Shown here piece by piece: positions 1 to 64,000 of a stretch of 64,000 bases of DNA (its first letter is position 1; each line of letters starts with the position of its first letter). The notes under the pieces were generated by a model. That model was given only the letters and a program-made list of their open reading frames with translations, was not told where the DNA came from and did no database searches. Source of the stretch: Azolla caroliniana (Eukaryota > Plantae > Polypodiophyta). Where the stretch lies: the NCBI GenBank assembly GCA_043228905.1, contig JBHGNT010000001.1, forward strand, positions 22,878,001-22,942,000. Direction: 5' to 3'. The position numbers were made by a program, and so were the translations under genes.

Positions 1-517
1 ACATCTCTTGCGAGCCTGTATTGAGTAAATAGTACCACTAAGTTGCGACACCTTAAGTTGTGTATACAAGTCTCTACAATCCTCATCATACCACCTATTC
101 TATGGCATAGACCCTATTCTAATGTGATTGGAGTGTTTCGTGTATGGGAAGCTACTAATTGTTGTTGAGTGAAGGATGTGTGTGAGTTATGTAGTGAGGT
201 TCTCTAAAGGCAGGGAAGAATCAAGAGAGGAGAGATGGGCTTGAACATGTCGGGAGTAGATGTTAGAGAGCTCATGTGTGAAATGTATTGTGGTGTGATG
301 GTTTAGTTGACTAGAGTTGGTGGTGTTGGAGGTGTTGCATTTTAGATCAAAGTATAGGAAGCTATGGTCTACACCAATAGGGCATGGGACCACCCGGAAG
401 GAGTTAATCATGTGGGTAGCTTCAGGGCATCATATTAGGTAATCAACTATGCTTTCCCCTCCTCCATGTGGGAAACATGTGAGCTCTTCTGAGCCCGGCC
501 ATTTGGCTAAACCGTTA
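1..517 (-). mobile_element. LINE (RTEX-like) ORF2 endonuclease C-terminal part, separated from 6590-8180 by the copia insertion
   Basis: The minus strand reads YNGLAKWPGSEELTCFPHGGGESIVDYLI then ...GVDHSFLYFDL, matching the end of an APE endonuclease (IDY and SDH-type motifs). It joins 6590 in register across the CGTTA TSD. Confidence 0.8.
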
Positions 518-909
518 TGTTGAGAATCAAGCTCAATTTGGTCTAGTGTGTGAACTCACCTTGAGAGTGAATAGCCACTCCAACGGTCAAGAGTCACCAC
601 TATGTCACCACTTTGTATTCTAGCATTTAGTATGAGTCATAGAATCATATTCTATGACACATAACTTATGAGCTTTCACATTCCCCATGCTCCATGAGTC
701 TTGTAGTTAATGAAGAGAGAGGGTGACTATATAAAGCACCCTCATCCCACTTTGTACAACGTTGTGTCTTTCTGCTTTGTTAATATATTTAACCTTGCGT
801 GTACTCTGTGTCTCTCTCTCTTTCTTTCTTTCTCTCTCTCTCTCTCATACACACACACACAGTTCACACCTATTCCGCTTCACAAGAATCCATCTCTTGA
901 TTCTTTACA
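518..909 (+). repeat. 5' LTR of copia 518-6589
   Basis: Near-identical to 6214-6589 (about 7 substitutions by eye plus a CT-repeat length change). Contains TATATAA. Confidence 0.95.
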
Positions 910-1198
910 TGGTATCAGAGCGATTTGGTAGCTCGATCTAGCCCATTCGACTCATCGTGATCGTGTGTTGTGCTCCACGCCGACGACCAAGAACTGGCTG
1001 ATCGCTATCGTAGCTTCGCTACATAGCTCGCATTCGAAGAGAGAAGAAGAAGAAGAAAAATCTACATAATGAATACTCAAATGGGGAGCGCTCTCCTTAC
1101 CGAGAAGTTGGATCGAAACAACTTCGCATCTTGGGAGTACAAGATGCACCAATACCTTGTCGGACAAGGCTATTGGAGCTACATCAAAAGAGCGCATG

Positions 1199-1683
1199 TG
1201 TCATGAAGACAACATTTTGGTTATCAAGAATCGAACCCACGACTTCTTGGTCTATGTGTTGAGCCCTTAACCCTTGTAATAACATATATGTTGTGTGATT
1301 ATAATAATTATGTTTCTAGTTATTACAAGATATTAGAATATTCTAGAACATTCTAGAACATTCTAGATTATTCTAGAATATCCTTTAATATTTCATGATT
1401 ATATTTCTTATCATAAAATCTAAAATATTCTAGAACATTCTAGATTACTCCATAAGGACCTATAAATAATTGTCTATACATTCGTTTCAACTCATTCGGT
1501 TCAACACCAGTCTTTAGCCCTTAGCCTACTCATTGTAATCTTGTTTCATCATAATATAATCTCATTTCTATTTCAAGTCTTATCTCTCTCACACTCTCTC
1601 TCTCTCACGCACACACACACACACCCTCTCTCTTTCGCTCTCACTCTCGCTCTCACTCTATCTTCTACCCACGAGTCTCGACA
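1199..1683 (+). mobile_element. Solo LTR of a chromovirus-related family inserted into copia gag
   Basis: TGTC...GACA termini and TSD GCATG (1194-1198 / 1684-1688). TATA at 1461. Shares TCGGTTCAACnCCAGTCTTnAGCCC and the tRNA-like end with the LTRs of element 50046-55706. Confidence 0.9.
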
Positions 1684-2439
1684 GCATGAAGACCGACCCG
1701 CCGAAGCGGCTCCCGGATACGCGACATGGGAGCAAGCCACAAGCCGCGTGATGTATTGTTTGGCGACATGTATTCACGACCACATGCTCGGTTACATTCG
1801 AGAAGCCAAGACGCCGAAGGAAGCGTGGGAAAATCTACGAAAGATTTTCGCCGCCAACACGACCGCGAGGAAGCTTCAACTCCGCCAAGAGTTGAACAAC
1901 ATTCAACAAAGGGACATGTCTATCACGACATACACCTTGAAGATCAAGGAACTTTGTGACTTGCTCGGCTCAATAAGCGTAAGTATAGATGATGATGAGA
2001 TGGTGCAAATATGCCTTGGCGGCCTCGCACCATGGTTCGGCGCGATGCGAACCGCCGTTCTAGCATGATAGAAATCTCCCTCCTTCTTCGAGCTCTGATC
2101 AATGCTATTGGTCGAAGAAAACCACGTGCGTACAATGAGCAATGAGTCGGAAGGCCACATGCTCTACACGCACTCGAACGGAGGAAGAGGACGTGGACGA
2201 GCGAGAGGCCGATTCGGCCAAGGACAAGGCGGACGAGGTCCAACCTACGACAACAACTCCCAATTTCGGCCGCAAAACGGAACCCAACGAGGAACCTTCG
2301 CAAGAAGGGGGAGCTTCCACTCCGGCCCGAGCCGTCAAAACACAACCGAATGCGGATATTGCGGAAAGTTCGGCCACCACGAAGAAGAGTGTCGAAAGAA
2401 GATGCGTGAATCGGCTTCCACAAGCCGACAACTCACGAA

Positions 2440-2620
2440 TTACGCGCACAATTCTGACTACGAAGAGTATAGCGGAATGTACGGGCACAAGTCCGACTAC
2501 GAAGATCGTGGCGGAATGTATGCACACAACTCTGACCATGGCGGAATGTACGGGCACAACTCCGACTACGAAGATCGTAGCGGAATGTATGCACACAACT
2601 TCGACTGTGGCGGAATGTTC
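2440..2620 (+). repeat. In-frame 30/39-bp tandem repeat (YAHNSDYEDRGGM-like, five units) between zinc knuckle and protease
   Basis: Visible in ORF 2102..2980. Confidence 0.9.
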
Positions 2621-5600
2621 ATGATGAAACATAGAGCAAACTCTATGTCGGCCGCTACCTCAACTAGTGCCTCCGGTCCAGAAGACGTATGGTTCGTCGA
2701 TTCTAGTGCCTCGAACCATATGACATCGCATCAAGAATGGTTTCGAGAACTTCGAGAGCTAGATCGCCCCGGCTATGTCGAAACTGGAGACGACACTACG
2801 CATCCGATTCGGCACATCAGCAATGTTCCGTTCGGAAAAGAAGGTAAGAAAAATTACATTAAAAATGAATTGCATGTACTGACCATTATGAAGAATTTGG
2901 TCTCCGTCGGCCAAATTGTAGAGCAAGGGATGCAAGTTCGATTTAATCAAGGCGGTTGCTTCATCGAAAAAGAGGGTTGACTCATCGCATGCGGACGAAC
3001 AGAGGGCCAGATGTTCATTCTCGACTCATGCGAGATGAAATCCGCCATGTTTGCGAAAAACACGAAAGCTGACTCCGACATAGAGCTATGGCACAAGCGA
3101 ATCGGCCACATCAACCTCAACAAACTCAAAGCAATGAAATCGAAAGGAGTCATCATCGGACTCCCGACATTCAAAGAGAAGAAGATTGAAGGTGTATGCG
3201 AAGCGTGCCAATTCGGCAAGCAACACCGACACCCATTCCCAAAAGAGCGGAACGTGAGCAAAGGTCTACTAGATGTAGTCCATTCCGACGTATGGGGACC
3301 GGCGTAGACGGCTACATTCGACGGATGCCGATATTACGAGCTCTTCATCGACGACTTCTCTAGGCACACTTGGATCTACCTGATGCGGCAAAAGAGCGAA
3401 GTGTTCGGACACTTCCAAAATTTCAAGAATGAAGTCGAGAAAGCCACGAGCCGACATGTACAATGCCTTCGATCAGATGGCGGCAAGGAGTACTTCTCGG
3501 ACGATTTCACGGCATATCTCCGAAAGGAAGGAATTCAGCGAGAATTCACTTGCCGACACACTCCGCAACAAAATGGAGTAGCCGAGCGCAAAAATCGGTA
3601 CATCCTCGAAGTAGCGCGGGCCATGATGAACGAGAAGCATATGCCCAAGTCATATTGGGTTGAAGCTGCAAATACGGCCGTCTACCTAATGAACCGGTAC
3701 ACAACATCTGGCGTGCACAAGGTCACTCCGCATGAAAAATACTTTGGAAAGAAGCCAGACTTATCGCACACCCAGATATTCGGTGCGATAGCATACGTGC
3801 ACATCCCCGACGAGAAGCGTCAAAAGCTTGACCCGAAGTCGGAGAAATGTATCCTCGTAGGATACTCACTGGAGCAAAAGGGGTACAAGTGCTACAACCC
3901 TTCAACTCGAAAATATCGAGTAAGTCGAGATGTCATTTTTGACGAGTCCGCATCCTGGTACGCACCAGAGACAACTCCGACTCCGACGTCACTCGACCCG
4001 GAATTTGCCGAACAAGAGATACAGGATGAAGATCGTCTTACGCGCATGTTCGAAGAAAGTCCGATCACGACCCGATTGAGTGGACCACAAGAGCCTTTGT
4101 GCGATCAAAGCACGTCACGGCCTAGCCCGAAGATGGACAAAGGCAAGGCAAAAATGGTGGAATACGAAGACGATCGCTTTGACGACGATGAGTCAACTCA
4201 CTCACTCAACAGTGAGTTCAGCGGCTTCAATGTACCAATCAAAGCTAAGAAAGCCCTCATCTCTGCAAATGAAAAGCTCCGCTGATCCACCCGTGAAAAG
4301 AACCCCGTAAGCCGATTCGGCTACAACGATTATATGGCGTACCATTACGCCTTTATGATGAAGATAGCGATAGTACGGGAGCCGGAAACCTTTCTGGAAG
4401 CCGCGAAGGACCCGCGATGGATCGAAGCAATGAACGAGGAGATGCAAGCACTACGGAAGAACGAGACGTGGGATCTCGTTCCCACCTCACCACACAAAAA
4501 GGCGATCGGATGCAGATGGATCTACAAGGTGAAGTATAACGCTGATGGCTCCGTAAACTGCTACAAATCTCGACTCATAGCGAAAGGATATGCTCAGACG
4601 CATGGCGTCGACTACGAAGAGACCTTTGCCTCGGTGGCAAAGATGACGACGGTGCGGACCGTAATTGCGATTGCCGCGGCGAAAGGGTGGCACCTCCATC
4701 AAATGGACGTCAAGAACGCCTTTCTACAAGGTGAATTAGAAGAGGAAGTGTACATGATCCAACCACCCGGCTTCAACTCGAGCACCCATCCGAAAGCTGT
4801 ATGCCGACTCAAGAAGCCACTGTACGGCCTCAAGCAAGCACCGCGTGCTTGAAATTCGAAGATAATACAATATCTTCATCAAATTGGCGTATGTATGTCA
4901 AAATCGGACAACTCCCTCTAGATACGAAGCGATTCCACAAGTCCGACCGTCATCATCTTATATGTGGATGACCTAGTCATTGGAGGTGAGCATCTCATCG
5001 AAATCAATAAGGTCAAATTCCTCCTTTCCGACAGGTTCGAGATGACGGACATGAAGGAGCTCCACTACTTCCTCGGCATCAAGGTAATTCGGACTCCGGC
5101 CGGAATCATGATCTCTCAACGGCACTACATCCTCAACTTGTTATACAAGTTTGGTATGGCTGAGTGCAAATCCGCGACAACCCCGCTCGATCGCAATCTC
5201 AAACTAGATGCGAACTCTGGCACCCAAGTGTGTGAGCCGACTCAGTATCGGCAACTCATCGGGAGTCTCATCTACCTCACGATCACACGACCCGATCTCA
5301 GTTATCTGGTCGGTCTCCTTAGCCAATTCATGCAAACACCACGTGATACTCACTTGGATTGCGCTAAGCGAGTTCTATGATACGTGAGCGGCACAATGGA
5401 TTGCGGCATCCTCTACAAGACCGCGATGCCAATACGACTCGAGGGGTACACAGACGCCGATTGGGCCGGCTACAAAGCCGATTGAAGGTCAACCTCCGGA
5501 TTTGTTTTCTCCCTCGGCAACGGAGCAATATCCTGGAGTAGCAAGAAGTAGCCCACCGTTGCTCTTTCGAGCACAGAGGTGGAATACAGGGGCGCAACAG

Positions 5601-6213
5601 TGGCCGCATGTGAAGCCGTATGGCTCAAAAGGATACTCAAGGATCTGGGCATACCCATCAAGGATCCGACTTCCCTTTACTGCGACAACATGAGCAGTAT
5701 CTATCTGGCTCGGAACCCGGTGTTCCACGCGCGGAAAAAACACATCGAAGTGCACTACCACTTCATCCAAGAGCGCGTTCTAGCTGGCGATGTCGACCTA
5801 CAACACATTAGCACCAATCTTCAAACGACCGACATATTCACTAAAGCCTTAGGAGCCGACAAGCTATGGCAATTCATGACCGATCTCGGATTGACGATCC
5901 CTGATCTGCCAAGCTTGAGGGGGAGTACTGAAGACGCTACGCAATAACGCGTGGATTTCGCAAACCGCGCACACTTTGCAATAACGCGTGGATTACGCAA
6001 CCGCGCAACGAAGCCGTGAAGAGCCGATCTACCGCGCAAAGCCGCGAAGAAAGACGCAAGCCGAAGCACAAACTTCGCAACTACGCACAACGCAAGCTGG
6101 AGCACGAATTCCGCAACTCCACATAAATGCGAATCGACGCGGACTCCGGAACGCGAGTCGAAGCGTATTTTGGATACCGTCTGAAACCGACCCGACTTGA
6201 GCTTGAGGGGGCG

Positions 6214-6589
6214 TGTTGAGAATCAAGCTCAACTTGGTCTAGTGTGTGAACTCACCTTGAGAGTGAATAGACACTCCAACGGTCAAGAGTCACCACTATG
6301 TCACCACTTTGTATTCTAGCATTTAGTATGAGTCATAGAATCATATTCTATGACACATAACTTATGAGCTTTCACATTCCCCATGCTCCATGAGTCCTGT
6401 AGTTAATGAAGAGAGAGGGTGACTATATAAAGCACCCTCCTCCCACTTTGTACAACGTTGTGTCTTTCTCCTTTGTTAATATACTTAACCTTGCGTATAC
6501 TCTGTCTCTCTCTGTCTCTCTCATACACACACACACACACAGTTCACACCTATTCCGCTTCACAAGAATCCATCTCTTGATTCTTTACA
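6214..6589 (+). repeat. 3' LTR of copia 518-6589
   Basis: Starts TGTTGAGAATC right after the PPT GAGCTTGAGGGGGCG; ends CTTTACA before TSD CGTTA. Confidence 0.95.
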
Positions 6590-8180
6590 CGTTATATATG
6601 ATCATCTAGTGTTGACTTCCAAGTTCAAGCAGATGATGGCCAAATTTTGTGGCATCTACACCTTGATCTTTTGATCTACGTGTGATGCATATGGCTAAAG
6701 GGTCGACATTCACCATTTCTAGGTTTTTATCCATCTGAAATGTTGTGCATTGTCGGGATTGGGTTCTCGCATTGAAATCTCCTATGAGGAAGACTTCCCC
6801 TTGAGAAGAATATTGAATTATGTCATCCGATAAAGGTTCGTACGGAGAAGGCCCATGTGGCGCGCCTTCATCAACTATACTCGCCTCTCCAACCATAATA
6901 TACTGGGATCGCAAGTAACAAACAACGATAAATATTGCTTGATCCTTGGTAGTGAGGACTTTCACCCACATAAAACGGGCTTTTGGGCCCGTCTTTAGTA
7001 TTTCTATCCTCTTATGTATCTCTCTCCGAAGTAGTATTGCAACCCCTCCGAACCCTCTAGTAGTGTGTCGACGTGAGGTTTTTCTAAAGACAGATTCCGA
7101 ACGAAAACCTTCAACTCGTGGCAGTCCTCTATTTGGGCTTTCATATGTTTCTACTAAGAAAAGTATATCAAATACCTTCAAAATCTCCTCTACACGGCCA
7201 GGGTGTGTCCAAAGTGCACCGTTACAATTCCATAAAGTCATCCTAATTTTGTTGTCTATCACATGGGCCACACGCCGTCAATTGGCGGCGCGGTCATTTA
7301 TTATCACTCGTTTGTCTCGGTAAAAGGCGTGATGCCCTTCTTTACGAGCTGGTATGACTCGCGGCATACAAGTTTTACGATGCTCAATTTGCATCTTGGT
7401 GAGGTCTTCATCTTGGTAGATAGGGTCCTCGCCTAATCCTCGAAGAATTGGTCTCTTCTTAAAAAAGGCGATTCTAGATTCCAAGTCTTTAAACTGAAGG
7501 ACTAAAGCTCTCTTCTTAGTAGTGTCACGTCCAACCCTCCAAGTTTTGGTGATTGGTAGGGCCTCTATGTACCCTAACATTTTCCCGAGTGTTTGTGCAT
7601 CTTCGTCGGGAGATGCCCCTTCCTTGAGCCTAGCCTAGTGACACGTACATTTAGGCGTCGAGCTTGATGCATTTTCTCTTCCTCAAGGGTAGTGTTTACA
7701 ATATTTTCATCCTTTAGTTCCTTTTTAATGTTACATTTTACTACATCGACCCAACTGGTTTTCGCTAATTCCATGTCACTTCTTACCTCTTCCTTAACCT
7801 TTTTAATCTCGTCCTTAATATCCTCTAGGAGAATATTTCACCATTTTCCCTAGAGGTCTTGATGTCATTAACTTGTTGTTGAAGGTTCATGTTTTCTATT
7901 TTGAGTTTTGCTATTTCAGCTATAAGCATCTCTTTTTCTTCCTTATCTTTTTGCTTTTGAGATTCGATCTCTTTTACCCATTTTTCTATTTTAACTAAAC
8001 GGTTAAAGACATCTAAGAATTCTTCCTTACTTATAGCTTCTTCGTGTGTTTCCTTATGGTCTTTAGTTCATTTAGAAGTCATGTTGTAATTCAAAAGATA
8101 GAAGAAAAAGAAAAGGACGAAAAGGACAGAAAACTTAGCCGAGCATTGGTGGATGTCTCATCCACGTCATTCACTTCTTG
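6590..8180 (-). mobile_element. LINE 5' part: degenerate ORF1 (about 8082-7278) and ORF2 APE endonuclease (7271-6606)
   Basis: Endonuclease motifs WNCNG, DILFLVET, GGVAIL and GDFNART. ORF1 has a coiled-coil region plus RRM/CTD-like LVLQFKD...IYQDEDLT. Confidence 0.85.
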
Positions 8181-8366
8181 AGCTCGCAATCAACCCGCCA
8201 AGAAAAAAAGCCTTGTGTGCCACGTACAAGTGTACAACCACAACTTTATAAAGAGAAGATGCGTTCTCTTCTTTACTCGGCCGAGGCGACGGCGATGAAG
8301 ACGAAGCAGACAACGCCGGCTACGGCGACGACGGCAGCGGCAGCAAAGGAGCCGTTAGGAGCCGTT

Positions 8367-8399
<33 letters not shown>

Positions 8400-8526
8400 T
8401 CTCCAGATTTTCCTGCTTACTCTGGAAGAACCAAAACAGAGAGAGCAAAGGAGAGCTCTCTCAATCAAGAAGAGGTAAAAGAAAAGATAAGAAAGAGAAG
8501 AGCTCTGATTCTGATGAAGGGCCTTA

Positions 8527-11500
8527 ATGTCCCTACCCACACAAGGAGAGGTAAAGGTAAGAAATCAAGAAGCTTTTGCCTTTGTTGCTCAAATCAAGCG
8601 CTGTGGAGACAAGAAGGATCTTCACAGAGGTACCAGGATACATGCTCATATTCTCAGAAGAGGACTTTTGCTTGAGGAGAACCCTCACCTATGCAATAGT
8701 TTGATCAGCATGTATGCCAAATGTGGCATCCTTTCAAAAGCACAAGAATTGCATGAGGAATCGGGATCTAGAAATGTGGTATCATGGAATGCACTCGTTT
8801 CTGGATATGCCCAAGAAGAGAAAGCCTATGAAACTTTCCATTGCTTCCAACAGATGAAAATAGAGGGTTTATTGCCCAATGCTATCACATTTGTTTGCAT
8901 CTTGAAGGTATGTGGAAACACAGGCAACATTGAGAAGGGACAACAAATTCATGAAGAGATTGTTCAATATGGTTTGCAAAGAAATAATGTTGTGGTAGGA
9001 AATGCTTTAATAGATATGTATGGGAAATGTGGTATGCTTGATAAAGCACAAAATGTCCTTGAAGAACTTCTCAATCGAGATATGGTCTCTTGGTCTACAT
9101 TGATCTTGTCTTATGCCAAACAAGGTCATAGTCATGACGCATTGAATTGCTTTGAAAGGATGCAAAGTGAGGGATTTGTTCCTGATGCAATTACATTTAA
9201 TGGTATTTTGAAGGCATGTGGTGATATTGGAGATATTAGGAAAGGTGAAGAAATGCACTGTGAGATTGCGATCAAAGGTTTCCTGGAAAAGAATGTACTT
9301 CTTGGTACTTCTTTGGTGGATATGTATGCCAAATGTGGCATGCTTGTAAAAGCTCAAGAAGTTCTCATACACCTTCCATTTCGAGATGTCATTGCTTGGT
9401 CTGCACTTATCGCCGGTTATGCTCAACATGGAAATTTTGATGAAGCATTGAATGCTTTTGAACACATGGTATCTGATGGTATCTCTCCCAATAAAGTCAC
9501 TTTCATTTGTATTTTGAAGATTTGTGGCAACATAGGAAACGTTGTCAACGGTGAAAAAATCCACCATCAGATTGTTAGCAAGGGATTGGTAGAGAAAGAT
9601 GTTGTCCTTGGCACTGCTTTAGTGGATATGTATGCCAAATGTGGTGCAATGGAAATGGCACAACAATTGCATGATGAACATTATGATCAAATCTTAGATT
9701 CCTGGAATGCATTGATTGCAGGGTATACACACGATGGAAAAGGTAAAAAAGCATTGGATTGTTTTGAACTTGTGCATAGACAGAGAATCTCTCCAGATGT
9801 AACGACCTTAACTTGCACCTTGAAGGCATGTGGTGGCATAGGAGTTATCAGTAAGGGTGAGAAAATTCATGATCATATTGTCAGTTTGGATTTACTAGAA
9901 AAATATACTTATCTTGGCAATGCGTTAGTATGCATGTACATCCAAGCTGGTGCATTAGCAAAAGCTCAATTAGTACTTGATGAGATTGATGCACCAAATG
10001 TGGTCACATGGTCTACACTAATTTCAGGTTATGTACAACACGGTCAAGAACATGAAGCATTGAAATGTTTTCAGAAAATGCAAGGTAAGGGATCTTCCCC
10101 AGATGAGATCATCTTTATGCACATATTGAAAGCATGTAGCTATGCCAGATGTATCGATAAGGGCCAAGTTATTCATAATGAGATTACTTCTAAGGGATTT
10201 CTTGTGGAAAATGCTATGCTTGGCAATGCTTTGGTCAACATGTATGCAAAGTGTGATAGGCTTGGAGAAGCAAGGCATGTGCATAACGGATTTCGTGTTC
10301 GAAGTGTTAGCTCTTGGAATGCACTGATTGGAGGGTATGCCAAACAAGGTCAAGGTAAACATGCTCTCGACATTTTTGAGCTAATGCTAAGGGAGAGTGT
10401 TTCACCAGATGCAATCACGTTTGTTTTTATATTGGAGGCTTGTGGTAGAATCGGAGCTATCAATAAAGGTGAACAATTTCACGACAAAATTCTAAGACAG
10501 GAATTACTGGAGGAAAATTTCATTCTAGGTACTGCATTGGTGGACATGTATGCCAAATGTGGCAAGCTTGTTAAAGCTCAAGACGTGCTAGAAGAACTTC
10601 CTTTCCGAGATGTAATTTCTTGGTCTGTATTGATTTCTGGATATGCCCATCATGAGCAAGGTCAAGAAGCTATGAATTGTTTTGAAAGAATGCAACTGGA
10701 GGGATTTTCTCCTGATGAAGTCACCTTTATCTCCATCTTGAAGGTATGTGGTAGTGTGGGAGCCATTGGCAAAGTAAAACATATTCATGATGAGATCATT
10801 CAGAGGGGTTTTCTTGAAACGAATGTCATTCTCGGCAATGCTTTGGTGGACATGTACGTAAAATCAGGAATGTTAATGAAAGCGCGACAAGTGTTTCAAG
10901 AGCTTCCTCTTCAGAATGTAGTTTCTTGGTCTACTTTAATTTCAGGATATGCCCAAGGGCATGGTCATGAAGCACTAAAATGCTTTGACCAAATGCACGA
11001 CAGTGGCATCTCTCCAAATGCAGTAACTTTGCTTTGCATTTTGAAGGCTTGTGGAAGCATAGGAGCCATTCACAAGGGCAAACAAATTCATGAGGAGATT
11101 ACTAGTAGGAGCATGTTGAGCAAGGATATCATGCTTTGTACTGCTATAGTGGATATGTATGCAAAATGTGGTGTGTTTGGAAAAGCACAGCAAGTTTTGG
11201 AAGAACACCCATCCCCAGGTGTAGTCCCTTGGAATGCACTAATGTCAGAATATGCAAAGCAAGGGCAAATGCATGACGCTTTGAAATGCTTTGAAAAGAT
11301 GAAAAGTAATGGCATTTCTATGAATGTGATCACTTTCCTTTGCATCTTGAAGGTGTGTGGAAGCATAGGAGCCATTGAGAAGGGAAAACAAGTTCATGAA
11401 GAGATTGTGAACATGGGTTTTCTGAAAGAAGATACTGATATTGCACTAGGCAATGCAATAGTAGATATGTATGCGAAATTTGGAATGCTTTCGAAAGCAC

Positions 11501-11949
11501 AAGCGCTCCTCGAAGAGCTTCCAGTTAGAGATGCAGTATCATGGAATGCAATCATTGGAGGATATGCCCAACATGGGCATGGTCATAAAGCTTTGATTTG
11601 TTTTAGATTAATGCAAAGTGAAGGAATATGTCCAGATAGAATCACTTTTCTATGTCTTCTCAATGTATGCACCCACTCAGGTCTAGTTAATGAGGCAAAG
11701 ATGTGTTTCGAAAATATGAGCAAAAACTATGGCATAATACCAAACTTGGAGCATCATTCATGTTTGATTACTCTGTTGGGTTGTGCTGGATATTTTGATG
11801 AGGTAATATCAGTGATTAAGACTATGCCAACTTCTTATTCGTCAGTCCAACTTGCACTTATGGGTGCATGTGATAGATGGGGACATTGGAAGCTTGCAGG
11901 ATCAATATTTAATCAGCAAAATGATTATTTTGCTTTTTTAGAAAGCTGA
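8527..11949 (+). CDS. PLS-class pentatricopeptide repeat protein (PLS-E type, no DYW), probable organellar RNA-editing specificity factor
   Basis: Uninterrupted 1140-aa ORF with 10 units of LVDMYAKCG / VSWNALIxGY / PDxITFxxILKACG at about 102-aa spacing. These are followed by S2 (LEHHSCLITLLG) and a partial E1 (LALMGACDRWG). The true start may lie in an upstream exon. Confidence 0.93.
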   Translation: MSLPTQGEVKVRNQEAFAFVAQIKRCGDKKDLHRGTRIHAHILRRGLLLEENPHLCNSLISMYAKCGILSKAQELHEESGSRNVVSWNALVSGYAQEEKAYETFHCFQQMKIEGLLPNAITFVCILKVCGNTGNIEKGQQIHEEIVQYGLQRNNVVVGNALIDMYGKCGMLDKAQNVLEELLNRDMVSWSTLILSYAKQGHSHDALNCFERMQSEGFVPDAITFNGILKACGDIGDIRKGEEMHCEIAIKGFLEKNVLLGTSLVDMYAKCGMLVKAQEVLIHLPFRDVIAWSALIAGYAQHGNFDEALNAFEHMVSDGISPNKVTFICILKICGNIGNVVNGEKIHHQIVSKGLVEKDVVLGTALVDMYAKCGAMEMAQQLHDEHYDQILDSWNALIAGYTHDGKGKKALDCFELVHRQRISPDVTTLTCTLKACGGIGVISKGEKIHDHIVSLDLLEKYTYLGNALVCMYIQAGALAKAQLVLDEIDAPNVVTWSTLISGYVQHGQEHEALKCFQKMQGKGSSPDEIIFMHILKACSYARCIDKGQVIHNEITSKGFLVENAMLGNALVNMYAKCDRLGEARHVHNGFRVRSVSSWNALIGGYAKQGQGKHALDIFELMLRESVSPDAITFVFILEACGRIGAINKGEQFHDKILRQELLEENFILGTALVDMYAKCGKLVKAQDVLEELPFRDVISWSVLISGYAHHEQGQEAMNCFERMQLEGFSPDEVTFISILKVCGSVGAIGKVKHIHDEIIQRGFLETNVILGNALVDMYVKSGMLMKARQVFQELPLQNVVSWSTLISGYAQGHGHEALKCFDQMHDSGISPNAVTLLCILKACGSIGAIHKGKQIHEEITSRSMLSKDIMLCTAIVDMYAKCGVFGKAQQVLEEHPSPGVVPWNALMSEYAKQGQMHDALKCFEKMKSNGISMNVITFLCILKVCGSIGAIEKGKQVHEEIVNMGFLKEDTDIALGNAIVDMYAKFGMLSKAQALLEELPVRDAVSWNAIIGGYAQHGHGHKALICFRLMQSEGICPDRITFLCLLNVCTHSGLVNEAKMCFENMSKNYGIIPNLEHHSCLITLLGCAGYFDEVISVIKTMPTSYSSVQLALMGACDRWGHWKLAGSIFNQQNDYFAFLES

Positions 11950-12059
11950 AAACACAGGCTAAAGAGTTGCAAGATAATCTACAAGGAGTTTCCAAATTGT
12001 TTGTGAACAATGGGAATGTTGGAGTTTCAAATTTTGTATCAATTGAATGAGGTCTGATG

Positions 12060-12240
12060 TTTCGGGATGTTGCAAAAGAGAAATAAGTGAATGATTGGGT
12101 TGCACAAGAGAAGCTAACGATTCGGACGCACAAGAGAAACCAAGGATTGGGATGTTGCATAAGTAAAACAGATCATTGGGATGTTGCACAAGAGAAACTG
12201 CTGCTGGTGATATGGTACGAGAGAAACCAATTATTGGCAT
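12060..12240. repeat. Degenerate ~29-bp tandem repeat (GGGATGTTGCACAAGAGAAA core) 3' of the PPR gene
   Basis: The core recurs about 5-6 times with variation. Confidence 0.55.
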
Positions 12241-12747
12241 CAACGGCATTTGTGTTTCGGATCATAAGCTCATCAACCCTAAACCCAAAATTAAATACCC
12301 ATGTTGATGCAAAATTCAGCATGTGTATGTGAAATTGAGGACAACCACTAGGGGTTTGGAGTAAGGAGATGGCTTTGTGAAGGTGTTGTCAAAGATGAAT
12401 ATTGTTATGGCATGGTATCAAACCGTCCTTTCTTGACTGGTGTGGGTATACTTGTAGGCACGCTTTCGGTGTGCGAGAGAATCCCTTCAATGAGTAATGG
12501 CACCTTGTTTGAAAAACATGTGCGTTGGAATATGTACATATGTACGATCTTTGATTTTATAAGTGCTTCCAAAAAATCCTTGAAAAAAACGAAACCAAGC
12601 TACAAACAAGAGGATTTTACAATGATCAACCATATTACATAGGGTGCAAGAGACTAAGAAGATGGTGTCAAGGCCATAACCAAGGAATGAGAATGAATTG
12701 AAGAAGAGAAAATTGAGAGGAATAAGAGGAGAACGACAATGTATTAA

Positions 12748-13005
12748 TGTTGAGAATCAAACTCAACTTCCCTATGGTGGGAACACATCCTAAGACCACA
12801 AGTGTGTGGACACACCACCACTACTTTGTATCATAACTAATGTGTCATTGACCTTAACTCCTATGACACATAGTAAGTAGTTAAGTCTCTACCTTCTTCC
12901 CAACAAGTAGTTATATAAGCACCTTCTCCTCTCCTTTGTAACTGTTCTTGTTAATATAGTCTTTCTTGTTTTCTGTCCCTTTTTGTGTCGACTATTTCTC
13001 TATCC

Positions 13006-13063
<58 letters not shown>

Positions 13064-14890
13064 TTGTGCGACACAGAGTCATACACGATTCTTTACATGG
13101 TATCAAAGCAGTTGGTAGCTTGATCCAAGCCAATCCGCGTCTGTTTTGTATATGCCAACGTTCACGAAGAATCGGCCGATCACTGTAGTAGCAACCCTAC
13201 AAAGTTCGTATCATAGAGAAGAAGAAGAAGGATAACAACTCGAACCAGTTAACCGTCATGAATACTCAGATGGGCAGCTCTCGTCCCAATAAAAAGCTTG
13301 ACAGAAATAACTTTGCATTTTGGGAATACAAGCTGGACCAATACCTTGTCGGCCAAGGCTATTGATGTTATATCGAAGGAACGCAAGAATCTCAACCCAA
13401 CCCAACACACGCCGACTAACTAACATGGGAAAAAGTGGCAAGTCGTGTGTTGTACTACTTAGCATCATGCATTCATGATCACATGCTCGACTATATCTGA
13501 GAGGTCAAAACGCCGAAGGAGGCATGGAGGAACCTCTAGAAGATCTTTGCGGCCAATACATCAACACAAAAACTCCAACTCTAAGAAGAGTTGAATAACA
13601 TTCAACAGAGGGACATGTCGATCGCGAGATACACCTTAGAGATCAAAGAGCTGAGTGATTCCCATGGCTCGATCATTGTCAACATTGACGACGATGAGAT
13701 AGTACAAATATGCCTCGGAGGGCTAGCACCTTGGTTCAGTGCTAGAAGGACGATCGTCCTCGCAAGGGAGAATCCTCCCTCCAACCTTCAATCGATGCTG
13801 CCGGTCAAAGAGAACCACATCTGAACGACGACCAACTCATCAGAAGCAAAAATGCTTTATTCGCACTGAGGCGGTGGCAGAGGACGCAATCATGCAAGAA
13901 GAGGCTGATTTGGGCAAGGCCGAAATGATTGAGGTCCGACCCAGGAACACAACTCCCATTACCAACAAGAATTTGGAAATACAGAAAGGGGAGCTACCAT
14001 GCCGGACCAAGTTGACAAAATAACCCCATTGAATGTGGGTATGGTGGCAAATTCAGCCACCATAAAGAGGATTGCCAAAAGAAGAAACGTGAACTGGCTT
14101 CCACAAGCCGAGAACTCACTAACTATGCCTCGAATTCCAATTACGACGACTATGGTGGAATGTTCATAATGAGGCACAGAGCGAACTCCATGTCTGTATC
14201 CGGCACAACTAGCACTTGTTCGGAAAATGTATAATTTGTTGACTCTGGCGCGTCCAATCACATGGTGTCTCATGAAGATTGGTTGTGTGAGTTGCGAAAG
14301 CCTGACCTACCCAACTATGTGGAAATTGAGGATGGCACAATTCACCCCGTTCAACATATCGACAATGTCCCACTCGGGAAAGAAGGCGAACAAACCTACA
14401 TCAAAAACATTTTTCATGTGCCAACCATAACAAAGAATCTGGTCTCGGTTGGCTAGATCGTGGAACAAGGCATGCAAGTTCGTTTCAACCATGGGGGATG
14501 CTTTATTGAGAAGGAAGGCCAACTCATCACTCGTGGTCGAAGAGAAGACCGAATGTTTATTCTCGAGTTGAACGAGATAAAATTGGCCATGTTCGCAAAG
14601 GGTCAAAAAGTTGACGCCGACATAGAGCTATTCTCGAGTTGAATCTCCAAAAGCTTACAGGCATGGAATCAAAAGGAGTCTTCATTGGACTCTTGACCTT
14701 TATAGAGAAGGAGATTGCTGGAGTATGTGAAGCATGCCAATTCGGCAAGCAACATCGGTGCCTATTCTCGAAAGAGAGGAACGTGAGCAAAGGCCTATTG
14801 GACATAGTCCACCCTTATGTATGGGGACCGACACAAACCACCACATTCGGAGGATGCCAATACTACGTTACTTTCATTGACGACTTTCAT
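12748..14890 (+). mobile_element. 3'-truncated copia related to 518-6589 (5' LTR 12748-13097, PBS, gag-PR-INT start)
   Basis: TGTTGAGAATCAA start, TGGTATCAAAGC at 13098, homologous gag and CEACQFGKQHR. Ends at YYVTFIDDF. Confidence 0.9.
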
Positions 14891-14893
14891 TGA

Positions 14894-16370
14894 TGTCACT
14901 TTTTTAAGATCCACGATGGGTCGACACAATGAACGAATAAATGTAGGCTCTTGGCAAGAACAACACCCAGGACCTTGTCCCCTCTTCACCCCATTAGAAG
15001 GCAATCAACTACAAATGGATATAGAAGGTGAAGTATAATGCCGCTGCCTTCGTCAACTGCCACAAAGCTCGACTCGTAGTGAAAGGCTATGCTGTCGTGG
15101 GAATACGCGCCTGCGGGACGACTAGGGTCTTGGACCAGGGAGGACGAATTGGGTGACTTGTGATCGTAAGATACCGTTCGTTTAGGTTTATTGCTGGATA
15201 GTTCTTTGTTGTTGAAGATGCTCATGCGGGCTGGCCAACTCTGGTTGTCGACTGAGTTGGCTGTTATTGTTCGGTTGGATGGGTTCTGTCACAGTCAGAT
15301 TCCATTTTTGCTATTGGGGTTGCCTGTGTAGGTTGGTCGGTTACGGTTGTTGGCTGGACTGCCCACGACTGTCCGATCGGGTCAGTCCTGACAGGCGGAA
15401 GATTATGTCGCGGGAATCTGCGCTTGCGGGTTGGTCGAGTTGGACCACCGGGGTCTTGGACTGAGGAGGACGAATCGGGTGACTTATGCTTGTAAGATAC
15501 CAATTGTTTAGGTTTATCGCCGGATCATTCTTTGTTGTCGAGACACTCATGGGGGTTCGCCGCTTCGGTTGTCAGTCTGGTTGGTTGTTACTGTTCGGCC
15601 GGATGTGTTTTGGCACAATTGCATTCCATTTTTATTGTCGGGGTCGCCCATGCAAGTTGTTCGGTTCCAATTGTTGGCTAGACTACCTGCGATTGTCCAG
15701 TCGGCTCAGTCTTAACAAGTGGTCTCAGCTCGTCCGGACTGTCGGTTTATCTTGTCCGACTCGTTCGGATTTGGTCGGATGGGTTCAAACGATAGGTTGG
15801 TCGGGTTTAGCCAGTTAATGACGTTTGAACGACGGTTGTCGGTTTTCGTCTCTTAGGAGCCCGACTGTCAGTTGGTTGGTGGTATCCGGCCAGTGGTTGG
15901 TCGGTCAAACCTTTTGCGCCTGGTCTGCCGACTAATGGTTCACCAGTCATCGGGTTGTGGATGGCGGTGTGATTGACGGTTGGCCGTGTTCGATTGGTGG
16001 TTGGCCGAACCTCCTTTGTACGGCGAGCGTTGCTCGTCGACATTTGGCGAGCGTTCGAAGGCTAGAGCAATGAGTGGAACTCAACGGTGCGGTGGTTTGG
16101 TGGCGCGACGTGTTGGCGGGTGATGACACATTGGCAGTCAGTGGCGTGTTGACAGGCGGCCATGTGTTGGTGGGTGGTGACGTGTTGGCCAGTGACGTGT
16201 TGATGGGTGACGACGACGGTCTAACTTTGTCGATGTTAACACCCTCTTGACGGCCAAAAAGAGCTAGATGCAACGGAGGAAGGCAGGGAGAACGAGAACG
16301 CCCAAGTTTGAGAAAGAGAGGTAGAAAGTCTTGAATTGTAACTACAAAAGTAATGAATTGAATGTGGCTG
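14894..16370. repeat. Unclassified repeat-like segment with an internal ~330-bp diverged tandem duplication
   Basis: 15120-15330 resembles 15450-15690. CCGAC/GTCGG-rich. Starts TGTCA exactly where the copia is cut off. No recognisable protein domain. Confidence 0.45.
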
Positions 16371-16372
16371 AG

Positions 16373-16404
<32 letters not shown>

Positions 16405-18238
16405 TATATTATCGTCTTCAGAGGTCAAATATGACCTATGACACTAAAAATATTACATTTCACTTGATACGTGTGAAAGTGAGTAGTGACTCTCAATGTT
16501 CAAGGACTTTACCAATGAATGTTACATCGAGAGTGCACATTGTAGTTGTGAGAGAAATTCGTGCAAGGATTGGGCTTGGTCGAAGAGATGTGGAAAGCAT
16601 GGTCGAATATGATCAAAGGTAGAGCATTATATCAAAGTGTGATACTAAGACTCTCAAACTTGTTAAAGGGCAAAGTGTGCATAGCTGGCCACTCTCATCA
16701 TTTGGGCCCCAACTCCCCATCTCACATCGCAATGCATGTGAGCTAAGTCGCATGGAAGCAATGGTTCGAATGGCAGATAACGGGATGGGCTCTAACATGT
16801 ATCGATGTGTACGGTTTCCCCGTTTTGCGAAGAATATGTTTTTGTGGTTAGGTGCAACATGTGTAGTATAATGTGTGAAGCGTGAGCCTCCACAATTGTC
16901 CCATGTCATGGATACATCAGCGCTGCAAAAAGGCCTCATTTATTGAGTAATCTAGTGATGCATCGTGAAGCAAGTGTGTTGCATCCAATCAGAACACAGT
17001 TTTTTTGTTTTTATGCGTCTTTTGGATTTTTTTGCTTGCTTCCCATGCAATTCTAGGAAGTCGATGTGAGGGACTTTTTTGAACCTTAAACATGTATTCA
17101 ACAATCCTTTCCATGGCCATGATCTCAATGGGAAGTGATCCCGTCTCAAGGAGGAGGGTGTAGGGGGTTTGTTTCTTAACTTGTAGAAAGTTTGCAAGAA
17201 ACTCTTTCCACGTACATTTAGGGATGCTATCGCCCCATACTTCTACCCCATAAAGAAGAACCAGTGTCACTAAAGTGTCAAAAAGATATTTCTTGAGGAG
17301 CCAACACTTAATATCTCCAAGATTGCATGTGTTCTCAAATGCATATTATGCTCGCTTACTTGCTGCCTCTAAGAGATGTGTAGCACATTCATTCCATCTA
17401 TGGTTTGAAGGAACTTCAAAGCCAAGATATTTGAAGCTTTCCACACATTCAAGCGGCTCATTGTTGTACATAATGCATGGTTTATCTCTTTTTTGGCTCT
17501 TCACAAGCATAATCCTTGTTTTAGAGCTATTGACACTTAATTTAGTATGCATGCAAATTTTTTCCAATGCCTTCATAAGCTTTTGTGCGTCTCCTAAAGT
17601 ATTTGCAAAAAGCACTACATCATCCACATAGCATAATCACAACATTCCCAATGGCAACTTTGTCAACACATTCTTCCTTTACAAACTTGGTAACCATTTC
17701 TTCCAATTCATCAATGTATAGAACAAATAGTGTTGGTGAGAGTGAGCATCCTTGCTTAACACCAATAGTGCTATTAAATTTTTTTTGAAAGTCTATCTGT
17801 CATATGCACACAACATATAAGCTTCTCATATATTCGGGAAATTGCAAGCATATATTCACTTGGCACCTCAAGTTCTTCCATTCGCCTCCAAAGATGCTCA
17901 CAAGGTACCATATCAAAAGCTTTCTTGAAGTCTACAAAGCAACAACCTTTACCTCTAAAGCGACTTTCCTCTATTAATACTCGAAGGGTGACAAGGTGAT
18001 CAATGGTGCTATAGTGTTTTTGAAAGCCAACTTGTCCATAAGCTCTCTTACCATTTTTTTTAGCCCATACACTTATATTTGATTCCATTATACATCCAAA
18101 TAGTTTTGCCACTAATGAGCTAACCATGATGGTTCGATAATTGTTTACATTATTTACATCTCCACCTTTATGTAAAAATTTGATCCAATTTGTAGTCCAA
18201 TCATACGATATACCATGTTGCAATGCATCATTAAATAT
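16371..18238 (-). mobile_element. LINE (RTEX-like) RT and C-terminal region with 3' stem-loop and (CTAT)n tail
   Basis: Motifs NYRTIMV, QVGF, FVDFKKAFD, GVKQGC.LSP, YVDD and RLSSHALRCEMGSW..CTLC. Hairpin AGGTCA-AATA-TGACCT near 16422-16437, and (AGAT)n at 16371-16403. Confidence 0.85.
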
Positions 18239-18239
18239 A

Positions 18240-20700
18240 GGGAAAAGTACCAAGATACCCCTAGAAATTTGTCTATTTACCAGAATGCCCCTAGAAGTTT
18301 CAAATTTACCAAACTACCCGTATCTCCAAAAAAATACACCTTATAAAGTAATTATACACTCAAATCTACAAGCCCTATTTACCAAAATACCCTTAAACCT
18401 AAACTTATTTACCATAATGCCACTATATACCTATTTTTACCAATTTATACCACTTTTATTTCTCAAAATACATCATAAATCAAACTAAATTATCAAAATT
18501 ATATTATATATCAAAAATTTCAATTGAAAGGTCGCCTTAAAATCCAATTCTATGAATTTACACCGATTTATACTGGCTTAATCCCATAAAACCAAAATTT
18601 GTGATTGAAGTGACCAAAATGTAATCTTAAAACCAAAACATTTGATCGCACACCAAATTTTACCATTGTGATGCCATTTTGAAGCCAAATTCCATGAATT
18701 TGCGGATTCACAAACAATTTGTGGCCAAAATGTTAAACCAAATCTCACGAAAAACTTGGCTACCAAAATGACATTTTAAATGAAATCTCACATAACACTT
18801 TGCTATTAAAATGGAATCTTAAACCAAATTTCATGATATACACTAAATTTTGTTAGCAAAATGCAATCACAACTAAATCTCCCCAATCTCATCAAATTCA
18901 AAAATACTCGCAAACCAAAATTAATTATTGAAATGTGATAATTGCATGTTAATTTTGATCCGTCTACAAAAAGTGTAATTCCAAAAATATCCAGAAAATA
19001 AAATATATCTATCAACTCAACAAAATATCTAATAATGCACAATCTTCACTAAATTGGGGCCCTACAACTACGAGCATTGTGTCCTTTCCCACGACACCTT
19101 CCACAACGATGTTCTTCTTTCTTTGTGCCTTCTTCTATTGTGCGTATACATTTGGTTTTTGGACTTCCAGGAGATCTTCGTGTGGCTGGCGGTAACATGC
19201 CTCCAACAATATTATCATGCGTAACAACAAGAGGAAATATTGGCTCCTTGTAAGTATCACAATTTGATTGCAACAAATATGCCTTGTGTGCAAAAGATTG
19301 AACTCTTTCTTTTCGAAACAAAATAGCAGCCGTTGCATGTGCACAAGGTAACGCCATATCCTGCCATTGTCCACAAATACATATCTTCTTATCCACATAA
19401 ACAATCCTAACATGTTTCGGAGTATGGATCTCAAAAACATCATTAGTAGATGGCAAAATACGGTATAGTCTTCCACATTGTATGGATTCTCTAATGAATT
19501 TCTCTACATATCCAACCAATGCATCATGTGTTATCTCTCCATTAACCAATCCAATACGTGCTTTAGAAGTTTCTCCATTAAACCTCCTTTCATAAAACCA
19601 TGACATTATTTTCTGGCGTATCAATTCCATCACCCCTAGAATAGGCATAGCTCTAGCCTCTAACAACCATGCATTTAGGGACTCGGCAATGTTAGATGTC
19701 AAGTGTCCAAACCTTTTCCCTGAAAACTTACATGTAGCCTAATGTGAGGGGTCGATGGTGCTCATAAGCCATTCAGCTGCATTACTATTTAAAGTGCATA
19801 TTTCACCAATGATAACATCAAAGTCTTGAGTATTAGTTGCATTTGCAGCTTTCCACAACATCCCCAATAGTTGAGTGCTTTTAAAAGCTTTTCTGAAATT
19901 GTCTGATAGATGGCACATGCAATATCCATGTGATGTATCATTGCCAAACACCAACATGACACCATCCACCAAACCTTTTTATTTATCTGAAATCAATGTT
20001 AGTGGATCTGTGTGTCGAAGAACATCGTTCAAACTTTGAAGAAACCAACACCAATTATCATCATTCTCTGCTATTACTACACCAAATGCAATTGGAAACA
20101 AAGCACCTTGTGCATCGATGGTAGTAGCCGTGAGAAGGATTCCTAGATATTTTCCTTTCAAATGAGTTCCATCTAGACCAATTATTGGTCTACAATGCAT
20201 GAAACCATTTATGCTTGCATTGTAAGCAATGAATATGCGAAGAAAGCGACCTTCAATTGTTTCTTGAACATATGCCACACTACCAGGATTAGCTTCTAAA
20301 ATGTTTTGGCAATAATTTCGAAGATTTTGATATGCAAATACATGATCCCCATGGATTTGAGCATGTGCACTTTCTTTTTCTTTCCGCGCTACCCTGTAAG
20401 ACATAGTGATGCCTTTTCCACGACACACATCACCAATTAGTTCCTTTGGTGTGTATGTAGGATGATCTTTAAACTTCTCCAATGTTGTTTCAGCTAACCA
20501 TTTTGAGCTTACTTCTTTGTTCCTAAGTGTTGAGTGCCACCACATTTACGTTCTTCCTTATTCTTCTTGATCTGGCATTTTGGACCCCCTTCAATACAAG
20601 ATGCATGCAGCCTCCATCGACATTCAGAATTTTTGCATGCAATAGTTAATTTAGCAAAAGTCATGTGAGCACAAATTTAAGATTAAAAGTCAAGCGAGTG
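18240..20700 (-). mobile_element. Mutator/MULE DNA transposon remnant: one TIR plus a pseudogenised transposase (about 20640-19049)
   Basis: TIR-like GGGAAAAGTACCAAGATACCCC with TTTACCAAAATACCC subrepeats. Transposase motifs IIGLDGTHLKGKY, ISD, SWIM (CICGQWQ..LPCAHA) and zinc knuckle (CGRCRGKGHNARSC). Confidence 0.9.
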
Positions 20701-20888
20701 TAAAAGCATATGAGTGCAAAATTCATGTGAGCCTTGTTTTATCTGATTTGATCACTCTTAGCTCAACATGAGAGCCAATTGCATCATCTCTCATAGCTTG
20801 TCGAAGCTCCTTCAAAGAGTCAAACTACCTTCCCTCCACCAAAGCCATTCTAGGAGAGACATCAAACATCGAAATGAGAGAGAGACGG

Positions 20889-20904
20889 AGAGAAGAAGAA
20901 GAAG

Positions 20905-20933
<29 letters not shown>
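20889..20933. repeat. (GAA)n microsatellite
   Basis: Direct observation. Confidence 0.9.
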
Positions 20934-20935
<2 letters not shown>

Positions 20936-21121
20936 GAATTTCAACCCTCCAATGTATGCAAAACATTACTAGTTTGGCTATAAAATACCACACTTATTCT
21001 CTGATAAAGAAGAAGAAGAAGAAGAAGTGAGTTTCAACCCTCCAAAATACCACACTTATTCTCTGATAAAAAAGAAGAAGAAGAAGGTGAAGAAGAAATG
21101 GTATATTTGTATATATAAGAG

Positions 21122-21660
21122 ATGCATAATAAGTTAGAAGTTGACCTTCTTCTTCTTTCAAGTTCTCATTCCTCTGCTGAAGAATTTGCAAGGCTTTTAT
21201 GTAAACGCCAGAATAGCAAAAACAGAGTATATGCTCTGTGGCTCTATGAGTGCATTTGCATAAAAGGACTGGAATGTGATAATGAATTAGGAAATTATCT
21301 GGTTCCTTTGTTTGTTAAAGTTGGATGTATGCTCGATGCTCTCTATTAGTTCGATCGTATATCTCTTCGCAATGAGCTTTCATGGAATTTCATGTTATCA
21401 GGTTACAACAATTGTGGTCAACCATAGAAAGCATTGGAGCTATACAAAACGATGAGAAACATTGATGTTTCTTCTTCACATCCAAATGCACATACTTTTG
21501 TTGCTTTGCTCAAGGCTTGTATAAGGTTAAGAGACATGAGAACAAGTCTTCATGTACATGTAGAATGTGATTCGAGAGGTTTCCTACGTAGTGATATCTC
21601 ATTGGCTACCACTTTGGTTTATACTTATGCAAAATGTGGCTCAATGGAGAGAGCTAGATT
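21122..21660 (+). pseudogene. 5' fragment of a PLS-PPR gene with stops, truncated by a transposon
   Basis: LGNYLVPLFVKVG, SWNFMLSGY, PNAHTFVALLKAC and LVYTYAKCGS, with two in-frame TAG codons. Confidence 0.85.
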
Positions 21661-22274
21661 CTGAGGTAGCTAATTAGCTAACTAACTAAGCTTAAAAATC
21701 AAAACAAAAGTTCAGATAAATGTAAATACCTGAGGTACATCAAGAAGATGAAGGGGATGCTCCTCGTATTGACTCCTTCCAACACGTTTTCTGCATAAAT
21801 GCTTGTTATTGGGTGAAACCCTACTCTCATTAGTCCAAAATATGGTGATTATATCCTTGATTTCTGATGTTATGGGTGTCATTGGCTTACATCTTGTTGT
21901 TAGCTTTAGTAAACTAGCTCCTTCACCACTTGAAATTATCCGGTTCATTGTATTGTACATAGTTTATCTACTAACACCGATTACCTTAGATAACACATTG
22001 ATGTTAAGATCGTCAACATCACTATTAAGTAACATCATTAGACTAGACCTTTTTAAGACAATATCATCTTCTGACCTGCTCATGGATACGAAACTATTAC
22101 GGAGATTATTTACTGGTACTATTGTTATGTTTGCCTTAAGACCATCACAATCAACTAACTCCTTTATTGATGGATCATTTAATATTCCATAAAGTATTAC
22201 CTTCTTGTCTTCATTGCTGATGTGCTTCGTTTGAACACTGAAATAGTCTACAACCTTTGTCCATATTATAGTAG

Positions 22275-25200
22275 TGTTAGGAATATGTCCCTCTAGTGGG
22301 AGGAGCCAACTGCTCGGAGAGAGTCAACAGTCAAAGACAGGGAGTAGCCGATTGATCGGATGAGATCCGACGATTGAGGAGTCAACTCAAAGAGAGTTGA
22401 TTGAGTTCAAAGATACAACCGGCTAGTCGGCTTGACCGGATGGTCGATGACCAAGCTGACTAGTCGGACCGACCCGATAGTCAACGGATGAGTCGGTTGA
22501 TTAGTAAGACTTTTATTCATATTAGATAATAATGGGAATGACATTAGTAGTGGCTACATTTGTAAATAGTCCATATAGGGCATAAGTATAAATGCACTTA
22601 GGGAAAATGGTTTGAATATATACACATGTAGAACGAGTGAATGTGTGAGCCTCTGTAGCGTAGCGCGATAGAGAAGAGAGTGTGTGTGAGCATGAGTGAG
22701 TGAGTTGCGAGATAGTTGTGTTTAGTAATAGCATACGCCAAGAGCCCTGCGAGGCTGTTTACACTCTGTGTAGAGAGTGTTGTACTCTGATCTCATTGTT
22801 GTATATCCACTATATAGTGAAGCTCCGTTCTCTATGCTTTTCTCCCGTTTTAGGGTTTCCACGTTAAATTTGCATACACTGTTTTCTGTGTTTCAGAGTT
22901 GTGTATTTCAGCATATTCCTTTTTCTTGTGTATTGACGATTCGTTTCTCAACAAACTGGTATTAGAGCTTGAGGTGCAAGCATGGAAGGAGGTGTGAGTG
23001 GCTTCCCAGGAATGATAGTTCTAAATTCTCAGAACTATGCAGACTAGAAGATAAAGATGGAGAACCTTGTCATAATCAAAGACTTGTACGAGCCAATCGA
23101 CAGAGCAAAAATACCCACAGGGGTATTAGAGTCAGAATGGAAACTTCTTAACAGACAGTGCGTCGATGCAAGTGTCCTTTAGCATGTGGCGAATGACACA
23201 AATGCCCACGAGATGTGACAGAAGCTGTCAGGTTTATATGAGAGGAAGAACGCCCCGAATCAAACCTCACCGATGAGAAAGATCGTACGGCTAAAATACA
23301 GAGACGGTGAGAGCATCGTCGAACACATCAACACATTCATGGGGTATGTAAATCAACTTGTTGCAACCAAGTTTCCCCTTGATGATGCTATGCATGCCAT
23401 CCTACTGATCTGCACATTGCCAGATAGCTGGGAGAACCTGGTGGTTACTCTCAACACCTCTTGTCAAGAAGAGAACTTGTCTTTACAAGTGGTGAAGACA
23501 AGCATACTAAATGAGGAAGGGAGAAGGAAGGACAAGGGTGTCCTAGTCGAGTTGGAGTCAAATTTGTCTCAACACATCGGCAAAAGAAGAAACCGACAAA
23601 GGAGTCCACGAAGGAGAGAAAAGTCTCAAGCTAGGTCGAAGTCCAGAGGAAAGCTCATGTGCTTTTATTATGGAAAGCGTGGACATTTTCAGAAGGACTG
23701 CTGACACCTTAAAAAGGAAAATAGTGTCGGTAATAATGTCAAACCCAGGAAGATTCCTGAAGAAAAATACACTTCAGCCATTGCTATGAGCAATGAAGAA
23801 CTTTTGTTCATTTGTGAAGAGACAAGTGCTAATCTTGCAAGTGAAGAATGCACTTGGGTGATCGACTCCAGTGCATCCTTCCACATAACTCCGTTGAGAG
23901 AGTATTCCTCAGCTTACATAACTAGTGATCATGGTTATGTAAAGATGGGTGATAGTGGGGAGTGCAAGATAGCCGGAATCGGAAGTGTCTGCCTGACGAC
24001 GTCGACATGGTGTCGACTCACTTTGAAGGATGTTCGACATGTCTCTGATATCAAATTGAATCTGATATCGACCGGAAGACTGAACGACGAAGGCTAGAAT
24101 GGTAGTTTTTAGAATGGCAAGTGGAAGTTCTACCAAGGAAATCTTATAGTGGCCCAAGCATAGAAGGAAGGCACATTGCATATGATGCAAGACCGGCTAT
24201 GCAAGTCGGAAGTGAATGTGACACCCGACATGGCAGGACAAATATGGCATAAGAGGCTAGGACACATGAGTAAGAAGGGACTGCATCTGTTAGCCGACCA
24301 GATGCTTTTGCCAGAAGTAACGGGAGTGCACCTAGAGAAATGTGTCGACTGCTTAGTCAGAAAGCAGAACAAAGTAACATTCCACACACGACCACCAATA
24401 AGAAGAGAAGTTGCAGTGGAACTGGTACACACGGATGTGTCTTATGTAGATGCTCCATCGCATCGAGGCGGACAATACTTTGTGAATTTCATCGACGACT
24501 ATAGTCAAAAGTTGTGGGCTTTCGTACTAAAGTCAAAAGATCAAATATTAACATTTTTCAAGGAGTTCCAGGCAAGAGTTGAACGGGAGTCAAGTCGAAA
24601 GTTGAAGGCTGTCTAAACCGACAATGGTGGCGAATAGAAAGGGTAGTTCAAGGAATACGGTAAGAACGAAGGTATTGAAATCGAATACACAGTATCGAAG
24701 ACCCCTGAGTTGAACAAGCTTGCAGAGAGGATGAGCCGGACAATCATGGAGAGAGTAAGGAGCATGCTGCCACATGCTAAATTGCCAAAAAAATAATGGG
24801 CTGAGGTGATGTACACGGTTGTTTATTTGATCAATAGGTTCCCCACAATACCCTTGAAAGGTGATGTCCCAAAAAGGGTGTAGATAGGAAAGGATGTCTC
24901 CTACCGACATCTGAGGGTGTTCATATGCCTAGTGTATATGCATGTAGCTAAGGATCAGAGGTCAACGTTCCACACTAAGTCGAAACCATGCATATTCATG
25001 GGATACTTGGAAGATGAGTTTGGCTATAGGCTATGGGGCCTAGACGACAAGAAGGTAGTGAGGAATCAGGACTAGTCTTCTTGGAAGACAAGACCATAGA
25101 GGACTCGAAGCAACAAAAGTTGGAATCGACAAATCAATCAACCTCGATTACTATCGACTTGAGGCCAAGTGAACCAACAAAGTTGGTTGTTCGGAGACAA

Positions 25201-27679
25201 CAAGTCAGCACAACCGAATCTGAGTTAGTCGACTCGGAGAGACCAACCGACCATGAGTTTGAGTCAACAGATCTATTAAAGTTGATCGATGAATACGAAT
25301 AAGAGTCAATGGACATTCGACAACCGATCGACATCAACGAATCGAGAGAAGAGTTGGCATAGACATCCGAACGAGGGCCAACAATGAGTGGGAGGAGACC
25401 CACTCAGAGAAAGGAGAGCACCGACGACATATGTCAGTCAATACATCCTCTTGACTGATGAAGGTGAACCTAAGTGCTATGATGAAGCCATTGTTGACAA
25501 GCATAGAGAAAAATGGTTGAGCGCAATGCAGGATGAGATGGACTCCTTGCATGAGAACTACACCTATGACTTAGTAGAACTACCAAAAGGTAAGAGATTA
25601 CTCAGGAATAAATGGGTCTAGAAGTTGGAGACTGGAGAAGTCGACAGTGCGAATTGTGGTGAAGGGTTTCCAACAGAAAAAGGGCGTCGACTTTGATGAA
25701 ATATTCGCTTCAGTCATGAAGATGACATCCATTAGAACTGTTCTTAGCATAGCTGCCAGTATGGATTTGGAGATCAAACAGTTGGAAGTCAAGACAACAT
25801 TCTTGCACGAGGAGCTGGATGAAGAGATCTACATGCAACAACTTGAAGGCTTTGTGGAGAAAGGGCAAGAGAATTTGGTGTGTCGATTGAAGAAAAGCTT
25901 GTATGGGTTGAAACAAGCTCCACGCCAATGGTACAAGAAGTTCGAGTCCTTCATGGTGGAACATAGGTTCTAGAAAACATAGGTACGACGAAGGTGATTT
26001 CTTGATTCTCTTGTTATATGTAGATGACATGTTGATAGTCGGTCAAAATACAAGGAAGATCGGAAGCTTGAAGAAAGCTCTTGGCAAATTGTTTGCCATG
26101 AAAGATCTTGGACCGACTAAATAGATCTTGGGGATGCACATAGTTCGAGATAGAATTATGAAAGTGTTGTGGTTGTCATAACAGAAGTATGTGACAAAGA
26201 TCCTAGAGAGGTTCAACATGTCGGAAGCAAAACTGGTCGGCTCTGTGTTGCCGACCAATTGCAAATTAAATGCTAAGCAATTCCCGAGAGGGGAGAAAGA
26301 AAAGGTTCAGATGAGGGAAGTACCATATACTTCAGCCGTCGGCAGTCTAATGTATGTTATGGTCTGGACAAGACCAAACATAGCTTTTGTTGTGGGAACA
26401 GTAAGTCGATACATGAGTAATTCAGGACGAGAACATTGGGTAGCGGTGAAATGGATACTAAGGAACTTAAAAGGCACCTCAGGTGTGTGTCTTAGTATGG
26501 AGTCAGAAAACCCATGCTCGAAGGGTTTACCGATGTAGACATGTCGGGGAATGTAGACTCAAGCTGACCCACATCAGGGTACGTGATGACCTATGTAGGG
26601 AGAGTAGTGTCGTGGCAATCGCGACTGCTGAAGTCTGTGGCCTTGTCAACCACAGAGGTAGAGTACATGGCAACGGTAGAGGCCGACAAGGAGCTGATTT
26701 GGATGAGAAACTTTCTCAGCAAGTTGGGGATGAAGCAAAAAGATTTCTTGCTTCATTGTGATAGCCAGAGTGCCATACATCTAGCCAAGAATGTTGCATA
26801 CCACTCCCGGACCAAGCACATATAGAGAAGGTATCACTAGTTACGCGAGAAAGTTGAAGAAGGAGAGTTTACCCTCACAAAGATCCATACTGACGACAAT
26901 CGATCCGACATGCTGACAAAGAACCTACCGATGGACCGACTCAGAGTCTATTGACAGAGGACAGGAATAATGGACTCCTTCCCACACGAGTGAAGAGGGA
27001 GTTTGTTAGGAATATGTCCCTCTAGTGGGAGGAGCCAACTATTCGAAGAGAGCCGACAATCGAAGACAAGGAGCAACCAATTGATCAGATGAGAGCTGAC
27101 GGTTGAGGAGATGACTCAGAGAGAGCTAATCGAGGTCGAAGATACGACCGGCTAGTCAGGTCGACCGGATGGTCGATGACTAGGCCGACTAGTCGGACCG
27201 ATCCGACATTCGACGGATGAGTCAATTGATTAGTAAGACTATTTTTAATATTAGATAATAATAGGAATGACAGTAGTAGTGGCTACATTTGTAAATAGCC
27301 CATACAGGGCATAAGTATAAACGCACTTAGGGCAAACGGTTTGAATATATACACATGTAGAACGGGTGAATGTGTGAACCTCTGTAGTGTAGCGCGACAG
27401 AGAAGAGAGTGTGTGTGAGCGTGAGTGGGTGAGCTATGTGATAGCTGTGTTTAGTAACAACATATGCCAAGAGCCCTGGGAGGTTGTTTACACTCTGTGT
27501 AGAGAGTGTTGTACTCTAATCTCGTTGTATATCCATTGTATAGTGAAGCTCTGTTCTCTGTGGTTTTCTCCCGTTTTAGGGTTTCCACATTAAATATGCG
27601 CACATTGTTTTCTGTGTTTCAGAGTTGTGTATTTCAGCATATTCGTTTTTCTTGTGGATTGACGATTCATTTCTCAACA
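22275..27679 (+). mobile_element. Full-length, heavily decayed Ty1/copia (Tork/Tnt1-like)
   Basis: LTRs at 22275-22953 and 27004-27679; TSD AGTAG; PBS TGGTATTAGAGC at about 22957; PPT GAGTGAAGAGGGAG. Fragments of gag, PR (WVIDSSAS), INT, RT and RH. Confidence 0.95.
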
Positions 27680-28099
27680 AGTAGTCTCATTATTTCCATT
27701 CTCAGTGGTATTTAGAACTATATCGCAACCAATGCTATCCTTACCTTCAATGAATGTGTCTTTTTTTTTTTGCCCAATACTTTCGTATCGCTTTTTGTGT
27801 CCTGATAGCATCATCCCTATCCTGATGATCCATGAGGGGTATTCGTAAATACCCTCCTTCCCCTTCCATTTGGCTTGACATATTCATTAGTAAATTTCCA
27901 CAAAAAAAGACATGGAGCTAGTTACTAAACCACATGCGAACCGGTTATTCACAGGAGCGATCCCACCATTGGTAAGTTTATGTTTGTTGTAGCGGAGTGA
28001 TAGCTACACAACCACCATCGGGAACGAGCTAAGATTACTATGGGCAACAACAATACACAAAATTATTCCGAAATACACAAGATAATCAACAAACGAAAC

Positions 28100-28635
28100 A
28101 ATTATTGCAATCCAAGACCGAAAAGTGGCGGCAACTGAGTGTAGAATGGCGGCAATGGAGGAGTGAACTCTGTCGGATCAAATAGTGGCGGCAATCCAAG
28201 ACCGAACAGTGCCAAAAACTGAGTGTAGAATGGTGGCAATGGAGGAGTGAACTCCGTTAGATCGAACATTGGCAGTAGATGCTTGGAACGCATAGTGGCG
28301 ACAACTAAGTGTAGAATGGCGGTAGTGGAGGAGTGAACTCCGTCGGATCGAACAGTGGCAGCAATCCACGACCGAACAATAGCTACAACTGAGTGTAGAA
28401 TGGTGGAAATGGAGGAGTGAAATCAATAGGAGAGAACAATGGTAGATGATGCTTGGACCGAAAAGTTGCGACAACTGAATGTAGAATGGCGGCAATGGAG
28501 GAGTGTTCCTTTGTCGGATCGAACAGTGGCAGATGATGCTTGGACCGCACAGTGGCGGCAACTGAGTGTAGAATGGAAGCAGTGGAGGAGTGGACTCAAC
28601 AGGGGTTAGGAACAGTGGTAGTAATCTAAGCCTGA
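28100..28635 (-). repeat. Minisatellite with GAGTGTAGAATGGCGGCAATGGAGGAGTGAACTC core, translating as PTEFTPPLPPFYTQLPPLFG repeats
   Basis: About 6 copies at roughly 84-90-bp spacing. Confidence 0.85.
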
Positions 28636-28849
28636 ATAGTCACAAAGCGATGGCCAATGTGATGTGGCAATGGATCATGCAAAATGGACCTAGGAATTCA
28701 GTATATAATTTATGTTGCACATTTATATAATTAAAACATTCTAATTTTTCATTCATGGTGCAAAAATGACTATTTATCACTGGTAGCTTTTTGCATAGCT
28801 AATTAGCTATGTCAAGGACATAGCTAATTGTTTCCACTCGCATGCTTTC

Positions 28850-30030
28850 ACCCCTTTATGGCTTAAAACAAGTGCTGAGGATGTGGTACTAAAAGTTTGA
28901 GTCCTACATCAAGCAGCTTGGATACCACTGATCTAACTCCGACCCATGTATGTATACTCGGCAACTGGACGACGAGTTCCGGATCTATCTGATCCTATGT
29001 GTTGCCGACATGCTGATTGTAGGAAGCAATCAAGCCGAAATCGGAAAGCTAAAGCGAAGTCTTCATGAAAAGCTTGTGATGAAGGAACTTAGACAAGCCT
29101 GACACATACTGGGCATGAGGATAGAGTGAAATTGGACAACAAAAACTCTCTGACTCACCCAGTCCGACTATATTAGCAAGGTGCGGAAGCACTTCAACAT
29201 GGAGAATGTGAAGCCAACACCAACACCGCTTCTGACGTTGATCCGACTATCGGATAGAAACTCTCCTTTAACGAATAAGGAGTGAGAGCTAAATGGAAAG
29301 ATACCTTACGCATCGACTGTAGGATGTATCATGTACGCGATGGTGGCGACCCGACCCGATCTTGCCTATGTTGTAGGGGTGGTTAGCCGGTACATGTCAA
29401 ACCCAGGAGGGAAGCATTGGGAGGCCGTCAAGCACATCTTTAGGTATCTAAGAGGGACCAAAGATGCACATCTGAATTTAAGATCAACAAACTCGACCGA
29501 AGTAGAAGGACACACCAACTCCGACTATGCCAGAAATTTGGACAATCGAAAGTTGACATCAGGTTGCATCTTCACCTATGGCGGCAGTGCCATATCATGG
29601 AGGTCAAAGCTGCAAGAATGCATGGACATGTCTATCACAGAGGCCGAATACATAGCAACACCAGAAGCAGCCAAAGAAGCAATCTAGCCGCATCGACGGT
29701 TAGCCAATTTCTAAGGGACAAGTCAAATCGACCACCCAACGCCAATGATCTATTGCGACTCACAGAGTGCAATACACCTCATTCGGAACCTAGTCTATCA
29801 CATGAAGTTGAAACACAGTAAGGTGCGGTATCAACATATCCGGGAGCTTGTATCCGAGAAGAAGCTTGAAGTCCAGAAGATCGACACCGAGGTGAACATC
29901 GTCAATTGCCTAATGAAGCCACTCCCAGATCAACGCTTCGGACCACTAAGGACAAAGATGGGACTACGAAAAGCGACCGAGCAGAAGAAAGCCAAACAAG
30001 GAGAAAAAGGTAATTTAGAGATCCAACTGA
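28850..30030 (+). mobile_element. Copia RT/RNase H fragment
   Basis: MYAMVATRPDLAYVVGVVSRYMSNPG, ISWRSKLQ, YCDSQSAIHL. Confidence 0.9.
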
Positions 30031-31392
30031 CTTAGACATAAGAGAAATAAGTGGCAAAAGTTTTGCAAAGATTCAATATGCATAATGCAAAACATGTTGG
30101 ATCTGCATTGCGGATAAACTATAAGCGAAATACTAGTCAATGTCCAAAAAATGAGAAAGATAAGGTTGAGATGAGAAGGGTGTCATATGCTTTGACTGTT
30201 GGGAGCCTAATGTATGCTATGGTCAACACTAGGCTAGACATTGCATTTGTTGTTGGAACAGTCAACCACTACATGAGTAATCCTGGAAAGGAGCATTGGA
30301 CAGTCGTGAAATGGATACTCTGATACCTAAAAAGTACTTCGAGTGTATGCCTTAGGTATGGCTCCGAGAAACCTATCTTGGAGGGTTTCACATATTCAAA
30401 TATGCCAGGTGATGTGGATTCCAACCGATCCACATCAGAATATGCGATGACTTACGTAGGGGAAACCGTGTCATGGCAATCAAGATTACAAAAGGTTGTG
30501 GCTTTGTCGACCATAGAGGCCGAATATATGGCTGCAGTGGAGGCAGACAATGAATTGATTTGGATGAGGAATTTTCTTGGTAAATTAGGAATGAAACAAG
30601 AAAATTTCCTACTTCATTGCGATAATAAAAGTGGCATACACCTTGCAAAAAAATGTTGCCTATCACTCTCGTACAAAGCACATTCAGAGAAGGTACCACT
30701 AGTTATGAGAGAGAGTGGATGAACATGAGTTTGCTCTAGCGAAGATCCATACCAATGAAAATGGATCAGACATGCTTACAAAGACTTTGTCTATGGAAAA
30801 ACTCATGGTCTACCGATTGAAGACTGACATGGTAGACTTTCCGCATACAAGAGTGAAGGGGGAGTTTGTTGTGTATGTGTGTCCCTCCTGATGGGGGAAG
30901 ACGGCCGACTGGCCAAAATTGGCCAGGACACCAAATGAGGGCCGACTGGTCAGATTTGGCCAAGAGGCCATAAATGGGTCGGACGGTCGGAATCGACCGA
31001 GAGGCTGAATATATATATATATATAAGGAAAATAAATTAGGGCAAATATATCAATATCATAAGGTGTATAGAGAAATAGAGAGTTTGGGTGTGATAGAGA
31101 TAGAGAACAAAGAGAAAGAGCCAGAAAGCATAGAGAAGAGCAAAGAACATGAGAGATAGAGTGTATGTGACAGAGAGTGTGAGTGAGAACAATAGAGAGG
31201 AGAAGAAGTGCAAACAGAAGAGAGGAGTACTTGGTGGACTTTGATGCAACCCTAGTAGTGGTTTCAGACAATGATCTGAAAGTGATGTGGCACCACTTAC
31301 CTTGTGCAGAAAGTCTCCCAAGCCAAGTGTAGTCGTTCTTTGTTCTTCTTACCATTTCTGTGACCTTTGTCTAGTGATACAAAGTCCCTCAC
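30030..31392 (+). mobile_element. Tork-like copia RH fragment, PPT and first half of a 3' LTR (from 30867)
   Basis: VSWQSRLQKVVALST; PPT GAGTGAAGGGGGAG then TGTTG. The LTR resumes at 59043. Confidence 0.85.
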
Positions 31393-31813
31393 TATTATTT
31401 GAGCAAGGAATAGCACACAACTTGTTGTTTTTCTATAAAGAAGAAGACAAAACAACACAGGAAAAAACGCACAAAAAAAAAGACACAAGAAAATGTTTTG
31501 GCAGGCACAAAAAAACCCTTGTTGTTTATTACCTTATGTACTCAGTGATAAATAGTGAGAATTACCTTTTTGGCCCTTCTCACTATCTATCAATCTCCCA
31601 CTAAAGGCCAAACAAGGGATCAACAAAGCTGATGGTAAGATTCTACAAGACCTACACATCCTACTTGATGAATATGTTACACAATATACATAAAATAGTG
31701 TGTAACTTGAAGAGCTAAGTAATTCCCATCAAGTGACAACAATGCTCTAGCGCATCATGCGGTAGAGTTTTGGTCAATGCATTAGTGACATTTTCTTGAG
31801 AGACAACTTTCTC

Positions 31814-32467
31814 AAGCCTGATGTAGCTAACAACTATGCATTCTTGGATGAAGTGATATCGCAACCCAATGTGTTTGGTCTTTGCGTGGTATATTGGGTA
31901 TTTAGCCAATGCAATGGCACTTTGACTATCAAAAACCGAGATATGGCACCTCCCATAAACTGAAAAATATACCCCAAAGTGGATTTTTTTCTGTTGGAAC
32001 AACCAGTATAATCAGAGTCCGTATATCCAATAAGCCTGATGTAGCTAACAACTATGCATTCTCGAATGAAGTGATATCGCAACCCAATGTGTTTGGTCTT
32101 TGCGTGGTATATTGGGTATTTAGCCAATGCAATGGCACTTTGACTATCAAAAACTGAGATATGGCACCTCCCATAAACTGAAAAATATACCCCAAAGTGG
32201 GTTTTTTTCTGTTGGAACAACCAGCATAATCAGAGTCCGTATATCCAATAAGCCTAATGTAGCTTACAACTATGCATTCTCGGATGAAGTGATATCTAAA
32301 CCCAATGTGTTTGGTCTTTGCGTGGTATATTGGGTATTGAGCCAATGCAATGGCACTTTGACTATCAAAAACTGAGATATGGCACCTCCCATAAACTGAA
32401 AAATATACCCCAAAGTGGATTTTCTTCTATCGGAACAACCAGTATAATTAGAGTTCGTATATCCAAT
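31814..32467 (-). repeat. Three tandem 218-bp copies of an internally deleted RNase H segment
   Basis: Near-identical ORF text repeats at 218-bp spacing (ORFs starting 31909 and 32127, with the third copy near 32345). Confidence 0.9.
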
Positions 32468-33691
32468 AATGGATACATTTCCACAACCTAAACATATACA
32501 CTTATTCTTGGTGCAACCCAAATATCTCAATATCATTTTAACTGCCTCCCAATGTTTCTTACCAAGGTTTGACAAAAATTTGCTCACAGCCCCCATTGCA
32601 AAGGCATTGTCTAGCCTAGTTGCTATCATAGCGTACATAAGACCACCAACAATAGACTAGTAAGGAATTTTACTCATGAACTCCTTTTCATTATCAGATT
32701 TAGGGCATTTATCTTTGCTCAATTTAACATGCATAGATAATTGAGTGCTCAAAGGCTTTAAACTCTCCAAATTAAACCTCTTGTGTATTTTGCATACATA
32801 CTCAGATTGAGACAAATAAATACATCCATTACTCCTATCCCGAGTAATACGCATTCCAAGGATGTGTTTTGCATTTCCCAAATTCTTCATATCGAAGGTT
32901 TGAGTTAGATTTTCCTTGAGTTTGGACATCTCATCCTTGTTTTTACATACGATGAGCATATCATCTACATAGAGTATCAAAATCACATATGAGTCATTTA
33001 TACATTTCTTCATATATAAGCATGAGTCTTCATTACTCCTAGCATAACTTTGGGACCTCATAAAAGCATCAAATGTTTGAAACCATTTTCGAGGTGATTT
33101 CTTAAGACCATATAGATGTTTCCATAAACTTCAAAGCCCTTTGGTTGCTCCATATAGATCTCTTCATCGAGGTCTCCATGTAAAAAAGCAATTTTTACAT
33201 CCATTTGAAACAAATCAAGATCATTTTTCGCAACCAATGCAAGCATCATGTGTAATGTAGTCATCTTGACTACTGGGGAGAAGATTTCATCAAAATTGAC
33301 TCCTTGTTCTTGTTTAAGACCTTTTGTCACAATGCGAGCTTTATACTTATGATAACACTATCGGATGTTTATTTGTACTTATACACCCATTTACATGGTA
33401 GTGCTCTCCTACCTTTTGGCAAAGGCACTAAATCCCAAATTCCATTCTTATGGACCTCATTTTGTATTGCTTGTTTCCACTTAGCATGATCGTGGACATA
33501 TATGGCCTCATTATAGCATGAAGGCACACCGCCATTTGATAGCAATACATAATCAACAAATTTACCGGGTGGTTTGGAGACACATTGTCGTGACTTTCGG
33601 CGCCGGATCATTGTGTGAGTTGGGTGGAAAAACGTAGTGTACAAATTACACTACGAGAACGTGTGGTTCTCCTCAATGATTCCTGACCCTG

Positions 33692-36647
33692 TGTTACCCA
33701 TAAGAATATACAGGGAGGCATAAGGGTATGTGTAATGATGTGGTTGATGTGTATGTGTAAAGTAAATGAGTATGTGAGGATGAGTATGTGTGAGCACATG
33801 CACAATTATGTGCACAAATTACACTACGAGAACGTGTGGTTCTCCTCAATGATTCCTGACCTTGTGTTACCCGTAAGAATATACAGGGAGGCATAAGGGT
33901 ATGTGTAATGATGTGGTCGATGTGTATGTGTAAAGTAAATAAGTATGTGTGAGCACATGCACAATTATGTGCATATGACAAGAGTGTAACAGTCGTCTCT
34001 TTTGTAACGGTCATTATTACCGTTACATTATGTATTATATAAACCCCTTATGGGGCATCTAATGGATATACATTTTTCCCCTCTCATGTTGTGTCATTTT
34101 CAATTTGTCTTTCTCTCTAGCTCTCTCACTATCGTAACCCCCTTGGGAGGGGGGTGAAGTCATTCAAGGCCTCACCCCCCACCCCAACAACACTTTTGGC
34201 ACGCTGGAACGGCCGACCTCCCTTCAGAAGAAGTCACTCCCTCACTCCCTCCCTCACTCCCCGTCCCCATCACTAATTTCTCTCCTCAATCTCTCTACCT
34301 AAAACCCTAGACACCCCAACCTTCATCTCTATGTCCATCCATCTCTCTCATTCTGTGAACTTGCGTTGTGTTTGTGTTGTGCATGTGTCTATATGTGTCC
34401 ACTTCCAAAAGATGAAGGGTGAAGAAGAGGAGGAAAGTGAAACGGTTCTCGGCAGAGAAGGGAAGGAAATGCTTCGGCATATGTGAGGTCTGTTGCTCGA
34501 CTGTTCGCGAACTCCGCTATGGAGAACAGATATTCACAACTCTCTACAACAGAATAGAGCAAAGAAGAATGAACGAAGCCATGGCTAAGGCTACGTTCCA
34601 AGGTACTCGAAATAAAGAGGTCGTTCGAGGAGTAGATTGCCATTCACGCTCCAACATTTATCATAAGCATGGTTTGGGGGCCATCTAAGCGAAGAACGAT
34701 GGATCCTTCCCTTCCCACCAGAAGCAAGCTTCTGAAACTCTCGTATCTGAGAGAGCTCCCAAGTTCTACCCTGCCGATGATGTTCCTAAAACCCTTCAAA
34801 ATAAATGTGCCCTCAAACCTACGAAGCTCAGGTCAAGCACCACCCCAGGCACTGTCTTGAATCTGCTTGTTGAACATTTTAAGGGGAAGAGGGTTGTTTT
34901 CCTAATGCAACTGAATCTGGTTTGCTTTTGGTTACAAGTCCATTCAAGCTAAATGGTGTACCTCTACGTCGAGTAAGTCAATCATATGTAATAGCAACCT
35001 CTACAAAGCTTGATGTAAGCAAAGTAGATATGGGTAAAATTACAGACAACTACTTCGAAAAGGAAGTTCAGAAGAAGAAGAAGAAAAGTGAGAGCGAGTT
35101 CTTTGAGGCTAAGAAGGAGGAAAAAGAATCAGAATCTCAATGAGAAGGATTAGAAGAAGAAGACAGAGGATGTAAGCAGAAGATGGATCCATGGATGGAA
35201 AGGCAAAGCTTTAATGCAGGTTATGGGGCCCTCTTCAATCATCATTATCATCCACACCATCACAATCTCCATCTGAGATCTCATTGGATACTTCTCTTAG
35301 GATGGGCCTCTCACAACATCTCAAAATCTTTGCATGTTGACGTTGCTTCTTCTTGCGCTGATCCTTCGATTGACCTAAGGGTTTCTGATCCATTCCTGCA
35401 GGTCATTATAAGGAGTGTAGTAGAGAGGCGACTAAGCTACAAGAACGTTCTACATTTTCTCGCCACTTATTAAGTTAACATAGATTTTCTCTCTGAGTAT
35501 CTCAGCTCTCTTCAATGCTCTGGTAGCAAAAGATGATTCTACCAGGGCTTGTGTTTTGTATGTAACTTCTCTAGAATTGTGTGGCCTACTTGTAACAACT
35601 ATGGCACTACAACTAGTAAAGATGATGAATGGAGATTCCAACAAAATCAAAGAGACCATCGCCACTGCCAATGCAATCATTTCCACCTCCACGAGTGTTG
35701 TTGCCGCCATTGTTGCCACTGCCACCGCGCCGTTGCTGCTATCGTTGCCGCCGCTATCATTTCCGCCACCGCCGCTAATGTTGTCGTCGCCGCCGCCGCC
35801 GCCGCCGCAATCCGCTAGAAGTGAAAGGCGAGAATATGAATGGAAGCAAGAAGAGAGGGGCATTCAAAAAAACATAAAGGCAGAGAAGATGAAATTTCAA
35901 AAGCTCAAGGGCATGACATGAGATTTCAAAATTTGGAGGGCAGAATGCAGAATTTCGAAAACACAAGGGTCCAAAATAAAATTTCAAAAAATTTGAGGGT
36001 AAAAAATTTTAAAAACCAAAGGGTAAAAAATATAAAACTCACTTCACATGATGAAAGAAAGAATACACAAATGCACAACACAATTTCACGACCCATGCCA
36101 CATTGTACTAGCCGATTGGTGTATGATCCAATCGCGACTTGTGATGCTGACCAAACGAGAAGGTTCGAGTCAAGCAAAGCTCCGATTGAAGTTATCGATC
36201 ATAGAGTAGTGATCCGGTCGAGGGATTTCCGACCGTTGAGACGACCGATGGAGTTCCGGTCGAGAAGAATTGCCATGGCGAGTGGGTTCACCGTGCAATG
36301 CACTGTCCCACAAGCGTGCCATGTGTTACCCGTAAGAATATACGGGGACGCATAAGGGTATGTGTAATGATGTGGTTGATGTGTATGTGTAAAGTAAATG
36401 AGTATGTGCCGATGACTATGTGTGAGCACATGCACAATTATGTGCATGTGACAAGAGTGTAACGGTCATTATTACCGTTACATTATGTATTATATAAACC
36501 CCTTATGGGGCATCTAATGGATATACATTTTTCCCCTCTTAGTTTGTGTCATTTTCAATTTGTCTTTCTCTCTAGCTCTCTCACTATCATAACCCCCTTG
36601 GGAGGGGGGTGAAGTCATTCAAGGCCTCACCCCCCACCCCAACAACA
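33692..36647 (+). mobile_element. Non-autonomous LTR element with captured host sequence
   Basis: LTRs TGTTACCC...AACAACA at 33865-34192 (with a duplicated start from 33692) and 36324-36647; TSD CCCTG; PBS TGGCACGCT at 34197. No gag/pol is recognisable. Confidence 0.9.
34581..35128 (+). pseudogene. RPL6: Processed 60S ribosomal protein L6 (eL6) retrocopy, 3'-truncated
   Basis: [80 protein letters not shown] and EFFEA. One stop and one 1-bp frameshift; no introns. Confidence 0.92.
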
Positions 36648-36907
36648 CCCTGAATACCCTCAGGCTGTGCATGAGAAACATCATTCTGAGCATCATCATT
36701 CTAACAATATTCTTGCTGAAAATCATCATTTTGCACATCATTGTGCGGAGCATCTTCATGCTGAACAATAACAGTTTTTCATGACTGACCACATGTAGAA
36801 GCATCTACATCCATAAGATTTTTTTGTTTTACATCAATAGAAGGCACAATATCCTTAAACATGACCTTTCTCACTTCTACCTCTTTTATAGATTGTTTAT
36901 GCCTTTT

Positions 36908-39900
36908 TGTAAAGAATAGCGTGCAGAAGCAATAGAAAACTGAACACAGAAAATACGCAGGTTTAATGGAGAGCTTGAATATACACAATACGCGCGGGAG
37001 AGAGAGAGAGACAAATAGACAGACAGAGAGAGCACACAAAACTCAATTCAAAAATAATACCCAGTCTGTACATCTTATGTGTTCAGTGAACACTTATATA
37101 TAAGTCCATACGGACTGACAAAAGTACGGTGTACTTCAATGCTCACACAAGCGTCAGACACTAACTATGAGACATTAACTTCCTAGTAGTCTAGGCTGCT
37201 ACTAGGCTTCCAGTTACTAATGGATCCGGCTAACCGGCTCCCCAGCTCACCGATCCGGCTCAGGCTTATTCAGCCGATCCGGATCCGGTTGAGCTTGTCG
37301 CTCAACAATTTTGTTCTCATAAAAAGCAATCCGGCTCATCCTTCCGGATGCCGATTCGGCTCAGACTTATTCAACCAATCTAGATCCGGTTGAGCTTGCC
37401 CCTCAACACTCCCCCTCAAGCTCAACTTGAGGTCAGATCATAGTGTCAGTCTCCATGGCAGCCGGTCCTTTCACCCGGCTCCTTCTGGCGTCACTCCGCC
37501 TCGCTAACGCTCCTCATCCGGTCCGGTCCCGTTTGCCGCAACCCTTTTGTTTCTGTGCACCTCGACCTCCTCGGTAGGCTTGTCTGTTCAATAGTCCCAA
37601 TTCAACTCCATCGCTGTTGTAACTTCGGTGCTTACCGATTCGTCGATTCCTTTGTGTTGGTGTTGACTTTCACTGCCTTCTCGTCCTCTTGGCTTTGAAT
37701 TGATCCAGTTCTTCCGAATACGTCTGTTGACCCAAATTGATTGTCTCCGATTCATTCCAGATCTTGTCCGAATCGATCGCTCCCGATTCATCTTCTGGTT
37801 CTAGACCCTTCACCACATTGGACCATGTCCGAGTCTTGGCCTTCTTCTTCTAGTGAGCTCTATCCTGTTTGACTCTGCCACCGCTTGTTCCGACTTGTTC
37901 AGATGTGTCAACTTCCTTTGTTGACTCTGTCCTTTCTTCTTCTTGTCTCTCCCTCTGTTGGTTCTTCCCTCACCAGCGCAATCGACAATTTCTTTGCCTT
38001 TGCCCGTTCTTCCCGTCAAGTGTGGCACATCGAGATGCTGAACACCAAGCATTTCGGAGAAGTGCTACAACTTATCCGATCCGAGCGGTTTGGTGAAGAT
38101 CTCGGCAACTTGCCGATCCGTATGAACATACCAAAGTTCGACTTCACCGCTCAAGACACGCTCACGCACGAAGTGGTAGTGCACTTCTATGTGCTTTGTG
38201 CGAGCATGGAATACGGGGTTCTTGGCAAGCTGCATGCTGCTTATGTTGTCACAGTAGATCAAGATCAGGGTCGGCACCTCGATCCACAGATCTTGCAGCA
38301 GTCGCCGAAGCCAAATGGCTTCACAGGTGGCAACGATAACGCCCCGGTATTCAATCTCAGTGCTCGAAAGGGCCATTGTTGGCTGCTTTTTGTTGTTTCA
38401 CGCAACAGTTGCGCTACCAAGGGAAAACGTATTGCCGGAGGTGGATCAACAATCTAATGCATCGTTGGCCCAGTCAGCATCGGTATAGTTGACTAGCTCT
38501 TCGGTTATACTATGCCGGTATAACAGTCCCCGGTCCTTCGTGCCGCTTACATATCGTAAAATTCGATGCGCGCACAAAAGGTGCTCCACAGTTGCCTTCT
38601 GCATATATTGGTTGATCACGCCGACCGGATAACTAATGTCGGGTTGGGTGATTGTCAAATATATAAGGCTTCTGACGATTTGTCGGAACTGCTTCTCATC
38701 GCAGGCCGGTTCGGAGTCAGGATGGAGCTTCTGGTTCTGGTCTAGGGGTGTGGAGATCGGGCGACATTCCGTCATGCCAAACTTGTACAACATATTCAAC
38801 ACATAGTGTCTTTGTGAGAGCAATATGCCGTCAGGGGGTTTGGATCACCTTGATCCCAAGGAAATAGTGAAGGTCCCCCAGGTCATTCATCTCAAATGCG
38901 TCCAACATCTGGGACTTCACTCAGCTGTTTTCATCGAGTCTGGGTCACGTGATGACTAGATCATCAACATACAACAAGATGCAAATTGGACCATCCAGAC
39001 CTTGCCGGATGAACCACAACGAATCAGACTTGGTGGCCGCAAACCCCATCTTACGCAACTGGTGCGTGATCTTGGCATTCCAAGCTCGGGGGGCTTGCTT
39101 CAGGCCATAAAGTGACTTCTTTTGCCGGCATACCGCCGACTTGTTCATCCCCGACTCGAAACTGGGACGTTGGGTCATAAAGACCTCTTCTTCAAGATCG
39201 CCTTAAAGAAATGCATTCTTCACGTCCATCTGGTGAAGGTGCCACCCTCTTGCCGTAGCAACTGCCAGTACCACACGAACTGTCGTCATCTTCGCTATCG
39301 GAGCAAAGGTCTCGTCGTAGTCGATTCAGTGGGTTTGTGTGTATCCCTTCGCCAATAACCGGGCCTTGTATCGGTTAACCAAACCATCGTCATTGTACTT
39401 TACCTTGTACACCCACTTACATCTGATCGGTTTACAGTGTCGGGGAGGCAATTAGGTCACATGTGTCGTTGGCATGAAATGCTCGCATTTCTTCCTCCAT
39501 AGTGGCATGCCAATTTGCATCCCTTGCTGCTTCTACGTAGCTCTCCGGCTCACGCACTTCCGCCACCTTGGTCATGTACGCATAGTGATGCGTCATGTAC
39601 TCGGTGTACCCGTAGCGCTTGACGGGGTTCTTCTTGCGGGAAGACCGGCGTAACTTATCGTTACCCGATTTAAGGCCCTTCTTCGCCGGTTTGGACTTCG
39701 TTCCCGAAGATACGCCTTCTTCCTTACCGGAGTCGGATTTGCTCCAATCTGACTCAACGTTGCAGGTTTCGTATTCCGGCATTTTCTTCTTCTCCTTCTC
39801 TTTACGCGTGAACCGTCTCCTCAATTCCTTGCGCGGGGAGAGCACGACAGAGTCTCCATTACTCGCCAGTTCCTCATCCGACTGGTAATCCCGACTCAGC

Positions 39901-42771
39901 CGCTCATTCGGTCCACTTAGCCGAAATGAGATCAGACTCTCTTCTAGAGTGCCGAGGTCTTCATCTTCTATCTGGATTGGTTCTAGACTCATCCTCCGGT
40001 ATCGGAATGGGGTCGAAAGTTGGCGCTGGTAAGGCATACCATGATGCCGTCTCATCAAACTCAACATCCCGGCTAACTCATACCTGCTTCGTCCGGGGGT
40101 TATAACACTTATACCCCTTTCGCTCATGCGAGTAACAGACCAGGATGCATTTCTCCGACTTTGCATCCAACTTCCTCCGCTTCTCATCTGGCACATGCAC
40201 ATATGCAATGCTACCGAATATATGAAGGTGTCTCAAATTTGGCTTGCATCTGAAATACAGCTCATGCGTGGACACCTTGTCACCGATCCGGTTTTGGATA
40301 TAGACGACTGTCCGGACCGCCTCGGCCCAGTAGAAATGGGGCATGCTCTTCTCCTCTAGCATTGCCCTTGCCGCATTGACAATCGACCGGTCTTCCTTTC
40401 GGCCACACTGTTTTGCTCTAGTGTGTATCTGCAGCTGAACTCTCTGCGAATTCCTTTTTGTTGCAGATAACTGTTGAATTGGCCGGAAAAATACTCTTTT
40501 CCGCCATCCGACCGTAGGAACTTGATCTTCCTCTCCATTTCCCGTTCAACCAGGCTTTGTAGGTTCCAAAACCACTCGAAGACTTCGCTCTTCCGCTTAA
40601 TGAGCTAGATCCATGTGTGCCGGTTGTAGTTGTCGATGAAGGAGACGAAATACCGACTCCCACCAAGACTAACGTTCTGTGTCGGTCCCCATACATCCGA
40701 ATGAATAAGGTCGAGCTTGTTACGACTACGGTTTCTTTCGGTGGGGAATGGAAGCCGGTGTTGCTTCCCAAGTTGGCAGGCTTCACATATTTGGGCCTTC
40801 CGGCCACTAAACTTTGGCAAACCAAAAACAACATGTTTCGTTTGCAGGTCTTGAAGCAGTTAGTAATTGACGTGGCCAATTCGCTTGTGCCAGAGATCAA
40901 TATCCGATTCAATCTTCTGTCCTTTGGCGAACAAAGCGGTGCCGACGTCATTGGTGTCGAGGATGAACATGCTCCCTTCTCTGCCCTTGCGCAATAATCT
41001 GGCCCTCTTCCTCGATGAAGCACCCAAGGTGCGTAAACGGCACCTGCATCCCCTAGTCAACGATATGACCGACTAATACCAGGTTCTTCGTGATAGTCAG
41101 AACGTGTAATATGTTCATCAGCTTCCCCCTCTGTCCGACGTGGCTCAAAGGGACTTCTCCGATATGCACGATTGGGTGAGGAGTGTCGTCTCCGGTTTCG
41201 ACGACTCCTGGTTGTTCTGGTTTCTCCAAAAAGGAGAACCACTCTTTGTGGCTCGTCATGTGATTCGACGCACCGGAATCAACATACCACACTTCCTCCA
41301 ATTCGGAAGTGGTCTTCTTCATCGAGTTAGCCTCGTGTTTCAACACCAAGACTGGCCCTTTACCGGCTTTTCCGGTTTTGGATCCTCCTGATCCTTCTGT
41401 GTAGTGCGAGTATTCCCGGTTCTCTCTACCGGCTTTGCCGGATCTGGATCTATCCGTATCGGCATGCTTCTTCTAGCACTCTCTTTCTCTGTGACCCTTT
41501 TTACCATAGTACCAGCATTCCGTGTCGGCCTTTGCTTGCCGGCCTCCGGCACCGCCTTGACTCCCCTTGCTTGTGCAGGGTCCGGAACTGATGTTGGCAT
41601 GTTCTCTATGCCTTCGGTCCGGCTCTGGTTGGCTGCTACCACTGCGAGCCGACCCGCCTCGTCCACCACACCCACGGGGCCGATCCGCCTCCGTTTACAG
41701 CATCTGGTTTTCAGTGGGTGCACTTGTTGACGCACCGACGTGGTTCTCCTCCACAAGGAACATCGATTGTAAGTCGAAAAATGACGTTAGTCCCCAAGAC
41801 AGATTTGCACACAGCAGTTCGGAACGCTCCGAACTTTGACGCTAGTCCCCCAAGACAGTTTTGCACCATATCGGCTTCTTCGATATTCACATCAATGGAG
41901 GCCAGAGAGTCGCAAATATCCTTGATTTTGTAGGTGTAGTCTGCCACCGTCAAGTCGCATTGTCGTAGGTTGCTCAGCTCCTATCGAAGTTGAAGCTTCC
42001 TGGCTGTACTGCTTGCGGTGAAAATCTTCTTCAGATTTCCCCAAGCATCTTTTGGCGTTTTTGCATCCCGAATGTAGCTTAGGAGTTGTTCACCCACACA
42101 AGACGCGAAGCAGTACAGTACTCTGCTCGCCGATTGTTCCCACACCGGGAAATCTCTGTGTGTCGATTCAAGTGCTGTGTCATTTGCTCTATCGACATAG
42201 CTCCAGTAACTGTGCCCGAGCAGGTACTGGTGCATCTTGTAGGACCAAGACACGTAGTTGTTTCTGTGGAGCTTCTCGGAAGGAAGCGAGCTAGCCATGC
42301 CTCTATCCATTTTGTTTTTCCTGTTCTTCTTGGTTGGTTTTCTTTTCAAGCTATGCTGGCTAAAGAGGTTTTCTTGCGCTCTAATACCATGTAAAGAATA
42401 GCGTGCGGAAGCAATAGAAAACCGAACACAGAAAATACGCAGGTTTAATGGAGAGCTTGAATATACACAGTATGCGGGAGAGAGAGAGAGAGAGAGCACA
42501 CAAAACTCAATTCAAAAATAATACTTAGTCTATATATCGTATGTGTTCAGTGAACACTTTTATACAAGTTCATACGGACTGACAGAAGTACGATGTACTT
42601 CAATGCTCACACAAGCGTCTGACACTAACTATGAGACATTAACTTCCTAGTAGTCTAGGCTGCTACTAGGCTTCCGGTTACTGATGGATCCGGCTAACCG
42701 GCTCCCCAGCTCACCGATCCAGCTCAGGCTTATTCAGCCGATCCAGATCCGGTTGAGCTTGTCGCTCAACA
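36908..42771 (-). mobile_element. Full-length decayed Ty1/copia (here called family B/C)
   Basis: 5' LTR at 42390-42771, PBS TGGTATTAGAGCGC, 3' LTR region at 36908-37408, PPT GAGCTTGAGGGGGAG. TSD is CTTTT/ATTTT (1 mismatch). Fragments of gag, PR, INT, RT and RH. Confidence 0.93.
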
Positions 42772-44394
42772 ATTTTGTTCTCATAAAAAGCATCACTACT
42801 TCTGACCACAGTACATGTGTAATGGTCCCATAAATGATATCCAAATTGTCCATCAACTCCATAACCAAGGAATATACATTTTCTGCATTTATAGTTCAAT
42901 TTCTTTCTTAGTTGTTTTGGAATGTGGACATACGCTTCACATCCAAAAACTCTAAGATGAGCATAATGCAGTGTCTTGCCTGTCCACAACTCTTGTGCCA
43001 CTTTTAGACCTATGGTTGTGTTCAGTGATAAATTAATCACATGGGCTATTATTAAAAGAACTTCTGCCCAGAAACCTTACAAGAGGTTTGCATGGTGTAG
43101 CATAGAGACAACTTTGTCCTAGATGGTTCTATTCATCCTCTCAACCACACCATTCTGGACAGGGGTGTAAGGAGCTGTAAACTCTCTTTGAATGCCTCTC
43201 GACTTACAAAAGTCACCAAATTCATGAGAGGTATACTCACCTCCATTGTCCGAACATAAAGCCTTAAGCTTTATGTCCTTTTCCAACTCAACCAAACCAA
43301 GTCATTTTCTAAAAGTAGGGTATACATCATCCTTTCCTATTGAGAGAGCAAGCTCAACCGGATCCGGATCGGCTGAATAAGCCAGAGCCGGTTTGGTATC
43401 CGGATCGGATTGAAACCGGTAGGCCGTTAGAGGCCTACGGATCTAGCCTAGCACATAGGCATAGTTTTGGGAGTCAGTGTCAGTTGCTCATATGAGCATT
43501 AAAGTACCTGTCAGTCCTTTATGGACTTGTATAAAAGTCTCTCTGAGCACATTCTATGTACACAGAGGATTATTATTTTTCAATTGATTTTATGTTCTAC
43601 TCTCTCTCGGTCTCTCCCGTGTATTCTCTATGTAAGGTCTCCATTAAACCTTCTTCTTTACGTCCTCTTGGTATCCGGGTGAGTCGGTTTGTCATACACT
43701 TCCACATATTAACTTTAACATGGTATTAGAGCGCAAGGGTTGAGACTCGTCAGCAGCTGACAGACGCTCTCGAAGATAAACCCTAACACCTGGTGAAGAA
43801 TAGAAGAGAACCAAGATGGACAAAGGTATGGCAAGTTCGCTTCCACAGAAAAGCTCAACCGGAGCAACTATGCATCTTGGTCATATAAATGCACAAATAC
43901 CTACTAGAGCATGGTTACACACAAGGCCTTCTTGGCATCTTTGAACACCATATAAAATGCATCTTGGAACAATGTAGCGCCGGAGTCGGCACACAAGGCC
44001 TACCTGGCATAGGAACAAGGGGCGAGAAGAGTGTAGTACTGCCTCGCATCCTATGTGCACGATCAGATGCTCGGCTACATCAAGGATGCAAAAACGTCAA
44101 AGAAGGCTTGGGAAAATCTTCGGAAGATTCTCGCCACGAGTACCATAGCCCATAAGTTGCAGCTCTGGCAAGAGTTGAACAACATCCGACAGAGAGATAT
44201 GTCGGTTATGGAGTAAACCACCAAAATAAAGGAGATTTGTGACGCGCTCGGGTCCATCAATGTGACGGTGGACGAAGAAGAAATGGTACAAATCTGCCTT
44301 GGTGGTCTAGCACAATAGTACGGGCAATCCGGACGGTGATCTACACTTGGAGCAAGCCACCGTCCTTCTTCGACCGGAAAAATCCGTCAATATG

Positions 44395-45579
44395 TGCGGA
44401 TCATGAGGCAGAACCACCGGGGTTATGGACTGGAAGGAATTAAGGCTCACACGCTTAGCACAGCAAGATTTACACATGAGACAAGTAGGTAAAAGAAAAT
44501 ATTCGTTTATTGCAAAAGAAAATGGATTCTTTATAATTCTAGAATTATGTTACAACGGATTGGATATGAATGTGAAAGATCATTCTTGAAAGAAAGGAGC
44601 CAACAACCATGTAAGGAGTGGTCCGATATGAATATGAGAGATTATTCTTGGAAGAAAAGAGCCCACTACCATGTAACGAGTGGTTCGATATGAATATGAG
44701 AGATTATTCTTCCCCAAGGAATGGGAGAGAGAAGAAGAGAATGGGAAAGGAAAAAAACTAGAGAAAAAAAATGGAACATATACGGAGTTCCTTGTTGATC
44801 ATAGCCTCCCATGTTCCTTTGCTTGGCCTCCATTTTTAGTTGCTTGGCCTTTATTTTTAGGTGCATGGCCTCCTTTTTTAGTTGCTTCGCCTTTACTTTT
44901 AGTAGCATGGCCTCCTTTCTTAGTTGCTTGACCTTTACTTTTAGTTGCATGCGACCGTTCGTATAATTCGGCCACATGATCCACAATCATCCATAAAGTT
45001 CAGCCCGTGCATATTCCGTACGTGCATCGCAACCAAACCGTAGACGCGTCCGCCCGCGCAAGTCCCGACCCCGCAGTGTATCTAGGCACCCGCGCTTCCC
45101 GACCACACAGTGTACGCACCTGCGCACGAGCACATCCCGACCACGCAGTGTATGCATCCGCGCACTCGTCCGCACACACACGTGTCCCGACCGTGCCGTG
45201 TAGGCATCCGCGCACTCGTCCGAACACACGCGCATCCCGACTGTGCCGTGTACGCATCCGCGCACGCGCCCACACACACGCGCGCCCCCGACCACGCAAT
45301 GTATGGATCCGCGCGTGTGTCCTGACCGTGTCGTACACCGTGACCCAAAATTCATTTGAGTCATTCATCCACACAATTTAGCCCAAGTCACCTTGAACAT
45401 GTGCTTCACACATAGACATAAACTAATAGGTTCTAGCTTTTCTTATATAATATGGGATCCAATGTTGTCCTATCTATGTGGGATATCTCACAGTTTTGTT
45501 TTTGCCAATCTTCTCAAACTTTACACTCACATAACTTGATTTCATTACTTTTATTATCGTGTGTAAAAAATAATACAAC
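44395..45579 (-). mobile_element. LTR-like unit (44395-44985) plus adjacent GC-rich internal sequence of an unclassified element
   Basis: 19-bp imperfect terminal inverted repeat TG(C/T)GGATCATG(A/T)GGC(A/C)GAA; 21/42-bp repeats at 44815-44950; CGCATCCCGACC-type tandem repeats at 45005-45345. No TSD. Confidence 0.55.
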
Positions 45580-48086
45580 AACGAGCCATGAAGAGTAGTT
45601 CTCATTTTTAGAGAAACTGAAACAACCGGGGATCGTTGAAACCGGGGACAACACCCCTCACCCGATTGTGCACATCGGAGAAGTCCCTTTAACTCCTCTT
45701 GGACAAAAGGGAAAGTTGATGAACATACTTCACGTTCCGACAATCACAAAGAACCTGGTATCGGTCGGCCAAATCGTCGAGTAGGGAATGCAGGTGCGGT
45801 TTATGCACCTCAGGTGCTTCATCGAGGAAGAAGGCCGGATAATTGGGCAAGGTTGCAGAGACGGAAGGATGTTCATCTTCGACACCAATGACGTCGGCAC
45901 CGCCTTGTTTGCCAAAGGATAGAAGGCTAAATCGGACAACGATCTTTAGCACAAGTGGATCGACCACATCAACTAAAGGAGGCTTCAAGACCTGGAATCG
46001 AAATAGGTAGTTCTCGGATTGCCAAAATTCAGTGGCTGGAAGGGCCAAATATGTGAAACTTGCCAACTCGGGAAGCAACACTGGCTTTCATTCCCGACTA
46101 AACAAAACCGGAGCTGTAACAAGCTCGACTTAATCCATTCGGATGTATGGGGACCGACACAGAATGTTAGTCTTGGCGGGGATCAGTATTTCGTCTCCTT
46201 CATCGACGACTACAGCTGGCACACATGGATCTACCTCATTGAGAGGAAAAGTGAAGTCTTCGACCGTTTCCGGAATCTACAAAGCCTAGTCGAGAGGGAA
46301 GCAAAAAGAAAGATCAACTGCTTGTGATCGGATGGCGGAAAAGAATACTTTTCCGGCCAATTCAACAGTTATCTGCAGCAAAAAGGAATTTGGAGAGAAT
46401 TCAGGTGCCGATACACACCGGAACAAAACGGTGTGGCTGAGAGGAAGAACCGGTCGATTGTCGACGCGGCAAGGGCAATGCTAGAGGAGAAAAACATGCC
46501 CAGTTCTACTGGGCTGAGGCAGTCCGGGCGGCCGTCTACATCCAAAACCGGATCGGAGATAAGGTGTTAGCACATGAGCTATATTTTGGGCGGAAGCCGA
46601 GTTTGAGACACCTTCCGATATTCGGTAGCATAGCATATGTGCATATACCGGATGAGAAGTGCATACTTGTCGGAAGTCGAAGAAGTGCATACTTTCTGGC
46701 TAGTCACATGAACAAAAGGGGTATAAAGTGTTATAACCCCCGAACTAAACAGGTTCGAGTAAGTCAAGTTTGATGAGTCGGCATCATGGTACTCTCTAAC
46801 GACTCCAACTCCCAACGAAGACCCGATTCTGGAGGATGAGGCTAGTGAACCCGGAGAGGTTCAGGTACAAGACGAAGAATTCGGTACTCTAGATGAGAAT
46901 CCGGAAAGGCCCAGACAGTCCGGTTTGTATTCTACTATAATGTAGATGATTTAGTCATCACCGGACCCGGACTTGATGAAATCTGCCGAGTGAAGTCCCA
47001 GTTGTCGGATGCATTTGAAATGAAGGACTTGGGGGACGTTCATTATTTTCTTGGGATCGAGGTGATCCGGACCCCCGACAACATATTGCTCTCACAACGC
47101 CATTATGTGTTGAATATGTTGTACAAGTTCGGCATGACGGAATGTTGTCCGATCTCCACACCCCTAGACCGGAACCTAAAGCTACGTCCCAACTCCAGAC
47201 CGGCCTGTAATGAGAAACGGTTCCAACAAATTGTCGAAAGCCTTATCTACTTGACAATCACTTGAAACGACATCAGTTATCCGATCGGAGTGATAAGCCA
47301 ATTTATGCAAAGGCCGACCCTGGAGCACCTTCAGTGCGCGCATCAACTATTGTGATATGTGAGCGACACGAAGGACAGGGGACTGGTATACCGACAAGGT
47401 ATAGTTGCGACACTAGTAAGATATACCAATGCCAACTGGGCTGGTGATGCATCGGATTGCCGATCCACCTTTGGTTACATGTTCTCTCTTGGTAGCACGG
47501 CTATTGCATGGAGCAGCAAAAAGCAGCCAATAGTGGCTCTGTCAAGCACTGAGACTGAATACCGGGGCGCTACCATTACCATCTGTGAAGCCATCTGGCT
47601 TTGGTGATTACTACGAGACCTTCGGATCAACGTGCCGACCCCGATCCTAATCTTCGGCGACAATGTAAGCCATATACAGCTCGCCAAGAACCCTATACTC
47701 CATGCTCGGACAAAGCACATACAAGTGCATTATCACTTTGTTCGTGAGCGGGTCGTGAGCTGCGAAGTTGAACTTCGATATGTTCATACGGTGTCATGCC
47801 TTTCGGCGCCGAATCGTTGCGTGAGTCAGGTGGGAACCGTCGAGGTTTTCGACTAGGAGGAGGAAGAATTTGAGGCTAATCTAGTTATGAGTAGATTATA
47901 AGAAAGAGATATAGAATCTTGTGAATCCCACAACTGTATTGTATTAGATGTTTTTTTTTATTTAGATAAAAATATGAATTTAGATTGAAAGAGAAAAATA
48001 TAGAAACCTCATGAATCCCATGAGAATAGTTTATTAATCGATACTTAGAAACATATCCAATTTCCAAATATTTTCACCCCCCTAAT

Positions 48087-48125
<39 letters not shown>

Positions 48126-50464
48126 TTTCCCCCTTATTACATTGTGCTCCACATCCTTATATAGTGATGAGAGAGTCTTAGCAATCCATGGTTTTTCTCT
48201 AACTATGGACTCCATGCTTTCTCAATCAATAGACTATATGCTTTCTCTAACATGCATTTTCTAAAAGTGATCATGCATTTTTTATGAACTATAGTGTTCA
48301 TGCACACTAGATGTGCATGTGTAGCTTTTTCTTTTATCATGCATTTTCTTCTAACTAAAGCTTTTTCCTACAAAATATGCGTCAGATAGTTTTCTATGTG
48401 GGATATCTTCAAATTATTAACATGGTGGTACAAGGTTCAAATCTTGCCCTATGCATGTAATATATATTTTAATATTTCCTATCTTTTTCTTCATATTTAT
48501 TGAATCGGGTACTTTATACGTTTTTCACGTAGTGTACAAAATACACTACGACACTCACCCCCTCCGAACCCGCACATCCTCCGGTATGTGCCGAAATTGC
48601 CAGTGCTCATAATTCTCCTTTACCCATAGCATCCTCCATTTCTCTTGGTATGTCGACTTTGTCTCTCCATTTTGAGCACATCCATTCTTTCCACCCAAAC
48701 CATTGTCACCATCCGATCCACCATATTCTTCGTTCACTCTTTGCATGGCCATGACTGGTTGTCATAACTCGTTGTGTTCTTCTTGAGCTTAACCCTTCAT
48801 GTCTCGTGCATGTGCCACCTTCATTCTGACTGTGTCCTTCGTCAAGGCACTCCGCACTTCGTCCACCTTCATCGTACAATCTCGCATTAGAGTTGACAAT
48901 CTTCATGTTAGAGTCCTCCTTTGTCGAGATCTCATACTCACTAACACCCTTTAAATCCACTTGGTCCTTGTCGACCGTGGTAGTGTGCCTGCTTCGTGTC
49001 TTCCTCGTGTTCACTGGCCTCGATTGTTTCGACCTCTAGCTTCATTCCGGATCGGTCTCGTCTGATCGGCTTTCGGCTAGGTCAACTTCCATCCGTATTC
49101 GCGTTCGGCCAAATCGGACTCGGTTGATCGGTTTTGACCGAGTCGGGCCCCTTCCGGTTCGGGTTCGATCGATCGGTTTTGGTTTGGGTTGGCTTCCTTT
49201 TCCTCGTGTTCATCGGCCTGACCGGTTCTACCTCCGGTTGAGCCGGATTAACTTCTGTCCGGATCTGTCTGCTCCGATCGGCTTCCGGCTAGAACGATTT
49301 CTAGCCGGGTCGGGCTGGACCGATCGACTTATGGCCGAATCCACTTCCACCTGGTTCAGCTTTCATTTAGGCCGGAATTCCGGCCGGATCGACTTTCAAT
49401 TCTTCCTTTCTTACTACGCTTTAACTCTTCATCGAACTCTACCTCACCGAAACCTTCCATCTCTCTGGTCTCATGTTGGCTCTTGTGCACATCTGTCAAA
49501 GTCTTCGGAATAGGATTGGAGGAATCCCTATGTTATTGATCAATCATAACCGCGTCGTAGTCATCACTCGCATTGGCTTGGTCTTCCACTTTCCCGCTGC
49601 CACCTTTCGTCTCTCCGGTCTCATGTTCCCTCTAGAATGCAACCCCCGAAGTCTCTAGAATTAGTGGGCAAGAATCCGTGGCATTATCATCCTTTGTTGT
49701 TTTTTCCATAGCCACCTTATCGGCTATCTCTCTGTCGTATGCATCGGCTTGGACCTTCCTTTTCTCTCCGCCATCTTCTGTCTCTTTATCTCCCTCGATC
49801 ATGCAAGCATCCACCTCAGTCAATCACATCCGCCTCACTCTTTATGCTTTTTCTAAAAGTGATCATGCATTTTCTATGAACTATAGTGTTCATGCACGCT
49901 AGATGTGCATGTGTAGCTTTTTCTTTTATCATGTGTTTTCTTCTGACTAAAGCTTTTTCCTAGAAAATATACGTCAGATAGCTTCCTATGTGGGATATCT
50001 TCAAATTATTAACATGGTGGTACAAGGTTCAAATCTTGCCCTATGTGTCAGGAACAGTACTAAGACAGAGAAGGACTTAGTACTAAAAGAAGTATTAGTA
50101 CTAAGAGAGGTGAAGAACTCTCGAGAGAAGGAAAGAGTGAGTGAGAGGGAGGGAGAGAGAGATCGAGAGAGAGAGAGAGAGTGATGATAAGAAAAGATAT
50201 ATATTATGTGAAGAAAATGTACAGTAACTAGGGGGCTTAAGACTGGCGTTGAACCGATTTGGTTCGAAATAATGCCTTGTGCCTCCTTTTATAGTGTTCT
50301 AAGGAATACTCCTAAAGTTTCTAGAATGTTCCAGAGAAATCTGGAATATACATCAATTTTCTATAATAAAACATAAATGAAAATAATATTCTACATATTA
50401 CAATGTATAATCTAATGGTCAAGAGCTCGACCCATGTAGCATAAGGTCATGGGTTCGAGTCTTG

Positions 50465-53400
50465 TCATATCATGACATTATCCCCTCGTTTAAAACGACG
50501 AGTGTAACGAGTCGTTTTGGATTGAGGACCCAGTTTGTCTGGATATTGACGATGGAAGTCTTCAAGAAGAGCACGAGCATTGGTGACATTCTCTATCGGT
50601 TCCCAAGTACGCTCGCTGGGACTATATCCTAGCCAATCGACTAGATAGTAGAGCTTGTTGCGAACAAACTTGGAATCAAGGATGGCGGCAACCTCGTACC
50701 CAGGTCCATCTTCAAGCTCGATCGGGGGTGGAGGTTGTGTAATACGGCCTGGGATGGTGCTCTCTTGATAGGGTTCGAGGAGAGAACTATGAAACACTGG
50801 ATGTATCCGAAGTTGTGGAGGTAGATCAAGACGAAAAGCGACATCATTAATCTTTCCTATAATACGGAGAGGACCTAATCGCCGATAATCCAACTTCTCG
50901 TATGGGCGAGTAATCTTGATGTGTCGTCGGAGTAGCCATACCCGATCTCCAATGTTAAAACTAGATGGGAGTCGATGACGATCCGCATAAACCTTGTGTG
51001 TTTGTTGAGCTTGTTGGAGATGAGTAGACAAATCCACTTGTATCTTGCGTAACCTCTCCAAACGATCCTCTGCGCGAGGATTTGTGGACAACTCTGGGGT
51101 TTCAAGTACACACCACCGGGGGTGACATCCCGTATAAGCATAAAATGGCGTAACTTTCGTGGATGTGTGGATAGAGTTGTTATAGGCAAATTCGGCGAAG
51201 TGGAGAATATCTACCTAGTCATCCTAATGATAGCTGAGAAAGCACCGTAGATACTGCTCCAGCGTTTGATTGGTTCGTTCGGCTTGGCCGTCGGTTTGTG
51301 GGTGGTAGCCGGAGGAGAGGTTACAACTGACCTTGAGCATGTTAAAAAGGTGCTTCCAGAATTTTGACACGAACTGGGGTCCACGGTCGCTGATGATACT
51401 ATCAAGAAGTCCATGATGCCGACATACTTCACGCATGACAATTTCGGCAGTGTCTTCACTGGAGATCTCCTTAGTACATGGCAAGAAATGAGCCATCTTC
51501 GTATATCGATCGACCACCGTTAGAATCGCATTGAACACCTTAGAGACTGGAAGATCTGTGATGAAGTCTAGAGCAATGGATTGCCACGACTTGCTTGGAA
51601 TTGGTAATGGTTCTAATAAACCATATGGATGATGCCTTGGCATTTTCGCTCTGCAACATGTATCACAAGTCCAAACAAAATCCTCGACAAATTGTCGCAT
51701 ATAGGGCCACCAGAATTATCGTTGTACTAAATGTAGTGTTTTAGTACTACCAAAATGCCCAACTGTATATGTGTCATGACAGTTTTGTACTACTTGAAGG
51801 CGGCAAGAACCATTAGGAACATACAAAAGTTCTTTAAAGAAGAGTAATCCATCATGGTATTTGAATTGCCGATAGTCCGTACCTGGTGGTTGCGACTGTG
51901 AACACAACGCTCGAGAGGGATCAATTTGTGCTAGTATAGCTTGGGCGAACGCATCTGTCTTCAAGTCTTCGCATATGGTATCGATAACGCGGGAATCCAT
52001 GGGCATGTCAAAGATCTGTGTTGCTTGTAGTCGTGTCGGTCCCAAGATGACTTATTTTTGGTTATCGAAAGCTGGCTCGCCGGGACGGGGTGCTAGATAC
52101 GAACGTCGTGATAATGCATCTACCTTCCCTTGGTGCTTCCCCGGACGATATGTAATTTTGAAGTCGAAACGCGTGAGGAAGTGGGCCCACCGAGCTTGAC
52201 ATCGATTCAACACACGAGCATCCTAAAAGTAGGCAAGGTTCTTGTGGTCACTAAATACGGTGACCGGATGAGAGGATCCCTCCAGAAAATGCCTCCATTG
52301 CATAAAAGAATCCACTATTGCCAATAGTTCCTTATCATGAATTTCGTAGTTGATTTCGGCGGCGTCAAACTTGCGTGAGTGAAAAGCCACAGGATGTAGC
52401 TTCTCATCATTCCCCTGTTGTGACAGAATGCTCCCTAATGCAAAATCCGATGCGTCAGCTTCGATAATGAATGGTTTTTCCGGATCGACATGAGCTAGAA
52501 TTGGAGCCGAGGTAAATGCCTTTTTAAGACTCTCGAAATCCACATCCGTTTCTTCAGACCAGATGAACGGTTGTCCCTTCCTGGTAAGTTATGTGAGAGG
52601 TAGAACGATCTTTGAGTAATCTTGTATGAACTTTCGGTAAAAATTGGCAAAGCCTAGGAAGCATTGCACATCCCGCACCGAACGCGGAGTCTGCCATTCT
52701 ACCACCGTTTTGACCTTAGCTGGGTCCATGGAGATGCCTTCTGACGAAATGATGTAGCCAAGAAATTCCACTTGGTTGCATCTGAAACTACATTTTTCCA
52801 GCTTTGCATACAGACCATGTTCTCAAAGTCGTTTTAGTACTAATAGTACATGAGAATCATGTTCTTCTTGGGTCTTTGAATAAACCAGTAGATCATCCAA
52901 ATAGATGATCAAACAATCATCCAAAAGATCTCGGAATATATCATTAGCCATGTGTTGGAAGACTGTTGGTGCATAAGTGAGGCCGAACGACATGACCATA
53001 TACTCGAAGTGCCCATATCTGGTGCGAAACGCGGTCTTCCATTCGTCTCCTGGTCGGATCCATACGAGGTTATATGCTCCCCGTAAGTCAATCTTCATGA
53101 AGAACTTGGCACCATTGATCCGTTATAAAAGACTTGAGATAAGGGGAAGAGCATACCTATTCCTGATTGTAACCTTATTCAAGCCACGGTAATCTACAAC
53201 GAGACGAAGCAATCCATCCTTTTTCTTGACGAAGAAAATGGGCGCGCCCGCTGGAGATTTCGAATGCCGGATGAAACCATTTTCCAAATTCTCCTCTATA
53301 TAGGCCCGAAGGACTTCCAGCTCGGTTGGTGACAAATTGTAGATCGGTCCCCATGGCGGGTCTTTTCCCGGTTGTAAATCGATGGGGCAATCGTACGATC

Positions 53401-54067
53401 GATGATGAGGAAGTGTGTTGGCTTGTACTTTATCAAACACATCGGCGTAATGACGATACTTCTCAGGAAGTTGAATGGTGGATTCTTCTTTAGTGGTGCT
53501 GGAGGGGTTTACTGATATTGCAAAGAGGAACATTTCCTCCTTGTGCCCTTCTTTACGCAACTGACGTAGCGAAATTGTTGCCATCTTTTGAGTTGACCCT
53601 TGGGTTTGTCGACACCGGATTTTTCTTGTTCTCCAATCTATGTCTGGGTTATGTAACTCGAACCACGGTAATCCTAAAACTATGGGATGTTCTGGGATAC
53701 TAATAATATTAAATGATACTACACATGCTAAGTTATCTAGGACAATATTAATGGGCTCTGACTCTTCTATGATATTTCCGGAAGCAATGGGACGTTCATC
53801 AATGACTACTATAGAGGCTGGACACTGGAGTTTTCTTAGGGATATCTTATGAGCTTGAGAAAATTTCTTATCCATAAAGCAAGAGTTAGCTCCGGAATCT
53901 AGGACTGCTACGACATGTACTGGAGGGGTACTTTTAGTACTAACTATTACTTGGGCTACGAACACATCACTAACTTGCTTAGAGGGAATGGGACCACTAA
54001 TGGGCTGCACAGATCTAGGGTTGTCCAACCAAACGGCTCCTATTTTGGCTGGACTTAGTCGTTTAAC
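50465..54067 (-). pseudogene. pol: Chromovirus Pol (PR-RT-RH-INT-chromodomain), interrupted by several stops
   Basis: ORF pieces 53123-54028, 52823-53098, 52589-52771, 52223-52543, 51716-52045, 51224-51700 and 50465-51091. Confidence 0.9.
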
Positions 54068-55005
54068 TCTTCTTCTAACTGACTAAGGACATCAAATTTG
54101 TTCGCTAGATCTGGGCTATTAGTACTATTAGGACTATCAGATATCCCTACTGAAATAGGCTCGGGTTTAGTACAATTAGAACTAACGACTATTTGGTTTA
54201 CCTGTCTTCTTGGCCTATGGGGGCAATTTACTGCAATATGTCCTGGTTCACCGCAGTAAAGACATAGTCGATTTGTACGGCGTCGCTGCTTTTCTTCTTC
54301 GGATAATGGCCCTCGACGACGTGTAGTGTCAATCTCCATCGGAGTCGGAGTATTCGCTGGAGGCACATTATATGACTCCCTCGGAAAAGGTCTTGCTACC
54401 ACTGAGGCGTAGGTGGGCTCTGATCTTGCCCTCGGCATCTGTAGCTGTCGTTCTGAACGTCGCTCAAAGAGGCGGTTGTCACATCTCACCACGCGACTGA
54501 TTGCTTCTGTTAAGGACTTTGGCTCTTCGGGGAAGGTCAAGAGTAAATCCTTGACATCGTTGCGTAAACCATAACGGAATTGCTCCATCAACGCTTGATC
54601 ATCCCAAGGGATATCGGCGGCGAGTAGGCGAAAATCTGCAGCGTATGCAGAGGCTGGACGGTCACCTTGGCGTAATCGCTGAATTTTGTTGATTACGGTC
54701 CTGATGCTGTCAGTATCTCCGAAACATGCTTTAAACTCACCTAGAAACTCTTCAAAATTGTTGAGTAACGGAGATTCCTTCTCTAATAGTGGAGCGAACC
54801 ATGCCAACGCTGAGCCACTTAACAAAGTGCCTACTAAACCCACTCGTGATGCATCGGTGGGATACTGGGAAGGATGCATTTGAATAACTAATCGTACCTG
54901 GTTAAGGAACCCTCTAAACTGCAATCGCGTTCCATCGAACTTCGTGGGAAGGCCAATCTTGGGTTCTTTATGAATCCCTTGTGTTTCGGGCCCTTGTTGT
55001 TGCAT
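54055..55005 (-). CDS. gag: Chromovirus Gag (PEG10/Tf1-like capsid plus zinc knuckle)
   Basis: 316-aa open frame with PTKFDG, LRQG, TPMEID and a CCHC motif. The 5' end may extend further in a shifted frame. Confidence 0.85.
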
Positions 55006-58000
55006 CGCTACGATGGTTGCTTAGAGTTGTTGCACGCGTAACGCAAGTTCCCCATGTTGTTGTTGCGTTTGCTGTTTTTCTAAGGAGATTTGCTAAAGAT
55101 CCCCCAGCAACCGTTGGTTTTCTTGTTCCAAAGCTTGGAACTTCTCTTTCAAGCATTGAAATTCCAAGAAAACAGATTGATATTCTTCAGTGCTAACAGT
55201 GGCCGTGGGATGAAAGAAAAGAGGAATAAGAGATTAGTAAGAAATGAGAGAGACAGAAGGTAGGGAAAATCGGTTCAAACTGTCAGGAACAGTACTAAGA
55301 CAGAGAAGGACTTAGTACTAAAAGAAGTATTAGTACTAAGAGAGGTGAAGAACTCTCGAGAGAAGGAAAGAGTGAGTGAGAGGGAGGGAGAGAGAGAGAG
55401 AGAGAGAGAGTGATGATAAGAAAAGATATATATTATGTGAAGAAAATGTACAATAACTAGGAGGCTTAAGACTGGCGTTGAACCGATTTGGTTCGAAATA
55501 ATGCCTTGTGCCTCCTTTCATAGTGTTCTAAGGAATACTCCTAAAGTTTCTAGAATGTTCCAGAGAAATCTAGAATATACATCAATTTTCTATAATAAAA
55601 CATAAATGAAAATAATATTCTACATATTACAATGTATAATCTAATGGTCAAGAGCTCGACCCATGTAGCATAAGGTCATGGGTTTGAGTCTTGCCATATC
55701 ATGACACTATGCATGTAATATATATTTTAATATTTCCTCTCTTTTTCTTATTTATTGAATCGGGTACTTTATACGTTTTTCACGTAGTGTACAAAATACA
55801 CTACGACACTCACCCCCTCCGAACCCGCACATCCTCCGGTATGTGCCGAAATTGCCAGTGCTCATAATTCTCCTTTACCCATAGCATCCTCCATTTCTCT
55901 TGGTATGTCGACTTTGTCTCTCCATTTTGAGCACATCCATTCTTTCCACCCAAACCATTGTCACCATCCGATCCACCATATTCTTCGTTCACTCTTTGCA
56001 TGGCCATGACTGGTTGTCATAACTCGTTGTGTTCTTCTTGAGCTTAACCCTTCATGTCTCGTGCATGTGCCACCTTCGTTCTGACTGTGTCCTTCGTCAA
56101 GGCACTCTGCACTTCGTCCACCTTCATCGTACAATCTCGCATTAGAGTTGACAATCTTCATGTTAGAGTCCTCCTTTTTTGTCGAGATCTCATACTCGCT
56201 AACACCCTTCAAATCCGCTTGGTCCTTGTCAACCATGGTAATGTGCCTACTTGGTATCTTCCTCGTGTTCATCGGCCTTGATTGTTTCGACCTCTGGTTG
56301 AGTCGAATTAGCTTCTTTCCGGATTGGTCTCGTCTGATTGGCTTTCGGCTAGGTCGGCTTCCATCCGTATTCGCGTTCGGCCAAATCGGACTCAATTGCT
56401 CAGTTTCGACCGAGTCGGGCCCCTTCCGGTTCGGGTTTGACCGATCGGTTTTGGATATAGAACCTCGTGAATCCCACAAGTATATTGTATTAGATTAATC
56501 AATATTAAGATAAGAATATGAAAAGAAAAAGGAAGTCGAGTTGACTAGAAAAGTCAACGGCGATGATGGTAGAGTCAAAAAGGACAAAGCCGATCGGAAG
56601 AAGGCCAAGACCCGAACGTGGTCCGATGTGGTGAAGGGCCTGAAAACGGAAGACGAGTTGGAGACTACTAGCTTGAACAAGAGCCGGAACGAATCGAAGG
56701 CAACCGATTTGGACAAGAGCTAGAACGAATTGGAGGAAGCAAATTCGGTTCAACAATTTGATTGGGAGGTGCCAAATCAACTAAAGGCCAAGGGGACGAG
56801 AAGGCTACGGAAGTCGACACTGATACAAAGGAACCGATGGGTCGACAAGCGCTGGATTCATAGCAGCGAAGGAGCTGAGATGGGCCTACTGAGCAGACAA
56901 GCCGACCAAGGAGGTTGAGGTGTGCAGAACCGGACGGGTGGCGGGAAGCGGAACAGGACCGGAAGAGGAGCGCGAGCAAGGCGAGAAGACGCCAAAAGGA
57001 GCCGAAGGAAAGGACTGGCTACTATAGAAACTAACACCACGATCCAACCTCAAGTTGAGCTTGAGGGGGAGTGTTGAGCGAGCAAGCTGAACTGGGTCCG
57101 AATTGGCTAAATAAGCCATAGCCCGATCGGTATCCGGATCAAAGAGTGGGGTCGGTATCTGGATCGGAGAGCTGGATCGGATTGAAACAGAAGATTATTA
57201 TTTTTTAATTGAGTTTATGTTCTTCTCTCTCTTTGTCTCTCCTGTGTATTCTTTGTGTAAGGTCTCCATTAAATCTTCTTCTCTACGTTCTGTTGGTATC
57301 CGGTTGAGCCGGTTTGTCATACGCTTCCACATATTAACTTTAACATTTCCCTTAATCAGATAAACCCAAACTTTCCTAGTGGCATCATCACTGAAAGTAA
57401 CAAAGTACAATGCACCACCCAAAGATCTTGTGGGCATAGGTCCACAAACAACCGTGTGAACAAGATCCAATGGTTTAGTGGATGAGTTAACACTGGTCTT
57501 ATGTGCACTTTTGGTTTGCTTACCATGTTGGCAATGTTCACATAAGGCAAAATCAGAGAATGACAACTTAGGTAAGTGGCCTTAACGAGATAGAATTTCC
57601 ATACCATTTCTCGACATGCTCGTCATTGGTTGGTTTGTGACAACCAACAAATGTTCTTTTTTATGAACAAATATGTCATTATAGACTAGTTTCCCATTTG
57701 GTTCACTATTACTAACAACAATGTAAAATGTGTCCCATGAGCTAGGCAAAGTGTATAACAGAAATACACATTTTAGCTCATCATCCATAGTCATTTTCAG
57801 AGCCTGTAATTGTGACCATAGTGCATCAAAATCATTCAAATGAGAGGTGACAATATCGTTGTCCTTCATTCTAAGATCATAAAGTTTTCTCATTCGATAA
57901 ACTTTATTTGATGCGATCTCTTTTTCATAAGTACTACATAGTTTAGTCCATAACTTTTCAACTGAGTCACAATCCAAGACCGTGAAGTATAAATTGTCAG

Positions 58001-59042
58001 CTAGGTGCAATCTTGTGGTAGACATTGCCAAGAGATCGCGCTCTTCCCAATCGTCATTGATCATGCCCTTAGGTCTCTTGGGCTCACCATCTAATGGCCT
58101 TAATTTCCTTCTTTGAATTAGAACATCTCTCATCTAATTCTTCCACAAGGCGAAGTTAGATCCATCAAATTTATGGATCTCAAGATGGTCTTTTCCACTC
58201 ATAGAGTGATTTCTATGGGAATTAAAGGAACCACCGCATGAGGTACTTGAAACCATAGACATTTCAGATGCCATTAAGTGGTAAGTAAGTCTAGTTGATT
58301 GCAACTCTAAGCACCTAATGGTAGTTGGGACGCTAGTCACTAGCTAGTCTCAAATACAACTATCACCTTGTTCAAAAGATAATATGTATACGTAACTATC
58401 ATGGGCCCTCCAAAAACTAGAACTATTTGTGTTCACCGACGAACAACGCCTCACTTGTATTTCAACCAAAGGTAAATGGAATGTGACTAAAACACAACTT
58501 CCAATTTTACAATCTCACCTTAAGTGAGCAAGCATTTAACATGAAATCCTCTTTTTGTAAACCAGAAACACTCCTCTCTTGTAAAAAACCAAAGACTAGT
58601 AAATATGTATTTACTATTTCTATTGTCTCTAGGTCGAAAGAGGGAAAATATCTCTTGAATGATGTGTTCCAAAGCAAAAATGGCTCACAAAAGAGGGAGA
58701 AAATGAGTTGTCACAGCAGCAAGTAATAGATATTACCTCTGTTTGGCAAGTTTCTACAAATAGCATACGCAGAGAGGGACAAATACAGAGAGACGAATGA
58801 TTCCTACTAGAGACGATGTCTTTCCCAAAGTTCTTCGATCTGATACCACTGTTATTTGAGCAAGGAGCAATAGACAACTTGTTTTTTTTTTTGCAGAGAA
58901 GAAGACTAAACAACACACAAGGAAAAACGCACAAAAAGTAAGACACAAGAAAATGTTTTGGCAAGCACAAAAAACCTAATTGTTTATTAGCTTATATACT
59001 TAGTGATTACCTTTTTGGCCTTTATAACTATCTATCACTCAC

Positions 59043-59338
59043 AAGTTTGTGGTCCTGTCAGAATATCAGTGTTCGCCTATTAATCTAGGGAGTGCGATAA
59101 CTACTTGTACACTCTTGTATTCATAGTGAAGTTTTGGTGACCGGAGGGCACCTATGGTTTTTCCCTAATTTAGGGTTTCTACGTAAATCCTGTGTTTCCT
59201 ATTTGTAGTTGTGTTTTAGTTTTTTTGTTTTCTATTGTTTCGGACCTTAATCTTTCATTTCCAAATGGTGAATTCTAAAGATAAAGTGATGAATTGTGTA
59301 ACTAATGGTGGATTGTTGAACCCTAAAACAATCTTACA
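59043..59338 (+). repeat. Second half of the Tork-like LTR begun at 30867
   Basis: ATAGTGAA...GGTTTTTCCC..TAGGGTTTCTACGT motif, as in the LTR at 22275-22953. Confidence 0.7.
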
Positions 59339-59697
59339 TGAAAACACTTTATGCTTGTTTTGTGGAGAGAAAGCTCAAGCCAAATGACAGATTATGATGA
59401 TTGTTTTCCTTGTGATATTGTTGCTAGTCTAGATTCTTCTTGGTTTTTAATAACATGTGTAAAACAATTATATATTAAATGACCCCACTTCCTACTTTGG
59501 AGTCACTTTGGTAGGGGAGTAGTCATATTTTGAGAGAAGGATTGTGTGATGAGGCTTTTCTACACAAAAGAATCCATGGGAACATAATATTATGGAAAGA
59601 CTAGTTCAAATTGAATTATGGATTCTTTATTATTTTATTAAGATAGTTGAATAAGGTGGTTGGTTTCAAACTATTAGGATCGTGACCGCCCACAACC

Positions 59698-60085
59698 TGT
59701 TACTCGTATGTATATTCGGGTGCAGAAATCGAGAAACGACAGTGCACAAACAAAAAGACGAGAAAGAAAAAAAACACAAGTATAGAGACAGAATATTTTA
59801 ACGTGGAAAATCCGAAAGGAAAAAACCACAAGGTTCCACAAACCCCAAGAAACGAATCACGAGGCTAGGTCACATGAGTGAGAAGGGTCTGCATCTATTA
59901 GCCAACCAAAAACTTCGACCAGAGGTAAAGGGGGTGCACTTGGAGAAGTGCATCGACTGCTTAGTTGCAAAGCATAACAGAGCAGCATTCCACCCAAGAC
60001 CACCAAGAAGAAGAGAAGTGCAACTGGAACTAGTAGACACGGATGTGTGTTATGTAGATGCTCTGACACATTGAGGTGGACAACG
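59698..60085. mobile_element. Inverted Tork-like LTR end fused to an integrase fragment
   Basis: ACGTGGAAAA..AAAAACCAC LTR motif on the minus strand, then RLGHMSEKGL..CIDC on the plus strand. Confidence 0.6.
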
Positions 60086-63000
60086 TTGGGAAATCGGTCT
60101 ATTTTTCTTCCATTCGTTGTTCAAGACTCGGTTGTGGCCGAGCAATATTCCACGCTATTCTCGTCAAACTAGTATCAGAGTGAACAACACAGGAAATGGA
60201 AGAATCGTTCGGCGGCATGTTCAAGCTAACCGGCTCCAACTACTCAGTGTGGAAGTCAAAGATGAGGGATATGTTGGTGGTTAAAGATCTTTCGTTGCCG
60301 GTTCAGTTCGGGGACAAGAGACCGGATAAGATTGATGCCACAGTGTGGGAGGTGATGCACATGAAGACAACGGCAGACATCCGATGCTTCATCGACATGA
60401 GCCTGTACAACAAATTCAATGAAGAGAGCAAGGCTCATGAACTCTGGGAGAAGATCGGCATCATGTTCCAAAACAAGAATGTCGTTAATTGGGTTTCGGT
60501 ATTTCGGAAGATAGTGAGGCTCTAGTAGCAAGACGGCTCCAGTATGGTGAAGCACATGACTGTCTTCCACGGGCTAATACATCAAACAACCTCGTTGGAA
60601 GTACCTCTTGCCGATGATAGCTGTCCCGTTAGTTGCCACGGGATAATAGATAGTTGGGAGACGTTAGTTGTCACGTTGGGCAACGCCTGGCCGGAAGGAA
60701 AGAAGTTGTCCCTACCAAGGGTAAAATCAAGCTTGTTAGATGAAGAAGCTCGCCGGAAGGACCAAGAGTCCGGAACCGATCCAAACGGAAGATGACCACA
60801 ATCAGGGAAGAGGCCGGTATCGGAGTCCCCAAAACCGGGACAAATCGGGGACGAGGTCGAAGTCAAGGGGGAGGCCTACTTGCTTCTATTGTGGGAAGTT
60901 GGGTCACTTCCTGAAGAACTGTCGGCATTTCTGGAAAGAGAAAGAAACTGGCACTACCAATTCGAAGAAGAGTTCAAACCGAAATGGTTCGGACCGGAGA
61001 GGCCCGGATCGGAAAGGAACGTCGGCAATCGTGACAAGTGAAGAGGAACTGATGCTCATTACCAAGGAGAATGAGTTAAACCTTGTCGGCGACAAGACAA
61101 CGTGGGTTGACGATTCCGGAGTGTCGTTCCACCTGACACCGGATCGGAAATGCTTCTCATCCTACACAACCGGTGATCATGGTTGTGTCTGGATGGGGAA
61201 TGAAGGTACATGCCGAATTATCGGCATAGGAGATGTGTTGTTGATGACATCAATTGGATGCAAGTTGCTGTTGAAAGATGTCCGACACGTTTCGAATATT
61301 CGACTGACCTTGATATCAGTCGGTCGACTAGATGATGAAGGCTACACGAGTAGCATCTGGAACGGAATTATGAAGTTCAGCAAAGGGAGCCTAATAGTGG
61401 CTCGAGCCCGGAAGGTCAACACACTGTACTTGATGCATTCCCGGATATGCCGAGAAGAAGCGAACGTAGCATCCGACACTGCCGGTGAGCTATGGCACAA
61501 AAGACTGTGTCACATGAGTGAGAAGGGGATGAAGAGACTTGCTGAAGAAAATCTCATTCTGGTGAAGGACGTGCAACTTCAGAAGTGCACTGATTGTCTT
61601 GCTGCCAAGCAAAACTGAACCTCCTTTCGGTCAAGACCACCAATGAGACGGAATGCACCACTGGAGCTGGTGCATACCAATCTGTGTCAAGTGGACACGA
61701 AGTCACATGCCGGATCACGGTACTTTGTGATGTTCATAGATGACCACAACCGGAAGTTGTGGGTCTCACCGTTGAAGACGAAGGATCAAATGCTATCCGT
61801 CTTCAAAGAACTCCACGTGAGAGTGGAAAGAGAAACCAGTCGGAAGCTGAAGGCGGTTCAAGTAGATAACGGAGGAGAATATCGGGGGCAGTTCGAGGAG
61901 TATTGTCGGTCGAAGGGAATCCGGCTCGAATTTACCGTGCTGAAGACGTCGGAATTAAACAGGTTGGCTGAACGGATGAACCAGACCATAATGGAGAAAC
62001 TCTGAAGCATGCTAGCACATGCCAAGTTACCCAAGACGTTTTGGGTTGAGGCGCTAACGACGGCGACCTACGTGATAAATAGATCACCCTTAGTTAGTAC
62101 CCTTGGACAGAGACACACCGCAAAGAGTATGGGCCGGTAAGGACGTGTCTTACCGGCATCTAAAGGTGTTCAAATGTCTCGCTTACATGCATGTGGTGAA
62201 GGAAAACATAGCAAAGCTAGATCCGAATTCCAGCCATGCATATTCCTTGCATACAGCGATGATGAGTTCAGTTACTGGGTGTGGTATCTGGTAGACAAGA
62301 AGGTGTTCCGGAGTCGGAACATAGTGTTCATGGAAGACAGGACCATTGCCGACTAGGAGTCGGAGAAGAAGGTGATGAACTCCAGATCATCCAATGAAAA
62401 CCGGCTTGAGGATACAAGGATATACCTGGTTGGAAACCATATGGCAGCCGGTAACCGGATGACACTCAAAGAACCGGCCTAATACGGATAAGAAACTGAA
62501 CTTACCGAAGAAGAAGAAGAAGAAGAAGAAGGAGACATCGGAACCGAACAAGATCCCGAATAGGATTTGGATGAGGAAGAAACGGAGGAACCGGCAGTCA
62601 GAAACCAAGGACGGACATATCCTCTCCGAGAGAGAAGAGCCCCCCGGAGATTTCCGGATGCAAAGCATGTGTTGCTAACCGATGAGGGGGAGCCGAAAAG
62701 CTTTGAAGAAGCCAAGAGAGACACCCACAACCGCAAGTGGTTGAGTGTCGTGTAGGATGAGATGGATTACTTGCATGAGAACCACACATATGAACTAACG
62801 GAGTTGCCAAAAGGGAAGAGAGAACTCCGGAACAAGTGGGTGTACAAGCTGAAACCGGAAGATGCCGGAAATCCACCAAGGTATAAGGTCTGAATCGTGG
62901 TGAAGGGCTTCCAGCAGAAGAAAGGAGTGGACTTCAATGAAATCTTAGCCCCAGTAGTAAAGATGACATCCATCCGGACGGTATTGGGCATAGCGGCAAG

Positions 63001-64000
63001 CATGGACCTCGAGGTAGAGCAACTAGACGTGAAGAAGGCATTCCTCCATTGTGACCTCAAAGAGGGGATCTACATGCATCAACCGAAAGGATTTGAGAAG
63101 AAAGGGAAGGAGCACCTAGTGTGCCGGCTGAAGAAGAGCTTATACGGACTAAAGCAAGCTCCCCGGCAATGGTACCGGAAGTTTGACTCCTTCATGACCG
63201 ACCAAGGGTACCACAAGACGCAAGCCGATCACAGCGTGTTTGTGAAGAAATTTGACGGAGGAGATTTCATGATACTCCTCCTATATGTGGATGATATGTT
63301 GATCGTAGGACGAGACCAAGGCAAGATTTGGATGCTAAAGAAGGCTCTGAATCAGACATTCTCAATGAAGGACTTGGGTCTGGCAAGACAGATATTGGTA
63401 ATGCACATCATCCGGGACCAGTCGAAGAAGTTGTGGTTTTCACAAGAGAAGTATGTGACAAAGGTGCTTCAACAGTTCAACATGTCGGAGGTGGAGCCAG
63501 TCGATTCAACATTTCCGGCAAATTGCAAGTTGTCCAAAAAGCAGAGCCCGAGGAAAAAGGCAGAGAAGTCGGATATGATGAAGATACCATATGCCTCTAC
63601 CATCGGAAGCTTGATGTACACGATGGTATGTACCCGGCCGGATATCGGATATACAATCGGAATGGTAAGCCTGTTAATCAGCAATCCCGGTAGAGAGCAT
63701 TGGAATGCAGTCAAGTGGATACTCCGGTATTTGAAAGGCACCACGAGTATGTGCCTCCGTTTCGGCTCCAGTAATCCCCAACTTGACGGATTCACGGATT
63801 CAGATATGTCGGCTGATGCGGATACTAGTCGGTCTACATTCGAATATGTCATGACTTATGCAGGGGGAGTTGTTTCGTGGCAGTCGAGGTTGCAAAAGAC
63901 GATTGTGTTATCAACCACGAAGGCGGAGTACATGGCAGTTGTAGAAGCCGGCAAGGAGATAATCTGGATGAAGGACTTCATCGGAGAGCTAGGGATCCAA
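60086..64000 (+). mobile_element. Decayed Tork-like Ty1/copia running off the window
   Basis: Degenerate PBS TAGTATCAGAG at about 60170; gag (KLTGSNYSVWK), CFYCGKLGH, PR, INT, RT (YVDDM) and the start of RH. Confidence 0.92.

Follow-up and report, generated by a model that had tools for sequence, protein, structure and literature searches.

The element described here, which lies in the window (the whole 64,000-nt stretch of DNA that was analysed), is a 3-kb non-autonomous LTR retrotransposon with an intronless RPL6 cargo. Where a polypurine tract (PPT) should precede its right LTR, it carries a structured cassette that ends in the 3'-end sequence of a tRNA, and the replacement of the PPT by this cassette is real and clade-wide. 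The sequence suggests, with a probability somewhat above even, that a second tRNA anneals to the minus-strand DNA at the cassette and primes the plus strand.

The element (plus-strand features unless stated otherwise) is inserted in host sequence from a decayed Copia-type element (33372–33691, minus strand, start of the RT region), which lies outside it and gave an RVT_2 match (E 0.0011) below the curated cut-off. The left (5') LTR (33865–34192; 328 nt, TGT...ACA, G/C-rich hairpin close to the 3' end) and the right (3') LTR (36324–36647; 324 nt, TG...CA) are direct repeats, which differ by nine substitutions in 310 aligned columns (K2P 0.030) and two gaps. The right LTR has the word TATATAA near 36491–36496, readable on both strands, and is followed by the target-site copy CCCTG (36648–36652). 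A tandem duplication (33637–33968) with a 173-nt unit covers the left junction, from the host flank across the target-site copy to the 118th nt of the LTR; its second unit is 14 nt shorter, and the units differ by five transitions in 159 columns (K2P 0.032). It likely arose after the insertion. The earlier note had described direct LTRs with an intact CCCTG duplication, and both are present, but because of the duplication across the left junction the exact left CCCTG (33687–33691) precedes a partial outer copy of the LTR start (118 nt, 33692–33809), while the complete left LTR directly follows CCTTG (33860–33864) in the second unit. Contigs from paralogous empty sites join both flanks across a single target copy. 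An alternative local fit gives a 3-bp duplication with the LTR start shifted 2 nt earlier. We favour the 5-bp target duplication, because the related LTR start in the locus L009 has a non-TG flank and because 5 bp is described as the norm (PMC6317226) and the empty-site joints have one target copy.

The cargo is a frameshifted eL6 (RPL6) coding copy (34593–35131; about 540 nt or 180 codons, no intron-sized gap), which covers about residues 7–186 of a plant protein and has plant ribosomes as its best matches. An ORF scan of the element gave only ribosomal-protein matches and one weak unrelated match, and no gag-pol coding was found by domain scan in the six internal ORFs and one ORF entering the right LTR. 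The non-coding 3' internal region (35863–36281) is 73–80% identical to that of a sister element (L004) and shows rising contig depth. This sister element is whole and has the same two ends with a different cargo, whose ORFs gave no Pfam match (7 of 15 scanned).

Both terminal sites reported in the earlier note were found again. A short PBS, TGGCACGCT (34197–34205; 8–9 nt, tRNA-Arg-like by proxy), follows the left LTR after a 4-nt spacer that begins past the LTR end at 34192. The 17-nt tRNA 3'-end sequence GTCCCACAAGCGTGCCA with its CCA end (36305–36321), which is a minus-strand PBS at the PPT position, is followed by the 2-nt spacer TG (36322–36323) and then by the right LTR at 36324. The view that a PBS stands at both inner ends holds insofar as both sites are real, but they are unequal, the left one matching the complement of the right one over 9 nt only. 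The 17-mer is its own sole match in the window at up to three mismatches, where shuffling predicts 0.13. The PPT is indeed missing: purine runs reach at most 3 nt in the 20 nt upstream of the right LTR, and a 5-nt purine run that adjoins the other LTR on the minus strand is not kept in the sister element. ARAGORN found no tRNA gene in the window or in the loci L001–L019, and Rfam gave no tRNA match on 33400–37000, with four weak matches far below the gathering scores.

The right motif is the 3' end of a 40-nt cassette that begins at 36282 and consists, in order, of a T-arm 5' half, a co-varying hairpin and the tRNA end. The earlier note described the 17-nt end only. The first part (36282–36291) is a 10-mer like the 5' strand of a tRNA T-stem plus the T-loop, and agrees at 8 of 10 positions with phage tRNA genes, which serve as proxies here and below and may differ from the host's tRNA. 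Across cassettes, the agreement with the proxy T-arm half is 7–10 of 10 in all 15 sequences, compared with at most 7 (mean 4.7) in 60 background windows, and it extends to loop positions left unpaired when the RNA folds on itself. The substitution classes in the 10-mer do not favour wobble pairing after base composition is counted. The second part (36292–36304) is a 13-nt insert between tRNA positions 58 and 59 with a 4-bp hairpin (36293–36296 with 36300–36303); its length is 13–16 nt among cassettes. In HIV-1, the 58/59 step of the tRNA primer is described as the point where RT stops (PMC3185662). Of 60 pairs in the inner hairpin, 52 are Watson-Crick, where arm shuffles give 42.3 ± 2.2 (1 in 5000 as high); this statistic takes the best of four loop lengths and is inflated by related sequences. 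Three of the four hairpin pairs are altered on both sides by compensatory changes.

The cassette is widely conserved. Parts of the element are present in 15 sequencing runs from eight studies, and six runs were aligned, four to the whole element and four to the junction 36278–36357. Along the whole element, the summed contig depth, which does not equal copy number, was maximal at 36250–36355 in all four runs and about 15–860 over the cargo; several contigs bridge the inner 3' region, the motif and the LTR. The junction was found in 678, 241, 199 and 3 contigs in runs of four organisms, with a depth peak at 36302–36331 in the runs X1, X11 and X13 and a flat profile in X15, the run with three contigs. 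The sole junction difference at a level of at least 6% was A to G at 36313, where G made up 90, 94, 97 and 67% of the depth, and no indels were listed. With either base the minus strand is able to pair with the tRNA G, and the A may be plain CHG deamination. Among the junction loose ends listed, other LTR starts follow the motif.

Fifteen loci with the motif, which stands in front of several unrelated LTR families, were found by scanning metagenome contigs; they come from four assemblies, possibly of one campaign. Thus, conservation of the inverted site, on which the earlier note had made its claim depend, is borne out by the contigs of four organisms, the 15 loci and the several LTR families. 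For the spacer, T-arm and hairpin analyses, L012 (92% like L002) was left out and the window added (n = 15). The spacer between CCA and the LTR is 2 nt in all 15, and its second base is always G. The search pattern fixed the 17-mer and TGT and allowed a spacer of 1–4 nt, so that the invariance of the 17-mer and TGT is partly by construction. No purine run of at least 8 nt was found within 60 nt of an LTR in the window or in any of the 15 loci, which had been chosen for the cassette; an ordinary PPT in other family members, which would have spoken against the earlier claim, was therefore not seen in this set. PPT-bearing copies of the family may exist, since the junction loose ends are known only from the rows listed. 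L005 is a tandem form. L013 was considered as a two-LTR element and rejected, as its repeats carry terminal inverted repeats; an integrase fragment in it is on the opposite strand and cannot be linked to the cassette family.

In phage and bacterial DNA the motif appears without its surroundings. Viral contigs gave no match to the motif plus LTR start and two matches to the bare 17-mer in phage sequence, and prokaryote genomes gave two matches in bacterial contigs without cassette or LTR. We regard these four matches of 17–22 nt as chance, all of them being without cassette or LTR context. No RNA datasets were listed among the holders of the element, which is uninformative on expression, and a mulberry small-RNA match was unrelated.

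Relatives of the window element have a long extra ORF (the 872-aa P0005 and its relatives), which is unbroken in contigs of up to about 10 kb. It lies on the cassette strand in 9 of 15 loci (E 1e-5 or better), has a weaker match in L007 and none in four loci, and is represented in L001 by a fragment on the opposite strand immediately before the cassette. Where its end is visible, it terminates shortly before the cassette. P0005 has no Pfam match at cut-off; an atlas points to PF10536 (plant mobile domain; score 0.80), which is a lead only. Proteins that extend the extra ORF N-terminally showed no Pfam match and no link to pol, and viral contigs held no relatives of it. No gag was recognised by eye after the PBS of L005, and no RT, RNase H or integrase linked to the cassette was seen in the fetched loci.

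Four cases show both inner ends: the window, L004, L005 and L015. In the first three, the core TGGCACGC follows the left LTR by 4, 1 and 5 nt, respectively. L015 has a different PBS of 18 nt, 7 nt after a left LTR whose end was inferred from sequence, the right LTR being cut by the contig end. The complement of this PBS matches phage tRNA-Arg(TCT) genes at 12–13 of 15 gene bases, in a proxy search where 3 of 12 matches were called tRNA. The cargo, the extra ORF and the PBS of L015 together point to plus as the genomic strand, as read from sequence features. From the cargo, the extra ORF in its nine loci and the ordinary 18-nt PBS of L015 it follows that the cassette stands at the PPT position.

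The likely partner of the cassette is a tRNA-Arg, in view of the phage proxies and of the plant iPBS primer 2237, whose last 9 nt are given as those of the majority form (PMC7798630). The T-arm pattern had nine matches in viral contigs, of which two were tRNA-Arg(TCT), two tRNA-Ile and five uncalled; the two tRNA-Arg(TCT) genes have the T-arm and 3' end in common. From position 59 the phage tRNA-Arg(TCT) has 18 nt and the cassette 17 nt, so that pairing needs one bulged tRNA base. The 3' 28-mers of the proxy tRNAs and the minus-strand cassette pair at −38 to −48 kcal/mol (RNA parameters), compared with −32.5 kcal/mol when the pairing is limited to the last 18 nt and −19 to −27 kcal/mol for the plus strand.

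Because the cassette has tRNA sense on the plus-strand genomic RNA, it cannot bind a tRNA there, and its minus-strand DNA copy can. A tRNA on the minus-strand cassette has its CCA toward U3 and two bases off, which is the geometry of a PPT. We propose that a tRNA at the 5' PBS would prime the minus strand as usual. RNase H would then clear the RNA, and the minus-strand cassette would pair over 17 bp with a tRNA-Arg-type 3' end, probably with one tRNA base bulged; the hairpin of 13–16 nt would be looped out at about position 58, and the T-arm 5' half would pair again. RT would extend the CCA end via the 2-nt spacer into U3, giving two terminal bases for integrase to trim, and RNase H would remove the second tRNA just as the first. 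The scheme assumes that RT can use a tRNA paired with DNA as a primer here. A longer partner element of gypsy type, with an extra ORF that stops immediately upstream of the same cassette, would supply the enzymes. Among the options offered in the earlier note, a tRNA on minus-strand cDNA fits best. In a wider form, to which we give an even chance, a large, multi-family clade of plant LTR retrotransposons would have dropped the PPT, host tRNAs would prime both strands, sometimes two different ones (as in L015), and the second tRNA would be caught at a three-way junction on the minus-strand DNA, with its T-arm opened and the hairpin looped out at the modified A58.

A clearly less probable explanation, though the strongest of the others, has the cassette RNA itself prime the plus strand: this RNA would survive RNase H and be cut exactly after CCA, with no second tRNA. 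The PPT primer is described as a piece of genomic RNA cut by RNase H (PMC3185662), and this explanation agrees with the PPT-like geometry and fixed 2-nt spacer, is compatible with the one-base shortfall against a canonical tRNA end, and would have the cut after CCA parallel the removal by RT of its tRNA primer. The plus strand also folds to a T-arm-like stem-loop, but this fold is no stronger than that of shuffled sequences (z −0.51 and −0.23). Moreover, the outer stem of the cassette RNA's own fold is broken in 15 of 75 cells and shows no compensation, which for its 3' arm is partly by construction since the search pattern fixed it, and the retained T-loop-like bases 13–16 nt upstream are left unexplained. 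An uncompensated outer stem beside a compensated inner hairpin means that what is conserved is the tRNA-like sequence itself and, in the hairpin, the structure, as would be expected of a complementary strand that pairs with a real tRNA over two segments.

It is unlikely that the genomic RNA is antisense, so that the cassette would be a first-strand PBS with Ty1-like T-arm pairing and the short motif would prime the second strand. The cassette is the longer and better conserved of the two sites, first-strand priming in Ty1 has been described with extra pairing to the T-psi-C arm (PMC4974528), the TATA-like word of the window LTR is found on both strands, and the ORF fragment of L001 is inverted. 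On the other hand, the eL6 mRNA cargo and, in the nine loci, the extra ORF are on the plus strand, TATA-like words are on the plus strand in the LTRs of L002/L012, L005 and L009, and the spacer is always 2 nt next to the cassette but 1, 4, 5 or 7 nt at the other end. The suggestion that the family replicates from either strand is weakened likewise, as the cargo, extra ORF and L015 PBS agree on the plus strand. Even the antisense reading leaves a tRNA-type site at the second-strand position.

Still more improbable is that the cassette pairs with the element's own PBS, either as a closure like that of CYC5/CYC3 in Ty1 or as a cleaved first-strand primer, and that the plus strand starts from another non-purine primer. 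The PBS and cassette are complementary over 8–9 nt in the window, L004 and L005 (−17.7 to −19.0 kcal/mol), and end-to-end pairing is described as required in Ty1 and Ty3 (PMC4974528). However, L015 keeps the cassette while its PBS matches it at 8 of 17 positions (−13.6 kcal/mol), which also weakens the idea of an own tRNA mimic paired with the PBS, and the plus-strand primer and the fixed spacer would be left unexplained. We consider equally improbable a role other than priming, such as tRNA capture or packaging, a pause site or a decoy for tRNA-processing proteins. Ty3 is reported to have tRNA-binding sites near its 3' end (PMC4974528), but the plus-strand RNA of the present cassette, with its tRNA sense, is unable to bind tRNA, the cassette ends exactly 2 nt from U3 in every sequence, and no locus offers a long purine run in its place. 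Finally, a one-off recombination product or chance match, which the decayed copy, its duplicated left end and the four chance matches in large collections might suggest, is contradicted so strongly by the hundreds of junction contigs in three of the four organisms (three contigs in the other), the 15 loci of several LTR families and the sister element that we practically dismiss it.

Second-strand priming from a PPT is taken as the general rule in retroviruses and LTR retrotransposons (PMC3185662; bioRxiv 10.1101/2022.12.06.519325). If an abundant clade does without it, the PPT step would be replaceable, and the requirements of RT and RNase H for defining the U3 end could be tested directly in the clade. 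What Tat elements gain from their second RNase H is, as described, not understood (PMC10508981), and the cassette elements would be a natural place to seek an answer should the partner prove to be a Tat element. Software that annotates elements by PBS and PPT scores could give these elements the wrong orientation or discard them, because their strongest PBS-like match is on the opposite strand and at the wrong end.

The OTA superclade (Athila, Tat I–III, Ogre and Retand; PMC6317226) and the fern Tat D elements (PMC10508981; PMC13468544) resemble the present elements in a PBS that is, by phage proxies, non-Met and Arg-like and, for the relatives of the window element, in a long extra ORF near the 3' end. 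In OTA/Tat elements the PBS matches a complete non-Met tRNA (Ala, Arg, Asp, Lys or Trp), and ours is Arg(TCT)-like by those proxies. A share of their members has PF10536, PF04195 or PF03078 in the extra ORF; P0005 lacks a Pfam match at cut-off and has the atlas lead to PF10536. The comparison is based on the PBS and extra ORF. Placement in the OTA/Tat lineage also relies on RT/INT phylogeny and an additional RNase H, which in Retand lies between RH and INT. Retand was described from angiosperms (PMC6317226). The available parts of the OTA/Tat descriptions (PMC6317226; PMC10508981; PMC13468544) name no element with a tRNA-like site in place of the PPT, and those of the two Tat papers that cover ferns (PMC13468544; PMC10508981) do not mention PBS, PPT or tRNA. 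The plant element survey (PMC6317226) gives, in the parts available, three primer types, all for the first strand, and the window motif is absent from five of its supplementary files (17,418 characters), outside which its large element table possibly lies.

The bipartite PBS of Ty3 and the PBS boxes with CYC5/CYC3 of Ty1 (PMC4974528) resemble the cassette in split pairing with a tRNA that includes the T-psi-C arm, and Ty3 also in tRNA-related sequence near the genome 3' end. Their sites are tRNA-complementary on the genomic RNA and described as used for the first strand, whereas the window site has tRNA sense, and the window element has no Ty3-type 3' segments that are tRNA-complementary on the genomic RNA. 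Self-priming in Tf1/Sushi, Tcn1 and TAR elements (PMC6317226) is a precedent for swapping one standard primer source. In that type, however, the transcript 5' end replaces the first-strand tRNA and the PPT is kept, and the PBS is complementary to the transcript 5' end within the LTR, whereas the window PBS resembles tRNA ends. Non-autonomous elements in the TRIM/LARD range (PMC13570524) likewise lack gag-pol, retain LTRs and priming signals, and occur in tandem forms (as L005), but they are described with PBS and PPT, whereas the window element has a host mRNA cargo and the cassette. With canonical LTR retroelements (HIV-1, Ty1 and Tf1; PMC3185662; bioRxiv 10.1101/2022.12.06.519325), as described there, the element has in common the direct TG...CA LTRs, the 5-bp target duplication, a tRNA-type PBS after the 5' LTR and a conserved signal adjoining U3. 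In those elements the signal is an RNase H-resistant PPT; here its place is taken by a tRNA 3'-end sequence that a T-arm segment extends. The literature searched, which was covered partially and mostly through titles and abstract starts, held no precedent for plus-strand priming by tRNA, and the start of the second strand from a tRNA would be a new route for LTR retrotransposons.

The element under study carries as cargo a copy of eL6 without introns (34593-35131). Contigs aligned to the element showed many differences from this copy, and these are shared among the contigs, so that the cargo-bearing subfamily, or the eL6 source gene, must be present in several copies. The whole sister element in the metagenome contigs (L004) has the same ends as the window element but a different cargo.

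Close to the 3' end of each LTR (34145-34184 and 36600-36639), a G/C-rich hairpin is predicted, and the 91-nt region that includes it gave a predicted folding z of -2.2. The LTR ends of L004 and of another metagenome locus, L014, are similar to this hairpin end. At the left side of the element, a tandem duplication crosses the insertion junction (33637-33968), and its divergence (0.032) is about equal to that of the LTR pair (0.030).

Further features lie in loci related through the cassette (the 40-nt tRNA-end unit at the PPT position); coordinates are those of the oriented loci. The tandem form, L005, shows in 489-1360 the order of cassette, LTR, PBS, a leader of about 340 nt, the last bases of the LTR again and flank, which looks like an aberrant strand-transfer product. 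In L015 (399-443), which has a different, 18-nt PBS, a T-loop-complementary word lies 14 nt downstream of that site, spaced as in the cassette; this word may be due to chance, because the T-stem part has no match. In L009, two related LTRs (236-668 and 791-1203; 74% alike) lie in opposite orientations about 120 nt apart. A 300-bp element occurs twice in L013 (787-1089 and 1873-2175); it is bounded by terminal inverted repeats, and its ends match three places in the window (28777-28856, 50411-50477 and 55640-55707).

The extra ORF of P0005, P0017 and their relatives (870-1100 aa) ends shortly upstream of the cassette; 719 proteins match it with an E-value of at most 0.001, and none of the Pfam families does.

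Elsewhere in the window, a 218-nt tandem repeat in three copies (31814-32467) lies within the RNase H region of the decayed Copia-type element that hosts the insertion. The clearest host gene seen is an uninterrupted PPR-repeat reading frame of 1143 aa on the plus strand (8518-11949). An LTR pair (50046-55710; 97% alike) flanks what, read by eye, is a gypsy-type gag-pol on the minus strand with a chromodomain-like end.
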